Under the pieces are notes generated by a model, which saw nothing but the letters and a program-made list of their open reading frames with translations, did no database searches and had not been told where the DNA came from. A stretch of DNA of 64,000 nt from Acidimicrobiia bacterium (GTDB taxonomy: Bacteria; Actinomycetota; Acidimicrobiia; Spongiisociales; UBA11373). The position numbers and the translations under genes were made by a program. The stretch spans positions 32,511 through 96,510 of the forward strand of contig JAJCYA010000002.1 of NCBI GenBank assembly GCA_029263095.1, written 5' to 3'. Below, piece after piece: positions 1 to 64,000 of the stretch (positions are counted from its first letter, which is position 1; each line of letters opens with the position of its first letter).

Positions 1-1600
1 CGTCTGGGTTCGTTGTGTTGGGCAGATCCTCGTGTTCGCGGAATTCCTGCTTGATGGCCTCGCGTAGATCCTCACCACGCACGCCGCGGGTTCCGTCGGC
101 GATCTGGCGCTTGATCGCCTCCTTCTTGGCACGTCGAACCACGTTCTCGATCATGGCACCCGAGGCAAAGTCGCGGAAGTACAACACTTCCTTGTCGCCG
201 TTTGCGTAGGTCACCTCGAGGAAGCGGTTGTGTTCTGCTTCGCTGTACATGTCGGCGACGACCCCGTCGACCATCTCATCGATGAGGGCGGCCCGATCGC
301 CGTCGTGCCGTTCGAGTTCACCCTCGTCGAGTGGCAGTCCACCGTGGAGGTAGATCTGGTAGATCTCGCGGGCGGCCTCGGCGTTGGGGCGCTCGATCTT
401 GATCTTCACGTCGAGACGCCCGGGGCGTAGGATCGCTGGATCGATGAGGTCCTCCCGGTTCGAGGCGCCGATGACGATCACGTTCTTGAGAGCCTCGACA
501 CCATCCAGCTCCGACAGCAGCTGGGGGACGATGGTCGACTCGACATCCGACGAGATTCCCGTTCCTCGAGTTCTGAACAGGGAGTCCATCTCGTCGAAGA
601 AGACGATCACCGGCACGCCCTCGTCTGACTTTTCCTTGGCCCTGGAGAAGATGAGGCGGATCTGGCGTTCGGTCTCTCCGACATACTTGTTGAGGAGCTC
701 GGGGCCCTTGATGTTGAGGAAGTAGGACCTGGCGTCCTCCCGTCCGGTCTGATTCGCCACTGCGCTCGCCAAGGAATTGGCGACTGCCTTCGCAATGAGC
801 GTCTTGCCGCATCCGGGAGGCCCGTACAGCAGTACTCCCTTGGGTGCCGCCAGCCCATAGTCGGCGAATAGGTGCTTGTGGACGTAGGGGAGCTCCACGG
901 CGTCGCGGATGGTCTCGATCTGACCACCGAGACCCCCAATGTCCTCGTATTGGACATCCGGGACCTCTTCCAGGACCAGTTCAGCAACCTCGGGGCGAAT
1001 GAGCCGCTCATGGACCAGCCCGGTTCGGGGGTCGATCCTCACGTGATCCCCGACTCTGATGAACCGTTCGCGCATCGGTCCCGAGCGTTCGACGACGCGC
1101 TCCTCGTCCGCGCGACCGAGGATGATGATCCTGGTGTCGTCGAGGATCTCTTTGACCGTCGCGACTTCGCCTGTCGGCTCGAACGTCCGAGCATCTATGA
1201 CGTTCATCGCTTCGTTGAGGAGGACCTCCTGGCCCTGCTCAAGTTCCTTGATTTCGATCGACGGCTCGACGCTCACTCGGAGCTTGCGGCCCCCGGTGAC
1301 GACGTCGATCGTTCCGTCGGTATTAGCACCTTGCACAATGCCGAAGGCATTGGGAGGTGCGGTCAGCTTCTCAACCTCGTCGCGCAGAACGGCGAGCTGC
1401 TCGCGCGTCTCTTCGAGAGCCACCGACAGCTTCTCATTCTGGGAGACGGCCTGAGTGAGCCTGCCCTTGGACTCCAAGAGGCGCTCTTCGAGGACGCGAA
1501 CTCGCCTCGGTGCATCCTGGAGACGACGGCGCAGCACAGCGATTTCCTCCTCAAGCATCTTGATCGTGCTGCGAAGTTCGTCGTTGTTCGTTGTTGCCAT
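1..1600 (-). CDS. arc: Proteasome-associated AAA+ ATPase (ARC/Mpa); 3' end runs off the window
   Basis: Absent from the ORF track (no stop in window). Read manually from ATG at 1600: [33 protein letters not shown] coiled coil, Walker [28 protein letters not shown], Walker [28 protein letters not shown]. Lies next to trmI, as is usual in actinobacteria. Confidence 0.96.
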
Positions 1601-1761
1601 GAGGGCTCACCTCTGGTCCAGACGACCGTGGACCGGGTCTCCCCGGTCCGGGCGCAAAGTATACGCCGCGCCCGGCGGTGAGCCCTTTCTAGGTTGTCTT
1701 GAGTCAAACGCGCGCCTGGGTAGACTCGCCGCATCGCGAGCACCATCGGAGTGTTTTCACC

Positions 1762-2007
1762 ATGAAGGTTTGGATCGATCAAGACCTCTGCACAGGAGAC
1801 GGCCTCTGCGAAGAGATCGCACCAGACGTCTTTGTGCTCCTGGACGACGGTCTGGCCTATGTGCGTGAAGGCGACACGATCTTTGCCGCATCCGAAGGCA
1901 ATTCGGAAGGAGCCGGGGGGCTCGCTCTGGTGCCGGCCGGGCAGGAGGACATCACCATCGAGTCTGCAGAAGAGTGCCCCGGGGAGTGCATCTTCATCGA
2001 GCCGTAG
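1762..2007 (+). CDS. Ferredoxin (single cluster, CxxDxxC...CP)
   Basis: MKVWIDQDLCTGDGLCEEIAPDVF...AEECPGECI; TAGACT -10-like hexamer at 1721. Confidence 0.92.
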   Translation: MKVWIDQDLCTGDGLCEEIAPDVFVLLDDGLAYVREGDTIFAASEGNSEGAGGLALVPAGQEDITIESAEECPGECIFIEP

Positions 2008-2027
2008 GGTCCCGACTCCAGTTCCGC

Positions 2028-2837
2028 CTACCCATCCTCTTCGATGTGGAGCTGAGCTGAAGCGTGGGTGGCGACCGTCAAGAACCCGGTGTGACCCACC
2101 ATTTGAGTTTCGGGGCGAACCGAACGCCCCTCTACTTTCCATTCGCGGTGTAGCCCTTCGAAGGTCTCGGGACCGATGAACCAACCGCAGCGACGCAGTG
2201 TGTCCGTCAGACGCTGTACCTGGGGAACGGTCGGCACGTAGGCACAAACGACTGCACCCGCCGAGAGCAACCCCGCGGCGGCTTCGACGACCGTCCACGG
2301 CTCCGGTAGGTCGAGCATGAGTCGATCCACACCGGGATAGGAATCGAATACGTCGCAGACATCGCCTTCCAGCATCGTGAGGTTGTCGGGCAGACCGCCG
2401 TGGAATCTCGCGATGATCTTGGCTGCATGCTGGCGGTGATCGTCGCGACGTTCGACCGTGACCACGCGTCCTTCCGGCCCGACGGCGCGCAAAAGGGCCA
2501 GGGTCAGAGCTCCGGACCCCGTACCAGCCTCGACCACTGTGTGACCGGGAGCGACATCCCCCCAGTGGATCATCGGGCCCAGATCCTTGGGGTAGATGAG
2601 CTGGGCACCTCGCGGCATCTTGAGCACGTAATCGCTGAGGCGGGGTCGGAGAGCTACGAGCCGACTGTCGGTGTTCGAACGCAAGAGAGATGCCGGCGCC
2701 GCACCAATGATGTCGTCGTGCTTGAGAGACCCGGCGTGATACTGGAACTCGCCGCCCTCGGCCAGATCGATCAGATAGCGCCGCCCCTTGGCGTCGAGAA
2801 GCAGGCAGAGGTCGCCGTTGGCGAAGGGGGTGCTCAC
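2028..2837 (-). CDS. trmI: tRNA (adenine-58-N1)-methyltransferase
   Basis: LKMPRGAQLIYPKD, VVEAGTGSGALT, LDLPEPW, MVGHTGFL motifs; adjacent to arc. Confidence 0.94.
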   Translation of the reverse strand: MSTPFANGDLCLLLDAKGRRYLIDLAEGGEFQYHAGSLKHDDIIGAAPASLLRSNTDSRLVALRPRLSDYVLKMPRGAQLIYPKDLGPMIHWGDVAPGHTVVEAGTGSGALTLALLRAVGPEGRVVTVERRDDHRQHAAKIIARFHGGLPDNLTMLEGDVCDVFDSYPGVDRLMLDLPEPWTVVEAAAGLLSAGAVVCAYVPTVPQVQRLTDTLRRCGWFIGPETFEGLHREWKVEGRSVRPETQMVGHTGFLTVATHASAQLHIEEDG

Positions 2838-2944
2838 CCGTCGCCGAGGAGAGCGGCGAGGTACGGAAGGGTGAGCGACAGCACCATCGTGCCGGCTATT
2901 ACGAAGACGAGGATCTTTACGAATCGTTCGCGGTGTCGGAACAT
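2834..2944 (-). CDS. Small single-TM protein (36 aa) coupled to trmI
   Basis: Manual translation MFRHRERFVKILVFVIAGTMVLSLTLPYLAALLGDG*; its TGA overlaps the trmI GTG (GTGA); TAGAGT lies 8 nt before the ATG. Confidence 0.7.
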   Translation of the reverse strand: MFRHRERFVKILVFVIAGTMVLSLTLPYLAALLGDG

Positions 2945-3035
2945 GACCGGCAACTCTAGAACTCCTCAGACCCGTCGGGGCGGAGTCGACTGTTCTGCCT
3001 CCAGCCAGGACCTGGGCGGCATTACCATCGCAGTC

Positions 3036-3239
3036 GTGGATCCACTACGAACCGGTGCAAGGCTTCTTTCGAGAGGCATGAGAGGTGGCAATGCCGCACT
3101 CACATTCGTCGGGGCCTTCCTAGCCGCCCGCGGGATCCTGCGGTGGCTCGACCGGCCTGACCGAGAGTTGCTCTACTCCAGACGCCTCGCCCCCGGGGAG
3201 AGTCTCAGAATCGGCCTGGTGGAACCCGACGACCAGTGA
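3036..3239 (+). CDS. Small hypothetical protein (67 aa) with one hydrophobic segment
   Basis: 3' part of ORF 2400..3239: (M)DPLRTGARLLSRGMRGGNAALTFVGAFLAARGILRWL...LAPGESLRI; TACCAT-N7-GTG leaderless-type start. Confidence 0.65.
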   Translation: MDPLRTGARLLSRGMRGGNAALTFVGAFLAARGILRWLDRPDRELLYSRRLAPGESLRIGLVEPDDQ

Positions 3240-3302
3240 TCGGTGGTTGAGGCGGCGATCCTCGGCGAACCCAGGCCACCGTGTGCGTCGGGCTCCGGTC
3301 GG

Positions 3303-3500
3303 TCAACCGAGTCGGTAGACCTCAACCAGAGCTGAACCTTTGCGACCCTTCCGTCGGCCCATGAGGTACACGATCAGCAGGAGAACGACCACGCCGATCG
3401 CGGCGGCAACTCCCACGTTGCGGGCGCCTTCGGCCGTTTCGTCGATGACTCCTTGAATCTCTCTGAGCTTGTCCTCGAGGTCGGATCGTTCGACTGTCAC
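3303..3500 (-). CDS. Small membrane protein (helical N-terminus, C-terminal TM, basic tail)
   Basis: (M)TVERSDLEDKLREIQGVIDETAEGARNVGVAAAIGVVVLLLIVYLMGRRKGRK; GTGA overlap with the upstream gene. Confidence 0.75.
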   Translation of the reverse strand: MTVERSDLEDKLREIQGVIDETAEGARNVGVAAAIGVVVLLLIVYLMGRRKGRKGSALVEVYRLG

Positions 3501-3790
3501 TTGGCTGCCCTCCACATGACGAGACCGGTGATGGCGAGGAGCGCGAGGGCGGACGCGATGTAGCCGAGACCACTCCAGATCGCTCCATCCGGCATCGCCT
3601 CCACGATCAGGCGCATACCGACCACAGCCAGGAACAGCGAGGCCAAGACGAACAGGAATGCGGCTGCGAGGCTGAATCCGAAGAGACGCCCCAGCTTCTT
3701 GGCGGGCACAATCGTGTGCTCCCGCAAATACTCCTTGGCGAGATCGATGAACTCTGAGATCAGTTGCGGCAGCTCGGTCGGGCTGGCCAT
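3497..3790 (-). CDS. Phage-holin-like (YqjE/DUF1469-type) two-TM membrane protein
   Basis: ELPQLISEFIDLAKEYLREHTIVPAKKLG followed by two hydrophobic helices. Confidence 0.7.
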   Translation of the reverse strand: MASPTELPQLISEFIDLAKEYLREHTIVPAKKLGRLFGFSLAAAFLFVLASLFLAVVGMRLIVEAMPDGAIWSGLGYIASALALLAITGLVMWRAAK

Positions 3791-3879
3791 CGGGATGCTC
3801 CGGGTTTGGTAGAACCAGGCTACCCGATGCCGTGCCCTGCCCCGGTGTGTTGGGCCACACCCCGGTAATGTCGCCTCTC

Positions 3880-5160
3880 GTGAATGCCAGCAGCCGGTCT
3901 GTCAGCCAGCGCAACCTGAGGCTCATCGTCGTCGGTCAGGGCGTCTCGTACTTGGGCGATTACCTGGCGTTCTTCCTGGCACTGCCCGTGTTCGTGCGGG
4001 ATCGGACCGGCTCAGCCGGGTCGTTGGGGCTGCTGGCGGCAGCCGAGACGGCGGCAGTCCTCCTCTTTGGGCTGATGGCGGGTGTGCTTCTCGACCGTGT
4101 GCGGTTGCGAAGGGCCGTAGTCCTCGCCGACCTGTCTCGCGCCGTCGCCTTTGGACTTCTCGCACTCGCGGTGGCACTCGAGGTCGAGGCAACCTGGATG
4201 GCCTTCGCCGTAGCGTTCGTCGTAGGGTCCATGGGGACCGTGTTCGATTCCGGTCTCCAGAGCCAGATGCCGACGGTTCTGGAGGATGATCAGCTTCCGG
4301 GTGCCAATGCTGGGGTCGAGTTTGCTCGCAACTTGGCCATGACCCTCGGGTTTGTTGTGGGCGGGGTCGTCATCTCGGCGGGCGGGGGGATTGGTGGTGC
4401 CTTCGCCTTCGATGGGCTCACTTACCTGGTCTCGGTGCTCGCCATCCTGGCGCTCAAGGAGTTGCGTCCGCGCCCGAAAGCTCCCGTCGAACCCGTGATG
4501 CAGGCCCTGGCGTCGGGACTTGGCCACCTGTGGTCGACTCGTCCGCTGCGATGGGCGACGGGAGCCGCGTTGATCACGAACCTAGCGTTTGCGCCATTGG
4601 CGGCCGTCATGACTCTCTACGCCGAGGCGGATCTTGGGATCAAGGACGAGCAGCAACTCGGCATCTTCTTCGCTGTCTTCTCTGCGATCGCGGCCCTGGG
4701 CGCTATCTCGGCGTCGCGCCTCATGGCATGGGTCGGGGTCGGGCGGTCGGTGATCGTGGGCGGCCTTCTGTTCGGAGTAGGTGCGGCGGGTGCCGGGGTC
4801 GCTGAAGGCTGGTGGGCTGTGGTGCCATTCGGAATCGGTACGGGTGGGGTTGCGATCAATCAGGCTGCCTTCGTCACTCTGCGTCAGCGGCTCACACCTC
4901 CCGAACGGTTGGGCAGAGTCATCTCGGCCTCCCGTACGATCGCTTGGATGGGAATCCCGATTGGGGCCACCCTGGGAGGTGTGCTGGGAGACGCCATTGG
5001 ACTGCGCGCTCTGTTCATTGGCGGCGGGGCCATAATCGTTGGCGTCTCAATAGTGATGGGAGCCGGTCCCCTCGGACAATCGGATTCGGCCGCAGCGAAG
5101 GCCGACGCTAGGGCCACACGGGTTTTGAGTACAGACTGGCTCAGGGGGGGTGGCGCGTGA
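3880..5160 (+). CDS. MFS transporter (DHA3/MefA-like)
   Basis: GQGVSYLGD, GVLLDRVRLRR motif A, about 12 TM segments, LRQRLTPPERLGRV; start placed at TAATGT-N8-GTG. Confidence 0.9.
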   Translation: MNASSRSVSQRNLRLIVVGQGVSYLGDYLAFFLALPVFVRDRTGSAGSLGLLAAAETAAVLLFGLMAGVLLDRVRLRRAVVLADLSRAVAFGLLALAVALEVEATWMAFAVAFVVGSMGTVFDSGLQSQMPTVLEDDQLPGANAGVEFARNLAMTLGFVVGGVVISAGGGIGGAFAFDGLTYLVSVLAILALKELRPRPKAPVEPVMQALASGLGHLWSTRPLRWATGAALITNLAFAPLAAVMTLYAEADLGIKDEQQLGIFFAVFSAIAALGAISASRLMAWVGVGRSVIVGGLLFGVGAAGAGVAEGWWAVVPFGIGTGGVAINQAAFVTLRQRLTPPERLGRVISASRTIAWMGIPIGATLGGVLGDAIGLRALFIGGGAIIVGVSIVMGAGPLGQSDSAAAKADARATRVLSTDWLRGGGA

Positions 5161-6059
5161 GCGATCGCAAACTCGTGTCGACTGCTGCCGGTCTGCACAC
5201 CGGGCCATTCGGCTGGGTCGAGTGGCTTCTGATGGCAGGCACCGCCATCATGTGGGGGTCTTCGTTTCTATGGATCGCCGAGGCCCTGGAGACAATCGAA
5301 CCGGCCACGGTGACTCTGGGGCGGCTCGTCCTCGGTGCCGTAGCGCTCGGCGCCTCTCGGCGTGCCAGAGCCCCGGTAGACCGAATCGATCGCAGTCGGA
5401 TCGCCCTTCTCGGCATCGTTTGGATGGCTGTTCCGTTACTTCTGTTCCCCATCGCTCAGCAGTGGGTGGACTCGTCGATCGCCGGCATGGTGAACGGCGG
5501 TGTCCCCCTCTTCGCTGCAGTTATAGCTGCCTTGCTGCTGCGCCGGCTTCCGGGGCGAGTCCAGTCTGTCGGGCTCGTGCTCGGCTTTGTCGGTGTCGTC
5601 CTTGTCGCGCTCCCTTCGGTCACGGACGCCGATGGAAGCCCTCTGGGGGTGGGCCTGATCGTGATCGCCACGGTCATGTATGGACTCGCCGTCAACCTGT
5701 CGGTCCCCCTGACTCAGCGGTACGGGGCACTCCCGGTTCTGTGGCGCGCCCAGCTGACGGCCATTGTTGTGACTGCCCCCTTTGGCATCGTTGGGCTGGC
5801 GGACTCGTCGTGGGCGTGGTCAGGCGCAGTGGCGATGCTCCTGCTCGGCGTGTTGAGCACCGGATTGGCCTTTGTGGCGATGGCCGAACTCGGAAGGCGG
5901 GTCGGGCCGACTCGAGGAGCGATCGGGATCTATTTCATACCTGTAGTCGCCATGGTCCTCGGTGTGGTGTTTCGCAGCGAGACGCTTGCGGGGGCAGCCA
6001 TAGCCGGCACAGCATTCATCATCATCGGGGCGTGGCTCAACAGTCGCAGGGAGAGCTGA
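5157..6059 (+). CDS. EamA/DMT family transporter
   Basis: WGSSFLWI, duplicated 5-TM halves, LGVLSTGLAF, YFIPVVAMVLG; GTGA overlap with the MFS gene. Confidence 0.9.
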   Translation: MSDRKLVSTAAGLHTGPFGWVEWLLMAGTAIMWGSSFLWIAEALETIEPATVTLGRLVLGAVALGASRRARAPVDRIDRSRIALLGIVWMAVPLLLFPIAQQWVDSSIAGMVNGGVPLFAAVIAALLLRRLPGRVQSVGLVLGFVGVVLVALPSVTDADGSPLGVGLIVIATVMYGLAVNLSVPLTQRYGALPVLWRAQLTAIVVTAPFGIVGLADSSWAWSGAVAMLLLGVLSTGLAFVAMAELGRRVGPTRGAIGIYFIPVVAMVLGVVFRSETLAGAAIAGTAFIIIGAWLNSRRES

Positions 6060-6108
6060 GTCATGTGTCGATGGCGGCGTACCGAGATCCTGCCGGGATT
6101 GGAGGATC

Positions 6109-7335
6109 TCAGAGGGTGCTGAGTTCCTCCAGGACGCCGAGCACCCGATCGACCTCTTTCGCCGTCGTGTAGTGAACGAATCCGATACGCACCAGCCCGC
6201 CCTGCTCGAGCAGGCCGAGTTGCCGCATAGCTTCGACGGCGTAGTAGTGGCCATCCCATACGTAGATTCCACGTCGGCCCATCTCCGCCGCAACTTCCTG
6301 GGCGCCCATTCCAGCCACGTCGACCGCAAAAGTGGAGACGCGCTGATCTCCGGCATCCGGCGGGCCGTAAAGACGCACGCCCGGCATCTCGGCCACGCCC
6401 GACAGGAATCGGGTGCTGAGGCCGTCCTCATGGGCGCGGATTGCATCAAATGCCGATTGCAGACGGTGGCGACGGTCCTCTCCGGTTCCCAACGAAGCCA
6501 AATAGTCGATCGCGGCTGTAACTGCGGCCAACGACTCGAATGACTGCGTGCCGGTCTCCCACCGATCGGGAGCCGTTTCGGGCGCCGGACGCACCTTGTA
6601 GGGAGTGAGAGTCTCGAGGTGCTCCTTCTTGCCGTACAGCAACCCAGTGTGCGGCCCAAAGAACTTGTAGGCGCTCGCCGCCAGGAAGTCGCACCCGAGC
6701 GTCCTCACATCTGAGAGACGGTGGGCGCTGTAGTGGACGGCATCGACGTACGACAATGCGCCGACAACGGCTGCTGCCTTGACGATCGGAACCAAGTCGG
6801 TCACCGACCCCAACGCATTGGAGGCCGCTGTGACTGCTACGACCCGAGTTCGCTCGTTGATGGCGGATGTGACCGCAACGGCATCGAGCAACCCCGTTGC
6901 AGGGTCGAATGGAACTGGGACGACTTCGGCTCCCTTCTCCTGGGCGACTTCGCGCCACGGAGATACGTTGGCGTCGTGATCCAGGTTGGTGACCACGACG
7001 CGGTCACCCGGCAGCCAGTCCCGTGCGATCGCACGCGACATCGCAAATGTGAGACTCGTCATGTTCTGCCCGAACAGGATCTCGCCTGGGGAAGCACCAA
7101 GTAGGTCGCCGGCCGCGAGGCGCGCCGCATCGGCCAATTCCGCTCCGTCTCTGCTCGCCGCAAAGCTCCCACCGTGGTTGGAGACCCCTTCGCGTAGCCG
7201 CGCTGCAATAGCGTCGATTACGACGCTCGGAACCTGTGTCCCTGCCGGCCCGTCGAGCCAGGCCACTTGCTGCCCATCCTGATGCCGAGAAAGCGCAGGG
7301 AAGGCGGTTCGTACTTCAGCCACGTCATATGCCAT
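6109..7335 (-). CDS. Cysteine desulfurase-like class V PLP aminotransferase
   Basis: LDGPAGTQVP, LDHDANVSPW, YVDAVHY, SAYKFFGPH, WETGTQ, VRIGFVHY; TACGAT-N6-ATG start. Confidence 0.9.
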   Translation of the reverse strand: MAYDVAEVRTAFPALSRHQDGQQVAWLDGPAGTQVPSVVIDAIAARLREGVSNHGGSFAASRDGAELADAARLAAGDLLGASPGEILFGQNMTSLTFAMSRAIARDWLPGDRVVVTNLDHDANVSPWREVAQEKGAEVVPVPFDPATGLLDAVAVTSAINERTRVVAVTAASNALGSVTDLVPIVKAAAVVGALSYVDAVHYSAHRLSDVRTLGCDFLAASAYKFFGPHTGLLYGKKEHLETLTPYKVRPAPETAPDRWETGTQSFESLAAVTAAIDYLASLGTGEDRRHRLQSAFDAIRAHEDGLSTRFLSGVAEMPGVRLYGPPDAGDQRVSTFAVDVAGMGAQEVAAEMGRRGIYVWDGHYYAVEAMRQLGLLEQGGLVRIGFVHYTTAKEVDRVLGVLEELSTL

Positions 7336-7615
7336 GGGAAGATCGTAGGAGGTCCCCTGTTGCGTCAACGGAGATGTTCCACACCGAGCTGTTCACAGTC
7401 GCGCCGAGCACACCATTTCAGACGTGATCAATCGCGACGACTCCGGTTGGCGACTACTGCGCAGCCGTTGCCCCGACCTTCGATATGACCCTGATCGCCC
7501 TTGCCGCGCTCGGCGTGCGCCCGGCGCTATGTAAGGCCTTGCGAATCTGACCCGCGGTACGGTTTGACGGCTAGATCCTCAGAGCCGCGGACGCGGTCGA
7601 GGTCTAGCGGCCGGT

Positions 7616-8260
7616 CTACTCCCTAACGAAGTAGTCGAAGGCGATGATCGACGCCACCTGCCGGTCAATGGTCCAGGCAGTGGCCCAGGCATGCGCCGTG
7701 TGGGCGCCATCCCACACCGACTCGGTGGCCCAGCAATCGGTGATGCTGCCGGGCGCTAGGTAGGTGTCGTCACACCAGACGTGGCCGAATCCTTCGAGAT
7801 AGACGTAGACCCCCCAAAGCTCCTCATCGCCGCTGTTCTCGACCTCGAAGTACCACTCCACCAGGTCCTCGTCCTCGAGGATCACGGTCTCCTTGCCGTC
7901 ACGCGGGCCGACGAGTTCTGCGCTCAAGGTGAGGGTCCCGTCGGGTGCGGGACCGGAGGGGACCGTGGTGGTGGTCGTCGTTGGCACCGGGACGGTCGTC
8001 GTAGCAGTCGGTTCGACCTGCTCGACCGGGACCGGGTCCTCGGCTTGTCCGTCGAATAGCGCGCTATCAGGAACCGACACCACTGGATCAGAGATGGAGT
8101 TCTGGATCACATTGGGCGTGGTTGTGGGGACGGATGCAGGGCCGACGGGCTCGGTGGCCTGTGACCCTGCCGTGAGGCGTGGGCTCAGGGCGAGAAACCC
8201 GGCAAAGAGGACCCCGGCGATGACGGCGATCATCACGGTTCGCCCGACGTTGTCTGACAT
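7616..8260 (-). CDS. Membrane-anchored or secreted protein with Thr/Pro linker and C-terminal Ig-like domain
   Basis: N-terminal TM, PTTTTTT stalk, beta-rich acidic C-terminus (WYFEVENSGDEEL...LAPGS). Confidence 0.7.
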   Translation of the reverse strand: MSDNVGRTVMIAVIAGVLFAGFLALSPRLTAGSQATEPVGPASVPTTTPNVIQNSISDPVVSVPDSALFDGQAEDPVPVEQVEPTATTTVPVPTTTTTTVPSGPAPDGTLTLSAELVGPRDGKETVILEDEDLVEWYFEVENSGDEELWGVYVYLEGFGHVWCDDTYLAPGSITDCWATESVWDGAHTAHAWATAWTIDRQVASIIAFDYFVRE

Positions 8261-8363
8261 GAGATAACCCCTCGACTACCTGTAGTGGCTACATGCCCAC
8301 TCTAAGCGGTGCTCCCTTCTGCGGCCAGGGAAGCCGGGGATCATTCCGGATCGGTCGCCGTGA

Positions 8364-10037
8364 CTAGTACCCGGCGCCGATCTCACTCAATACGAGTCGT
8401 GCCATCTCAGCATGCCCCAATTCGTTGGGATGAAGAGTCCCCGAGGTGAGAAACCGCGGCGTTGGTCCCTGCAACGCAGCGCTCTGACTGGCTGTCCTGT
8501 ACCAAGAGACTGCTCCATCATTTTGCAGGACGGGAGCACCGTGGCGTCCCGGGGGGCGATACCAGCCGTCCGTGTAGTCGATGCGGCGCCGGGAGAGGAG
8601 AGGAGAATCCTCGAAGTCACCGGGATACCCGTAGTCCGGCCAGGGAGCGCAATACCCGTGACCCCGAGTAAAGCCGGCGGCCACGCGCCCCACCCAGGTC
8701 CACCCGTGAGCGTCGGCCGCAGCCTGCAGCGAGAGATTGAGTGGCTCCAGAAGACGCTGAACGGCAGCCGTCTGCTCCCGATCGTCGACCTCGTGAAATC
8801 CGAATGGCGGCGTCACATCACCGACGATCTCGTCACACTGTCCGCCGTCGGGGCTCCCGCCCGTCGGATTGGGGTACTCGACAAGGACGACACGATCGAT
8901 CGTGAAGGACTCGAGTCGGTCCGCCAGTCGTCCAAAGGCCCGGTCGAGCCCCTCGAGACCGGGCAGGACGCTCCGCGTGCCTCCCACCGATCTGCACCCG
9001 ATGTCGAACGGTGCGTCGTATGTGACGCTTACTCCCCTGTCCCACACACCGTCTTCGGCCGACGACCACAGATTGTCGATCAATACCTCGTAACAGAAAG
9101 GGTTGAACAGCGGGTCGGCTTCGACCAGGGCCCGGATGATCCTCGAGAAGCCGACGTCGTTCCCTCCAACCTGTATCAAAAGGATGTCGATCCGCCGATC
9201 CCCGACTATGCGTTCGACATCGTCCAACTGAGCGGGGATCGCCGGATCGGAACGCGGCCGGAGCAGGCCGCTGTCGATCCGGGCACCCGACGCAGCGAGA
9301 TCCACGAAGGTCACAGATGTCCGGTGCTCCCCATCTTCGAGCGCCAATGCCACCTGCGCCGGCCACCCGACGGATGAGCGGTGGGCGAGCGCATGACTTT
9401 CCACGGCTGCGGGATCGGCCGCGTCCGCCCAGGAAGTCACACCGTCGACCATCGGTATGTCAGGGCTTCCCTCGCCGCTGGGGTAGGAATCGCCGATGGC
9501 CACGACCAGGATGTCATCCACGACCATTGACCCCCGGCTGTGGAGTGTGATGCTCCCCCACGGCAATCGCACACGAACCCGGAGGTCGACGTCGTGCTCC
9601 CCTTCGGGAAGCAGCAGCTTGAGATCGGGCCTGGGCCGATGGTATGTGCCGGACCCGGCAGGACCGGAAATGCGCCACTCGTAGGTCACGAAACCTGCCT
9701 CGGGCAATCCGATGTCTGCCGGAGTCGGCGTCGCCACCAGTCGGACCGGTAGCCGGATGGCGGGGCATTGCCTGGGACAGCTATCGGGGACCCTGTTGTG
9801 GGTGTACTCCGGGGAGTTCTCGATCTCGACCAGCCCGTCTCCATCGGCATCGAGCCCAAAGCGCGGCTCCATCGACCAGTCGAATGAGGCTCTCGTCGGC
9901 GTCTCCTGGGCGATCGACACCGTAGGCAACACTTCGAGCAGACCGGTGATGACAATGGCGACTGTCAGCGCGGCGAACCACCACCCCTCTCGTGGCGGAG
10001 GCACGAACGAGGTCGCTGGGGATGACTCCGATCTCAT
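8364..10037 (-). CDS. Secreted SGNH/GDSL hydrolase with N-terminal beta-sandwich region
   Basis: Blocks IGDSYPSGEG, AASGA, VGGNDVGF, TLHPNELGH; signal peptide; DADGDG motif; ATGA overlap with the kinase stop. Confidence 0.85.
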   Translation of the reverse strand: MRSESSPATSFVPPPREGWWFAALTVAIVITGLLEVLPTVSIAQETPTRASFDWSMEPRFGLDADGDGLVEIENSPEYTHNRVPDSCPRQCPAIRLPVRLVATPTPADIGLPEAGFVTYEWRISGPAGSGTYHRPRPDLKLLLPEGEHDVDLRVRVRLPWGSITLHSRGSMVVDDILVVAIGDSYPSGEGSPDIPMVDGVTSWADAADPAAVESHALAHRSSVGWPAQVALALEDGEHRTSVTFVDLAASGARIDSGLLRPRSDPAIPAQLDDVERIVGDRRIDILLIQVGGNDVGFSRIIRALVEADPLFNPFCYEVLIDNLWSSAEDGVWDRGVSVTYDAPFDIGCRSVGGTRSVLPGLEGLDRAFGRLADRLESFTIDRVVLVEYPNPTGGSPDGGQCDEIVGDVTPPFGFHEVDDREQTAAVQRLLEPLNLSLQAAADAHGWTWVGRVAAGFTRGHGYCAPWPDYGYPGDFEDSPLLSRRRIDYTDGWYRPPGRHGAPVLQNDGAVSWYRTASQSAALQGPTPRFLTSGTLHPNELGHAEMARLVLSEIGAGY

Positions 10038-11419
10038 TCCTCTGAGATTGGCAGGGTGAACCCGACTATGGCGCCACCCTCATCGGCATTTCGGGCGAAG
10101 ACCTCGCCGCCATGATCCTTGGTCACGGCGGCCACGATGGAGAGACCGAGACCCGATCCGGGTCGAGATCGGGCTTGTGGGGACCGGTAGAACCGCTCGA
10201 AGACATGGTCGATGTCCGCCTCAGGTATTCCGGGGCCATGATCTCTGACGGAGAATTCGTGGCCGCGGAGTCGGATCTCGATCTGCTCGCCCTCGCTCCC
10301 CCACTTTGACGCGTTTTCGAGGAGGTTGGAAACGGATCTCAGGAGTCTGTCTGGTGCACCGTTGATGATGGTTCTCTCCAGGTCGACTGCAACCTCGAGT
10401 CCGCTGCGTCGCTTGAGTCGCTCGATCGCCTGTTCCACTACCGCACTCAGGTCGAGCTCGACCTGAGTCTCCTCGTCACGACCGATGGTGGCGAGATCGA
10501 CGAGTTCACTCACAAGGTGCGACAGCTCGCCCACCTCCGAGGTGAGGTCGGCCAGTAACTCTTCGCGCTCGTCACCCTCTACTGCTCCCAAGGCCAGCAA
10601 CTCGATATTGGTGCGAACACTGGTGAGAGGCGTCCGCAACTCGTGCGAGGCGTCTGTCACCAAGCGCTGCTGACTGGTCCGTGCTTCTTCGAGTGCTGCA
10701 AGCATCCCATTGAATGCATCGCCCAATCGACCGAGCTCGTCACCCCGATCGACCTCGATTCGCGCACCGAGTTCGTGCGTCTCCGCGACGTGTTCCGCGG
10801 CGTCTGTCAACAAGCCGACCGGCCGCAAGCTGCGACCCGCGATCAACCAGGCAATCATCGCCGCGATTGCGACACCACCGATTCCGAGCAAGCTCAGTCG
10901 GAGCCGGAGTCCGGACAGGATTTCGTCGGTCGCGGTGACATCGCGCCCAACCTGGATCGCAACGCCTGGACCGACTGGCCGAGTCAGCATCCGATAGTGA
11001 ACACCGGCGACATCGGCATCCCGAAGGTAGTCGACACCCCCTTCGGCGGCGATCACCAGGTCGCGTTCGTCGACGGGGAGAACGACCGCAGATAGACCTA
11101 TCGTCACGATCGTCCCGCTCGACTCTACGAATTGAGCGATTGCGTCCTCGCGGATTACTTCACCGAAAGGTGTCAGCGATGAGCCGGAGACAGGACCTTG
11201 GTTGCCCCCCAGAACCTGCCCTCGGCCTGGTCTGTTGCGAAACTCATCAAACTCGAGAGCACTAATGAGGCCAACCGTGGGACCCCGCTCCCGAAGGAAA
11301 TCATCGACCTCGCCGCGCGCCTCGTCGCTTGCAAACCCGTATGAGAACAGAGCGACAACGGTCACCGCCATGCCGACTGCTACGACGATGAAGGCTGCGA
11401 GCCTGGCGCGCAGATTCAT
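10034..11419 (-). CDS. HAMP-domain sensor histidine kinase, MprB-like
   Basis: Two TMs, HAMP ([11 protein letters not shown]), H-box [40 protein letters not shown]; ATGA overlap with the regulator. Confidence 0.93.
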
Positions 11420-12096
11420 TGCCGACGCGCTACGTACCCGACGCCGCGAACGGTGTGGATCAGTCGTGGCTCGCCTTCCCCTTCCGTCTTTCGCCGCAGA
11501 TACCCGACGTAGACGTCGAGAGAGTTCGACGACGTGGCGAAATCGAACCCCCAAATGCGGTCATAGATCGTGTCGCGCGACAGCACGATGCCGGAATTCA
11601 TGAGGAGCAACTCGAGAAGATCAAACTCTGTCTTGGTCAGATCCACGGGTCGTTCGCCCCTGGCGACGGTCCGCGCCGCCGGGTCGAGTGTGAGATCTGC
11701 CAGGCGAAGCAGACCGGAATCCGGCGGGACCTCGCGGCGTCGCAGGAGCGCACGCACACGTGCCAGCAGCTCCTCGAGGGCAAACGGCTTTGTGAGGTAG
11801 TCGTCGGCGCCCGCGTCGAGTCCTGCGACCCGATCCGCCAGTTCATGCTTGGCTGTGAGCATCAGGATCGGCGTGGCGTCGCCGGCAGCACGCATCTTCC
11901 GGCACACGGCCATGCCGTCGAGTACCGGCATCATGATGTCGAGGACAATCGCATCCGGCGGCTCCTTGGCCGCTTCCACCAGTGCGCGCTCGCCGTTCTC
12001 GGCCGTGACGACGTCGTAGCCCTCGAACTTGAGGGCGCGTTCAACCGACCGTCGCACCGCGTCGTCGTCTTCGGCGATCAGCACTCTGTGTGTCAC
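11416..12096 (-). CDS. OmpR/PhoB-family response regulator, MprA-like
   Basis: [42 protein letters not shown]. Confidence 0.95.
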
Positions 12097-12118
12097 GGTT
12101 GCAGCGTACCGACTGATC

Positions 12119-12158
12119 GTGAGAGCCCCGTGAATGGACTGTGAAACGCTGGTGAGAG
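12119..12158 (-). promoter_or_regulatory. Four direct repeats at 11-bp period, putative response-regulator binding array
   Basis: GTGA at + positions 12119, 12130, 12141 and 12152 (minus strand CTCTCAC/GTTTCAC/CATTCAC/CTCTCAC), just upstream of the regulator's TACGCT-N6-GTG. Confidence 0.65.
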
Positions 12159-12234
12159 GATTCCTCCGGCACTGAACCGATGTGGCGACTCCCGCGGAGC
12201 GAGATCCGGCGGAGTCTGTAGTTAGGGTTCGGCA

Positions 12235-12705
12235 ATGAGCCTCTACTCCAGGTTCCTTCGAGCGGTCGGCGGACAGAACTGGTTCGCAGCCGTTGCTGCT
12301 CGGACGGTCCCTCGGCTCGACCGCGTCGTCTACCGACTTACCCGAGGCCGCAGGCTGGCGACTCCCCCTTCGGTTCCCACATTCTTTCTCACAACAACCG
12401 GCCGACGCTCCGGGGAGTCCCGGACCGTTGCGGTTTCCTATGTCGAAGACGGCGGCGACTTCGTCGTCGTCGGCTCCAACTGGGGCAAGGCGACAACCCC
12501 CGAGTGGGCATTGAATCTTGCTGCCAACCCTCGAGCATCCGTTGAGATCGGTGGGGAGGAGACCTCCGTCGAGGCGCTGTTGGTGCCGGTCGGCGAGCGA
12601 GACGCCTTGTGGGAGGCGTTCGGATCCATGTGGCCCGCATACGCGGTGTACCGGCGGCGAGCGAAGGACCGGGTCGTACAGATGTTCCGGCTGGTATCGA
12701 CCTGA
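12235..12705 (+). CDS. Deazaflavin (F420)-dependent nitroreductase family protein (Ddn-like)
   Basis: [41 protein letters not shown]; TAGGGT-N6-ATG. Confidence 0.9.
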
Positions 12706-12799
12706 AATACCCCCCGACGCGGCATCGCGACGAGCTTGGTTGATCTTCAGTCGCTGGGACCGGCGGAATAGGCGGCGGGTGGGATTGATTGATACGTCT

Positions 12800-13477
12800 G
12801 TGTCCAGCGATCTCGAGTTTGTCTACGTCGGCGACCCCATGTGCTCCTGGTGCTGGGGTTTTGCACCAGTTCTGGATCGCATGCAGGCCGTCTACGACAT
12901 CCCGATCCGAGTCGTCGTCGGCGGGTTGCGTCCCGGGCCCGACGCAGATGTCCTCGACGATCGACTCGAATCCTTCCTGGCCCATCACTGGCACCAGGTC
13001 GAAGAAGCGTCGGACCAGCCGTTCGACGACGAGTTTCTGAAGCGGCGTGATGGGTGGCGTTACGACACCGAAATGCCGGCCATCGCCGTCGTAACCATGC
13101 GCTCCCTGGATGAGAAGGCCGTGCTTCCATTTCACAGTCGGTTGCAGCGTGCGTTCTACGCCGAAGGGATCGACATCACCGATCCGGACAACTATCCGGC
13201 ACTCCTCGAGGACTATACGGTGGACCACGAGGAATTCATGTCGCGGCTTCAGACAAGCGAGATGCGCGAACTGGCATGGGCCGACTTTGCCGAAGCGCGT
13301 TCGTTGGGCGTTGCCGGCTTCCCTTCTCTCCTCGTGTTCGACGGCGAACAGTACGGCGTGGTGACGAGAGGATTCCAACCTGCGGAGAGCTTGCTTCCAG
13401 CCCTCTCCGATTGGCTGCTGAACCGATACACCGACACCGGTGAGGGTTTGTTCTGCGAGCCGGGTGTCACCTGCTGA
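12800..13477 (+). CDS. DsbA family thioredoxin-fold protein
   Basis: [29 protein letters not shown]-terminal CEPGVTC; start uncertain (12785 or 12800). Confidence 0.88.
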
Positions 13478-13520
13478 CCACGGGCTGGCAGTTTGAAGCG
13501 AAGCTCAGACGTGGGATCTG

Positions 13521-14351
13521 TCAGTTGGAGCCGAGGAAGTCGAGCAGAAGCGCCGTCAGTTCATCGCCGTGCGTTCCAAAAAGGTCGGTCGCGTGAGCGG
13601 CGCCGGAGTAGATCATGATCTCCTTGGGCTCCGGCGACGCATCGAACACCGCCTGGATCATCCCCGGGATGGGTCCATCGCCATCGGCGGCGATGAAGAG
13701 CTTCGGCTCTGCGACCTGGGGAGCCAGCGCCACGGCATCTACCCCATCGACATCTGAAGGCCCTGCAAGGTTTACGACACCCGCCAGGTCGTTGGCGGCA
13801 CCGACCGCCATCGCTCCCACGCCGTTGACGGACGCCCCGAAGAAGAAGACGCGCGGGGCGCCTTCTCGGCGAATGAAGTCGACCGCGGCCTGGGCATCAA
13901 CGTCCACCTTGAATGGAATCTGATCGCCCTCCGATCCGCCATGCCCCCGCATGTTGTAGGCCAAGGCGGTGAAACCCTCAGCGGCGAGCACCTCGGCGAA
14001 TGGGAACCAGGTCTCCATTTCCGCCAGTCCCATCGCCCCGAGCACGATGGCGTCGCCGCCTGCTCCAAAGACCGTCCCTTCCAGAGTCAGGCCGTCACTC
14101 GTCGCAAAGGTGACACGCTGCGGACCGGGGACTGTTCCAGATGTTGTTGCCGGCGCCTCAGTGGTGGTGCCCTCATCCGCCGCCGTCGAGGCCGTCGAGG
14201 CCGTCGAAGCCGTGGAAGCCGTGGAAGCCGTAGTGGTCTGCACTGCGGTGTCGCCGGTGCTCGCGACGGTGGGAGCCGACTCATCGGTGCCGCCTCCGCA
14301 GCCGGCGACCACAAGGGCGAACGCAGCGACGATTAGAGATCGGCGGATCAT
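13521..14351 (-). CDS. Lipoprotein alpha/beta hydrolase
   Basis: MIRRSLIVAAFALVVAGC lipobox, Thr/Ser stalk, YNMRGHGGS, nucleophile GASVNG, AAHAT; GGAG RBS. Confidence 0.85.
   Translation of the reverse strand: MIRRSLIVAAFALVVAGCGGGTDESAPTVASTGDTAVQTTTASTASTASTASTASTAADEGTTTEAPATTSGTVPGPQRVTFATSDGLTLEGTVFGAGGDAIVLGAMGLAEMETWFPFAEVLAAEGFTALAYNMRGHGGSEGDQIPFKVDVDAQAAVDFIRREGAPRVFFFGASVNGVGAMAVGAANDLAGVVNLAGPSDVDGVDAVALAPQVAEPKLFIAADGDGPIPGMIQAVFDASPEPKEIMIYSGAAHATDLFGTHGDELTALLLDFLGSN
14182..14231. repeat. 9-bp tandem repeat (about 5.5 copies) encoding (STA)n
   Basis: gccgtcgag gccgtcgag gccgtcgaa gccgtggaa gccgtggaa gccgt. Confidence 0.85.
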
Positions 14352-14530
14352 CTCGATTCTCCTGTGTGGTCGGCGCATCGGGCATCCTAGACGCCACGCC
14401 TGGGGCGGCATCCCAGACAGAACGCCGGTCGTCCGCTGGGGGCAGAGGCCGCTAGGGAGGACGAGTCGATCCGCGTTTCGAACCCAGGCACTCTCGGTAC
14501 CGGTCCGACGCCCGCCTCGCGGCCGTGTTC

Positions 14531-15352
14531 TCAGGGGCTCGTCGTTCCGCCGGTGGCGTTCGTAGTCGTCGTCGTTCGTTGGGTGACGGTCGTGGTAGTA
14601 GTCGAGGTGGATGTGGTCGTGGATGTGGTCGCCCTCGAAGTGGTCGTCGTCGGTATCGGCCTCGTCGTAGTCGTCGTCGTAGTTGTGGGCCGGACTGTGG
14701 TCGACGGGCAGGTACATGGGGTGTCCGGATCGCGTGGATCTCGAAGCGGGTTTCCGCAGTAACACCGAACGCGGGGCCGATCCTCATCGTCGACCATGAC
14801 GGCGGTACCGGCAGGCAGGATAGTTTGGCGTTCGGTAACGGCACCGTTGCTAAAGCCGTGGTTGGTCACCCGGGTGTCTGTCAGGAGGATCGTCGGCGTG
14901 AGGCCCCGGACGAAGTCCGGGATCTGATCGACTGGAATCCCTTGCACGCCAGCCCACGCCGCGGCCTTGTCGGGTTCACTCATGAGGTAGGCAATGAGCA
15001 ATTCGGGCACACAAGTCTCCGCCAGGCTTCCCCCGTACAGCCCTACTTCGCTCGGAAGGGGTGGATTCACCGAGGTGGTGGTCGTCGTCCCCGTCAGAAA
15101 GACCCGATCAGCGAGCGCCATGAAGGCATCGGGGCCCTCGTCATTGGGTCGTTCGTAGAGCACCGCGTAGCCGGTCGAGTTGTCGGCGATGTCGCCACCA
15201 TCTCGGATCAGCAGCAACGCAACTACGCCAACCAAAAGCGCCCCGATAGCGAACGCCATACCGGCAATCACCCAAGCCGGTACGCCCAATGGCCCCGGCT
15301 GTTGTCGCGGTGGCGTGGGGGGAGGAAGATCTCGGTCGAAGGTCTCGCTCAT
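14531..15352 (-). CDS. DUF6777-like domain membrane protein with C-terminal Thr-rich tail
   Basis: GLYGGS..C...KAAAWAGV.....LTPTILLTDTRVTNHGF....QTILPAGTAVMVD...PRVRCYCGNPL. Confidence 0.8.
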   Translation of the reverse strand: MSETFDRDLPPPTPPRQQPGPLGVPAWVIAGMAFAIGALLVGVVALLLIRDGGDIADNSTGYAVLYERPNDEGPDAFMALADRVFLTGTTTTTSVNPPLPSEVGLYGGSLAETCVPELLIAYLMSEPDKAAAWAGVQGIPVDQIPDFVRGLTPTILLTDTRVTNHGFSNGAVTERQTILPAGTAVMVDDEDRPRVRCYCGNPLRDPRDPDTPCTCPSTTVRPTTTTTTTTRPIPTTTTSRATTSTTTSTSTTTTTVTQRTTTTTNATGGTTSP

Positions 15353-15493
15353 CACCTTCCCTTCAGTCCCCGCAACGATACATAACCGGCGTTGTGAATG
15401 ACGGCCGGACGACAGTTGGCGCCCCAAGCTGTTGCAGCACCGCGATCCAGCAGGAATCGGCTCCGCTGGAACCTCGATTGAGTCGCCGGGTGA

Positions 15494-17320
15494 CTACACG
15501 AACCGCCAGGCCGCATTGGAGCCAACCCAGTTGCCGCTCCCCCGCTCCTGGAAGGCGCGGATGGCGTAGGTGCCGGTGTCGGACCACACCCAAGAGAAGA
15601 CCAACGAGGCACTCCCGGTGGCATCGGTGATCGTCTGGATCGGATCAGGATGAAGCGGATCCGATTGCTCAGCTTTCTCTACCTTCGACTGCGCCTTGCT
15701 GACTTCCACGACCACGGGCGCCCCGGGGTCGAAGCCCGCCAAGGTCACGCGAATCTTCGATGGGTCCCCGACGGCATCGTCCACCACCATTGCCGGAGCC
15801 TCAAGCCACCGCACCACTTCCCGATAGAAGGCGGGGTTCTCCCAGAACTGGGTGTGGCTCTTCCAACGCTTGTAGCCCGTCTCCGGCTGGTCTTCGATGT
15901 GGAAGTAGTCCAGCCGGTGGCCAAGGAAGTCGGACCATGACCACATGTTGACCCAGTGGAACCGGGCCGGCTTCTCCGGTTGATACGGCGAGAACTTGTA
16001 GGGACCGTAGGGGCGACCCGAGCGGCGTCGCCGGAAACTGGTGTGGGAGCTCAGGATCTGGGCCCGTACCCTGCGTTCTCGCTTGACGGTCTGGTGGAAG
16101 AAGTAGACGGCCTTGTCGAGCGGCGATCCAAAAGACATGAGGCCCCGCAATCGTTGGAAGGCCGCCTCTCTGGAATCCGCAGGAATGGCGGGGAGTACCG
16201 AGGGGCCCGATCTGCGGTACGCCCGGTGTTCGGATGCGATCTGGTTGATGGCGTCGTAGGCAATGACGCTACCGAGGGAATGGGCAGCCACGTAGACATC
16301 GTCGTACTGCTCGTCGCGCAGGAGTTCGGCAAGTCGCTCGGAGTTGATCCGCAAGATCTCCTGCCGCACGGTGTGGTAAGCGGACAGCTGATCGGCGCCG
16401 TCGAAGTAGATGGCCACGTCTCCAAACCAGCCGACCAAGAAGGTGGAGGCCTTCCAGGCTGCGCCTACACCCGCCGCGATCCCGAGCAGCGTAAGGAAGT
16501 CACCCCAGTCCGAGACGTCGGTGATGGCCCCGAGGGTCCGCCTGAGGGAATCGATCTTGGCGATGATCACGATCACCGGAATCACGAGTGCCCCGGTGAT
16601 GATCGACAGAATCATCCACGCTCTGAGCCGCCGCCACCTCTCCTCGAATGGAACCTTCTTCAGAGCGAGCCTCTTCTCGTACGACACCAGTCTCCCGATC
16701 CCCCATGCTCCCCAAAGTGACGCCACGAGAACCAGGCCGACCGCCATCAGGAGCATCAGCTCGACGATCGTTGCGACCCCCGGTTTGACGACAAGAAGGT
16801 TCTGCTTGATCGCCGCCCACAGATCTCCGATCTGTCCCGGGAGCCAGCTACCGAGAGCCAGCAGAGCGAGTCCGAAGAGAGGCAGCAGTGCAGCCAGCAG
16901 GATCTCGCGCAAGAAGAATCCGACCCGCCCAAGACGGCTCTGATCCGGGTTAGAGGTGAGAAGAGCGGCGTGCTGCGCCCATGCCCTCACCGGCACCATC
17001 GACGTCTTGGCCAACCACTTCAGCGTCTCTTGGAGCCTGATCCACCCTTTTGGCTTGTCGGCCCAATAGACCTCGTGCACATCGATGTTGCTGATCTTGT
17101 TTGGCCCCTGAGAGTCTTTCAGGGCGATGCCGACGTGGCTTCGCACAGTGGAGCCGACACCCGCGAGCTCATTGACGACGTGGTGTGTCAGAGAGACGTT
17201 GTGGGGAGACGTCCCGTATTGAGTCGCCAGATTACGGACGAAGTCGTCGGTGATCTGGTAGCTCCGCTGCTCTCCCATACCGTGGATGAGGAGCAGTGCG
17301 ACGTTGCGGCGAGTTGCCAT
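15494..17320 (-). CDS. Membrane-embedded alpha/beta hydrolase (lipase-like) with C-terminal beta domain
   Basis: IHGMGEQ, VYWAD, four hydrophobic segments, AHSLGS, FGSPL, D...H near the end; GGGGAGG RBS. Confidence 0.78.
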   Translation of the reverse strand: MATRRNVALLLIHGMGEQRSYQITDDFVRNLATQYGTSPHNVSLTHHVVNELAGVGSTVRSHVGIALKDSQGPNKISNIDVHEVYWADKPKGWIRLQETLKWLAKTSMVPVRAWAQHAALLTSNPDQSRLGRVGFFLREILLAALLPLFGLALLALGSWLPGQIGDLWAAIKQNLLVVKPGVATIVELMLLMAVGLVLVASLWGAWGIGRLVSYEKRLALKKVPFEERWRRLRAWMILSIITGALVIPVIVIIAKIDSLRRTLGAITDVSDWGDFLTLLGIAAGVGAAWKASTFLVGWFGDVAIYFDGADQLSAYHTVRQEILRINSERLAELLRDEQYDDVYVAAHSLGSVIAYDAINQIASEHRAYRRSGPSVLPAIPADSREAAFQRLRGLMSFGSPLDKAVYFFHQTVKRERRVRAQILSSHTSFRRRRSGRPYGPYKFSPYQPEKPARFHWVNMWSWSDFLGHRLDYFHIEDQPETGYKRWKSHTQFWENPAFYREVVRWLEAPAMVVDDAVGDPSKIRVTLAGFDPGAPVVVEVSKAQSKVEKAEQSDPLHPDPIQTITDATGSASLVFSWVWSDTGTYAIRAFQERGSGNWVGSNAAWRFV

Positions 17321-17456
17321 GCCTCCCCCGGCTCGGTCGCCAGCCAGGCTACACCGCCGACCCTACGCCGGCTCAGGAGCACGGGAGGCTGGAGTGGTTT
17401 AGACGGCGTTAGCGCGTCTCTCGATAGGTTGGCGCCCGAGGAGTCGAAGGAGCCCA

Positions 17457-17711
17457 GTGGTCCTCGCAGCTGCAATTGCCGTCGCCATCGTGACACTCGC
17501 GGTTGGTTTCCTGGTGATCAGGATCTGGAGTCGGGGTGGACCCGCCCCGCCCCCGGAGCAGGGGGCCGATCCGCTGCTGGCGGCTGGACTGATCAACATC
17601 GCGGTCGGTTCGGCCTTGGTTGCGACCTTGGGTGTGCTCATGCTCATTCAGGTCGTCGTTGGGCTCGCCCTGGCGACGGTCGGGGGTCGTCGCACGCGCC
17701 GTTCGTCTTGA
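17457..17711 (+). CDS. Small two-TM hypothetical protein
   Basis: AAGGAG RBS before the GTG; two hydrophobic stretches and a basic tail. Confidence 0.55.
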   Translation: MVLAAAIAVAIVTLAVGFLVIRIWSRGGPAPPPEQGADPLLAAGLINIAVGSALVATLGVLMLIQVVVGLALATVGGRRTRRSS

Positions 17712-17797
17712 GTCCGATCCGGTCGTTCCCGACGCCCTACGTCCACCGCAGAAGGCCGGATTACGTGAGACTAGACCGTCGCAAACCCTCCGAGGTT

Positions 17798-19630
17798 CTA
17801 CGGGCACCCGGTCGGCGGGTCTAGGGGTGTTGTGAACGCGAACTCGGGGAACCCCTCGGTAGGGATGGGAAGCCGGCGTCCCTCTGCCACAACGACGCCG
17901 CCTCCGGCACGGTTGAACTGCACGTCGGCTGTGCGGTTTTCGGCGTCGAGCGTGATCGTGAGCTTGTAGGGCATCTCCATCGGGAGATATGTCCCGGCTG
18001 TTCCGATGGTTCCGGTGCTGACGAGGTCGGTCTCGCCAACTGCATCGTCCATCTGAAGGTCGAACGTCGCGGACATGCTGATCTCAGCACCCCCAGGAGT
18101 CCCATCAAAGGTGAATTCTCCGGTCCACGAGGTGCCGTCACACGATCGAGCGTTGACGGTGGCGGTCTGCCCGGACTGAGAACGCGACCAATCGAAGGCG
18201 TATCCCGTTCCGATGGTGACACTCGTGTCTCGCCTGACGTTGTAGCCGAATCGTGATGCTTCGAAGGTGAGCGTCTCGGTACCGGGATCCCCCGATGTGT
18301 AGGTGCTCGTCCAACGGCCGTCGGTACCAGTGGGACCCAGCTTCGGGGCAACGGATCCAAGCTTGGCACCCTCCACGGTCACGATGGCGCTCACAACCGG
18401 ACGGTCATTCCAGTCCAGCACGGTCGCATTGAAGGAGAGTGTGTCTCCATCGGCCTCGAGCGCTCCGGATGTTGGATCCACGGTCAGCTTGAGACAAAAC
18501 TCATCCGCCCCTGGGATGGACGGCGAGATGGGACTCTTCATCGACTCGGCGATCAACTCGGTGTCGTCGGCGACCTTCTCGGGATCACTGAACTCGTCGA
18601 GAGCCTCCTGAAACCCGTCGTCGGACCAGGTCACGTCCTTGTCCACAGAGACCGTCATCTCGCCATTCTCCGTCTCAAACGTGTGCGTGTACCGATCGCC
18701 ATCTTCGCTCGCGTAGTCGGTTTCCGTGCCGGGCATATCAGAGCCGCTCTTGGTGTACCCAATCGTGTAGTCGCCGACTGTGACCGAGACGCTGACTGTG
18801 ATGGAGCCGTCGGCGTCGCGCCGCACCGTGGTCTTCCGAGACTGCTCCGACGTCTCCACGCCCTTCGGGCCGTCGGTCGTCACTCCAGTAGCAGTAGCGA
18901 CTCCGCCTTCGCGGGCTCCATCCTCGCCCCAGCACACGTCGTGATAGGCCTCGCCTTCGGTGTGAGCGGTGACTCGCTCCCCGGTCTCGGAGTCCGTGAT
19001 GTCGCCATCGACCGACCAGGTGGTCGTCTCCCGACCGGAGCTCTCGTCGAACGTCCTGTCTGCCTCCATGCCAACGGTTCCACTCTTGGTCCCTTCGGCG
19101 ACTGTTCTTGTCTCGCTGACCGGGTCGAGCAGGAGTCCGTAAGCGGCCGCAGCGTCAGGCCGATGCCTGGTGGAGGCGCGTGGTGACAACGGTCCCGATC
19201 CTGCGGCAGAGGCGGCGGCAGCGCGCAGATCGGTCGCCAAGGCCCGAAGAGCCTCTCTTTCCAAGCGAGAGCCGATCTGTGTCGGGTTGCTCGTCGCCAG
19301 AATGCCCGACCAATCGAGCTGGGACAGTGCGCCTACGACATCGGTCGCAGTGGCCGGTGAGGGGGTCCGGGCGGTGCCCTCAATCAGAACCTCGGCGGCG
19401 ATAGCAGCGAAGATGTCGACTGCATCGCCTGACTCGACGCGCTCGGCCGCGCTACGCAGCCCAGATGCGGTCGTCGCAGGGATATCGACCGGCGGATCGG
19501 AACCGTCCGGAGACCCTGAGGACTCCGGTGTGCCAGCCGAGCACGCTGCCGTCAGCAACACCAGCGCGAGCAGCGAGGTCCACCACCCGCCTTCCACGTT
19601 CACCGACGTCACAGCACCCATGCGCCGCAT
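17798..19630 (-). CDS. Lipoprotein with Ig-like (invasin/Big-1-like) domain
   Basis: Lipobox LLTAAC; LEADGDT.SFNATVLDWNDRPV...TGTDGRWTSTYTS..PGTETLTF; start at 19630 or 19621. Confidence 0.75.
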   Translation of the reverse strand: MRRMGAVTSVNVEGGWWTSLLALVLLTAACSAGTPESSGSPDGSDPPVDIPATTASGLRSAAERVESGDAVDIFAAIAAEVLIEGTARTPSPATATDVVGALSQLDWSGILATSNPTQIGSRLEREALRALATDLRAAAASAAGSGPLSPRASTRHRPDAAAAYGLLLDPVSETRTVAEGTKSGTVGMEADRTFDESSGRETTTWSVDGDITDSETGERVTAHTEGEAYHDVCWGEDGAREGGVATATGVTTDGPKGVETSEQSRKTTVRRDADGSITVSVSVTVGDYTIGYTKSGSDMPGTETDYASEDGDRYTHTFETENGEMTVSVDKDVTWSDDGFQEALDEFSDPEKVADDTELIAESMKSPISPSIPGADEFCLKLTVDPTSGALEADGDTLSFNATVLDWNDRPVVSAIVTVEGAKLGSVAPKLGPTGTDGRWTSTYTSGDPGTETLTFEASRFGYNVRRDTSVTIGTGYAFDWSRSQSGQTATVNARSCDGTSWTGEFTFDGTPGGAEISMSATFDLQMDDAVGETDLVSTGTIGTAGTYLPMEMPYKLTITLDAENRTADVQFNRAGGGVVVAEGRRLPIPTEGFPEFAFTTPLDPPTGCP

Positions 19631-19726
19631 GGTAGAGATCGCCTTGCGAGCGAGTCCGGTGCCGATGGTGGTCAATTGATCGGCTACGTGTGACGATACC
19701 CAGTAGGACCGGCTCTGGGAGGCCTG

Positions 19727-20098
19727 TTGGGGCTCTACATCCGTAGACCTCGGCGTGGCGGTATTGCTACGAAACTCGGCGTGGCGGGCATCCTGCTCGT
19801 CGCGGCCTGTTCATCGCCGGGCGCCGAGGGTTTCGACGTTGTGACTCCAGCTACAGATTCGGTGTCGACCTCGACCACGACGCCGTCTGTCACCAACGGC
19901 CCCTCAGATGCACCAGAATCGAACGGTCCGGATTCCACGGCTGCCAACCCGACAGCGGCGTTCTGTCGAGAGTCGGCGCTCCTGAGCGTCCCTCCGGTTG
20001 AATCTGGGGACTGCGGAATCATCCTGCCATTGGACAACCGACGTGGATCTTCTCATCGAACATCAGTCCGCCAGCTGCGTGGATCCTCTGTCGTTTGA
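19727..20098 (+). CDS. Possible short or truncated lipoprotein
   Basis: Basic N-terminus, LLVAAC lipobox and Ser/Thr/Pro stalk, then no recognisable domain. Confidence 0.35.
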   Translation: MGLYIRRPRRGGIATKLGVAGILLVAACSSPGAEGFDVVTPATDSVSTSTTTPSVTNGPSDAPESNGPDSTAANPTAAFCRESALLSVPPVESGDCGIILPLDNRRGSSHRTSVRQLRGSSVV

Positions 20099-20190
20099 GG
20101 ATCCCGTCGCCTACAGCCGCTGAAGGTTCGGTGTCCTCTACGGAGCTGCCACCGGCTCATAGCGAGTTGCGGGCTCCTACGATCCCCCCC

Positions 20191-21624
20191 GTGAACGACC
20201 ATCCCCTGATCATCCAGGGCGGCATGGGTGTGGCCGTGTCGGATTGGCGTCTTGCCAAGGCGGTGTCTTCCGAGGGTCAGCTCGGCGTCGTATCCGGCAC
20301 CGGTATCGACGCTGTGCTCGTCCGACGACTCCAACTCGGTGACCCGGGTGGCGAGATCCGGCGCGCGCTCGATGCCTTCCCTATCCCGGGCGTCGTCGAT
20401 GACATTCTCGATCGCTATTTCATCGATGGCGGCAAGGCACCTGAAGCACGTTTCAAGCAGAAGCCGATGGGCAGACTCAAACCGTCCCGTCGCCTACAAG
20501 ATCTCCTGGTCGTCGGGAACTTCGTCGAGGTCTGGCTCGCCAAGGAAGGTCACTCCAACCCGGTGGGTATCAACTACCTGGAGAAGATCCAGGCGCCGAC
20601 GCTCCATTCGCTATACGGCGCCGCGCTGGCGGGTGTGGATTACGTCCTGATCGGGGCCGGAATCCCACGCGCTATCCCTGGGATCCTGGACCGGCTCTCT
20701 GATGGGTTGCCGGTCGAGATGAAGGTGGACATGAAGAAGGCCACCCCCGACGATGACCCCTTCGTTCGATTCGACCCAGTGGAGTACGGGCGCGGCATGC
20801 TCCCCCAGATCGGGCGACCTGACTTCCTTGCCATCGTGTCGTCCCACGTGCTCGCCAACATGCTGGTCAACAGGGTCGAATCCCGAGTTGACGGCTTCAT
20901 TGTCGAATCCCCAACGGCAGGCGGCCACAACGCGCCACCGCGCGGCAAGGTCGAGCTGAATGATCGGGGCGAACCCATCTACGGAGAACGGGACATCCCC
21001 GACCTGGCGGTCTTTCGTGATCTAGATCGGCCTTTTTGGATGGCAGGTCTGTACGCCAGACCCGAACGGCTCAAGGAAGCTCTCGCCGAGGGTGCGGCCG
21101 GGGTCCAAGTGGGCACAGCGTTCGCGTACTGCGAGGAGTCGGGTCTGCAGCTCACCGTCAAGGCTCAGGTTCTCGAGGAGAGCCGCAAGATGCGTGCCCG
21201 AGTGGTTACGGACCCGCTCGGCTCGCCGACGGGGTTCCCCTTCAAGATGGTGGCGCTGGCCGGGACCTTGGCCGACGAGGCGGTCTACGCCGACCGAACG
21301 CGTGTGTGCGACCTCGGGTATCTCCGAGTGGCCTACGTCGATGAGGACGGCAAGAAGGGATGGCGGTGCCCATCCGAACCGATCGACGACTACGTCCGTA
21401 AGGGCGGTGATGTTGCGGACACGGTTGGGCGAAAGTGCCTCTGCAACGCCCTCCTGTCCAATGTCGGCCTCGGTCAGATCAAGCGAGACGGTTCTGAGGA
21501 GCCGATTCTCGTGACATCGGGCGACGACGTAGTCGACGTCGCCCGATTCCTTCCGGAAGGCGCGGCCAGCTACCGGGCCAAGGACGTCATCGACTATCTC
21601 CTCACAGGCATCACCACGGGTTAG
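20191..21624 (+). CDS. Nitronate monooxygenase / FabK-like FMN oxidoreductase
   Basis: IIQGGMGVAVS, GAGIP, ESPTAGGHNAPP, GVQVGTAF, SPTGFPFK, C-terminal Cys cluster (CDLGYL..RC..KCLCN); TACGAT-N7-GTG start. Confidence 0.88.
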   Translation: MNDHPLIIQGGMGVAVSDWRLAKAVSSEGQLGVVSGTGIDAVLVRRLQLGDPGGEIRRALDAFPIPGVVDDILDRYFIDGGKAPEARFKQKPMGRLKPSRRLQDLLVVGNFVEVWLAKEGHSNPVGINYLEKIQAPTLHSLYGAALAGVDYVLIGAGIPRAIPGILDRLSDGLPVEMKVDMKKATPDDDPFVRFDPVEYGRGMLPQIGRPDFLAIVSSHVLANMLVNRVESRVDGFIVESPTAGGHNAPPRGKVELNDRGEPIYGERDIPDLAVFRDLDRPFWMAGLYARPERLKEALAEGAAGVQVGTAFAYCEESGLQLTVKAQVLEESRKMRARVVTDPLGSPTGFPFKMVALAGTLADEAVYADRTRVCDLGYLRVAYVDEDGKKGWRCPSEPIDDYVRKGGDVADTVGRKCLCNALLSNVGLGQIKRDGSEEPILVTSGDDVVDVARFLPEGAASYRAKDVIDYLLTGITTG

Positions 21625-21747
21625 CCCGCCGCCGGACGACGCTTCACCTTCGCCGCTCTCACAGGGGATCTGTCAGGTACCCGACAGAACGCTCCTAATC
21701 ACGTCGCCTGCTGGTTGATCTCAGGGAACGATCAAAGGCGTCGACAG

Positions 21748-22845
21748 ATGACAACGGACCTCGATCCTCAACCGGATGCGGTACAGGAGGAGTTGTGGCC
21801 GACTGAGGGTGGGCCCTCCACCACCAGGTCCTCTTCCCCATCGAGTTGGGTGGCAGGTATCACGGTGCTCGCCATCGCCGTTTTGGCGATCGGGTTCGCC
21901 ATTGGCCGATCGCTTGCCACCTCTACCCCGCCCGTCGTCGCTTCTTCCTCGCGAGGACCGATCGTCGTCACAGCTCCCGCTTCGCAACAAGCTGTTGACC
22001 CAGGCAACATCGCTGCGGTTGCGGCGTTGCTGAGTCCGTCGGTGGTCCAACTCGAATCCGACACGGGTCTCGGCTCGGGCGTGATCTTCGATTCTTCCGG
22101 TCTGATTCTCACGGCGGCGCATGTTCTCGATGGCGCCGACACGATCCGGGTGCGTTTGGCGGATGGGCGGTTGCTCCCAGGCACCGTGGTCGGAACGCAC
22201 CCCACCACCGATGTTGGTGTCGTATCCATCGAAGGTGATGGATACCCGACCGCGGTGCTGGGCTACGGAACAGCTGCGAGCGTCGGTGAGACGGCCATCG
22301 CCCTCGGCAGCCCGTTCGGGTTCGAGCAGACAGTGACGGCCGGCATCGTGAGCGCCAACGGCCGCAACATCAACGGCGTGCCGATGGTGCAGACCGATGC
22401 AGCCATCAACCCCGGGAACTCAGGCGGACCCCTCGTCAACGGTGTCGGGCATGTCATCGGCATCAACGACGTGATCTTCTCTCAGGGCGGGGGCAACGAC
22501 GGAATCGGGTTTGCGATCGCCATCGACATTGCGATCGTCGTGGCCGAACAGATCGTCGCCGGCGGCGACGTGCAGCTGGCAGCTCTCGGAGTGGCAACGA
22601 TCCCCAACACGAGTGGTGACGGTGGTGCCATCGTGCGTGAGGTCTTTGATGGCTCGGCCGCCAGCGACGCCGGATTCCAGATCGGCGACCGGATAGTCAA
22701 AGTGGACGGAAGCTCCGTGTTCGATCCCGGCGACCTTTTTGCAGAAGTTGTCACCCATCGACCGGGTGAGATCGTGGAGATCGAATTCTCGCGGGGCGGA
22801 CAATCGCAACTGATCTCGGTCGCTCTGGACGGTATCGAGCGTTAG
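21748..22845 (+). CDS. HtrA/DegP-like serine protease (TM, trypsin, PDZ)
   Basis: GSGVI, LTAAHV, TDVGVV, QTDAAINPGNSGGPL, C-terminal PDZ. Confidence 0.93.
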   Translation: MTTDLDPQPDAVQEELWPTEGGPSTTRSSSPSSWVAGITVLAIAVLAIGFAIGRSLATSTPPVVASSSRGPIVVTAPASQQAVDPGNIAAVAALLSPSVVQLESDTGLGSGVIFDSSGLILTAAHVLDGADTIRVRLADGRLLPGTVVGTHPTTDVGVVSIEGDGYPTAVLGYGTAASVGETAIALGSPFGFEQTVTAGIVSANGRNINGVPMVQTDAAINPGNSGGPLVNGVGHVIGINDVIFSQGGGNDGIGFAIAIDIAIVVAEQIVAGGDVQLAALGVATIPNTSGDGGAIVREVFDGSAASDAGFQIGDRIVKVDGSSVFDPGDLFAEVVTHRPGEIVEIEFSRGGQSQLISVALDGIER

Positions 22846-22912
22846 GCGCAGCTGCGATGTCGCGTGACCTGAATGGGATCCGATACCTGTCTCCGGACCA
22901 GTCGACCGGCCG

Positions 22913-23230
22913 TTAGCCCGCCTCCGTAGCCAGGTGGCTCTTGAGGATTGCGGCGGCGTAAGCCTCAGGCCAATCTGCCCCGTTGGTGGCTCTTTCCTGA
23001 AAGGCCCTGTCCGCACCGACCAGCAGATACACGAGGTCTGCGCGGGTTGGTATCTCACCGAGTCGACTTCCAAGCCTCGCCTGCAGGTACCGGGCGTACC
23101 ACATCGCCCACTCAGGATCGACACCGTCGGAGGCAGAGTACGCCGCATGGTGCCGGTGAGCGGTCTCCCTCAGGAGTTCGGCAAGTTCACCTACGCCGAC
23201 CGGACCCTCCGGCTCGGACGGTGCCCCCAT
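22913..23230 (-). CDS. Small helical hypothetical protein (105 aa) coupled to the Rieske/GltS gene
   Basis: TGATG overlap at 23228-23232; LAELLRETAHRHHAAY..SDGVDPEWAMWYA...WPEAYA. Confidence 0.75.
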   Translation of the reverse strand: MGAPSEPEGPVGVGELAELLRETAHRHHAAYSASDGVDPEWAMWYARYLQARLGSRLGEIPTRADLVYLLVGADRAFQERATNGADWPEAYAAAILKSHLATEAG

Positions 23231-24843
23231 CAGCCCACGCCGCCGTAGCGGATGCCCGTCAGTTCGGCCATGTCGTTCTTGAAGGTAGTGAGGTCTGCGG
23301 GAGCGAACTCGCTCAGGTGGCGATGGCCGGTCGCGCGAGCCAAGACCTGCATCATCTCGACGGTGGCCGAGAAGAATCTGGCCAGTCGCTCCGCGGCGGT
23401 ATCCACCGGCAGTCGCTGTCGCAGGTCCTCTCTCTGTGTAGCGATTCCGACCGGGCAGTTGTTGGTGTGGCACGCCCGCATGCCGATGCAGCCGATGGCC
23501 TGCATCGCAGAGTTGGAGACTGCCACCGCGTCGGCTCCCAGCGCCATCGCCTTGACGAAGTCGGCAGCGATCCGAAGCCCGCCGGCGATCACGAGCGTCA
23601 CATCGCCGGCGTCGGAAGCATCTAGATGCCTCCTGGCGCGAGCAAGCGCCGGAATGGTCGGTACCGAGATGTTGTCGCGGAAGAGGATCGGCGCCGCACC
23701 TGTCCCACCCCCCCGACCGTCGAGAATCACGTAGTCGACGCCCGCAGCCAATGCAGCGTCGAGATCCAATTCGATTTGCTGAGCCGACAGTTTGAAGCCG
23801 ACCGGAATCCCACCCGTCCTCTCCCGCACCTCGGCGGCAAACTCGGCGAACTGCTCCGGGTGGGTCCACTCCGGAAACCGAGGAGGTGAAATTGCAGGCG
23901 AACCCGGCTCGAGGCCGCGCACCTCCGCTATCTCTCCGACGACCTTGTCTCCGGGAAGATGGCCACCCGTTCCCGTCTTGGCCCCTTGACCTCCCTTGAA
24001 GTGCATTGCCTGCGCCTTCTCGACTTTGTCCCACGAGAAGCCGAACCGACCCGAGGCAAGCTCGTAGAGGTAGCGGTCGTTGGCCTCCTGCTCGGCAGGC
24101 AACATGCCGCCCTCGCCTGAGCAGATAGCGGTTCCCGCCTGCTGGGCACCCCGGGCCAGAGAGATCTTCGCCTCACGCGACAACGCACCAAAACTCATGT
24201 CGGACACAAACAGAGGGATGTCGAGGTGGAGCGGCTTGTCGGCCCTGGGTCCGATCACGACGTCGGTGCCTACGGCCTCGTCCTCCAGGAGAGGTGGCGT
24301 TGCCAGCTGCGCTGTCACGAGCTGGATGTCCTCCCATTTGGGCAGGCTGTCGCGCGGCACACCCATCGCCGCTACTTCTCCGTGGTGTCCGGTGAGGGTC
24401 AGGCCGTTGCTTGCCAGCTGACGGATCTGGCGGACGAATGGCTCCTCGGGTGTGCCATGCGGATCCTGATAGGCCCCCTGGTAGGCATCGCGGTCGTACG
24501 GCTGCGGGTTGTCCTTGGCCCACTCCCCGATCTCATCGGCGTCCACCCACACGCCGTCGTCCTCCACCCACGAGTGGAAGCGATGCAACCGCTCATCGTT
24601 CTGGTACTGAGAGACGCCCGTCCGGTACCGGTAGTCCCAGTTGTGGACGCCGCAGATGAGGTTCTCGCCCCGAATCGCGCCGTCGGCCAGATAGGCGCCG
24701 CGGTGGAGGCACCTGCCGTACAGCACTGAGACGGCGTCGGCATCCTTCCAACGGACCAGCACCAGGTCGACCCCCGCCACGAGGGCACTCGTAGGTTTGA
24801 GCTGTGGGAGCTCTGACCATGTCGCGATCCGTTGCGGCTGCAT
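23230..24843 (-). CDS. Rieske [2Fe-2S] plus FMN-binding glutamate-synthase-like fusion protein
   Basis: CLHRG...CGVHNW Rieske ligands; SDMSFGALS, SGEGG, GQGAKTGTGGHLPG, DGRGGGTGAAP, GCIGMRACHTNNCPVG. Confidence 0.9.
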   Translation of the reverse strand: MQPQRIATWSELPQLKPTSALVAGVDLVLVRWKDADAVSVLYGRCLHRGAYLADGAIRGENLICGVHNWDYRYRTGVSQYQNDERLHRFHSWVEDDGVWVDADEIGEWAKDNPQPYDRDAYQGAYQDPHGTPEEPFVRQIRQLASNGLTLTGHHGEVAAMGVPRDSLPKWEDIQLVTAQLATPPLLEDEAVGTDVVIGPRADKPLHLDIPLFVSDMSFGALSREAKISLARGAQQAGTAICSGEGGMLPAEQEANDRYLYELASGRFGFSWDKVEKAQAMHFKGGQGAKTGTGGHLPGDKVVGEIAEVRGLEPGSPAISPPRFPEWTHPEQFAEFAAEVRERTGGIPVGFKLSAQQIELDLDAALAAGVDYVILDGRGGGTGAAPILFRDNISVPTIPALARARRHLDASDAGDVTLVIAGGLRIAADFVKAMALGADAVAVSNSAMQAIGCIGMRACHTNNCPVGIATQREDLRQRLPVDTAAERLARFFSATVEMMQVLARATGHRHLSEFAPADLTTFKNDMAELTGIRYGGVG

Positions 24844-24918
24844 CCTGCTCCTCCGACGGTGAGGTTCGCCACCGTATCCACGACGGGCAACGGACTCCGT
24901 CAGCGACGAATTCCCGAT

Positions 24919-26217
24919 TCAGGGAGTCGGCTCCGGAGCGGTCGCCGGAGTGAGGTCCTCCCAGGAGTCGGTGGCGGCGTCATAGATCAAGGTGACTCCT
25001 GCGTTGAAGATCACGATCCGACCGTCTCCGGTGGGCGCCGCGGCGTGGACCCCGATCCAAGCCGGAGCCGGTGTCCGCGGTTCCCACTCGGCGGTCTGTG
25101 GATCAAACGCCCAGACTTCGTCGGAAGAGGCAAATGCCTTCGTGGTACCGCTCTCCGTGATCGTGGTCTGGTACCAAGCGCCGCCTATCACGAATACCAA
25201 GCCGGTACTGGGCTCGTACACCATCTGATGTAGCCAACGGGGCTCAGGTGTGGCGACACCGAATGTCTCTACTTCGGTCCAGACCAGGTCCGATGCGCTG
25301 AAGCTCCACATGGTGCCATCGCCAGCGGTGCTCTCTGTCTGGCCTCCCCAGAGGTAGATGAGTTCTGTGCCCGGGTCGTAGACCATCTGGTGACACGCCC
25401 TGGCTTCGGGCGCAGATTCTGTTTCGACGGCTTCCCATACGTTGTCGGACGCTTCATACACCCATGTGTCATCCAGCAGCTCCGCCCGATTGCGCGATAC
25501 GAATTCTCCAATCCCGCCGAGAAGCACCAGTCGATCCGACGTGGGGTCGTAGGCGATGGCATGGCCCCACCGGTCGGTGGGCGGAGCCGTCGGGGACAAC
25601 CACGACCACGCGCCGGAGGCAACATCGAGCGACCACATGTCAACCTCCGTATCGCGTACCAGTGCGAACCGGGAGCATCCCGACACGGGATCAGAACCGC
25701 CGCCCACCACGACCACCTCGCCCAGCGAGTCGACATAGGCGATGGCATGTCCCGCCCTCTGAGGGGGCACCAACGTGGCATCGAGCATTCGCCACCGATT
25801 CTCCGAGGCGCTGTAGAGCCAGGTATCGGCCAACACTTGGCCTCCCGTCCATGAGCCCCCACTTGAACCGCCGAACATCACAACGGTCTCCGAGTCGGGG
25901 TCGAACTCCATCTTGCCTGCGATCAACTCAGGCGGATACTGGGTCGGTGTTGTCCCGGTCGTGGGCGTCGGATCTGTGGTTACGGGGGTCCTCGGTTCGG
26001 GGACCGGATCCGGTGTGGCGGACTCGGAGGATGCCAAGGTGTCACTGGTGGCCACCGTTGTAGAAGGCTCCCCTCCGGTGACGGCGATGTAGCCGGCGAC
26101 GCCTATTCCGATCACAAACAGTGTGATTGTCACGGGCCAGAGGGCGGATCTGGACGTCTCATCGAGAACGGGCTCGGAGAGGAGAGCAAGGAGATCGCTG
26201 CGGTCGCTGTCCGCCAC
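24919..26217 (-). CDS. Membrane-anchored Kelch-repeat beta-propeller protein
   Basis: N-terminal TM, Pro/Thr stalk, repeated P..R..H.m.YD....v.l.GG...DTW.Y.....W units; TAGAAT-N6-GTG. Confidence 0.85.
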   Translation of the reverse strand: MADSDRSDLLALLSEPVLDETSRSALWPVTITLFVIGIGVAGYIAVTGGEPSTTVATSDTLASSESATPDPVPEPRTPVTTDPTPTTGTTPTQYPPELIAGKMEFDPDSETVVMFGGSSGGSWTGGQVLADTWLYSASENRWRMLDATLVPPQRAGHAIAYVDSLGEVVVVGGGSDPVSGCSRFALVRDTEVDMWSLDVASGAWSWLSPTAPPTDRWGHAIAYDPTSDRLVLLGGIGEFVSRNRAELLDDTWVYEASDNVWEAVETESAPEARACHQMVYDPGTELIYLWGGQTESTAGDGTMWSFSASDLVWTEVETFGVATPEPRWLHQMVYEPSTGLVFVIGGAWYQTTITESGTTKAFASSDEVWAFDPQTAEWEPRTPAPAWIGVHAAAPTGDGRIVIFNAGVTLIYDAATDSWEDLTPATAPEPTP

Positions 26218-26292
26218 ACGTCGATTCTATGACCCGACAGCCAGAAAGTGGGCGGGCGACCCGTAAGTCGGACAGAGCCGGAAGCGCTTGGA

Positions 26293-26321
26293 TGTCATAA
26301 CGGATCGTGAGTCGAGCGAGT
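26293..26321 (+). promoter_or_regulatory. Putative ECF promoter TGTCATA-N17-CGAGT
   Basis: Same motif and spacing as at 33728; ends 8 nt before the GTG at 26330. Confidence 0.6.
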
Positions 26322-26329
26322 ATCAGGTA

Positions 26330-26875
26330 GTGAGTGAGCCAGCCGATCGTGTCGGGGAGGGCGTAGCGACCCCCGTTGTCGGGGGCGTCGAACCGTTTGA
26401 AGCGTTCTACAGACGCGAATACGACCGCGCCGTACGGCTCGCCTACGTGCTGTCTGGGAGCCAATGGGGAGCCGAGGACCTGGTACAAGACGCTTTCGTC
26501 TCGGCGCACCGAAACTGGCAGACCATTGGGAGCTACGAGAGTCCGGCCGGATGGGTGCGGCGCGTGATCGCGAACCGATCCGTTTCCAGATACCGGAGAA
26601 GGGCTGCCGAAGGGCGCGCTCTGTTGAAGATGGCGGCGAGTTCTAGGAGGGTGCTTCCCGATCTCAGTCCGGAGACGGAGGAGGTCTGGGATGCGGTGCG
26701 CCGACTCCCCCGCCGGCAAGCCCAAGTGGTGGCGTTGACCTACTTGGACGGGTTGTCACTACAGGAGGTGGCCGATGTCCTGGACGTAGCGGTTCCCACG
26801 GTCGGCACCCATCTTCAACGTGGCCGGAAGGCTTTGTCTCACATCCTGGCGATCGCAGAGGAGGTCGAATCATGA
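26330..26875 (+). CDS. ECF sigma-70 factor (actinobacterial SigE-like family)
   Basis: FEAFYRREY..AVRLAYVLSG...AEDLVQDAF, region 4 LPRRQAQVVALTYLDGLS..EVA. Confidence 0.92.
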   Translation: MSEPADRVGEGVATPVVGGVEPFEAFYRREYDRAVRLAYVLSGSQWGAEDLVQDAFVSAHRNWQTIGSYESPAGWVRRVIANRSVSRYRRRAAEGRALLKMAASSRRVLPDLSPETEEVWDAVRRLPRRQAQVVALTYLDGLSLQEVADVLDVAVPTVGTHLQRGRKALSHILAIAEEVES

Positions 26876-27681
26876 AGCTCGACACCCGGCTCCAAGCTGC
26901 AGCGGACGAAACCCGGGACCAGTTGAGGGGGCTCACGCCACCGCCGCTCAGGTCGTCGAATCGACGCCTCGCGGCAGTTGCGGGCATCGCCGTCGCAGCG
27001 GCTCTCGTGGTAACGGTGATTGTCTGGAGCGGGATCTCTCCGCTCAGCCGTCCGGCCGCAGAGGGGATCTATCTCGCTCCGGGGGAGATTCTCCTCGCAG
27101 AGGATCCGACCGTCGTGCAAGGAGCGCCCGCCGTCGAGGCTCGATTCGATACTGCCGAGTTGGGTGAGGAAGCTCCGCTCGGTACCGTGACGGATGTCGC
27201 GGGATTGGTCTCTCGGATCGGCGAGATCCATGAGGGTGACGTCTTTAGGATCACGGTGATTGGTATCACCGGCGACGGTGCGACGGCGGCACTCGTATTG
27301 ACCGACACGGCCAACGGCGTGGATCCAAGCGGGCGAGTCCTACGGCTGCTCTGCATTTGGATCGACGAGATATCGGCATGCGGTGGGGCTCCTGCTGAGA
27401 GCCTTGCCGGCCAGTCCGGAGGGTTCCCGGGCGGTGAACTGGCGCCGTCGCTCGCGCTTAGCTTCGATCATCCCGGTCCAAGTGAGTTGGGGTGGGGATC
27501 GCTACCAGAAGGTACATCCGTGGTTGTCCTTGGTGTGAACGGCATCTCCCGATGGCAGCTGCCCGTCGGCGGAGTAGCAGTCTTCGACACCGATCTGCTT
27601 GACGGAGACGAGTTCGTCATGACCGCGCTGGACGCAGACGGCAACACGATCGTGCGTCAATCCTTGGTCGCCGGGGGCTGA
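26872..27681 (+). CDS. Single-TM protein, putative anti-sigma factor
   Basis: ATGA overlap with the ECF; short cytoplasmic MKLDTRLQAAA N-terminus, one TM, extracytoplasmic domain. Confidence 0.7.
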   Translation: MKLDTRLQAAADETRDQLRGLTPPPLRSSNRRLAAVAGIAVAAALVVTVIVWSGISPLSRPAAEGIYLAPGEILLAEDPTVVQGAPAVEARFDTAELGEEAPLGTVTDVAGLVSRIGEIHEGDVFRITVIGITGDGATAALVLTDTANGVDPSGRVLRLLCIWIDEISACGGAPAESLAGQSGGFPGGELAPSLALSFDHPGPSELGWGSLPEGTSVVVLGVNGISRWQLPVGGVAVFDTDLLDGDEFVMTALDADGNTIVRQSLVAGG

Positions 27682-27696
27682 CCGGCTGCTGGACTT

Positions 27697-28965
27697 CTAC
27701 AGATCGTTTCTGACGAGATCCTCGAGAGTCTCACGGCGGACAACCAACCGGGCGTCACCGGCCCGAGCGAAGACGACGGCGGGACGCAGCATTTTGTTGT
27801 AGTTGGAGCCCATCGAGTGCCCGTATGCCCCGGTCACAGGCGTCGCCAGCAGGTCCCCTACCGCTAGATCGCTCGGCACTTGAGCATCCCACGCCAGCAC
27901 GTCGCCGGATTCGCAGTGCTTGCCCACCAGCCGAATCGGCTTGGACCGCTCACCGGCCACCGACCGTGGCAGAAACGTCTCGTAGCCGCTGCCGTAGAGG
28001 ACCGGTCGCGGATTGTCGCTCATCCCCCCATCGACGGCGACATATGTCCTGATGCCCGGGATCTCCTTGATGCTGCCCACCGTGTAGAGCGTCACCGCTC
28101 CTGAGGCCACTATCGCCCGGCCCGGCTCTGCCCAGATTTGTGATTCGAGACCCAAGGATTCGGCGGCCGCTCGCAGTGTTGCGGCCCACTCAGCGATCGT
28201 GGGAGCAGACTCGCCCTCGACATAGGCCACTCCGAGACCCCCGCCGACCACCAATTCCGGCAAGTCGAAGGGGGCCGCAAAGTCGGCGACCACATGAAGC
28301 GCCTCGGCAAACGACTCCACTCGGAAGACTTGGGAGCCAATGTGGGTGTGTATGCCTCGCACATCGAACGCCGACGACTCCAGGGCTCGTCGGATGGCGC
28401 GTTCGGCGTCTCCATTGGCCACGGTGAATCCGAACTTGGAGTCATCCTGGCCTGTTGTCACGTACTCATGGGTGTGGGCATCGACCCCCGGCGCCACCCT
28501 GAGGAACACAGTAGGGACCGGGTGCCCATCCTCTACCAGACGCTCCACTCGGTCCATCTCGTCGAAGCCGTCCACTACCAGCCGCCCAACACCCTGCTCG
28601 AGGGCCATTTCGAGTTCGCGCTGCGACTTGTTGTTGCCGTGATAGACGAGTCGCTCCGGCGGTACTCCGGCACTCACTGCGACGAACGCTTCACCCGCGG
28701 TGGAAACATCTATCCGCATCCCCTCCTCGTGGGCCAGGCGGGCCATCGCCAGGCAGAGAAAGGCCTTGGATGCGTACACCGCCCCGTCACCAAAGGCGGT
28801 CACGGCTTGGCGGCACCGCTCCCGAACATGATCCTCGTCGTACACGAACAGGGGGGTACCGAACTGTGCGGCAAGTTCGATGATGTCGCATCCGCCGATC
28901 GTCAGCTGACCAGCCTCACCGAAGGCCGCGTTGTCGGGCAGCAGGCTCGTCGGTAGGGCGGACAT
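27697..28965 (-). CDS. lysA: Diaminopimelate decarboxylase
   Basis: GTPLFVYDE, YASKAF, HGNNKS, DSKFG, HIGSQ, EPGRAIV, GKHCESGD, GAYGHSMGSNYN. Confidence 0.96.
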   Translation of the reverse strand: MSALPTSLLPDNAAFGEAGQLTIGGCDIIELAAQFGTPLFVYDEDHVRERCRQAVTAFGDGAVYASKAFLCLAMARLAHEEGMRIDVSTAGEAFVAVSAGVPPERLVYHGNNKSQRELEMALEQGVGRLVVDGFDEMDRVERLVEDGHPVPTVFLRVAPGVDAHTHEYVTTGQDDSKFGFTVANGDAERAIRRALESSAFDVRGIHTHIGSQVFRVESFAEALHVVADFAAPFDLPELVVGGGLGVAYVEGESAPTIAEWAATLRAAAESLGLESQIWAEPGRAIVASGAVTLYTVGSIKEIPGIRTYVAVDGGMSDNPRPVLYGSGYETFLPRSVAGERSKPIRLVGKHCESGDVLAWDAQVPSDLAVGDLLATPVTGAYGHSMGSNYNKMLRPAVVFARAGDARLVVRRETLEDLVRNDL

Positions 28966-29019
28966 GGCCGGCGATGGTACCGGCCCCAGGATTCTCGAAG
29001 GGAAGGCCGACACGGCGAT

Positions 29020-29946
29020 CTATCCGGCGATCCCCTCCACAAGCACGTCGTCGATGAGCATCACATCGAAGTCGTCGCCGGGGATAATCATCGGGCCCCA
29101 CCACGCGGGGGCGGGGGCAATGCTGCCCGACCAAAGCAGGGCGAACCCACCGTTGACGTAGACCTCCACCGAACTGCCCGATACCACCAGGTGAAGCTCA
29201 TTCCAGGCATCGATCGTGAATCCGTCCGGAATCGGCGCCGACTCCTCTTCCGCGAACTCGGTGCCGCTCCATCGTTTGACCCAGACGTTTCCGTCGGCGG
29301 TGTCCACGTACGCCATCACGTAGAAGGCCAGACCGTCGGCCGGGTCCTCCGACAACACAACCGCTCCGTACTTGGCATCCGGCTGGTCCGGAAGCGGATA
29401 GAGCTGGAAAGTGATCTCGGCATCTGGGTACGCGCTGGGGTACATGACCGGTAGGACGAAATCGGCTCCCTTGCCCACGACCCGCAACCTGGCAGCATCA
29501 TCGACCGTCGCTTCCATGAATTCGCTTGGGAAGAGCGGGAACGCCGTCGTCGCCCCATCAAAGGAATCCGTGAGCAGCGGGGGAATCGTCGAAGTAGTGG
29601 TCGTCGTCGACGTCGTGGTGGAGCTGGTCGTCGTCGTGCTGCTGTTGGTGCTCGACGTGCCGGCGGTGGTGGTGGTGGTGGATGGCAGAGAGGTCGTCGG
29701 TGCGTCCGTCGTGGAGGTGGATTCGAGGGCGAACGTGGTGGACGAACCGCCCGGAAGCGTCACCAGCGGCTGACCCGGGTCCAGGGATGCACTTGAGTCG
29801 TCTCCGCCGAACCAGCCGAGACCAAAACCAGCGACCACCAGGGCGATGGCCGCACCCCCGGAATACAAGGCCCACGGAGGGAGGCTGTTGGAGCCTACGG
29901 TTGGACTTGGGCGTGGAGGCGCTGGAGGCGGGGGTGGTTGCGTCAT
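29020..29946 (-). CDS. Membrane-anchored protein with Thr stalk and concanavalin/DUF1080-like beta-sandwich
   Basis: Pro-rich N-terminus, TM, poly-Thr, DSFD...WNELHLVVSGSSVEVYVNG...IDDVLV. Confidence 0.7.
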   Translation of the reverse strand: MTQPPPPPAPPRPSPTVGSNSLPPWALYSGGAAIALVVAGFGLGWFGGDDSSASLDPGQPLVTLPGGSSTTFALESTSTTDAPTTSLPSTTTTTAGTSSTNSSTTTTSSTTTSTTTTTSTIPPLLTDSFDGATTAFPLFPSEFMEATVDDAARLRVVGKGADFVLPVMYPSAYPDAEITFQLYPLPDQPDAKYGAVVLSEDPADGLAFYVMAYVDTADGNVWVKRWSGTEFAEEESAPIPDGFTIDAWNELHLVVSGSSVEVYVNGGFALLWSGSIAPAPAWWGPMIIPGDDFDVMLIDDVLVEGIAG

Positions 29947-30115
29947 TCAAATCCAGGCTACCGACTGCCCCGCCAAACGAGCACCGATCCTCGCGACGTC
30001 TCCGGGACGGGGATGCTCTCGAGTCCGGCAGTCGCAGAGCAAGTCGGTCCGGCCATGGAGGAGAGCTCGCAGTCGGGTTCGCTCACCGACGCGATCGGCC
30101 CATACACTCCGGTGC

Positions 30116-31078
30116 ATGATGAAGGCGGCAGTCAGCACCAAGTACGGCCCACCGGAAGTCGTGAGTCTCGAAGACGTCGCCAAACCGACGCCCGGAGACG
30201 ACGAGCTGCTGATCAAGGTGCGCGCCACCACCGTCAATCGGACGGACTGCGGATACCGCGCAGGCAGACGATTGCCTATCAGGCTCTTTAGCGGGCTCCG
30301 TCGGCCGAAGGTCGCCATCCTCGGCACCGAGTATTCCGGAGAGGTCGTGGCCGTAGGCGCAGACGTCACAGGCTTCGCACTGGGTGACCGGGTGTGCGGG
30401 TACTGCGAGGGCACTTTCGGCGCCCACGCCGAGTACATGACCATCCAAGCCGAGCGTCTGATCGCACGTATCCCCACAGATTGGACCTTCGAGGAGGCTG
30501 CTCCCAGTACCGAGGGCTCCCACTACGCCCTCGGCATGCTGCGGGGTGCTGAAGTCGAGAGTGGGCAGGATGTCCTCATCTACGGTGCGACCGGTGCCAT
30601 CGGATCGGCTGCCGTCCAACTCGCCAAGAGCCTCGGTGCCAACGTGACTGCGGTCTGTGGTACCCAGCATGTGGCGCTCGTCGAGCGTCTTGGTGCCGAT
30701 CGAGTCGTCGACCACGAGACCACCGACTTCACGAGGGACTCACAGAAGTACGACCTGGTGCTCGATGCGGTCGGCAAGAGTTCCTTCCGGCGCTGCCGGC
30801 GACTGTTGAAGCCCCGCGGTATCTACATCTCGTCGGAGGTCGGGCTCTTCTGGCACGGCCCGCTTCTGGCGCTCATCACTCCCCTATTCCGACGCAGGAA
30901 GCTCATGTTCGTGATCCCGAAGCGTGATCCGGAGGGGACCAAGTATCTCAAAGCGCTCATCGAATCGGGAGAGTTCAAGCCGGTCGTCGACAGGCTGTAC
31001 CCGCTGGACCAGATCGTCGAGGCGTATCGCTACGTCGAAACGGGTGAGAAGGTCGGCAACGTCGTGATCACCGTCTAG
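30116..31078 (+). CDS. NAD(P)-dependent MDR oxidoreductase (quinone-reductase-like)
   Basis: KYGPPEV, LGTEYSGEV, GDRV, IYGATGAIGSAAVQLAK, GNVVITV; TACACT-N7-ATG. Confidence 0.92.
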   Translation: MMKAAVSTKYGPPEVVSLEDVAKPTPGDDELLIKVRATTVNRTDCGYRAGRRLPIRLFSGLRRPKVAILGTEYSGEVVAVGADVTGFALGDRVCGYCEGTFGAHAEYMTIQAERLIARIPTDWTFEEAAPSTEGSHYALGMLRGAEVESGQDVLIYGATGAIGSAAVQLAKSLGANVTAVCGTQHVALVERLGADRVVDHETTDFTRDSQKYDLVLDAVGKSSFRRCRRLLKPRGIYISSEVGLFWHGPLLALITPLFRRRKLMFVIPKRDPEGTKYLKALIESGEFKPVVDRLYPLDQIVEAYRYVETGEKVGNVVITV

Positions 31079-31128
31079 CGAAGACGGAAGGACGGCGTCT
31101 GGCCAACAGACCTCGGCGACGACCGTGA

Positions 31129-32106
31129 TCAGCCTGTTGTGCCGAGGCCGCCCTCTGTGTCCTCTACGTCCCAGCCGTCATCCAACAGATCGTGGACCTC
31201 CGGCTCCGCCTTGTCTCCGGGGGCACGCGGGCGTCCACCCGGTCCGGGAGGCGGTACCCGAGGCTCGGGTGGTGGTGGTGGTGGTGGTGGTGAGGCAGGG
31301 CCAGATGTCCCCACGAACACGCCTTTGGCGACGGCAATGCCGATCGCAGCCACTACCACTACGCCGACGATTACTGTGGTCGACACTCCCCCGTCGTCCT
31401 CATCGAACGGCTGCGAGGCGTCCGCTCCCTGGGTGGCATCCGTCGAGGGACCGCCGGTTGCGGGATCATCCCCACGGGGAGGTGGGGGCACGTTCGCCCC
31501 GGATTCGGGCTCATCCCCCAAGGCCGCGACGATCCTGCCGTCGATCGCACGCGCCAGCGCTTCGGACCTAGCGCCTAGGTCGGCCGCCGACAACGCGGGA
31601 CGACCCTCGTAGGGACCCAGGAACGTCTTGACGTGAACGTAGAGGTCGGCTCTGCGGAATGCGACGACATACTCCTCGACCGGACCGGTCTCAGCGGCGT
31701 CGACTCCGGCGAGTCCCTCGTCACCGATGTCGATCGGGCCACCGGCAACTTGCGAGTAGTCGTCGGCTAGGAGGCCATCAACGTCACCCCACTGAGGCGA
31801 CGCAATCCAGACGTCGAAGAGGTGGACCGGAGTCTGGCCATCGCTGCTCGGGGTGCCCAGTTGGTAGGCGGCAACGCAGTCCGTGAAGTCTCGACGCTGC
31901 TCCTGCCCGATCTCGGCGCCCCCCACCTCCTGCGGCAGGAACTCACATAGGTTTTCCCGCACAACGTCGACCCCGGCCCCGGCAACAGGGGCAAGGAGAA
32001 CGAGGAGGGTCGCGGAGACAAGGAGTGACGCCCGAACACGCAACGACTTCCAGATCGACGGAGAAGCCCCGGGGCGTTGGTGGCGCCGCCGGACTTCAGA
32101 CCTCAT
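31129..32106 (-). CDS. Secreted protein with C-terminal TM and poly-Pro cytoplasmic tail
   Basis: Signal peptide, two-Cys ectodomain, TM (VIVGVVVVAAIGIAVA), P8 run encoded by (GGT)8 at 31268-31291. Confidence 0.7.
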   Translation of the reverse strand: MRSEVRRRHQRPGASPSIWKSLRVRASLLVSATLLVLLAPVAGAGVDVVRENLCEFLPQEVGGAEIGQEQRRDFTDCVAAYQLGTPSSDGQTPVHLFDVWIASPQWGDVDGLLADDYSQVAGGPIDIGDEGLAGVDAAETGPVEEYVVAFRRADLYVHVKTFLGPYEGRPALSAADLGARSEALARAIDGRIVAALGDEPESGANVPPPPRGDDPATGGPSTDATQGADASQPFDEDDGGVSTTVIVGVVVVAAIGIAVAKGVFVGTSGPASPPPPPPPPEPRVPPPGPGGRPRAPGDKAEPEVHDLLDDGWDVEDTEGGLGTTG

Positions 32107-32255
32107 GCCCGAGTACCTCGGGTCCGTTCATGTCCTCCATCAGCACCCCCTATCAGGGCATTCAGCCTACGCCGGGGCGGTCGGAAGCGTGGGCTGAATG
32201 CAACGCGGTGTACGCCCTTGGGGGAGCGAAGAATCGTCCGAGGCACGATGACGTG

Positions 32256-33575
32256 TCAGCCGTTTGGAGGTGAGACGGTGACCCAATCGACTCCGACGAT
32301 CACCACCCGATCTCCCCATTTCACGACGTCGCGACCTGGGACGAAATACTCCCCGTCGGCTTTGTCGAGGGTCCACTGGGCACCATCGGTCGACGTCCAG
32401 ATCGCCTCGGGAAACTGGCTCCCTGCCAGGGCGATGAAGCGGCTCCCCAACCAGACCACACCGTTTGGCAAGACGAGAGAGCCGACCGGTACGGGCGGCA
32501 ACTCGACCCGGTTCCACTCCTGCCCATTCTCACTCCACCAGGCGACCGCGAATCCTTCACTCGGCGTGCTGTCCGCGTTGGGGCGCTCGGAGCCCACCGC
32601 GACGAACCGGCCTCCGCCGGCAGCGAGGTCTTCGATTTGAATCCATCCACCTTCTGGTGCGTCGGCGCCTCCTCTTGCCCAGGTCACCCCATCGTCGCTC
32701 ACCCACGAGAGGAGTTGCGCTTGTCGGTTGCCTCTGAGTCCGACTGCAACCACGACGTCGCCAAGCGTCGCAGCTCCCGCAAGTCTGAGTTCCGGCCCGG
32801 GGGGTTGATCCTCGCTGAACGTCGTCCACGGTCCGGATCCGAAGAAGCTGACGGCGGTGAAGTCGGAGTCATCGGTGCGGTAGGGCTCCCACCACTGGCC
32901 GTTGGCGAACAGATGAACTCGCCCGTTTTCGCCGGTGATGTAGCCGAGATCCATGATGCGGAAGTTCTTCGGACCATCCAGGCGCTGATCGATCCCCGTG
33001 TCGTCAGGACCCTGGAGCAGGATCGCTCCATCGACGCCGCTGGTCACGAGCCACAGGTCGGCTCCGGCACCTTGGCTGCTCACACCCTGCTGAGGAGGAG
33101 CTGCGAACACGCCGTAGAGAGTGTCATCGACGCTCCCCAGCACCATCTGGTGGCGGATAGCGCCCGCACTCGGGAGCGTGCTCTCGGTAGGAAGTCCAAG
33201 TCCCACCAGGTCGACGCGTTCCCAAGTCGAGCCGTCCAACGTGAACGCCAGGATGAACTCGTTCTCTTCATCACGTCCGGCCAGCCACAGGCGGTCGCCG
33301 GCAGCCGCTGCGCTGGCCGGCTGGAAATCGATCTGACTCGTCGTCCACCCTTCATTCGGCAGCGTCGTCGTAGTCGCGGCGGCCACCGTCGTCGTGGAGG
33401 AGACCACCGCTGTCGTCGTCACCGTTGGCGGAGGATGCGGGGCGGTCGACTCGTCTGGGCCGGAAGTCCCGAGGGATGCAGTATCGGCTCCGCCGCATGC
33501 CGCCACAGCGATCGAGATCGTCGCAAGGAGCCCACTGAGCACGGACGGTGTCGAGTGAGGTACGCGACTGCTCAT
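32256..33575 (-). CDS. Lipoprotein with BNR/Asp-box beta-propeller repeats
   Basis: VAAC lipobox, Thr stalk, repeated (S/T)xDGxxW (TLDGSTW, SDDGVTW, SENGQEW, STDGAQW). Confidence 0.8.
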   Translation of the reverse strand: MSSRVPHSTPSVLSGLLATISIAVAACGGADTASLGTSGPDESTAPHPPPTVTTTAVVSSTTTVAAATTTTLPNEGWTTSQIDFQPASAAAAGDRLWLAGRDEENEFILAFTLDGSTWERVDLVGLGLPTESTLPSAGAIRHQMVLGSVDDTLYGVFAAPPQQGVSSQGAGADLWLVTSGVDGAILLQGPDDTGIDQRLDGPKNFRIMDLGYITGENGRVHLFANGQWWEPYRTDDSDFTAVSFFGSGPWTTFSEDQPPGPELRLAGAATLGDVVVAVGLRGNRQAQLLSWVSDDGVTWARGGADAPEGGWIQIEDLAAGGGRFVAVGSERPNADSTPSEGFAVAWWSENGQEWNRVELPPVPVGSLVLPNGVVWLGSRFIALAGSQFPEAIWTSTDGAQWTLDKADGEYFVPGRDVVKWGDRVVIVGVDWVTVSPPNG

Positions 33576-33727
33576 GATCGGCTGAGAGAGTACTCAGGCG
33601 ACAGCGCTCTGGGCGGATGAGCGGTCTCTCTCGGCTAGCGACCAGGTAGCCGATCTCGCCGATCAGGGACCGGGAAGGCGGAGGGGCGTCGCGTGAAGCG
33701 CTTCGGCCACTGCCATTCCAAAGGCCG

Positions 33728-33756
33728 TGTCACAGATTCGGGCACCTCGTGCGAGT
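33728..33756 (+). promoter_or_regulatory. Putative ECF promoter TGTCACA-N17-CGAGT
   Basis: Matches the motif upstream of the first ECF gene (26293). Confidence 0.6.
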
Positions 33757-33799
33757 TACCCCATGACACGCCGAGCCTGGCAGGAGAGCATGGAATGAT

Positions 33800-34330
33800 G
33801 TGGCGATCGAGATGACAGGCGAAGCAGTGGCGATCGAGAGCACCTCGATGAGCGAGGACTTCCAAGAGTTCTACTCCAGGGAGCGCCGGGCTGTGGTGGG
33901 ACTGGCATACGTGCTGTCCGGGAGCCGGTCGGGAGCGGAGGACCTCGCTCAGGAGGCGTTCATCGCTGCGTTTCGCAGATGGGACGAGATCTCGGGATAC
34001 GACGACCCGGGCGCATGGGTGCGGCGGGTCGCAGCGAACAGAGCAACGTCGTGGATCCGAAGGCGTGCCGCTGAGACGAGAGCGCTCCTCCGTATCAAGG
34101 GGTCCGATTTCACGATGCCGGTGCTTGATGCAGAAGCCGACCTCATCTGGCGAGAGGTGCGGCGCCTACCGACGAGACAGGCCCAGACGATCGCGCTTCG
34201 GTACCTGGACGGACAAGAGGTTTCTGAGATCGCCGAAACGCTCCAGTGCTCGGTGAACACCGTCCACACGCACCTTCGGAGGGCAAAGGAGAGGCTCGCC
34301 CGCCGATTCGAGGACAAGGAGATCTCGTGA
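33800..34330 (+). CDS. ECF sigma-70 factor, paralog of 26330..26875
   Basis: FQEFYSRERRAVVGLAYVLSG..GAEDLAQEAF, WVRRVAANR, LPTRQAQTIALRYLDG; start uncertain (33800, 33812 or 33848). Confidence 0.92.
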   Translation: MAIEMTGEAVAIESTSMSEDFQEFYSRERRAVVGLAYVLSGSRSGAEDLAQEAFIAAFRRWDEISGYDDPGAWVRRVAANRATSWIRRRAAETRALLRIKGSDFTMPVLDAEADLIWREVRRLPTRQAQTIALRYLDGQEVSEIAETLQCSVNTVHTHLRRAKERLARRFEDKEIS

Positions 34331-35394
34331 AGACGATCGACGAGAGATTGGAATATGCGGCTACTGAAGCCCGGCAAGCTGTGGCGCACCTTCCGTCGCG
34401 GACCGCCAAGTTGCCGGGCCGACCGAACCGTGTCGCCCGACACACAGCCCAACTCGTCGCGCTGGTCGCGCTGATCGTCGTGGCAGTCGGCGGAAGCTTG
34501 GTTCTCTTTGACGGGGACCCCGATGTGGCGAGCGGAGTCGCCGAATTCCCTCGCCTCGCGTTGGATGTGGACGCTGTTGGGGCCGACCTCTCCTTGGTCT
34601 TCGCCGAGGACGGAGCGACGTCGCCCCAACCTGCTCAACCGAATCTGCTGGACGTATACGGGGATCCCTCCGCCGGTATCTCCTCGGGTCGGATCTTTGT
34701 TGTGACGGACTTCGACGGCTCGGACTATTTGCGCAACGAACCGTTCAACTCTCCAGGTGTGGTTCCGGTTTCGGTGCCGACAGGGGTTGCCTACCTCCAC
34801 GACGAGGGTCTCGCCTCGGTAATCCTTTGGCAGATCGAAGAGGATCATGGTCTCGCAGTCACGATCCAGGGAGTCGGTATAAACACCGCAACGCTCCTCG
34901 ACGTGCTCGCAGGAATCCAGTACGACGAGACCGGCGCGGAGGTCGATTCCCTGCCGCCTGGCTTCACCCTGCTCTACTCCGGCCCCACGCGTACTGAGGG
35001 CGAACGCAAGGTGTATATCCACTGGGCGACGCCGCTAGGCGATGGCCCGCAGGCCACAGCCACGTTGGAGCTTCATCAGGGGGCCGAGGCCCCCTTGGAG
35101 AGGGGCAGGTACACCATCACGCCTGACGCCGGTATCTCCGCGATCAGCGAGACCCAAGTGCTCGCGAAGCCGGCCCTGCGAATGGAGCTGGGCGATGTGG
35201 TGGTGTTCCAGTGGCTCCAAAGCCCAACCGTCTACGCGCGGCTCATCGTGCTGGGTTTCTCCGATGCAGATGGAGTTGCCGCCGCCCTCCGCGAAGTGGA
35301 CGACGCCACCTGGGAGCAGATGTTCAGGAACGAGCGACCCACCGATCCCGCCTCGACAGAGACAACGGCCGCGCCGACGACGTCGTCGCCGTAA
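34327..35394 (+). CDS. Single-TM protein, putative anti-sigma factor
   Basis: GTGA overlap with the ECF stop; (M)KTIDERLEYAATEARQ N-terminus, one TM, large extracytoplasmic region. Confidence 0.7.
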   Translation: MKTIDERLEYAATEARQAVAHLPSRTAKLPGRPNRVARHTAQLVALVALIVVAVGGSLVLFDGDPDVASGVAEFPRLALDVDAVGADLSLVFAEDGATSPQPAQPNLLDVYGDPSAGISSGRIFVVTDFDGSDYLRNEPFNSPGVVPVSVPTGVAYLHDEGLASVILWQIEEDHGLAVTIQGVGINTATLLDVLAGIQYDETGAEVDSLPPGFTLLYSGPTRTEGERKVYIHWATPLGDGPQATATLELHQGAEAPLERGRYTITPDAGISAISETQVLAKPALRMELGDVVVFQWLQSPTVYARLIVLGFSDADGVAAALREVDDATWEQMFRNERPTDPASTETTAAPTTSSP

Positions 35395-35507
35395 CTGAAC
35401 CTCCGGCCACTGGTGCTCAACTAGAACCACGCTCTATCGCGAGGCCGCCATAGCGAACCGCCCGGCCTCTCAAGTCTCTGACCATCACAGAAGAGTGATT
35501 GCAATCG

Positions 35508-37190
35508 TCAGCTGGCGCGCCACACGTTGAGGATCGGGTGGTTGTAGCCGGTCTCTCCGACCCGATTGAGGGGGTATCCGAAGACCTCGTAGGGGTGTCG
35601 AATGTCGAAGTGGGAGCCTTCGAATAGGGCGGCGCCGAAACCTTGGAGCTGACCCGGTGTGAAGACCTCGAGTGCGGCCGCCAGAGCACCTTCGGCCATC
35701 TCGTAGGCTCCAGCAAAGTCCGAGGGGCAGATGTCGGCCTCGCAGAAGCCATCTCCGGTCTGGGCGCCGATCGGCCCCCCCGTCATGAAGAGCATCACCG
35801 GAGTGGCGTTGTCGATCTCGGTGGCGAGGGCTCGTACCGCCCGGCCGAAGATCTGCCGCAGGTCGGGTCCGACGGATTCGGGAGCACCGACACCCGCGAT
35901 GACGCCTTCGAACGCGGACCAGTGCGGCCTCCGATCTGCGGGCGGCACCTGGCCGGCGACGCTGAGGAACCCTGCTTGCCAGAGCCGGAACCCTGCCCGG
36001 CGCCACTCAGCTATCCGCACCTGTTCGTAGTCCGAAATGGCGGATTCCATCCGAAGGCATGCGGTCTGCTCGGCCGGGTCCGGATAGCAGTAGGCGGTGA
36101 GGGCCGTCTCCGCGAACCAGGGTTGTGCATACCCGATCACGACCTCCTTCTCGCGCAGCAGGTACGCGTCGTCCCAGACGGTGAGCAGGGTGTCCATGAT
36201 GTCGAGAACGGCCAGCCGGTTGAATGCCTGGAGCACCGCGTCGGGGTGTACTCCGGCGATCTCGTCCCAAGGTATCTCGACTCGCTCTGAGACGAACGAA
36301 TCGAGCGTTGCCGGTTCGGCGGCGTCCATAACCGTCTGGAGCTGCTCGGGGCTCATGCCTAGGGAGGTCATCAACACGTCGCCTCGTCGCACCAGCGAAG
36401 GATCGTCGCCGCACGACGGCACTTGGGAACAGTCTTCGCCGTTGACGACGAAGGTCCCGTCCGGCAGCCACTCGACGCTCGACACCTCACGACTCACCGT
36501 CACGATCCAGGGGGGCGACAGCACCTCTCCACCAAACGTTGTGATGTATCCGTCGCGCTGTGGTCCCACCTCAGAGTCGCCCAGCGAGTAGGGACCTTCG
36601 CCGAGAGCGTCAACGATGTTGAAGAACAACTTGGGGAGCTCCGTCTGAGGCTGCTGCAATCGCAATGAGCCATCCGGGGTGCGACAGGCTGCATACAACT
36701 CTCCTCCGACGAGGGCGTTTGAGTTACCGGCGGCTGCCTTATCAGGATCCAGGTAGGTGTCGAGGTCGAGTTCGAGAGGCTCGAGCCCAGCACAGTCGCC
36801 TGCCTCGTCGAAGGCGACTACGCACATCGTCTGTACCCCATTCTCGCCGGGAGTGCCGCGGTAGCGAAAGCGCAGACAGGAGATCCCGGAGTCGAGCGCG
36901 GTGACTTCGCCCTCGCCGACCACAACCGGCTCACCCTCGAAGTCGATGACCTCCAGCAGCTCCCCGAAACCCGCCACCGATCTGCTGTCTCCGACGGGAA
37001 CGAACACATGGGACGCAAGCCGCGCGGGAGCCCCGTCTGGGGTCAATCCATCTCCAGATGTCGTCGCCGCACCCGTGGCACCGGGGCCGCAGGCCGAGAC
37101 GACCAACGCTCCGACCAGCAGCAAGCTGGGTGTTGGGCGTCGACCAACACCCAGCCCCGCGGGCTCCGTCCGCGCGCCCATACGCCGCAT
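35508..37190 (-). CDS. Large hypothetical lipoprotein
   Basis: LVVSAC lipobox; 560-aa ORF with several Cys pairs; TAGCCT-N6-ATG. Confidence 0.75.
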   Translation of the reverse strand: MRRMGARTEPAGLGVGRRPTPSLLLVGALVVSACGPGATGAATTSGDGLTPDGAPARLASHVFVPVGDSRSVAGFGELLEVIDFEGEPVVVGEGEVTALDSGISCLRFRYRGTPGENGVQTMCVVAFDEAGDCAGLEPLELDLDTYLDPDKAAAGNSNALVGGELYAACRTPDGSLRLQQPQTELPKLFFNIVDALGEGPYSLGDSEVGPQRDGYITTFGGEVLSPPWIVTVSREVSSVEWLPDGTFVVNGEDCSQVPSCGDDPSLVRRGDVLMTSLGMSPEQLQTVMDAAEPATLDSFVSERVEIPWDEIAGVHPDAVLQAFNRLAVLDIMDTLLTVWDDAYLLREKEVVIGYAQPWFAETALTAYCYPDPAEQTACLRMESAISDYEQVRIAEWRRAGFRLWQAGFLSVAGQVPPADRRPHWSAFEGVIAGVGAPESVGPDLRQIFGRAVRALATEIDNATPVMLFMTGGPIGAQTGDGFCEADICPSDFAGAYEMAEGALAAALEVFTPGQLQGFGAALFEGSHFDIRHPYEVFGYPLNRVGETGYNHPILNVWRAS

Positions 37191-37328
37191 ACAACGAGGC
37201 TAAGCGGATCGCTCCGCCGGACCGGGCTTTGTTCGCTGGACCCGTGCTGTAGGAGAGGCGACGTTCGTTGGGTCAGACCGGGGCTGGCAGATCAAGTTGT
37301 GGCAGTCCGGTAGTGGCTCGTAGCGGGC

Positions 37329-38414
37329 TTAGCTTCTGTCGTTTCTGCCGGGCATATCCGGGAGCTCCTTGATATGGATGTCTCGCTGCGGGAACGGGAT
37401 CTTGATCCCGTCTGCGGCGAAGCGGCGGTAGATCTCTGAGTTCAGCTCGTGCAACACCAGCCCCCTGTCGACCGGTCGCTCGATCCAGCACAGCAGCTCG
37501 AAAGCAAGACTGGAGTCGCCGAACTCTCGGAATCGGACCCTCGGCTCCGGATCGCGCAGAGTTATCGGGTGACTCTCACCGACGTCTGTGAGGATCGCCT
37601 CGACTCGGTCGATATCGGAGCCGTAGGCGACTCCGACTGTGGTCCCAATGCGGAATTGACTGGGCGGGCCGCCTGCCTCATTGACGATCTTGGCCGCCCC
37701 CATGACACCGTTCGGAATCGATACCTCGACATCGTCGCGGGTGAGTAGTCGAGTGGAGCGCAGACCGATATTGGTCACCTCACCTCGCTCACCGCTGTCC
37801 AGGCTGATGAAGTCGCCTATCTCGTAGGGCCGGTCCGAGAGGATGGCGACACCCGCGAACAGATTCGACAGGGTGTCCTGAGCAGCAAAGCTGAGTGCTA
37901 AGCCGACGATGCCGGCCGACGCCACCCAGCCGGTGACGTTGATGTCCCAGATGACGAGGACCATGTAGACGCCCGCAACGAAGAACACCACTGCAGCAGC
38001 GTTGGAGAACAGTGGTTCGGTGGAGGGTTGGACGATTCCGAAGCGATCCGAGTTCCGTTTCATGGTGCCCAGCAGCAACCTCAAGAATCGAAGCGCAAAG
38101 ACGACCCAGACGACGACCAGAATCGTCTCGACCACCAGCACCGTTCGTCTCTCCAACGCGAGATCGAGGTCAAGGCGGTAGGTAGCGAGAATCAAGCCCA
38201 CTAGTCCGACCGTCGTAAAGATCGGACGGTGTATGAGGTCCAGGGCTTTGTCGTCGAAATCGGTCTCCGAGCGTTTGACGAGCCTTCGGAGAAACCCGGT
38301 CAGCACCCAATCAAACAGCCTCGCCAGCAGCACGAATAGGACGACGATTGCCAGCGCTTCAAGGTAAGGAAACCGCTCGAAGAAGTCGAGGGTGTCGCGC
38401 CACACATCAGACAT
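37329..38414 (-). CDS. Small-conductance mechanosensitive channel (MscS family)
   Basis: AGIVGLALSFAAQDTLSNLFAG, PYEIGD, GEVTNIGLRSTRL, IPNG, GIKIPFPQRDI. Confidence 0.93.
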   Translation of the reverse strand: MSDVWRDTLDFFERFPYLEALAIVVLFVLLARLFDWVLTGFLRRLVKRSETDFDDKALDLIHRPIFTTVGLVGLILATYRLDLDLALERRTVLVVETILVVVWVVFALRFLRLLLGTMKRNSDRFGIVQPSTEPLFSNAAAVVFFVAGVYMVLVIWDINVTGWVASAGIVGLALSFAAQDTLSNLFAGVAILSDRPYEIGDFISLDSGERGEVTNIGLRSTRLLTRDDVEVSIPNGVMGAAKIVNEAGGPPSQFRIGTTVGVAYGSDIDRVEAILTDVGESHPITLRDPEPRVRFREFGDSSLAFELLCWIERPVDRGLVLHELNSEIYRRFAADGIKIPFPQRDIHIKELPDMPGRNDRS

Positions 38415-38577
38415 CCGTTCCCACCGCTCCTGTCCCTTGCCCTTACCTAGAAACTGTAGGTGACGCGCACCCTCGCAGCACGGCTACGTGCGACCGGCGC
38501 CAGACCCGGCAATCGGACGCTCCACGGGTCTCACACGGTCAGTTCGGGTCCGCCTCGCCGGCTCCTCCTCAAAGAGG

Positions 38578-39660
38578 TTAGGGAGATCGGCCGGCAGGTA
38601 TGAGTTGTCGACGGTGGGGCGGGCTGGTGGGGTCGATACGCATGCCGCGGCCGTGGATGGCGACGTGGTGGTGCCACCAGCACAGGGTGACGAGGTTGGC
38701 AGGGTCGTTGGTGCCGCCTTGGGACCGGGGAACAATGTGGTGCACTTCGAGGCGGTAATTGCTTTGGCATCCGTCGACGGTGCATCCTTGGTCGCGTCCC
38801 AGGATGAAGCGTCGAAGCTTGGGTGGGATCACCCTGGTGGTGGGTCCGACTCCCAGCGGGACACCGGGGCCGGTGTCGACAAGTACCTCGACCGAGCCTG
38901 CGCACATGATCCGATCCATCGTCTCGGGTCCGACCCGGGGGCCGTTGGCGACCATCACGCCCGCCTCGGCTCCGGTTGCTGAGGCGAGGGCGGCGTCGAC
39001 GATGACGGTGACCACCGGGCCGCCGCGACTGGTTGTGGAGGAATCGGATCCGCCAGACAGCCAGTCCTGGGAAAGTGCTACCAGAGCGTCGGCGCGCCGT
39101 TGCCCGGCGGTGGCTTGGGTGTCACGAGGCAGCAGGTCGGCTCGGTCCTCTAGTGCTTTGGTGACGACCCGCCAGTCGTATCCAGTGAGTTCGGCGTGGA
39201 TGAATCCGACCGACTCATCCAGCGACGCCCAACTACGTACTGAACGCTTGGAGTGCGCCTCATGCTCGGTCCTGCGGGTGATACGTTGCTGCAGAGCACG
39301 GAGTCGGCGGATACCGGCGATGTCACGCTCGTCGGCTTGGGCCACCGTGGCGTCATCGGCGCCGACACCCACGAGTGCCGCCACTGCCGCCACTCGGTCA
39401 AACGACCACGACCCGGACTCCAGCTTCGCGATCGTCTGGGAGCGCTCAGGAGTCCGCCGGGCAGCTTCGAGCAGGTCACGAGCGGTGTGTTGGGACACGT
39501 CGAGAGCACCGGCGAGTTCATCGGCACCGGGATCTGGATCGCGCCGCAGAAGCCCACGCAGAAGGTGGACCTGACGTGCTCGGACGGCAGCCACCTGCTG
39601 CTCACACTCACGCAACGCAAGAAACACCTCCTCACGCGACATGATCGGCTCATCGAACAT
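38578..39660 (-). CDS. DUF222 / HNH endonuclease (13E12-like) protein
   Basis: QRRADALV, LRRFILGRDQGCTVDGC...EVHHIVPRSQGG.NDPANLVTLCWWHHHVAIH, C-terminal RSP. Confidence 0.9.
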   Translation of the reverse strand: MFDEPIMSREEVFLALRECEQQVAAVRARQVHLLRGLLRRDPDPGADELAGALDVSQHTARDLLEAARRTPERSQTIAKLESGSWSFDRVAAVAALVGVGADDATVAQADERDIAGIRRLRALQQRITRRTEHEAHSKRSVRSWASLDESVGFIHAELTGYDWRVVTKALEDRADLLPRDTQATAGQRRADALVALSQDWLSGGSDSSTTSRGGPVVTVIVDAALASATGAEAGVMVANGPRVGPETMDRIMCAGSVEVLVDTGPGVPLGVGPTTRVIPPKLRRFILGRDQGCTVDGCQSNYRLEVHHIVPRSQGGTNDPANLVTLCWWHHHVAIHGRGMRIDPTSPPHRRQLIPAGRSP

Positions 39661-39666
39661 AGGAGC

Positions 39667-39688
39667 ATCATGCCCGCCAGGTGTGACA
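39667..39688 (-). promoter_or_regulatory. RecA-NDp/PafBC-like promoter TGTCAC-N10-CATGAT
   Basis: Minus strand TGTCAC ACCTGGCGGG CATGAT GCTCCT ATG; same spacing as the mycobacterial TGTCGG-N10-TANNNT motif. Confidence 0.5.
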
Positions 39689-39720
39689 CAAAACGAGCAA
39701 ACCGAGAGGGTCGGACTGAG

Positions 39721-39750
39721 ATGAACATAACCCTCCAGGAAGTGGGCCTG
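39721..39750 (+). pseudogene. Tiny C-terminal remnant of a putative recombinase (MNITLQEVGL)
   Basis: Resembles MNVLLSEVGL in the longer remnant at 42420-42650 and is followed by the same hairpin repeat and tRNA fragment. Confidence 0.45.
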
Positions 39751-39803
39751 ACCGGAGGGTCTAGTTCTCAGCCTGTCGGAAAGCCGACGTCTCTGAACGA
39801 CGA

Positions 39804-39873
39804 CCCCAACGCGAATGAGTTCCGGCAAAGCCGGAACTCCCAAGGAACGCGAAGCGTTCCCGGTGTTGGAGAG
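39804..39873. repeat. 70-bp double-hairpin repeat, copy 1
   Basis: ccccaacgcgaat GAGTTCCGGC-aaa-GCCGGAACTC ccaa GGAACGC-gaa-GCGTTCC cggtgttggagag; 69/70 identical to 42758..42827. Confidence 0.92.
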
Positions 39874-39919
39874 AGGACTCGAACCTCCACGGGGTATTCC
39901 CCCACTAGGCCCTCAACCT
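39860..39919 (-). repeat. Duplicated 3' part of tRNA-Leu(GAG), att-like direct repeat
   Basis: 59/60 identical to 43999..44058 (anticodon loop through acceptor end). Confidence 0.92.
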
Positions 39920-40157
39920 CGAACCGCTCTTGCAGGCCCGGCGTCCGGGGGGCAACTCGGTGCCCGTCGCTACGCCCCCGGGACACATTGTGCAGCTCCG
40001 AAGGGGGCGGTGGGGAGTCTCCGACCTGCCGATAGAGATGCCTTCATCGCGTTGCACCCACACCGTGGTCCGGGGGTGCCTGTCTGGGTGCCACAACCGG
40101 ATATCCGGTCCTTGCCTCACCTCCCCCCAGCCAAGTTTGGTGGCCTCAGTGTGGCTG

Positions 40158-40481
40158 TCAGGGCTTCCGGGTGGAGTCGTTCGGCGCATCGACGATCGTG
40201 AGGTCGCCGACGCGGTCCACGATCAGCTGAACGGCTCTGGAGTTCGTATTGATGTCCTTGTGCGGGATAGTCATCTTGATTACGCGGGCCGCTCTTCGAA
40301 TCTCTTCAGACCCTATGTTCTCCGAGAGTGACTTGTCTTTCTCGACCAGTTCCCGGGCCTGCTCGGGTGTGAGGTCCTCGGCCTTGTTGGCGGCGTAGAG
40401 ACCAATGACCCGTCTGTCCATCTCTGTGAGATCGAACTCGACGCTGAGCCGACGTTGATTCTGCTTTCGCTCCTCTGACAT
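40158..40481 (-). CDS. 107-aa hypothetical protein directly downstream of the radical SAM gene
   Basis: GAGGAG RBS overlapping the rSAM stop, ATG 8 nt after it; MSEERKQNQRRLSVEFDL...VQLIVDRVGDLTIVDAPNDSTRKP. Confidence 0.75.
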   Translation of the reverse strand: MSEERKQNQRRLSVEFDLTEMDRRVIGLYAANKAEDLTPEQARELVEKDKSLSENIGSEEIRRAARVIKMTIPHKDINTNSRAVQLIVDRVGDLTIVDAPNDSTRKP

Positions 40482-40489
40482 TGCGCTCC

Positions 40490-42298
40490 TCACACCGTTT
40501 CGCGCCAGACGATTAGGTAGCTCTTGTCAAGCTCCTCGTATCGGCGTGCGACGTTGTCTCGAACCGTCTCAAGCTTACCGCCCGAGATCCCATGTACTAC
40601 TGGAACGATCTCTTCGAACAGGAGCTTCCCCGCCGCGAGCTCCAACAGCAGGCCATCGGTGGGCGAGAGCTTCAGGAGGCCTCGGTGTGATCGAACTGCC
40701 AACCCACCGTGGTCGGGGGCCGTGGTGAGCTTGACGGTCCTCACGGGCTGAAGGCGCTCGAGGCCCAGATCCGCGGCTTGTCTGAAGTCGATCCCCGTGT
40801 GCGCTGCCTGTGGGGCGAACCAATTGACTAAGGATTCGTGGCTCTGAAGCTCTTCATACCACTCGGTGGAGATCCCGTGCGCGTAGTAGGCCCACATGTG
40901 AGCGTCGATAGTCTCGTTGGGTAGGTCCGGCAGAAGCTCCGACATTGTCGCATCGACACGTCGGTCAAACTCGCTCCCCGCCGAGAGGATATCGGTCTTC
41001 GAGAGAGATTCGGTGCGACAGAACACGTGCTCGCAGTCTCGACCAGTGACTGCCAGGGGGTCGAGGATCTGAACCCCGTAACGTTCAGGCGTCTCCGCCA
41101 TCGGCGTGCTGGTGTATGGAGTGAAGAAGGCACCAGATACCGATGTCATGCCAGGCGCCATCCGAAGAAGCGAGTCTGCCACCTCGAAGGTCTCGTGGAG
41201 AGTCTGGGCCGATTCAAGCGCGCCCCCGATGATGAAGTTCGCGTGGAGAGAGAGCAGTCCTGCATCTCGGGCAGCCTCTGCAACATCGAACAGCTGCCGG
41301 TTGGTGGTCTTCTTGTTGTAACTCCGCAGAACCATTTCGGAACCGGATTCCGCTCCAATCTGGAGACGGATAAGGCCGGCGGCGACCATCTTCGGCAGCA
41401 GATCCACGTTTCGCTCTCTCGAGAGCACGTCAACCCGTGCCAGGCAGAACCACTTCACTGCGCCGTCGTACCGTTCGATTAGGCCATCGCAGAACTGGCG
41501 AAGACGGCCCGCAGATGCGGCGAAGTGGTCGTCGTTGATCGCTATGTAGTTTGCTCCTAGGCCTACCAAGTAATCGAACTCCTCCAAGCAGCGTTCCACC
41601 GAATGCATCCTGAAGTTCTTCAGCCCGGCTTCGAGCCCCTCGTAGCAAAAGGCGCACCGGGCGGGGCAGCCGCGGCCAGTGATCATTGCCGGTGCGGATG
41701 AGTCGAATGGCTCGAGCGCCAGTTTCTTCCGATCGGGGATTCCAAGAGTGTCGAGGTTCTCGATGATGCGCCGCACAGGGTTGGTTACAAGCGAGCCATC
41801 GGATGCACGGAATACCAACCCCGCGCAACCTTCAAGTTCGCGGGGCCTAAGCGTCTTCATCTCAAGTAACTCGAGGAATGTCTCCTCACCGTCACCGAAC
41901 ACTCCGATGTCCGCTCCGATCAGCCGATCCATCGTCTCAACGGGTGCAGCGGTGATCTGGGGACCTCCAACGACAATGGACACTCCCGGGCACCGATCTT
42001 TGATGGCCGGAAGGATTCGCCGGACGTCCCACAGATTCTCCTGATCAACGTAGAACCCAAGGACCCGGACATTCCGTTCGGTGACGGTTCGCGAAATCCG
42101 ACCAACCAAGACATCGTTAGATGAGAGTGTGTCAACCAGAACACGGTGCCCGCGATCGTGAGCGTATTGGGCAAGATAGAACAGGCCCAGTTGCATGCGT
42201 CTGAAGTGTCTCCAAAGTACCGGCGAACTCTCTACGAACACCAGAAGCGCGGCGAGGCTCTGTCCGGAGGCCAAGGTCTTAGCCCGAGTGTCGACCAC
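40490..42298 (-). CDS. Cobalamin-binding radical SAM enzyme (class B methyltransferase-like) with C-terminal extension
   Basis: B12 domain LGLFYLA...IVVGGPQIT...FGDGEETFLEL; GRGCPARCAFC; INDDHF; IGAESGS; NFIIGG; FFTPY; AGGAGG RBS before GTG 42298. Confidence 0.9.
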   Translation of the reverse strand: MVDTRAKTLASGQSLAALLVFVESSPVLWRHFRRMQLGLFYLAQYAHDRGHRVLVDTLSSNDVLVGRISRTVTERNVRVLGFYVDQENLWDVRRILPAIKDRCPGVSIVVGGPQITAAPVETMDRLIGADIGVFGDGEETFLELLEMKTLRPRELEGCAGLVFRASDGSLVTNPVRRIIENLDTLGIPDRKKLALEPFDSSAPAMITGRGCPARCAFCYEGLEAGLKNFRMHSVERCLEEFDYLVGLGANYIAINDDHFAASAGRLRQFCDGLIERYDGAVKWFCLARVDVLSRERNVDLLPKMVAAGLIRLQIGAESGSEMVLRSYNKKTTNRQLFDVAEAARDAGLLSLHANFIIGGALESAQTLHETFEVADSLLRMAPGMTSVSGAFFTPYTSTPMAETPERYGVQILDPLAVTGRDCEHVFCRTESLSKTDILSAGSEFDRRVDATMSELLPDLPNETIDAHMWAYYAHGISTEWYEELQSHESLVNWFAPQAAHTGIDFRQAADLGLERLQPVRTVKLTTAPDHGGLAVRSHRGLLKLSPTDGLLLELAAGKLLFEEIVPVVHGISGGKLETVRDNVARRYEELDKSYLIVWRETV

Positions 42299-42419
42299 CG
42301 GCTGGTCCTCCTGTGGGTTGATCGGCTCAGAAGCGCCCCACGAAGCTAGTTGAGATGTCAGAACGGTGTGGACGCCCAAGCGGAGCGAATGGTCATGTAG
42401 TCGTTCTAGGTCTGAGGCC

Positions 42420-42650
42420 TGGGCGCGTCGCTTGCAGGAGCGCAACGAGATTGCTCAGGCGTTTGGGGACGTCGCCCGGCACCTGGCCGACCTCGACATT
42501 GACGAGATCTGGCAGGAAGCGACCGAGAAGGAGCGGTGGGTTATCGCCTCCGCCTTGCTCGACGAGATCACGGTCTACCTGGAGCACCTCGAAGTGGAGG
42601 TCTCAGGAGCACCCCCTATGAACGTCCTGCTGTCAGAAGTGGGACTGAAA
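42420..42650 (+). pseudogene. C-terminal remnant of a putative large serine recombinase
   Basis: LDIDEIWQEATEKERWVIASALLDEITVYLEHLEVEVSGAPPMNVLLSEVGLK resembles the 'ER..i..ll..I.v' tail of such enzymes and points toward the tRNA fragment; no catalytic N-terminus. Confidence 0.55.
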
Positions 42651-42757
42651 GGTGGCCCAGAGGTACCCCCCACCAACTCGCTTCGCTCCCTGACTCCCCC
42701 ACAAGGGTGTCGGGTTGCGGGAGGGGGGAGTGATAGGCCTGGGAGCGATTGCGCGGC

Positions 42758-42827
42758 CCCCAACGCGAATGAGTTCCGGCAAAGCCGGAACTCCCAAGGA
42801 ACGCGAAGCGTTCCCGGTGTCGGAGAG
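42758..42827. repeat. 70-bp double-hairpin repeat, copy 2, ending in a 14-bp tRNA 3' fragment
   Basis: Same as 39804..39873; terminal ccggtgtcggagag equals 43999..44012. Confidence 0.92.
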
Positions 42828-42929
42828 CCTTCGGTGGGTGAGTTAGACCCCGGTTGGCGGATCAGGCAATGGACCGACACAGTGCAAGGAGGTCGCCTCC
42901 ACCACTGATCAGACAGCCGAGCGTAGAAG

Positions 42930-43952
42930 TCAGGTCTCGGCTATCACCAACGTCCAACCGCTTGCCCAACGTGGCCCGACCGCCGACAAACCGGCGGCCT
43001 CTGAACCGCCGAAACCGGAGGCCCGCAGCATCCGTTGAATGTCGCCGGAAGTCTGAGGCGTCGTCGCATTGCCCGAGAGTGAGGCCAGCAGCGCCCAATG
43101 GGCCCGGCTCGGATGCGCCAACCCGCTCTCTTCCCCGAACTTGCCCACGATGATGAGCCGCCCTCCCGGGTTCAACGAGGCGAAGAACTTGCGAAACAAA
43201 CCTTCGGTGTAGATGCCAACGTCGCAATAGACGATCGCATCGAAACCGCTCGGTAGGTCCTCGGCCATGAAGTCAAGGGTCTGGTAGCCGATGCGTCCAG
43301 CGAGGCCAGCCGCATCGGCGATCTCTTGACCTGCAGCACAGACGTTGGCGATGTCAACCACCACCGCCTCGAGGTTGGGATTGCATCGCAGCATGGCCAG
43401 CGACACGACGCCAGAGCCACCCCCGACATCCAGCAGACGTTCAGAGCCGTCGAGAGGGACGAGGTCGGCGACCTGCTCGGCGAGCGGCAAATGCACCTCG
43501 TAGAGCATCTGAGTGAACTCCGACGCACGCTTTGGATCGTCGATCATCTTGGCGAGATAGTCGGGCCGGACAAGGCCCTGCGCCTCCCAGGGAGTCCCCG
43601 GTTCAGTGAGCTGGACGGCGAGATCGCGAACTGCGGGGAACCTCTCTCGGGCCTCCCGGGCCAGGTAGGCCCAGGTCTCCGAGCTGAAGGCATCATTGAT
43701 CGCCTGGCGCGCTGCTATCGACGTCGAGTATCCGTCCGCACCTCGATCCAGCAGGCCCAGCTCGACGATCATCTCCAGCCAGGGGTGGCACCGCTCCTCG
43801 GGGACTCCCGTCGCCTTGGCGACCTCCCTGACAGTCAGGGGCCGCTCATCGAGGAGCCAGAACAGTTTGTGCTCCATGGCCGCCCCGACGGCAGCGGACG
43901 CCACGTAGCGATCGATCAGCTCAAAGATGCTGTCGGGGGTCATTGGACTCAT
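42930..43952 (-). CDS. SAM-dependent O-methyltransferase (dimerisation domain + Methyltransf_2)
   Basis: N-terminal wHTH (LTVREVAKATG), LLDVGGGSG, VVVDI, LDFMAEDLP, LNPGGRLII. Confidence 0.88.
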   Translation of the reverse strand: MSPMTPDSIFELIDRYVASAAVGAAMEHKLFWLLDERPLTVREVAKATGVPEERCHPWLEMIVELGLLDRGADGYSTSIAARQAINDAFSSETWAYLAREARERFPAVRDLAVQLTEPGTPWEAQGLVRPDYLAKMIDDPKRASEFTQMLYEVHLPLAEQVADLVPLDGSERLLDVGGGSGVVSLAMLRCNPNLEAVVVDIANVCAAGQEIADAAGLAGRIGYQTLDFMAEDLPSGFDAIVYCDVGIYTEGLFRKFFASLNPGGRLIIVGKFGEESGLAHPSRAHWALLASLSGNATTPQTSGDIQRMLRASGFGGSEAAGLSAVGPRWASGWTLVIAET

Positions 43953-44002
43953 GACCTATGAGTATGACACCCGTCCACCCAAACAACCCCGGGGGTCGCC
44001 GG

Positions 44003-44087
<85 letters not shown>

Positions 44088-44098
44088 GTGGGTCCGGG

Positions 44099-44104
44099 AT
44101 TATA
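44099..44104 (-). promoter_or_regulatory. -10 box TATAAT for tRNA-Leu
   Basis: Perfect TATAAT 11 nt upstream of the tRNA 5' end. Confidence 0.6.
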
Positions 44105-44123
44105 CGCCCGTGACGCGGATGCT

Positions 44124-45203
44124 CTAGACGACCTTCTGAACCTCTGGGAAGTGGCATGCCACCCAGTGGTCGGGCTCGATTTCTCTCATCTCGGGGACGT
44201 CGTCCGAACACCTTGGGAACTCGGCCCTGGGACACCTGGTGTTGAAGCGACACCCGGTGGGGGGGTTGATCGGCGACGGGATGTCGCCCTCCAGGATGAT
44301 CCGGCGCCGCTCCCGCTCCACCGTCGGATCCGGAATCGGCACGGCCGACATCAGAGCGTGGGTGTAGGGGTGCATGGGCCGCTCGTAGAGGGTGTCCCGG
44401 TCGGTAACCTCGGCCATCATGCCCAGGTACATGACTCCGACGCGGTCGCAAACGTGACGGACCACCGAGAGGTCGTGGGCGATGAAGAGATAGGTGAGGC
44501 CGAACTCCTCCTGAAGGTCGCCCATGAGGTTGAGCACCTGAGCCTGAATGGAGACATCGAGGGCTGAGACCGGCTCGTCCAGAACCATGAAGGAAGGGTT
44601 GAGGGCGAGAGCCCGTGCCACTCCGATGCGCTGCCGTTGACCTCCAGAGAACTCGTGCGGATACCGGTTGGTGTGCTCGGGGTTGAGGCCAACCACTTTT
44701 AGCAACTCCTTGACACGCTCCATGCGATCGGAAGTGCTTCCGATGCCGTGAACCAGCAGAGGTTCCGCGATGATGCTCGCCACCGTCATCCGAGGGTTGA
44801 GTGATGCGTACGGGTCCTGAAAGACGATCTGGATTTCGCGTCGCAGCCTGCGCATCTGATCCTTGTTGGCCGCGGCGATATCGATGACCTCGATCGCATC
44901 CGAGGAATCCCCGTCCGGCTCGCCTCGGTACCAGACGTTGCCGGATGTCGGTTCCAGCAGCCGCAAAACGCAGCGCGCCGTGGTGGACTTGCCGCACCCC
45001 GACTCCCCGACGATTCCGAGCGTCTCACCCCGGTCGATGTGGAATGAGATGTCGGAAACAGCTTGAACGGCGGCGATCTGCTTGCGGAAGAAGATCCCCT
45101 TCGTGATCGGGAAGTTCTTGACGAGGTTCTCGACCTGCAGGAGCCTCTCCGGCGGCATCTGCACGGCGGGATCGGTCCCACGTGTCGTCGTGTCCTGTGT
45201 CAT
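44124..45203 (-). CDS. oppF: Oligopeptide/dipeptide ABC transporter ATP-binding subunit
   Basis: [50 protein letters not shown]; ATGA overlap. Confidence 0.92.
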
Positions 45204-46210
45204 CCGACCGGTTCTCCCTTCACACGGATCAGATCCAGGTCTGGAGCGAAATGGCACGCCACCCAATGGTCCTCAGAGATCTCACGCGGCAAGGGGGTGT
45301 CGCGGGTGCAGATCTCCTTCGCAAAGTCGCAGCGTGACCTGAATCGACACCCGTTGGGCGGATCGATCAACGATGGGGGCGCTCCCCGAATCGAGTAGAG
45401 CCGCTCCTCGCGGACCTCGTCGAGTCGGGTCATAGAACCGAGCAACCCCGCGGTGTACGGGTGCAGCGTGTCGTCGAAGATGAAATCGGTTGTGCCCCGC
45501 TCGGCCAGGCGGCCGGCGTACATCACCTGGATGTTGTCGCAGAACCCCGCAACCACACCCAGATCGTGTGTGATGAGCATCACGGCTGTGTTGCGCTCCT
45601 CCGTTAACACCAGCATCAGGTCGAGGATCTGGGCCTGAGTGGTGACATCAAGAGCGGTAGTCGGCTCGTCGGCGATGAGCAGATCCGGATCACACGACAG
45701 CCCCATGGCGATCATGACCCTTTGCCGCATACCGCCCGAAAGCTGGTGCGGATAGTCCTCCATTCGCACCTTGGGATTCGGGATGTGCACATCGTCGAGA
45801 GCCTGGATGGCGATCTCCGCTGCCGCACTCTTGCCGACCGACTGGTGGAGCATGATCGTCTCGATCAGCTGGTTCCCGATTGTGTAGACCGGGTTGAGGG
45901 CCGTCATCGGATCCTGGAAGATCATTGCGATCTGTCCGCCGCGCACCTTGCGCATTTCCTCATCCTTCAAACCGAGGAGATCCTCACCCTTGAAGGTGAT
46001 CTCTCCGGTCACTATCTCGCCGGCCGGTGGTTCGATGAGTCGCATCACTGAGAGCGCGGTCACCGACTTCCCGGAACCCGACTCTCCGACAACACCGAAC
46101 TTCTCGCCCTTGTGGATGGTGAAGCTCAACCCGTCCACGGCGCGAACGATGCCCTCCTCGGTGGAAAAGAACGTGCGAAGGTTGCTGACCTGAAGGAGTG
46201 GTTCAGACAC
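45200..46210 (-). CDS. oppD: Oligopeptide/dipeptide ABC transporter ATP-binding subunit
   Basis: [40 protein letters not shown]. Confidence 0.92.
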
Positions 46211-46221
46211 GAAGTGACAAC

Positions 46222-47190
46222 CTACTTCCGCTCAATCGTCTGGGTCGGGTCGAGGGCATCTCGCAAACCGTCACCCAGGAAGTTCACCGAAAGCACCGTC
46301 ACTATCAGGGCGACCGATGGGAACAGCACCAGCCACCACGCTCCGGAGCCACCCACCGCCAATCTCCCTCCGTTGGCGGCCATCTGCCCCCACGCCGGCT
46401 CCGGTGGGCGCACACCGAATCCGAGGAAGGACAGCGCCGCCTCCAGAATGATGGCCGTGCCGATCACCAGCGTGGCGTTCACGATGATCGGGCTGAGGGC
46501 GTTCGGAAGAATATGTCGGAAGATGATCCGTCGGTCTCTGGCTCCCGCAGCGCGGGCCGCTTCGACGAACTCCTTCTCCCGCAAGGAGAGAAACTCGGCA
46601 CGGACAATCCGGGCGAGCGTCCCCCACAGCAAGGTACCTAAGAGAACGGCCAGACTCAGCGCCTCCCTGCCTTGGAAGGTCTCCCGCAGCCAGGCGGCAG
46701 CCACGATGGCGACCGGAAGCAAAGGGAGGCTGAGAATCAGATCGGTAAACCGCATTAGCAGGGTGTCGATCCAGCCGCCGTAGTACCCGGCAATCGAACC
46801 GACCAGGGTTCCAAACGTGGCGACCATGAGCCCGGTGAGGACGGCGACGGTGAGGCTGGTGCGCCCCCCGTAGATGACCCGCGCCAGCACATCCTGTCCC
46901 AGTTCATCGGTTCCGAACCAATAGTCGCCGCGCGGAGACAGCAGGTTCACGATGCGGCCGCCCTCGTCCTCGAGCTGCTGGGTCGGATTCTGGAGCGGAA
47001 GCACATCGGCGAACACAGCCAGGAGCAAAATGACGCCAAGCACCACTGCGGCCAACATCGCCAGGCGGTGCCTTACAAACCGGCTCTTGAACAGTTGCCA
47101 CTGAGTGATCGGCTCGACGGTCAGACCCTCGGCCTCGATGTCGAGCGCCGAATAGGAGTTGGGATCGTCGCCGCGGGGGCGATCAGTCAT
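46222..47190 (-). CDS. oppC: Oligopeptide ABC transporter permease
   Basis: FGTDELGQD, EFVEAARAAGA...RHILPN, NFLGDGLRDALDP. Confidence 0.92.
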   Translation of the reverse strand: MTDRPRGDDPNSYSALDIEAEGLTVEPITQWQLFKSRFVRHRLAMLAAVVLGVILLLAVFADVLPLQNPTQQLEDEGGRIVNLLSPRGDYWFGTDELGQDVLARVIYGGRTSLTVAVLTGLMVATFGTLVGSIAGYYGGWIDTLLMRFTDLILSLPLLPVAIVAAAWLRETFQGREALSLAVLLGTLLWGTLARIVRAEFLSLREKEFVEAARAAGARDRRIIFRHILPNALSPIIVNATLVIGTAIILEAALSFLGFGVRPPEPAWGQMAANGGRLAVGGSGAWWLVLFPSVALIVTVLSVNFLGDGLRDALDPTQTIERK

Positions 47191-48184
47191 AGCGGACCCT
47201 CGGGTCGAGCCAGCCATACGCCAGGTCTGCGAGCAGGTTCATGACCACAACCATGAACCCGATGAGCATCACGACTGCCATCACAATCGGCCAGTCGTTT
47301 AGGAAGATCGCCTGGATATAGAGGCGACCCATCCCCGGCCAAGCAAAGATCGATTCGGTGATCACGGCGCCGCCGAGAACGCCGGCGACATCCAGCGATA
47401 CCAGCGTGATTATCGGAATGAGGGCATTGCGAAGTGCGTGCTTCACTATCACGCTGCGACGCGACAACCCCTTCGCTTTGGCCGTTCGCAGGTAGTCGCT
47501 ATGCATCACCTCGAGCATGGACGCCCGCTGATACCGCGAATAGCCGGCGATCGAGATCAGGGCGATCGACGTTGCCGGAAGCACCAGGTGTTGGAGGGTG
47601 TCGCCGATGCGCGCTCCAAACGAAAGGTCGGAGTAGCTCGTGCTGTTCATGCCCGAGGTGTAGAAGAACTTGACCCCGGTCCACTGTTCTAACTTTAAGG
47701 CCAGGATGATCTGGAGTCCGATGCCGAGCACGAAGATCGGTGTCGAGAACGTGACGAACGAGAACGTCGTCGTCGCTTGATCGAAGAACGAGTACTGCTT
47801 GATGGCTTGGTAAATGCCTAAGGGAATACCGATCATCACCGCTAAGCCGAGGGCGGTGAACATGAGCCTGGCGGTGCCGCCGAGGCGGTTTAGCACAAGC
47901 TCCTGCACCTGCTGGGGGCCTTGGAAGGAACGCCCCCACGCTGTGGGGTAGTTCCAGACCTGCACGAAGTTCCCTACCCATGTGAGGTACTGCTTGGTAC
48001 CCGGCTGGTCGAGGCCGTAGAACTCGGCCATCTCCTGGATGGCCTGCTGGGTGATCCGGGGATTGGATTTGAGACGGTCCAATGGATCGCCGCCGGTGTT
48101 CTGAAGAAGCGTAAAGGTAATGATGGACAGCGCCAGAAGCGTGATCATTCCGTAGACCAGTCTCCTGATCACGTATTGGAGCAT
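47183..48184 (-). CDS. oppB: Oligopeptide ABC transporter permease
   Basis: MLQYVIRRL, YGLDQP, DYLRTAKAKGL, KHALRNA, ESIFAWPGMG, LDPRVR. Confidence 0.92.
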   Translation of the reverse strand: MLQYVIRRLVYGMITLLALSIITFTLLQNTGGDPLDRLKSNPRITQQAIQEMAEFYGLDQPGTKQYLTWVGNFVQVWNYPTAWGRSFQGPQQVQELVLNRLGGTARLMFTALGLAVMIGIPLGIYQAIKQYSFFDQATTTFSFVTFSTPIFVLGIGLQIILALKLEQWTGVKFFYTSGMNSTSYSDLSFGARIGDTLQHLVLPATSIALISIAGYSRYQRASMLEVMHSDYLRTAKAKGLSRRSVIVKHALRNALIPIITLVSLDVAGVLGGAVITESIFAWPGMGRLYIQAIFLNDWPIVMAVVMLIGFMVVVMNLLADLAYGWLDPRVRYD

Positions 48185-48394
48185 CTGTCCGCCGACCTCC
48201 TCCCGCGCCGCGCAAATCGGCCCGGCGAGTATACCGATCGAGCGACGGTCCCCCGCATAAACGCCGGTTAACTGTTTACAAGCCGACAGTTCAATCGGTC
48301 GTTCAGCCGCCCTCAGAACGACAGCCGCGCCAACACCGCTCGGCTGCCGGTCTCTAGCCGATGCGTGACCTCCCAGGCCGCCCCGACCCAAACG

Positions 48395-48424
48395 AGAAGG
48401 GGCCCGCCGAAGCGGGCCCCTTCT
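48395..48424 (-). terminator. Stable stem-loop between oppA and oppB (terminator or mRNA stabiliser)
   Basis: AGAAGGGGCCCGC-TTCG-GCGGGCCCCTTCT followed by CGTTT on the minus strand. Confidence 0.75.
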
Positions 48425-48455
48425 TCACACGTTGAAGTGTGTATCGGATTCGACC

Positions 48456-50315
48456 TTAGAGGTCGACCCGGTACCACTGCTCAATGTTCCAGGTGTCACC
48501 GGCCTGAGATGGGTTGTGCTTGTAGCCACCCAACTCGTCGGCCCAGACGGCCCCGGGGTCGAGACGTGCATAGAGCGGAATGATCACGACCTGGTCGGCC
48601 AGGATCTGCTCCGCCTCATGAATGATCTCCGTCAGTTCGTCCACGTCCACGGTCGAGTTCATGTCGTCCCGTAGCACGGCGAACCGGGCGGTGTTGTCGT
48701 CGATGACCGACGACGCGCCCTGGTTGAAGCCCTCCGGGTCAGCACCCTCCACTGCGGCAGTGCCCCAGCGGTAGAAGTTCTGGCCGTCCGGCGGTGCGCC
48801 CTCAGGATCGAAGATGTCGTGAATGCTCACGAGACCTGCGAATCCAGGCGTACCAACCCAGGCCCACTCGCCGAGATCCCAGTTACCAAAGTCGAGGGTC
48901 TCGCCGAAGAACAGCGAAGAATCCTCGAGCTGGTTCTCGTAGACAATGCCCGCATCGGCGAACATCTCGACGAACAGCTGCGACAACGTCACACGGGCGT
49001 CGTTGTTCGAAGTGGTCGAGAAGATCGTCGAAACCGGGTTGGCATCGCAATCGGTGTCGTCGCGGGCGCAAAGGTCCGCAACGAGCGCGATAGCGGTGTC
49101 AGGGTTGTAGTCGTACTGATCCCAAGCACCGAGCGAAAGCGTCGGGCTGAAGGCGTCCACGTACGAGCTCATCGGCTCGACCTGGCCCTTGAGGATCTCG
49201 TCCACAATCTTGGTCTTGTCGATGGTGTGAGCCACGGCTTGGCGGTACTCGAGGAACTCGTTGTACGAGCCCGCGTTCCGCACCAGCCGGTTGTCACCGA
49301 ACTGGAAGTTCAAGTGCTCCCAAATCGGACCCGACAGGACCTCCACCGAAGCGCCTTCACTCTCGAGGGTCTGAAGATCCTCGATCGTTTCAATGCTCGG
49401 CGGCGGATTGATGACGTCGACCTCACGTGCCTTGAACGAGTTGATCAGGGCTGCGGTCTCGGGAATGAACCGGAAGATGACGGAATCGAGGAAAGGCAGC
49501 TGCTGCCCGGTCTCGGCATCGGTCTTCCAGTAGTTCGCGTTACGCGTCAGGCGAATGAACTCGCCCTTCTGCCACTGATCGAATTCGAACGGACCACCCG
49601 ACACCCACATGGTGTCGTTCCAGTCGTTGATGAAGTCCGAACCCTCCACATCGTGCTTCGGAATCAGGAAGCCGAAGATCAGCTCAGCCTGAACGGTCGG
49701 AGCAGTGAGGGTGAATTCGAATGTCTTGGGGCCTGCCACAACAGTCGCCGGATCAATGTCTTCGTAGACGGTCCGGGTGATCGGCAGATCGGGATCCATG
49801 ATCGTGTTGTACGTGAACTCGAAGTCATCCCCAGAAATGGGGGTGCCATCGGCCCACACAGCCTCATCAAGAATCGTGTACCGAATGGTCTCGGTACCGT
49901 CTGCATTGATCGAAATTCCGCCGTTGGCCACGGTCGGGAGCTCCGTCACGACTTCCGGGATCAACTCGAGGGTGAACCCATCGATGTCCTGGACGCCGGT
50001 CCAATACCCATTGCCCACGATCGAAACGATGAAGTTGTCACCGCCCGGTGCGAAGGTGTTGAGCGTCGGAGGCTCCTGGTCACTGGCAACGATCGCCTCA
50101 CCACCGTAAGGCTTGCCCGTGGGGGCGGCCTCAGTGGTGGTAGGAGCGGCGGCTGTCGTGGTCGGCGCTGCAGTGGTAGTGGTCGTCGCTGCCGGTGCTG
50201 AAGTCGTTCCCGTCGTCTCTGCCGTGTCGTCGTCACCGCAAGCGGCCACGACGAGGACAAATGCGAGGAGAAGACCCAGCCACGTCAAGCTACGACGTTG
50301 CCACAGGTGCTTCAA
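48456..50315 (-). CDS. oppA: Family 5 ABC substrate-binding lipoprotein
   Basis: VVAAC lipobox, WADGTPISGDDF.FT, SGGPFEFDQW.KG, RQAVAHTIDK. Confidence 0.9.
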   Translation of the reverse strand: MKHLWQRRSLTWLGLLLAFVLVVAACGDDDTAETTGTTSAPAATTTTTAAPTTTAAAPTTTEAAPTGKPYGGEAIVASDQEPPTLNTFAPGGDNFIVSIVGNGYWTGVQDIDGFTLELIPEVVTELPTVANGGISINADGTETIRYTILDEAVWADGTPISGDDFEFTYNTIMDPDLPITRTVYEDIDPATVVAGPKTFEFTLTAPTVQAELIFGFLIPKHDVEGSDFINDWNDTMWVSGGPFEFDQWQKGEFIRLTRNANYWKTDAETGQQLPFLDSVIFRFIPETAALINSFKAREVDVINPPPSIETIEDLQTLESEGASVEVLSGPIWEHLNFQFGDNRLVRNAGSYNEFLEYRQAVAHTIDKTKIVDEILKGQVEPMSSYVDAFSPTLSLGAWDQYDYNPDTAIALVADLCARDDTDCDANPVSTIFSTTSNNDARVTLSQLFVEMFADAGIVYENQLEDSSLFFGETLDFGNWDLGEWAWVGTPGFAGLVSIHDIFDPEGAPPDGQNFYRWGTAAVEGADPEGFNQGASSVIDDNTARFAVLRDDMNSTVDVDELTEIIHEAEQILADQVVIIPLYARLDPGAVWADELGGYKHNPSQAGDTWNIEQWYRVDL

Positions 50316-50370
50316 GCGCTTTCCTCCTTGTCGATTAACAATGGGACTCGCGGCGAACCTCCGAAGAGGT

Positions 50371-50607
50371 TCAGTCGAGAACCCACGCCAGAGCGAGGGT
50401 TGTGATCGCGAACATCACTGCCACGGCCACAGTCAGCCTGTCAAGGTTGCGCTCGGCCACCGTGGATCCACCAAGGTTCCCCAGTGGGCCCATGCCGCCG
50501 CCGAAGGCGTCGGCCAGCCCCCCGCCCTTTCCCGCATGAAGCAGGATGAGCGAGATCAGCCCAAGTGACATGACCAAATGAACCGCGACGAGAATGCCAG
50601 CGATCAA
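50371..50607 (-). CDS. secG: Preprotein translocase subunit SecG
   Basis: LILLHAGKGGGLADAFGGG...AERNLDRLT. Confidence 0.95.
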   Translation of the reverse strand: MIAGILVAVHLVMSLGLISLILLHAGKGGGLADAFGGGMGPLGNLGGSTVAERNLDRLTVAVAVMFAITTLALAWVLD

Positions 50608-50750
50608 GACGAGTCCCTTTCATTGGCCGGCCCGCTCACAATGCAGGCCGATCGATCGGGAAGTATGGGCGACCCGAGCGCCATTGGCAAGTCACAATGC
50701 CGGCCGGAAGGGCCATGTTTATGCGTGCGTTATGTAGCGTTATACGCACG

Positions 50751-51530
50751 TTATGTTGCCGGTGTCTCGGATTCGGCGTCGGAACCCGCACTCCCCTGCG
50801 CCGCCACCGCTGCGGTCGCCGCCGAGATCGCAGCCGGATCGCCCAGATACTCAGATCCGAGAGCCTCGAGGTTGGCATCGAGCGTGTAGATGAGCGGTAC
50901 GCCGGTCGGAATGTTGAGCAGCGGGATCTCCTCGTCACTGATGCCGTCGAGATGCTTGACCAGGGCGCGCAACGAGTTGCCGTGAGCAGAAACGATCGGC
51001 GTTCTGCCGACGCGCAGCTCGGGAACGATGGCGTCGTGCCAATACGGGAGCATGCGTGCCACCACATCGGCGAGACTCTCACTGGCGGGGAGCAGGTCGC
51101 CGGGAAGCGCCGAATAGCGGGGGTCATGGCTGGGGTGGCGTTCATCGGTCACTTCGAGTGGCGGCGGGGGTACGTCGTAGGAGCGCCTCCAGACATGTAC
51201 CTGCGCCTCCCCATGCTCGGCAGCCGTCTCCGCCTTGTTGAGGCCCTGGAGAGCCCCATAGTGTCGCTCGTTGAGCCTCCAGGACCGTTGCACGGGGATC
51301 CACAACCTCGCCATGACCTCCAATGCCTCCTGGAGGGTGAGGATCGAGCGGATCTGAACGGACGTGTGGGCGGTGTCCGGTTCGACGCCCGCTTCCACCA
51401 GAGCCGATCCGGCGTCTCGAGCCTCAGCCACGCCCCTTTCAGTCAGGCCAATATCTGTCCAACCCGTGAATCGGTTGTCCAGGTTCCACTGGCTTTCGCC
51501 GTGACGAAGCAGTACGAGCGTGTGGCTCAT
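50751..51530 (-). CDS. gpmA: 2,3-BPG-dependent phosphoglycerate mutase
   Basis: [42 protein letters not shown]. Confidence 0.96.
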
Positions 51531-51635
51531 CTGCGCCACGGTAGCCAACACGTGACGAGCTCAGACTCTGGACATCGCACCGCTGAGATCGGCGACTCCC
51601 CAGCCACTGCCGAGAGCGAGCGCAGCGACCCCCAG

Positions 51636-53405
51636 CTACTCCGTCGGAACCCTCCAGACATCCACATTCCACAGTGGTCCTTGTACAGGATTCACCGCGA
51701 TTCCCGACACCGCGCTGGGCCAGTACCCGACACCGACTTCGCCGGCGAGGATCAGCGGCAGGATCACGACCTGATCGGCAAGGATCCCCTCGGCCTCTAC
51801 CAACAGCTCGCGGATCTCCCCAGGTTGGGCGACCCGATTTAGTTCATCGATGATCTGGCCGTAGCGCTCGGTGGCCTCGTCGATCACCACGCTGTCTACC
51901 GTCCCCCAACGGAAGTAGTTGTCACCGACGAACGGAAGCCCGGCGGGGTCGAACAGGCGCATGAAGTCGGCGGCTGCTCCCAGCCCTGATCCGGCGCCAA
52001 GGCGCCAGGCAGAAACATCCCAGGTGCCATCGTCGAGGGTCGTCCCGAAGAACAGAGATGCATCCTCCAACTGCAGCTCAGCGTCGAAACCGGCGTCTCG
52101 CAGCATCGTGACGAGATCGCCGCCGAGGGCAATGGCGGCAGCATCTTCGCCCGGTACCGTCAGAAGCATCGGCGGTCTGTCGGTCTCCAACACCTCAGCC
52201 ACCGACGCCAGATCCAAGTCGTATGCGGCAAATGGCTGGTCGCCGAGGCCGGGGACAAACCGGTCGAGAATCGAATCTGCCACTGCGGTGCCCCGTTCCT
52301 CCGCCAAGGAATCGCGATCGATCGCATGAGCAACGGCGCGGCGAAAGCTCGTCGAATCGTTCAGCGAGTCGACGTTGCGGTTGGCGGGACCGAACTGGAA
52401 GTTGAGGTGTTCCCACTCGCCGCTGGGAGCCACCTGGATCACGACCCCTGCGGCGGCGGCACCAGAGAACTCCTCGGTGCGAGCCTCGGCGCGGTCGAAC
52501 ACCGCCAGATCGACTTCCCCCCGCTCCAAGCCGTCCACCAGGCGTGGATCGATCGACAGGCCCGGTTCGTAGAACCGAACAACGATCCGGTCCAGAAACG
52601 GGAGTGGGGCCCCTTCAGCCTGAGTCACCTTCCAATAGCTCTCATTGCGAGACATTTCGATGAACTGGCCCGGCTGCCAATCACTCAGCGTGAAGGGCCC
52701 GCCCGATACCCAGGCCTCGTCAGTCCAGTCTCTGGCGAAATCGGATGCTTCCACTGCGTGCCGCGGCACGATGATGGAGAAGAGATCAACCGGGTCCGTC
52801 CCCGCCCTCATTCGGAACGACAGCTTCCGACCGTCCGCCCGTGGAGATCCCGGTACCACGGCCGAGTACAGATCGGCCACGTCGGCTCGGATCGGGAGTG
52901 CCGGATCGATTGCCAACCGATATGTGAATTCCAGGTCGCCTCCGGTGATCGGCATCCCGTCGGCCCACCGTGCACCCTCCACGATCTCGACCGTTACGTC
53001 GAGCGTGCCGTCTTCGTTGTCGATGATCGTCCCCGCTTCGAAGGAGGGAACCTCGACGAAGGCGTCGGGTATCCGGCTACCTGTCTCGGGGTCAACGTCG
53101 TAACCCTGGACAAACAACGCGGGAGCGAGAAGATCGAGCACTGCCGCATCCGTGCCCTCGAGGAACGGGTTGAGTGTGCGAGGAGCGCCGCCGTCGGCGA
53201 TTCCAACGACCAGAGTGCCCCCGTACGCTGAGGATCGCGCAGTGGTGGAGGTCACCGGGTCGCCCACAGATCCAATGGTTGTTGCAGCACCGGTCGTCGG
53301 CGGGGCGGGCTCGACACCTTGAGCCCCGACGCAGGCGGAAGCCCCCAACACAACGACGAGGGACATCGCCGAGAGACGAGGGCGCGGTCGTACCAAGAGC
53401 TTCAT
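51636..53405 (-). CDS. Second family 5 ABC substrate-binding protein (OppA paralog)
   Basis: Shares WADGxPI, VSGGPF, WEHLNFQFG, LEDxSLFFGxTLD, RWGT and ILADQVVI with 48456..50315. Confidence 0.88.
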   Translation of the reverse strand: MKLLVRPRPRLSAMSLVVVLGASACVGAQGVEPAPPTTGAATTIGSVGDPVTSTTARSSAYGGTLVVGIADGGAPRTLNPFLEGTDAAVLDLLAPALFVQGYDVDPETGSRIPDAFVEVPSFEAGTIIDNEDGTLDVTVEIVEGARWADGMPITGGDLEFTYRLAIDPALPIRADVADLYSAVVPGSPRADGRKLSFRMRAGTDPVDLFSIIVPRHAVEASDFARDWTDEAWVSGGPFTLSDWQPGQFIEMSRNESYWKVTQAEGAPLPFLDRIVVRFYEPGLSIDPRLVDGLERGEVDLAVFDRAEARTEEFSGAAAAGVVIQVAPSGEWEHLNFQFGPANRNVDSLNDSTSFRRAVAHAIDRDSLAEERGTAVADSILDRFVPGLGDQPFAAYDLDLASVAEVLETDRPPMLLTVPGEDAAAIALGGDLVTMLRDAGFDAELQLEDASLFFGTTLDDGTWDVSAWRLGAGSGLGAAADFMRLFDPAGLPFVGDNYFRWGTVDSVVIDEATERYGQIIDELNRVAQPGEIRELLVEAEGILADQVVILPLILAGEVGVGYWPSAVSGIAVNPVQGPLWNVDVWRVPTE

Positions 53406-53455
53406 CAGGGAGTCATCGGCGCGCTACGGCGCCGTCGTGAGAACTCGTTCGGTGC

Positions 53456-54226
53456 TCAGACCCAGAAACGCACGACGGCAGCAAACTGATCGGGATCGAG
53501 CGAGGCACCGCCGACCAACGCACCATCGATATCGCGCTTGGCCATGAACGCCGCAATGTTCCCCGGATTGACCGAGCCGCCGTAGAGGATCCTCACCGCG
53601 GCCCCTGCACCGTCTCCGTGCGAATCTGCAATCTCCGCCCGTAGGACGCCGACGGACTCTGCGGCGGTGTCGGGATCGGCGGTTCGACCGGTTCCAATCG
53701 CCCACACCGGCTCATATGCGACGACGCTGCGAGCCACGACATCGGGCTCGATTCCCTTGAGACCCGCCCTCAGTTGCGATGTGATGACGGCACTGGTCTC
53801 ACCGGCTTCGCGTTGCTCGAGGCTCTCTCCAACCGCCACGATCGGTGTCAAACCGCCCTCGAGGACCGCTCCGGCCTTCTTGCCTACATCAGCTTCGCTA
53901 TCCCCAAAGATCGCACGGCGTTCCGAGTGGCCCACGATCACGTAGCGCACGCCAAGGGCGGCAAGCATGGGAACCGACACCGCCCCCGTAAACGCGCCTT
54001 GACCCCGCCAATCGACGTCCTGGGCCCCCAGAGCGATCGGGAGATGGTCCGTCTCGATCACCGTCTGGACCGAACGCAAAGAGGTAAACGGCGGACAAAC
54101 TGCAACATCGACCCGCTCGTAGTCCGCGATATCGAGCCGATAGGAGAGCTTCTGCACCATCTGGATGGCTTCCAGATGGGTGGCATGCATCTTCCAGTTC
54201 CCTGCGATGAGTGGTTTACGCCCCAC
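53456..54226 (-). CDS. tpiA: Triosephosphate isomerase
   Basis: AGNWKM, GHSERR, AYEPVWAIGTG, YGGSV, LVGGASL. Confidence 0.97.
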   Translation of the reverse strand: MGRKPLIAGNWKMHATHLEAIQMVQKLSYRLDIADYERVDVAVCPPFTSLRSVQTVIETDHLPIALGAQDVDWRGQGAFTGAVSVPMLAALGVRYVIVGHSERRAIFGDSEADVGKKAGAVLEGGLTPIVAVGESLEQREAGETSAVITSQLRAGLKGIEPDVVARSVVAYEPVWAIGTGRTADPDTAAESVGVLRAEIADSHGDGAGAAVRILYGGSVNPGNIAAFMAKRDIDGALVGGASLDPDQFAAVVRFWV

Positions 54227-55397
54227 GAGATCTCCTCACTGCCTCGACTGCGACCAGCGTTCCGTCTTCGATCAATTCCAGACCCGCTCCTCCGCCGGTG
54301 GACAGGTGGTCCACCCGCTCATGGAGCCCCATCCTGCGTAGCGCCGCGACGCTGTCCCCGCCGCCGGCCACCGAGTACGCAGAGGAGGCGGTGACGGCGG
54401 CTGCGACCGTCCGGGTGCCGTGAGCAAACGCCTCCCACTCAGAGACGCCCATCGGCCCATTCCAAAAGATTGTGTCCGCCCCACTCAGCATTGCGCCGAA
54501 CCGTTCCGCGGTCTCGGGGCCGATGTCGAGGCCCATGCCGGACGAAGGAAGATCGGCCGCCGGATGGATCGCATGCGGCGCATCGGACGCGAAGTGGTCT
54601 GCCACCACGATGTCGACCGGCAGGCTGATCCGGGAGCCGTACTCGGATTGCAGCACATCGCGGACGTCATCAACCATGTCCACTTCGACGAGGCTGTCCC
54701 CTACCTGGAATCCTTCGGCGGCAAGCAATGTGAAGCACATGGCTCCACCGATCATCATCACATCGACCTTGGGGAGCAGTGCCCGGATCACGCCGAGCTT
54801 GTCGGACACCTTGGCACCACCGAGCAACACAACGAATGGGCGGGCCGGATCACCGAGGACACGACCGAATGCAGCCAATTCGTCGGCCATGAGGAGACCG
54901 ACCGCTGATGGCAATCGCTCGGCCACGCCGACTGTTGAAGCGTGGGCGCGATGCGCGGAGCCGAATGCGTCCAATACGAAGAGGTCTGCCAACTCGGCGA
55001 GGGCTCGAGCAGTGTCCGGAGAGTTCGAGGTCTCGCCCGGTTCGAATCTGGTGTTCTCCAGAACGATCACGCGGTCGCCGCCTTCTTCCACCAACCGGCG
55101 ACTATCCACTCCAGCGACGTCGGATGCCGTGACTACATCAAAGTCGCCCAACTCCTGCAGCCGGGCTCCCACCGGGCTCATGGACAGGGCAGCATCATGA
55201 CCATGAGGGCGCCCCAGATGGCTACAGACCACCACGGAGGCGCCCCCGCGACGGAGCGCATGGATGGTCGAAAGCGACGCCCCGATCCGGTAGTCGTCTA
55301 CGACCAGCCCGCCCTGCAAAGGTACGTTGAGATCGGCGCGCACCAGCACCGTCGCACCGGCGAGATCCAGATCGGCAATTGTTCTGAGGTCAGTCAT
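54216..55397 (-). CDS. pgk: Phosphoglycerate kinase
   Basis: RADLNVP, SHLGRP, LENTRF, DAFGSAHRAHAS, GGAKVSDK, WNGPMG, STGGGA. Confidence 0.97.
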   Translation of the reverse strand: MTDLRTIADLDLAGATVLVRADLNVPLQGGLVVDDYRIGASLSTIHALRRGGASVVVCSHLGRPHGHDAALSMSPVGARLQELGDFDVVTASDVAGVDSRRLVEEGGDRVIVLENTRFEPGETSNSPDTARALAELADLFVLDAFGSAHRAHASTVGVAERLPSAVGLLMADELAAFGRVLGDPARPFVVLLGGAKVSDKLGVIRALLPKVDVMMIGGAMCFTLLAAEGFQVGDSLVEVDMVDDVRDVLQSEYGSRISLPVDIVVADHFASDAPHAIHPAADLPSSGMGLDIGPETAERFGAMLSGADTIFWNGPMGVSEWEAFAHGTRTVAAAVTASSAYSVAGGGDSVAALRRMGLHERVDHLSTGGGAGLELIEDGTLVAVEAVRRSRGA

Positions 55398-55448
55398 GAG
55401 GAGTAGTTCACGCTAGACGTCCGCGGATCGGTCCGGACCGGTGGTCAC

Positions 55449-56423
55449 TCAGGCGACCCCTAGGCGTCGCATCACCGCCCCCAGCCGAGCCGGATCATGA
55501 GCCGGCCAGTCGGAGCCGTCGCGAGCAATGTCGCCCAGTTCCAGCCGGATTCCGGTCTCGGCCACCTGGCGCACGTCCAATTCGATCCGTTCTAGACCGT
55601 CGGGCACAGCAAGCGGACCGTCGTGGGAGACGACCACATCGGGCGCCCTGATTCCGGCAATTCCGACCAGCGCCTCGAGATGCTCAATACCGCTCATTCC
55701 CAGAGTCTCGCCGTCCTGACTGGTGAGGTTGCACACATAGATGAGCGCAGCCTTGGAATCGTTGACGGCCTCTGCCATCTCACCAACTTTTAGTGGAGCG
55801 ATTACGGATGTGAAGAGGCTCCCAGGGCCGAGCACGATCTGATCCGCGGCGGCGACAGCTTCCAGGGCCCTCCGGCTGGCGGCGACATCTGGAACCACCC
55901 TGAGATCGGCGATCATCCCTCGCGACAGGGCGATCGCAACCTGGCCCTTGACGACCGCTCCATCCACGTTCGCCTCCAGGTCGAGGCGCTCCTCAGCGAC
56001 CGGAACCACCGCCCCCCTGGTTCCCAGCAAGCGTCCCACCGTGTTGACAGCATCGGAAAACCCTCCACCGAGATCCGACATGGCGGCCAGTATCAGGTTC
56101 CCGAGGCTGTGACCGGCGACGTCCGAATCCGCAAAGCGGTACTCGATCAACGAACGCCACAGTGAGGGTTGGTCGGTCAGAGCGAGGAGGGAGCGTCGAA
56201 TGTCGCCCGGGGGCGGAATGTCGAGCCCCGGAGCAATCCGTCCCGACGACCCGCCGTCGTCGGCGACGGTGACGATCGCCGTCACGGCATCGGCGTAATC
56301 CAAGATCGCTCGCAATGCGGCTGATAGGCCATGACCGCCCCCAATCGCGGCGACTTGCAGACCGTCGTAATCCTCCTCCAGCTGCTGGAGTAACGGCTCC
56401 ACGAGAAGGTCGGTCTCGCTCAC
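55449..56423 (-). CDS. yvcK: YvcK/CuvA (GlmR) family UDP-GlcNAc-binding protein
   Basis: IGGGHGLS, VTVADDGGSSG, PPGDIR, GHSLGNL, GPGSLFTS, HDP. Confidence 0.92.
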   Translation of the reverse strand: MSETDLLVEPLLQQLEEDYDGLQVAAIGGGHGLSAALRAILDYADAVTAIVTVADDGGSSGRIAPGLDIPPPGDIRRSLLALTDQPSLWRSLIEYRFADSDVAGHSLGNLILAAMSDLGGGFSDAVNTVGRLLGTRGAVVPVAEERLDLEANVDGAVVKGQVAIALSRGMIADLRVVPDVAASRRALEAVAAADQIVLGPGSLFTSVIAPLKVGEMAEAVNDSKAALIYVCNLTSQDGETLGMSGIEHLEALVGIAGIRAPDVVVSHDGPLAVPDGLERIELDVRQVAETGIRLELGDIARDGSDWPAHDPARLGAVMRRLGVA

Positions 56424-57286
56424 CGTTCTACGTCCCGATGTCTCGCTGTCACGTCAAGGTCCTCGAGTCCGACAAGGTACGAGGCGACGTGCTCTGCGAT
56501 GGCAACGGAACGGTGCCTCCCACCGGTGCAACCGATCCCGATCGTGAGGTACGACTTGCCCTCGCGTTGGTAGCGAGGCACCAGGAAGGCCAGCAGATCC
56601 TCCAGTCGCTCCAGGAACGCTCTTGTGTCCTCCTGCTCGAGAACGTGCCGGCGCACCGGCTCGTCGAGACCGGTGAGTGGCCGCAGCTTCTCGACCCAAT
56701 GGGGATTGGGGAGGAACCGAACGTCGAACACGAGATCGACCACTCTGGGAACCCCATTCTTGAAGCCGAACGACGTCACCGATACGCGCAACGGTCGCTG
56801 CTCCACCTCGCCTGCGAAGCTGGCCGTTATCAATTCGCGCAGTTCGTGCACGTTGAGTTCCGACGTGTCGACCATCTGATCGGCGCTGCGGTGGAGCCCC
56901 GACAGGGCCTCGCGCTCCTCGGCGATGGAATCTGCCACAGTCTCTGCCGGAACCGGATGCGGGCGACGCGTCTCGGCGAACCGGTTGACGAGGACGTCGT
57001 CATCGGCATCCAGGAACAGCGTGGTCGTGGGCACCCCATCGGCAGCGAGCCGTCGCATCACCAGGTCGAGATCGTCGAAGTCGAGGCCGCCGCGCGTGTC
57101 CACGACGACGGCCAGACGGGTATGCGCCCCTTCGGGGAGATCGGCACCTCCCACGACCTCCGAGATCAGTTCGGCAGGGAGATTGTCGATCACGAAGTAT
57201 CCGAGATCCTCCAGGGCCTTCGCCGCCTGTGATCTTCCGGCTCCGGCCATGCCCGTGATGATGACGAGATGGGGTCGCTCAACCAC
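56420..57286 (-). CDS. rapZ: RapZ/YvcJ P-loop protein
   Basis: ITGMAGAGRS, IDNLP, SFGFKNG, DVRFLPNP, GCTGGRHRSV. Confidence 0.95.
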   Translation of the reverse strand: MVERPHLVIITGMAGAGRSQAAKALEDLGYFVIDNLPAELISEVVGGADLPEGAHTRLAVVVDTRGGLDFDDLDLVMRRLAADGVPTTTLFLDADDDVLVNRFAETRRPHPVPAETVADSIAEEREALSGLHRSADQMVDTSELNVHELRELITASFAGEVEQRPLRVSVTSFGFKNGVPRVVDLVFDVRFLPNPHWVEKLRPLTGLDEPVRRHVLEQEDTRAFLERLEDLLAFLVPRYQREGKSYLTIGIGCTGGRHRSVAIAEHVASYLVGLEDLDVTARHRDVER

Positions 57287-57755
57287 CGTCGGCCTCCATA
57301 TCCAGCAATGCCTGCTTCATTGCCAGGCCACCTGCGTACCCACGGAGCGATCCGTCGGAACCGACGACCCGGTGACACGGGATCATCGGGGCGAAGCGAT
57401 TCTTGGCCATGGCTGCGCCGACCGCACGGGCCGCACCTGGTCGTCCGACGCGAGATGCGACCTGCGAATAGGTCATTGTCGTCCCGGCGGGAATCGCCGT
57501 CACGACTTGGTACACGGCTGTGTCGAATGCGGTGGCCGACGCCGGGACAATACACCCTTCTCCGGAAGGCCAACCCCCAGACCCATCGAAGTACCCGGCG
57601 AGTGCACCGGCCAACCGTTCGACTTCCGCCGGCGGCGCCGTCACGGTCCCATCCGGCTTCGGGAGGCCGGGAAGCACCAGCCGGTCGATCGCACCGGTAT
57701 CGTCCCACCCGATCCATCCCCTGCCGTGGCGAGTCTCATACGACGCCCACGACAT
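57279..57755 (-). CDS. ogt: Methylated-DNA--protein-cysteine methyltransferase
   Basis: IPAGTTMTYSQVA, ARAVGAA, IPCHRVV, GYAGGL..KQALL..E. Confidence 0.92.
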   Translation of the reverse strand: MSWASYETRHGRGWIGWDDTGAIDRLVLPGLPKPDGTVTAPPAEVERLAGALAGYFDGSGGWPSGEGCIVPASATAFDTAVYQVVTAIPAGTTMTYSQVASRVGRPGAARAVGAAMAKNRFAPMIPCHRVVGSDGSLRGYAGGLAMKQALLDMEADGG

Positions 57756-59583
57756 CCCCTCCCCCGTGGAGGACGCCGTAGAGACGTTTTGCGACCTCAT
57801 CAGGGAGAACCTCCTTCAATTCATCGGCCTCTGCCTCTCGAATCCGCTTGAGCGACCCAAAACGCCTCAGAAGAGCTTTCTTGCGAGTCGGACCGATCCC
57901 GGACACATCATCCAGTACCGAGTCAACCATACGGCGTCCTCGCAGCTTCCTGTGGTAGGCGTTGGCAAACCGATGCGCCTCGTCGCGTATCTGTTGGAGG
58001 AGGTACAGCGCCTCCTCGCCACGGGGTATCCGGACCGGCTCGGCTCGACCCGGGAGGTACACCTCTTCCATACGCTTGGCCAGGCCGGCCACCGGAATAT
58101 CGAGGTCGAGCTCATCGACCACCTTCATCGCCCGTGAAACCTGCCCCGCTCCCCCGTCGACCAGCAGCAAGGAGGGCGGATACGCAAACTTGCCTCGCTC
58201 AGCGACCGGCTGCTCACGTTCGATCAGGTAGGCCGTGAATCGGCGGTGCAGCACCTCCTCCATGGAGGCAAAGTCATCCTGGCCTTCTACGTCACGCACC
58301 TTGAATCGCCGGTAGTGGCTACGCCGAGGGAGTCCGTCTTCCATGACCACCATCGACCCCACGGTGTCTCGCCCCTGAATCGTTGCGATGTCGAACGCCT
58401 CTATCCGCAGCGGTGGCTCGGGAAGACCGAGCACCTCTTGGATGGATCGCAGCGCCTTGGCGCGCGCGTTGTGATCACTCTGTCGTCGCAGGCGGTGACG
58501 AGCGAACGCCTCCTTGGCGTTGGCGGCGGCCGTTTCCATCAGCCGACGCTTGACTCCGCGCTGGGGAACCCGAAGGGAGACACCTGCCTGACGCCGGTAT
58601 TCGAGCCAATCGGACCACAGTTCCAAATCTGAGGGAAGCCTTTGGACGAGCACCTGGGGTGGCGGCCGCTCCGATCCATAGGCCTGGCTGAGCATCCGTT
58701 CAGTGAGCTCGGCGGTTGTCACGTCCTCGACTTTGTCCACGATCGTGCTGAGACGTCCGCTGACTCTGCCGTTGCGAACGTTGAGAACCACCAGCGAGGC
58801 CTCCAGATCGTCCTCCTCGATCGCAAACAAGTCGAAGTCCTCCTTACGCGTGGAGGCGACCTCTTGCTTGGCCAGCGCCTTTTCGATCGCAGCGAGCCGA
58901 TCACGGTGCCGAGCCGCCAACTCGAACTCGAGAGCTTCGGAGGCGGCTTCCATCTCGGAGCGGATCGCCTCCCCTATCGATTCACTGTTGCCTGATAGGA
59001 ACGCCGCCAGTCCATCGACGTACTGCTGATAGACCTCGGGCGTCACTTCGCCGACGCACGGGCCGGAGCAACGTTCGATGTGGAAGAGCAGGCAAGGGCG
59101 ACCCGATGCTTCGTGTCGCCGGTACTTGCCATTCGAACAGGTCCGCACCGGGAAGGTTCGAAGCAGAAGATCGAGCGTCTGACGAATTGCGTAGGCATGG
59201 GCGTACGGCCCGAAGTACTCGGTGCCGGAACGGCGACGCCCCCGCATCACGGTCGCTCGCGGCCACTCTTCAGAGCGGGTTATGGCGAGGAAGGGATATG
59301 ACTTGTCATCCCGCAGCCGAATGTTGAACCGGGGCCGGTGCTTCTGAATGAGGCTGTACTCGAGCATGAGCGCCTCGACCTCCGTGTCGGTGACGATCCA
59401 ATCGACCGAATCGGCAGCCGCGACCATTGCTCGTGTTCGAATGGCCAGGTCGCGCGAGAAGTAGGAGCCGACCCGTTTTCGAAGCGACTTTGCCTTTCCG
59501 ACGTAGAGGATCGCCCCGTGCACATCACGGAACTGATAGGCCCCAGGACCGTCGGGAATCTCCGCAGAAGGTGGGCGCTGCAC
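57736..59583 (-). CDS. uvrC: Excinuclease ABC subunit C
   Basis: GIY-YIG (PGAYQF...LYVGKAK), NIRLRDDKSYP, RIEAFDI, LVDGG, RDEAHRFA, HhH GIGPTR. Confidence 0.97.
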   Translation of the reverse strand: MQRPPSAEIPDGPGAYQFRDVHGAILYVGKAKSLRKRVGSYFSRDLAIRTRAMVAAADSVDWIVTDTEVEALMLEYSLIQKHRPRFNIRLRDDKSYPFLAITRSEEWPRATVMRGRRRSGTEYFGPYAHAYAIRQTLDLLLRTFPVRTCSNGKYRRHEASGRPCLLFHIERCSGPCVGEVTPEVYQQYVDGLAAFLSGNSESIGEAIRSEMEAASEALEFELAARHRDRLAAIEKALAKQEVASTRKEDFDLFAIEEDDLEASLVVLNVRNGRVSGRLSTIVDKVEDVTTAELTERMLSQAYGSERPPPQVLVQRLPSDLELWSDWLEYRRQAGVSLRVPQRGVKRRLMETAAANAKEAFARHRLRRQSDHNARAKALRSIQEVLGLPEPPLRIEAFDIATIQGRDTVGSMVVMEDGLPRRSHYRRFKVRDVEGQDDFASMEEVLHRRFTAYLIEREQPVAERGKFAYPPSLLLVDGGAGQVSRAMKVVDELDLDIPVAGLAKRMEEVYLPGRAEPVRIPRGEEALYLLQQIRDEAHRFANAYHRKLRGRRMVDSVLDDVSGIGPTRKKALLRRFGSLKRIREAEADELKEVLPDEVAKRLYGVLHGGGDVVGVV

Positions 59584-59596
59584 GATCCCCAGAGAC

Positions 59597-59664
59597 TAGG
59601 TATTGGGCGCTGGGTATTGGGACGACCGGTCGCCGTCTACCCCACGCCCAACGCCCAACGCCTA
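59597..59664 (-). repeat. Inverted heptamer-repeat hairpin after the Trp-rich gene
   Basis: Minus strand TAGGCGT TGGGCGT TGGGCGT GGGG...CCCAATA CCCAGCG CCCAATA CCTA. Confidence 0.7.
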
Positions 59665-61800
59665 CATGTAGTACTCGGGTATGCAGTAGATGGCCAGCAT
59701 GTAGCCCATCCACGGCAACAGCCCCATCGGTATCAGAGCGGTCGACTTCCGGAGCCACATGCTCTGGCTGTAGCCGTGGTTGATCCCCCACCAACCGAAG
59801 AACGGCAGGAAGAAGAACGGGAACCACCCGCCCCAGAACGGAGTCAGGTTGATCGCCCACCAGAACCAGAAACCGACGTAGGCGACGAATAGACCCCACA
59901 TCCACGGCTGGAACCACGGCTGCCTACGGGGTCGGTACCACAAGTAGAAGGCGACCGGACCCAGCCAGAAGACCGGCAGCAGCAGGCCCCAGGTCGGTGA
60001 ACCGACCAAGAACATGAGCAGAGCCGCGACTCCTAGGTAGCCGCCGACCACGTACCAGTGCCATTGCAGCCACCAACTTCGGTGCCGTGCCCAGTAGTAG
60101 GCGTAGCCGGGGATGACGCCGAACCAACCGAGGAGCGGTAGCCACCACCAATTCGGCTGGAAGAACCACAGTCCCAGCAGCAGGAAGGGGATACCCACCC
60201 AGATCACCATGAACCAGGGAACCCAGCAGGACCACCATTCCTCTTCCTTGAAGTGATTGAAGATGGCGCAGAAGATCGTGAGTGCCAAGAACCCGATGAT
60301 CACGAAGCACCACCAGGGGCCCCACAGCGGGATCCACCATGCCAGGAACGGCAGGAATGTGAAGGGAACCACCCAGCACCACTTGGGACCGTGGATCACC
60401 CTCCAGCTATACCCGTGGCTGACGAACCACCAACCCAGGACGCCGAACCCCACCACCGGCAACCACCAGGCCCACCAGACCGTGAGGCTGATCACCCAGA
60501 TGAAGTTCCAGATCAGGTAGGCACCGGCGAAGCCCCACATCCACGGTTGCCACCACGGTTGACGGCTGCCCCGGAACCACAGGTAGAACCCCACCCACGG
60601 AACCCAGAACAGGGGGAACAGCAGGCCCCACTCGGGAGCACCTACCACGACCATCCCGACTCCCAGGGCCGCCAGGTATCCACCGACGACGTAGAGGTAC
60701 CACGGCTGCCACCAGGAACGTTTCTGCGCCCAGAACCATGTGTAGCCGCCGATGATCGGGAACCACGCAAGCAGCGGGACCCACCACCACGTCGGCCGCC
60801 ACCACCACATTCCTGCGAGCAGGAACGGTACCCAGGCAAAGATCACGATGAACCAAGGAATCCAGCAGGTCCACCAGTCGTAGGTCTTGAGCCAGATGTA
60901 AAGGATGGCGAGCAGCACCACCAGGAAGAGCGCGACAACGCCCCAGCACCACCAGCAGGTCTCGCTGGTGCGCTCTCGCGTGGTCGTAGAGGTGGTGGTT
61001 GTCGTTGCCGGCTCGGTGGTCTCGGTGGTCGTTGCGGCCTGCGTGGTCTCGGTCACGACGGCGGCCTGCGTGGTCTCTGTCACGACGGCGGCCTGAGTGG
61101 TCTCGGTCACGACGGCAGCCTGAGTGGTCTCGGTCACGACAGCGGCCTGCGTCGTCTCGGTCACGACGGGAGTGGCCTCTACCGGCACCCCACGCGATGT
61201 GTCGTAGACCGGCATCTCTCCGTGATACCCAAAACAGTCACCTTGAGGCTCAATGGTGATGCCGGTGAAGATGCTGGTCGTCGACTCGAAGCCGGCATCC
61301 TCGGTCCGCATGTGACCTGATGTCAGCTCGAGGTCTACAGCCGTATGACCGTTGATTGGGACACCCGAATCGACCAGTAGGGACCCGTTGGACATGATGC
61401 GCCACTCGCCGCCGACCTCGGGTCCCGCGGCGAAGGGGGCAGAATTCTGAGCGTACCCCTCCGACACGCCGTCATGGCGTTGGGTGCCGAACAAGTGGTC
61501 GAGCGTAAACACCTGTACGAACCAGGAGAAGTAGTCGGGCGGGACTCCCCCCGCCCAAGGAGCGGTCGGAAGGAGGTAGAGACATAGCGTTCCCGTTGGC
61601 GACGACATGGCCATGGCACTCTCGAACACGAAGCGTGGGTCGAGGCCAGCTTCCCCTACTGTCTGAGCAGCAAACAGTGCGGGTTGGGCACTCGGAACCG
61701 GGCCCGGATCGGCGGCGCTTGCCACTACCGCTCCACTCCCCAACACCGTAGACATAACGGTTGCGGTCAAGAACAACCGCAAACTGCGCGAACGTCGCAC
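59662..61800 (-). CDS. Extremely Trp-rich polytopic membrane protein with ectodomain and Thr stalk (function unknown)
   Basis: 712-aa ORF, GAGGGAGG RBS, signal peptide, repeat stalk, C-terminal ~435 aa with ~75 Trp (hand count) and a 213-aa internal duplication. Confidence 0.88.
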   Translation of the reverse strand: MRRSRSLRLFLTATVMSTVLGSGAVVASAADPGPVPSAQPALFAAQTVGEAGLDPRFVFESAMAMSSPTGTLCLYLLPTAPWAGGVPPDYFSWFVQVFTLDHLFGTQRHDGVSEGYAQNSAPFAAGPEVGGEWRIMSNGSLLVDSGVPINGHTAVDLELTSGHMRTEDAGFESTTSIFTGITIEPQGDCFGYHGEMPVYDTSRGVPVEATPVVTETTQAAVVTETTQAAVVTETTQAAVVTETTQAAVVTETTQAATTTETTEPATTTTTSTTTRERTSETCWWCWGVVALFLVVLLAILYIWLKTYDWWTCWIPWFIVIFAWVPFLLAGMWWWRPTWWWVPLLAWFPIIGGYTWFWAQKRSWWQPWYLYVVGGYLAALGVGMVVVGAPEWGLLFPLFWVPWVGFYLWFRGSRQPWWQPWMWGFAGAYLIWNFIWVISLTVWWAWWLPVVGFGVLGWWFVSHGYSWRVIHGPKWCWVVPFTFLPFLAWWIPLWGPWWCFVIIGFLALTIFCAIFNHFKEEEWWSCWVPWFMVIWVGIPFLLLGLWFFQPNWWWLPLLGWFGVIPGYAYYWARHRSWWLQWHWYVVGGYLGVAALLMFLVGSPTWGLLLPVFWLGPVAFYLWYRPRRQPWFQPWMWGLFVAYVGFWFWWAINLTPFWGGWFPFFFLPFFGWWGINHGYSQSMWLRKSTALIPMGLLPWMGYMLAIYCIPEYYM
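61033..61167. repeat. 27-bp tandem repeat x5 encoding VVTETTQAA
   Basis: Five near-identical units differing at synonymous positions, plus a degenerate sixth (TTTETTEPA). Confidence 0.9.
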
Positions 61801-61862
61801 TCCAGCCCTCCCTCAGAGACGAGTGCGAGTCTAGGTGCGGGGACAGTCGGCGTGCCGGGCGA

Positions 61863-62534
61863 TCAACGCCTCCACTTGGCCCCGATCAGTCGAGGAATCT
61901 GCGTTTGTGCTGCCAGCAGAGGATCTCCCGCGGGGTCGAGCGCGCGCTCGACGAGGCGTTCGAGTCGCCAACCTGCGTCGGCCGCGGCGGTCAGAAGATC
62001 ACCAAACGACCGGTGGTGAAAGACGACGGAGCTCGTTCCAGCCGGTTCGTTGGAGAATCCTCGGTCGAAGTACTCGCCCCACCGCCACAACACCTCACCG
62101 TCGCCGGGGTCTACGAACGGTCCCGACCCTGGAGCCGAGAAGACCGGATGGTTGGCCACCACGGCGAGTGTCCCGCCCGGGGCGACGACTCGGGCCGCCT
62201 CGGCAAAGAAGGGTTCCGGATCGGCAATGTGCTCCAGCACAAGCACGGCAAACGCGGCGGTCATGGCATCGGCCGCCAACGGAAGGTGTCCGACGTCCGC
62301 CACTACAGCCGGTCCTCGCACGGCCGCTACTCGCACAAGGTCGCGAGACACATCTACGCCGACTGCGCCGTACTGTTGCAGAAGCCGACCATCGCCACAC
62401 CCGAGATCAAGAGTCAAACCGCCGACGACACCGTCGAGCAGCTCGGCAAGGAGCGGATCGACATCGCGACGGTACGCCGGATCGCCTTCGACCTCTCCCT
62501 GCCACCAAGCGGCGGTCGGGCCGTCCCAGGTCAC
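61863..62534 (-). CDS. Class I SAM-dependent methyltransferase
   Basis: [33 protein letters not shown]; GTGA overlap with the uvrA stop. Confidence 0.88.
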
Positions 62535-64000
62535 CCCGAGAGAACCTCTCGCAGGAACTTGCCGGTATACGACTCGGGCACCGCAGCCACGACTTCCGGG
62601 CTCCCGGAAGCCACCACACGCCCGCCCTCGGCCCCGCCCTCAGGGCCCAGGTCGACAATCCAGTCGGCCGACTTGACCACGTCCAGGTTGTGCTCGATGA
62701 CCAGGACGGTGTTTCCGGCATCCACGAGCCGCTGCAGAACCATCAGCAGCTTGCGCACGTCCTCGAAGTGGAGACCGGTGGTGGGTTCATCGAGGATGTA
62801 GAACGTGCTGCCGGTGGAGCGCTTGCCCAACTCGCTCGCGAGCTTTACGCGCTGAGCCTCGCCGCCAGAAAGAGTCGGTGCCGACTGCCCAAGGCGGATA
62901 TACCCCAACCCGACGTCGAAGAGTGTCTGGAGGACGCGGGCGATCGGCGGCTGGTTCCCGAAGAACGCCAACGCCTCCTCGACCGACATCTCCAGTACGT
63001 CGGCGATCGAATGGCCTTTCCACAGGATCTCCAAGGTCTCCCGGTTGTAGCGCCGGCCCTTGCACTGCTCACAAGGGATGTACACATCGGGAAGGAAGTG
63101 CATCTCGATCTTGATGGTTCCGTCGCCCTTGCACGCCTCGCAACGGCCCCCTGCGACGTTGAATGAGAATCTGCCGGGCTTGTATCCGCGGGCCTTTGAC
63201 TCGGGAACCGAGGCAAAGAGGCCTCGAATCCGATCGAACAACTTGGTATAGGTCGCGGCGTTGCTGCGCGGTGTCCGCCCAATGGGTGACTGGTCGATGT
63301 TGATCACCTTGTCGATCTGATCGAGACCCTCGACCCGCTTGTGCGCGCCCGGGAGGTGCTTCGAGCGGTACAACTCGAAGTGCAGCGCCTTGGACAGGAT
63401 CTCCTCCACCAGCGTCGACTTCCCGCTGCCGGACACGCCCGTGACGGAGATGAACAATCCCAACGGAAATTCGACATCTATCTCTTGGAGGTTGTTTTCT
63501 GCGGCGCCGAGGACCCTGATCGACCTCTCGTCGGCCGGGCGCCGATGCTCGGGGAGGGGAATGCTGCGGCGACCAGCCAGGTAGTCGCCCGTTATCGAAG
63601 CTTCCTCGCCGATGATCGCCTCCAAGCTCCCCTCGGCAACTATGTGGCCGCCGTGTTCGCCTGCCCCAGGTCCGATATCCACGATGTGATCGGCAATCCG
63701 GATCGTCTCCTCATCGTGCTCGACGACCACGACGGTATTGCCTAGATCGCGCAGTCGTAGCAGCGTCTCGATCAGGCGTTGATTGTCACGCTGGTGCAAG
63801 CCGATCGACGGTTCATCGAGGATGTAGAGGACCCCCACTAATCCCGACCCGATCTGAGTGGCGAGGCGGATCCGCTGCGCCTCGCCACCGGCCAGCGTCG
63901 CCGCCGAACGAGCAAGCGTGAGATAGTCCAAACCGACGTCGAGCAGGAACGCCAGGCGGGCACCGACTTCCTTGAGGATCGCCTCGGCGATCTTGTGGTC
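62531..64000 (-). CDS. uvrA: Excinuclease ABC subunit A (5' part outside the window)
   Basis: [46 protein letters not shown]...[18 protein letters not shown]. Confidence 0.97.

Follow-up and report, generated by a model that had tools for sequence, protein, structure and literature searches.

The window, a 64,000-nucleotide stretch of DNA from an uncultured member of the Acidimicrobiia, contains an open reading frame with a GTG start at 59662..61800 on the minus strand (as are all features described below) that encodes a 712-residue surface protein, P0001. Read by eye, its N-terminus resembles a signal peptide of about 29 residues (61714..61800; RRSRSLR, a hydrophobic helix and then ASA), and the structural model has a helix at residues 5–19. 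A predicted beta-sandwich head follows (residues ~47–205; 61186..61662), recognized from model strands and with a DOMON/CBM9-like lead. It is joined to the remainder by a threonine-rich stalk (residues 206–279; 60964..61185) that varies in length among homologs, is modelled with pLDDT below 50, and contains the five exact VVTETTQAA copies described in the original prediction (residues 212–256; 61033–61167). The rest is tryptophan-rich and forms two modules of eight predicted helices each. Module 1 (residues 280–492; 60325..60963) has a CxxC motif (C282/C285) at its outer start and carries C312, R410, H462, K473 and C475 on its predicted inner face; module 2 (residues 493–706; 59683..60324) contains C498, C511, C525 and the terminal C706. 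Contigs of a public run, X1, are identical to 57700–60612 with no differences, but this is not independent support because X1 may be the source of the assembly.

Residues 280–712 (433 residues) contain 75 tryptophans, or 17.3%, and the preceding 279 residues contain three; the extreme tryptophan content first estimated by hand is thus borne out by counting. The median for 195 predicted polytopic ORFs of the same genome is 2.2% (95th percentile 4.0%), and among 7,767 six-frame ORFs this region has the highest tryptophan density, with 32 per 150 residues compared to 18 in the runner-up. The region is duplicated as proposed, with two gap-free copies offset by 213 residues: ungapped self-identity at that offset is 41% (90/220), far above 200 shuffles scored at their best offset (mean 14.3%, maximum 17.6%). 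At the DNA level the two modules are 100% identical at two loci, compared with 57–70% at seven others. The suggested finer period of ~53 residues stands only in part. In the single sequence it does not rise above chance (13.4%); the family profile does show it significantly, scoring 0.78 where 500 column shuffles reached no more than 0.62, though among the hairpins only the second and third are paired by hhalign (96.6%, with 0.2–2.9% for the remaining five pairs).

Gene order around uvrC and uvrA

The original prediction placed this gene as an insertion between uvrA and uvrC. The slot is indeed close to the uvr genes, but a class I SAM methyltransferase gene (61863..62534; PF08241, E 7.8e-16; included here for context only), which overlaps the uvrA stop, separates it from uvrA and occupies its position whether or not the tryptophan gene is present. 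Ten of the 14 genomes and 14 of the 20 metagenome loci have the tryptophan gene between uvrA-methyltransferase and uvrC. It is not a recent insertion, as its GC content is the same as that of the flanks and the slot is common to several genera. In three genomes a Trp-poor paralog occupies the same slot. The gene is dispensable: in two genomes of the same genus the slot holds just a remnant.

A conserved −10-like box, TAGACT (61828..61833), lies 27 nt 5′ of the GTG start and is likely the gene's own promoter. A TANNNT motif 25–30 nt upstream of the start occurs in 11 of 12 upstream regions, which are related and include two that are identical (shuffles: mean 1.3, maximum 6), and a promoter-like box is retained at a relocated copy of the gene. 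Inspection by eye, with no control, also finds a −10-like box before uvrC, TAGTCT (59593..59598), 9 nt 5′ of its start, with TACACT or TACAAT 7–8 nt 5′ of uvrC at homologous loci; uvrC thus likely has its own leaderless promoter.

A role as a UV antenna, sensor or shield acting with UvrABC could be read from this gene order, and clustered membrane tryptophans have been proposed to provide UV protection in reaction centres (PMC12445680). We nevertheless consider it very improbable. In 3 of the 14 genomes, among them both non-family ones, and at 3 of 20 metagenome loci, intact homologs are found apart from uvr genes, unlinked homologs being named in the original prediction among the results that would refute the UV idea; the Trp-poor paralog and the promoter-like boxes also argue against it. 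PafBC is described as controlling uvr genes (PMC8223512). No GAAC-N4-GTTC LexA box occurs in C2 between 85 and 102 kb, and the best LexA matrix score in the 17.5-kb uvrB–uvrC stretch is 13, within the range of random stretches, where recA and lexA boxes score 20–32. This genome has no photolyase match, and within the family photolyase occurs in 3 of 12 genomes that carry the module and in 16 of 29 that lack it, several of these genomes being incomplete. The position among UV-repair genes looks like inherited gene order rather than function. There is no conserved partner gene, as neighbours differ among the unlinked loci. A few loci have metal genes nearby: at G261 those named by eye are a Fur-like regulator, a NiCoT-like transporter and a P1B ATPase, and a siderophore-interacting protein is encoded at L034 and L095.

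Family, selection and predicted membrane topology

The family is small, with 33 homologs and carriers in 14 of 301 genomes of one order of uncultured Acidimicrobiia, which may be UBA5794. The main text of a paper on UBA5794 does not contain the word 'tryptophan' (PMC12008989), and a literature search, whose coverage mostly excludes subscription journals, returned nothing describing this family. A profile search over 1.84 billion representatives gave 26 matches, among them P0051, which looks like a frameshifted family member, and P0049, a repeat protein that looks spurious.

The tryptophans are strongly maintained. Each 213-residue module has 30–52 of them across the family (14–24%), and the dN/dS values of 0.055–0.106 in the membrane region, a measure the original prediction had proposed, reflect purifying selection. 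Pairwise tryptophan retention is 0.78, compared with 0.60 ± 0.02 in 40 simulations under the LG model, which is not membrane-specific, and three close homologs retain 72–74 of the 75 tryptophans and ~83% of other residues. Selection on an aromatic lattice had been proposed, and to this extent it is upheld; the lattice itself is less so, because only 10 of the 75 tryptophans fall in helix cores (151 of 433 positions), with 49 at helix ends and 16 in loops, a distribution favouring interface belts over a filled lattice.

The full-protein model (pLDDT 79.8, pTM 0.66) has 16 membrane helices, and a single module modelled separately has eight (pLDDT 82.7, pTM 0.77). The eight inner loops contain 13 lysines and arginines and the seven outer loops one, which matches the positive-inside rule (PMC5525207); the predicted topology has both the head and the C-terminus outside. 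The same source associates interfacial Trp/Tyr belts with anchorage. There are five mid-helix tryptophans per module, four of them well conserved (W323, 0.86; W346, 1.00; W399, 1.00; W431, 0.78), and no conserved charged column in the helix cores. K473 (0.99) and R410 (0.98) are near-invariant polar residues at the inner face, and CxxC is present at the first helix in 29 of 33 homologs.

As originally stated, no known family is recognizable. There is no real Pfam match (E up to 1 for P0001 and up to 0.05 for the 33 homologs), the only sub-cut-off scores being to STEVOR, RIFIN and mucin and driven by the stalk; NCBIfam and PHROGs have no family match; and PADLOC anti-phage defence models yield no families for five of five proteins. 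PDB sequences gave nothing in one search and a best E of 0.076 in another, and the ESM Atlas yielded no usable hit for the module, an outcome that speaks for neither absence nor novelty. Foldseek returned no match at E 0.001 or better against PDB and BFVD, and VIA-align peaked at Z 7.0 with the whole protein and at 6.6 with the module, no chain reaching Z 8. The module thus appears to have no known fold among the structures in PDB and BFVD, which is not proof of novelty.

The best module match is apo-PS1, a designed four-helix bundle (Z 6.6, rmsd 2.9, 104 aligned) that binds porphyrin. This match and a predicted core that is aromatic-rich and charge-free would fit a TSPO-like binder of hydrophobic ligands, in which a porphyrin, quinone, carotenoid or lipid would occupy a cavity lined with tryptophan in each lobe. 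TSPO is likewise a small, helical and polytopic membrane protein, takes its name from its tryptophan content, and binds protoporphyrin IX (PMC10598825). We regard such a role as doubtful. A Z of 6.6 is the background level for helical bundles, and the tryptophans are mostly at interfaces. TSPO has five helices (PMC8243069), compared with eight per module and 16 in all here, and there is no match to the TspO_MBR profile; the head, stalk, duplication and co-varying cysteine pairs are found only here. Solved TSPO is not among the matches listed in the module fold searches, which says little either way about structural similarity.

Co-varying cysteine pairs

Two pairs of positions, each with one position in either module, gain or lose cysteines jointly. 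Positions 298 in helix 1 and 688 in helix 16 (59737..60909) are both cysteine in most homologs, and both have been lost in P0001 (Ala/Thr). Among 32 two-module proteins, a set that contains near-duplicates, 23 have both cysteines, nine have neither and none is mixed, with four independent joint losses; this is the top MI-APC pair of 88,410. The pair C475 in helix 8 and C511 in helix 9 (60268..60378), both present in P0001, is complete in 29 of the same proteins and absent from three, with none mixed, and rests on two independent joint losses. In nine-helix forms, which lack helix 16, position 298 is non-Cys in 11 of 11 and C285 is in the same state as C498 in 10 of 11, and clean eight-helix forms retain C298, C475 and a terminal cysteine in three of three.

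This co-variation across modules points to a closed, pseudo-twofold 16-helix assembly, a model that the nine- and eight-helix forms fit. The ring would be closed by the packing of helix 16 against helix 1, mirroring that of helix 8 against helix 9, and the outer cysteines 282, 285, 498 and 706 would form putative disulfides where helices 1, 8, 9 and 16 meet. Eight-helix members would homodimerise, the tandem form being in effect a fused dimer. Outer disulfides are plausible because exported proteins show an excess of even cysteine numbers (a fraction of 0.795 in 78, compared with 0.431 in 538 cytoplasmic Cys-containing proteins) and DsbB is present in the genome; VKOR was not found there. Cytoplasmic disulfide bonding in this organism was tested and rejected. 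The inner pairs face a reducing cytoplasm and so may have a redox or metal-binding role instead of a structural one. A literature search mostly confined to journals outside subscription found no bacterial intramembrane disulfide between transmembrane helices.

The presence of a further cysteine, C312, does not depend on that of the pairs: 29 of 32 first modules have it, as do all 11 of the nine-helix forms. Since proteins that have lost the pair still keep C312, a Cys3 metal site made up of 298, 312 and position 475 of the partner was discarded. This lone conserved cysteine and the near-invariant inner-face polar residues suggest a candidate binding or catalytic site. Conserved cysteine pairs in a helical membrane domain also recall DsbD-beta/CcdA and other thiol-relay proteins. 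However, there is no match to these (CcdA E 7.8, TM 0.13), the pairs here are lost in some lineages, and the DsbD_TM profile is absent from the family, the three PF02683 matches of the genome lying elsewhere.

The head, its anchors and a proposed role

Residues W82, H109 and G139 are invariant in 22 of 22 heads. In fold comparisons using the whole-protein model, the head weakly matches CBM9 (1i82; Z 6.2, rmsd 3.7, 125 aligned) and the glucodextranase C-domain (1ulv; Z 5.7, rmsd 4.1, 125 aligned), but Ig domains score equally or better (Z 6.7–7.0). ESM Atlas features of 0.90–0.92 to PF09985 (0.92 for the homolog P0010) provide a lead only, as the PF09985 profile matches none of the 22 heads and nothing in the genome at E up to 1. 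The similarity to the DOMON-like/CBM9 clan (Glucodextran_C PF09985, CBM9 and the cellobiose dehydrogenase cytochrome domain) is thus without an HMM match, and the DOMON assignment is weak.

An outer DOMON-type domain on a polytopic membrane domain is also the arrangement of CYBDOM proteins, which combine DOMON with cytochrome b561 (PMC10784544), and it raises the prospect of a cofactor-free redox device in which tryptophan chains and cysteine pairs on both faces pass holes or electrons across the membrane or quench lipid radicals, a Trp wire standing in for cytochrome b561. The invariant head histidine, a methionine located after it in 14 of 22 heads, the conserved mid-helix tryptophans, CxxC and inner cysteine pairs, and the metal genes near G261, L034 and L095 could all be accommodated, and both Trp/Tyr chains and membrane-surface tryptophans have been described as antioxidants (PMC9137623, PMC12445680). 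We think such a device rather unlikely, and give little credence to its specific form as a heme-free counterpart of DOMON-cytochrome b561, or a radical sink, with mid-bilayer tryptophans linking outer CxxC or disulfides to inner cysteines. The potential at which tryptophan radicals form, about +1 V, is too high for reductive transfer to be routine. The helix cores have no conserved histidine and no cytochrome b561-like four-His heme set, the best histidine column being H462 in an inner loop (38 of 57 modules); Dcytb scores only at background (Z 4.8), and the stalk here is long. The methionine is missing from 8 of 22 heads, and its order is reversed relative to the M90–H174 reference pair of heme DOMON (PMC10784544). 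Neither inner pair is indispensable, the head is found on one-helix anchors as well, and the carriers are photolyase-poor and probably live in the dark.

These other anchors are informative. In G007, G097, G020 and L034 the same slot encodes the same head on one helix with a conserved cytoplasmic Cys/His-rich domain of ~360 residues (32 homologs, eight with this head), and elsewhere the head is found with short tails, with coiled coils, and in lipoprotein-like and type II forms. The Trp module is therefore an exchangeable membrane part. RsgI and yeast Wsc1 are surface proteins and wall sensors with a head, stalk and anchor, and this layout, with a Ser/Thr- or Pro-rich stalk, is matched exactly by the single-helix paralogs; P0001, by contrast, has a predicted 16-helix Trp/Cys bundle in the membrane and lacks a cytoplasmic domain.

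The receptor-like layout of the paralogs, and the replacement of Trp and Cys/His-rich forms by one another in one slot, give a modest chance that P0001 is a sensor or membrane enzyme, in which the module would give the output once the head had detected wall strain or a ligand. Conserved polar residues do cluster at the inner face, where C312 is kept independently of the pairs, and with comparably limited likelihood a pocket of E308, T311, C312, R410, H462 and K473 might accommodate a metal, an anionic lipid or another protein as partner. Against this, the module has short loops only on its cytoplasmic side, a long, flexible stalk of variable length intervenes between head and module, and the unlinked loci share no partner gene.

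The explanation we favour, tentatively and at slightly less than an even chance, is that P0001 is a surface binding protein in which the Trp region provides a rigid, cysteine-stapled membrane footing for a DOMON-like head. The 16 short membrane helices of the C-terminal region would fold into a closed bundle with pseudo-twofold symmetry, with most tryptophans in two dense interface belts and in the packing of short proline-kinked hairpins; in the inner leaflet, the inner cysteine pairs would act as staples that the fold can do without, and the head would bind a wall or matrix glycan as its putative ligand. Paralogs hold this same head with a single helix, so anchoring alone fails to explain the cost of 60–100 tryptophans and leaves their conservation above expectation unexplained.

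The function of the Trp protein is one that we infer, for a family that is narrow and dispensable. A membrane domain with 14–24% tryptophan and no family or fold match lies outside the usual picture of bacterial membrane proteins, and within the bilayer its 16 helices seem to be closed into a ring by the cysteine pairs. The co-variation of cysteines across the two modules is new here; neither it nor the interchange of heads and anchors figures in the original prediction. It provides exact and cheap predictions as to which cysteines pair and which members dimerise. Fresh duplications, together with the eight-, nine- and 16-helix forms, show the passage from a predicted homodimer to a pseudo-symmetric single chain more than once. 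The family would be a test system both for the stabilisation of membrane proteins by dense tryptophan belts and for cofactor-free tryptophan charge transfer across a bilayer.

A duplicated Trp-rich module beneath a stalked head

The open reading frame at 59662-61800 (- strand) encodes a 712-residue product, P0001, whose residues 280-712 contain 75 tryptophans among 433 residues (17.3%), matching the approximately 17% of the original prediction; the median is 2.2% over 195 predicted polytopic ORFs of the source genome, no other ORF of which comes near this density. The two Trp-rich copies proposed at a 213-residue offset also hold up, with 41% self-identity of residues 280-712 at that offset and at most 17.6% in 200 shuffles. 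The proposed ~53-residue sub-period is visible in the family profile only, and hairpins 2 and 3 are the sole hairpin pair with detectable homology within a module.

In an AlphaFold2 model built with 33 sequences (pLDDT 79.8, pTM 0.66), a beta-sandwich head (47-200) is followed by a disordered stalk and then by 16 helices (283-711), and a single module modelled alone forms eight helices (pLDDT 82.7, pTM 0.77). Inner loops carry 13 Lys and Arg residues and outer loops one, placing the head and C-terminus outside, and an additional C-terminal soluble domain in homologs P0030, P0034 and P0036 is consistent with an outside C-terminus. In the model ten of the 75 tryptophans are in helix cores, the other 65 being at helix ends or in loops. 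Fold searches with the module returned generic bundles only (best Z 6.6), and P0001 and its homologs have no match to a known family in Pfam, NCBIfam, PADLOC, PHROGs or PDB sequences; thus neither a known family nor a known fold was found for the membrane module in the libraries searched. The head weakly resembles CBM9 and the glucodextranase C-domain in fold, although Ig folds score equally, and has a language-model likeness to PF09985, to which no head has an HMM match; it is best treated as a DOMON-like lead without family membership. Its residues W82, H109 and G139 are invariant in 22/22 heads.

Searching with the membrane region recovered 33 homologs (445-1057 aa), those named being hypothetical proteins of Acidimicrobiia or Actinobacteria, and a profile search found only 26 matches among 1.84 billion representatives, so the family is small. 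Matches occur in 14/301 genomes of the order (including 11/40 others of its own family), 7/401 of a class sample and 2/401 of a phylum sample, none of them outside the order. Across four close homologs dN/dS is 0.055-0.106, and Trp retention is 0.78, where simulation under the LG model, not one made for membrane proteins, gives 0.60 +/- 0.02.

Cysteine pairs between the modules

Among 32 two-module proteins, near-duplicates included, Cys is present at both 298 (module 1) and 688 (module 2) in 23 and at neither in nine, and at both 475 and 511 in 29 and at neither in three, with no mixed cases; within-module Cys combinations show no coupling in this set. Independent joint losses number four on the tree for 298-688 and two for 475-511, and the pairs rank 1st and 41st by MI-APC among 88,410. 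Because the two pairs are symmetry mates, we infer from these sequence patterns that helices 16 and 1 pack together in the same way as helices 8 and 9, and that the pairs would close the assembly. The truncated members agree: Cys is absent at 298 in 11/11 nine-helix forms, C285 and C498 agree in 10/11, and C298, C475 and a terminal Cys are all retained in 3/3 clean eight-helix forms. Against closure, 5/11 nine-helix forms have C475 but lack C511. A CxxC opens the first module in 29/33 proteins, and 29/33 have a Cys after the last module.

At two loci the modules are identical in DNA across 550 nt, suggesting recent duplication or conversion, or possibly an assembly artefact. Together with the Cys patterns, these lead us to predict that eight-helix members are homodimers. 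One Trp-module gene with two identical modules (L066:5279-13607, genome G261) directly follows a Fur-like regulator and precedes a NiCoT-like transporter, with a P1B ATPase near (named by eye). Exported proteins of the source genome have an even-Cys bias (fraction 0.795, n=78) that is absent in cytoplasmic ones (0.431, n=538; rough gene calls), and DsbB was found, so the outer Cys pairs are likely disulfides.

The uvrA-uvrC slot

The gene does lie between uvrA and uvrC as originally described, but a methyltransferase gene separates it from uvrA. The synteny is partial: the Trp-module gene occupies this slot in 10/14 genomes and 14/20 metagenome loci and is intact elsewhere in 3/14 and 3/20, the remainder being one genome with broken pieces only and three loci too short. 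The slot belongs to a housekeeping run, uvrC-(ogt)-rapZ-yvcK-pgk-tpi (all but uvrC and ogt named by eye). A TANNNT box lies 25-30 nt before the gene in 11/12 upstream regions (shuffles, maximum 6), among them that of a relocated copy. LexA boxes are present at recA and lexA of the source genome, and none was found in the uvrB-uvrC stretch (G000:C2, 85-102 kb), where uvrB, uvrA and uvrC lack a recognisable one. Photolyase was found in 3/12 carriers of the module versus 16/29 non-carriers (kin not independent, some genomes incomplete), and not in the source genome (96.8% complete). The suggested UV role, for which the linkage had spoken, is thus very improbable, and we attribute the linkage to inherited gene order.

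In two same-genus genomes the slot retains only the 3' tail of the gene, which is thus dispensable; decayed remnants lie at L020:7340-7625, L010:1400-1610 and L019:2600-3500, and genome G003 has a second broken piece outside the slot. Between the gene and uvrC, window positions 59600-59661 hold short imperfect repeats (GGGCGTT/GGGCGCT, GGGTATT; + strand), and the L023-L026 spacers are similarly low-complexity. At 48456-53405 a phosphoglycerate mutase gene is flanked by two ABC-type solute-binding lipoproteins with Thr-rich linkers (named by eye).

Exchangeable anchors and a possible footing

The head was found in 16/41 family genomes. In the slots of G007, G097 and G020 the Trp-module gene is replaced by heads with a stalk, one helix and a Cys/His-rich cytoplasmic domain, and at L034 it stands together with a single-helix paralog. 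The Cys/His-rich domain (P0058 family; L094:8557-11313, L095:9042-11858, L096 and L034:2009-4777) spans ~360 aa behind the helix, is predicted cytoplasmic, and has ten conserved Cys, an HxH motif and no Pfam match; from its sequence it is possibly a new metal-binding signalling domain. Eight of its 32 homologs carry a P0001-type head, and the domain is fused to several different heads. Adjoining the single-helix paralog in the slot is a siderophore-interacting protein (PF08021, PF04954; L034:972-1742, L095:8210-9022).

The head also occurs with short tails, Cys-bearing coiled coils, and in lipoprotein-like and type II forms. At L097:2549-4366 and L098:1023-2555 head, stalk and one helix precede an Ala-rich coiled coil, predicted cytoplasmic, with six Cys in nested-pair spacing; at G000:C69:30169-31458 a distant head paralog (E 2e-8) in type II orientation is preceded by an N-terminal Pro/acidic region, with IS21-like transposase genes (named by eye) close by. 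Since the same head sits on other anchors and the module carries other heads too (P0030), the Trp module is one among several membrane parts serving a shared outer domain.

We tentatively favour a rigid stapled membrane footing for P0001, in which Trp belts would grip both membrane interfaces beneath a head on a stalk, with wall or matrix glycan as its likely ligand. This does not explain well the keeping of so costly an anchor, nor the conserved inner-face residues, so other roles remain: a sensor or enzyme, to which those residues point and which we consider rather unlikely; a Trp/Cys redox role, less probable again; and, lower still, a TSPO-like ligand cavity. The head-stalk-anchor layout is of an already known kind, and we found no description of this family or of such Cys pairs in the literature searched; what this analysis adds is the proposed closure by Cys pairs, the interchange of anchors and several tests of a UV role.
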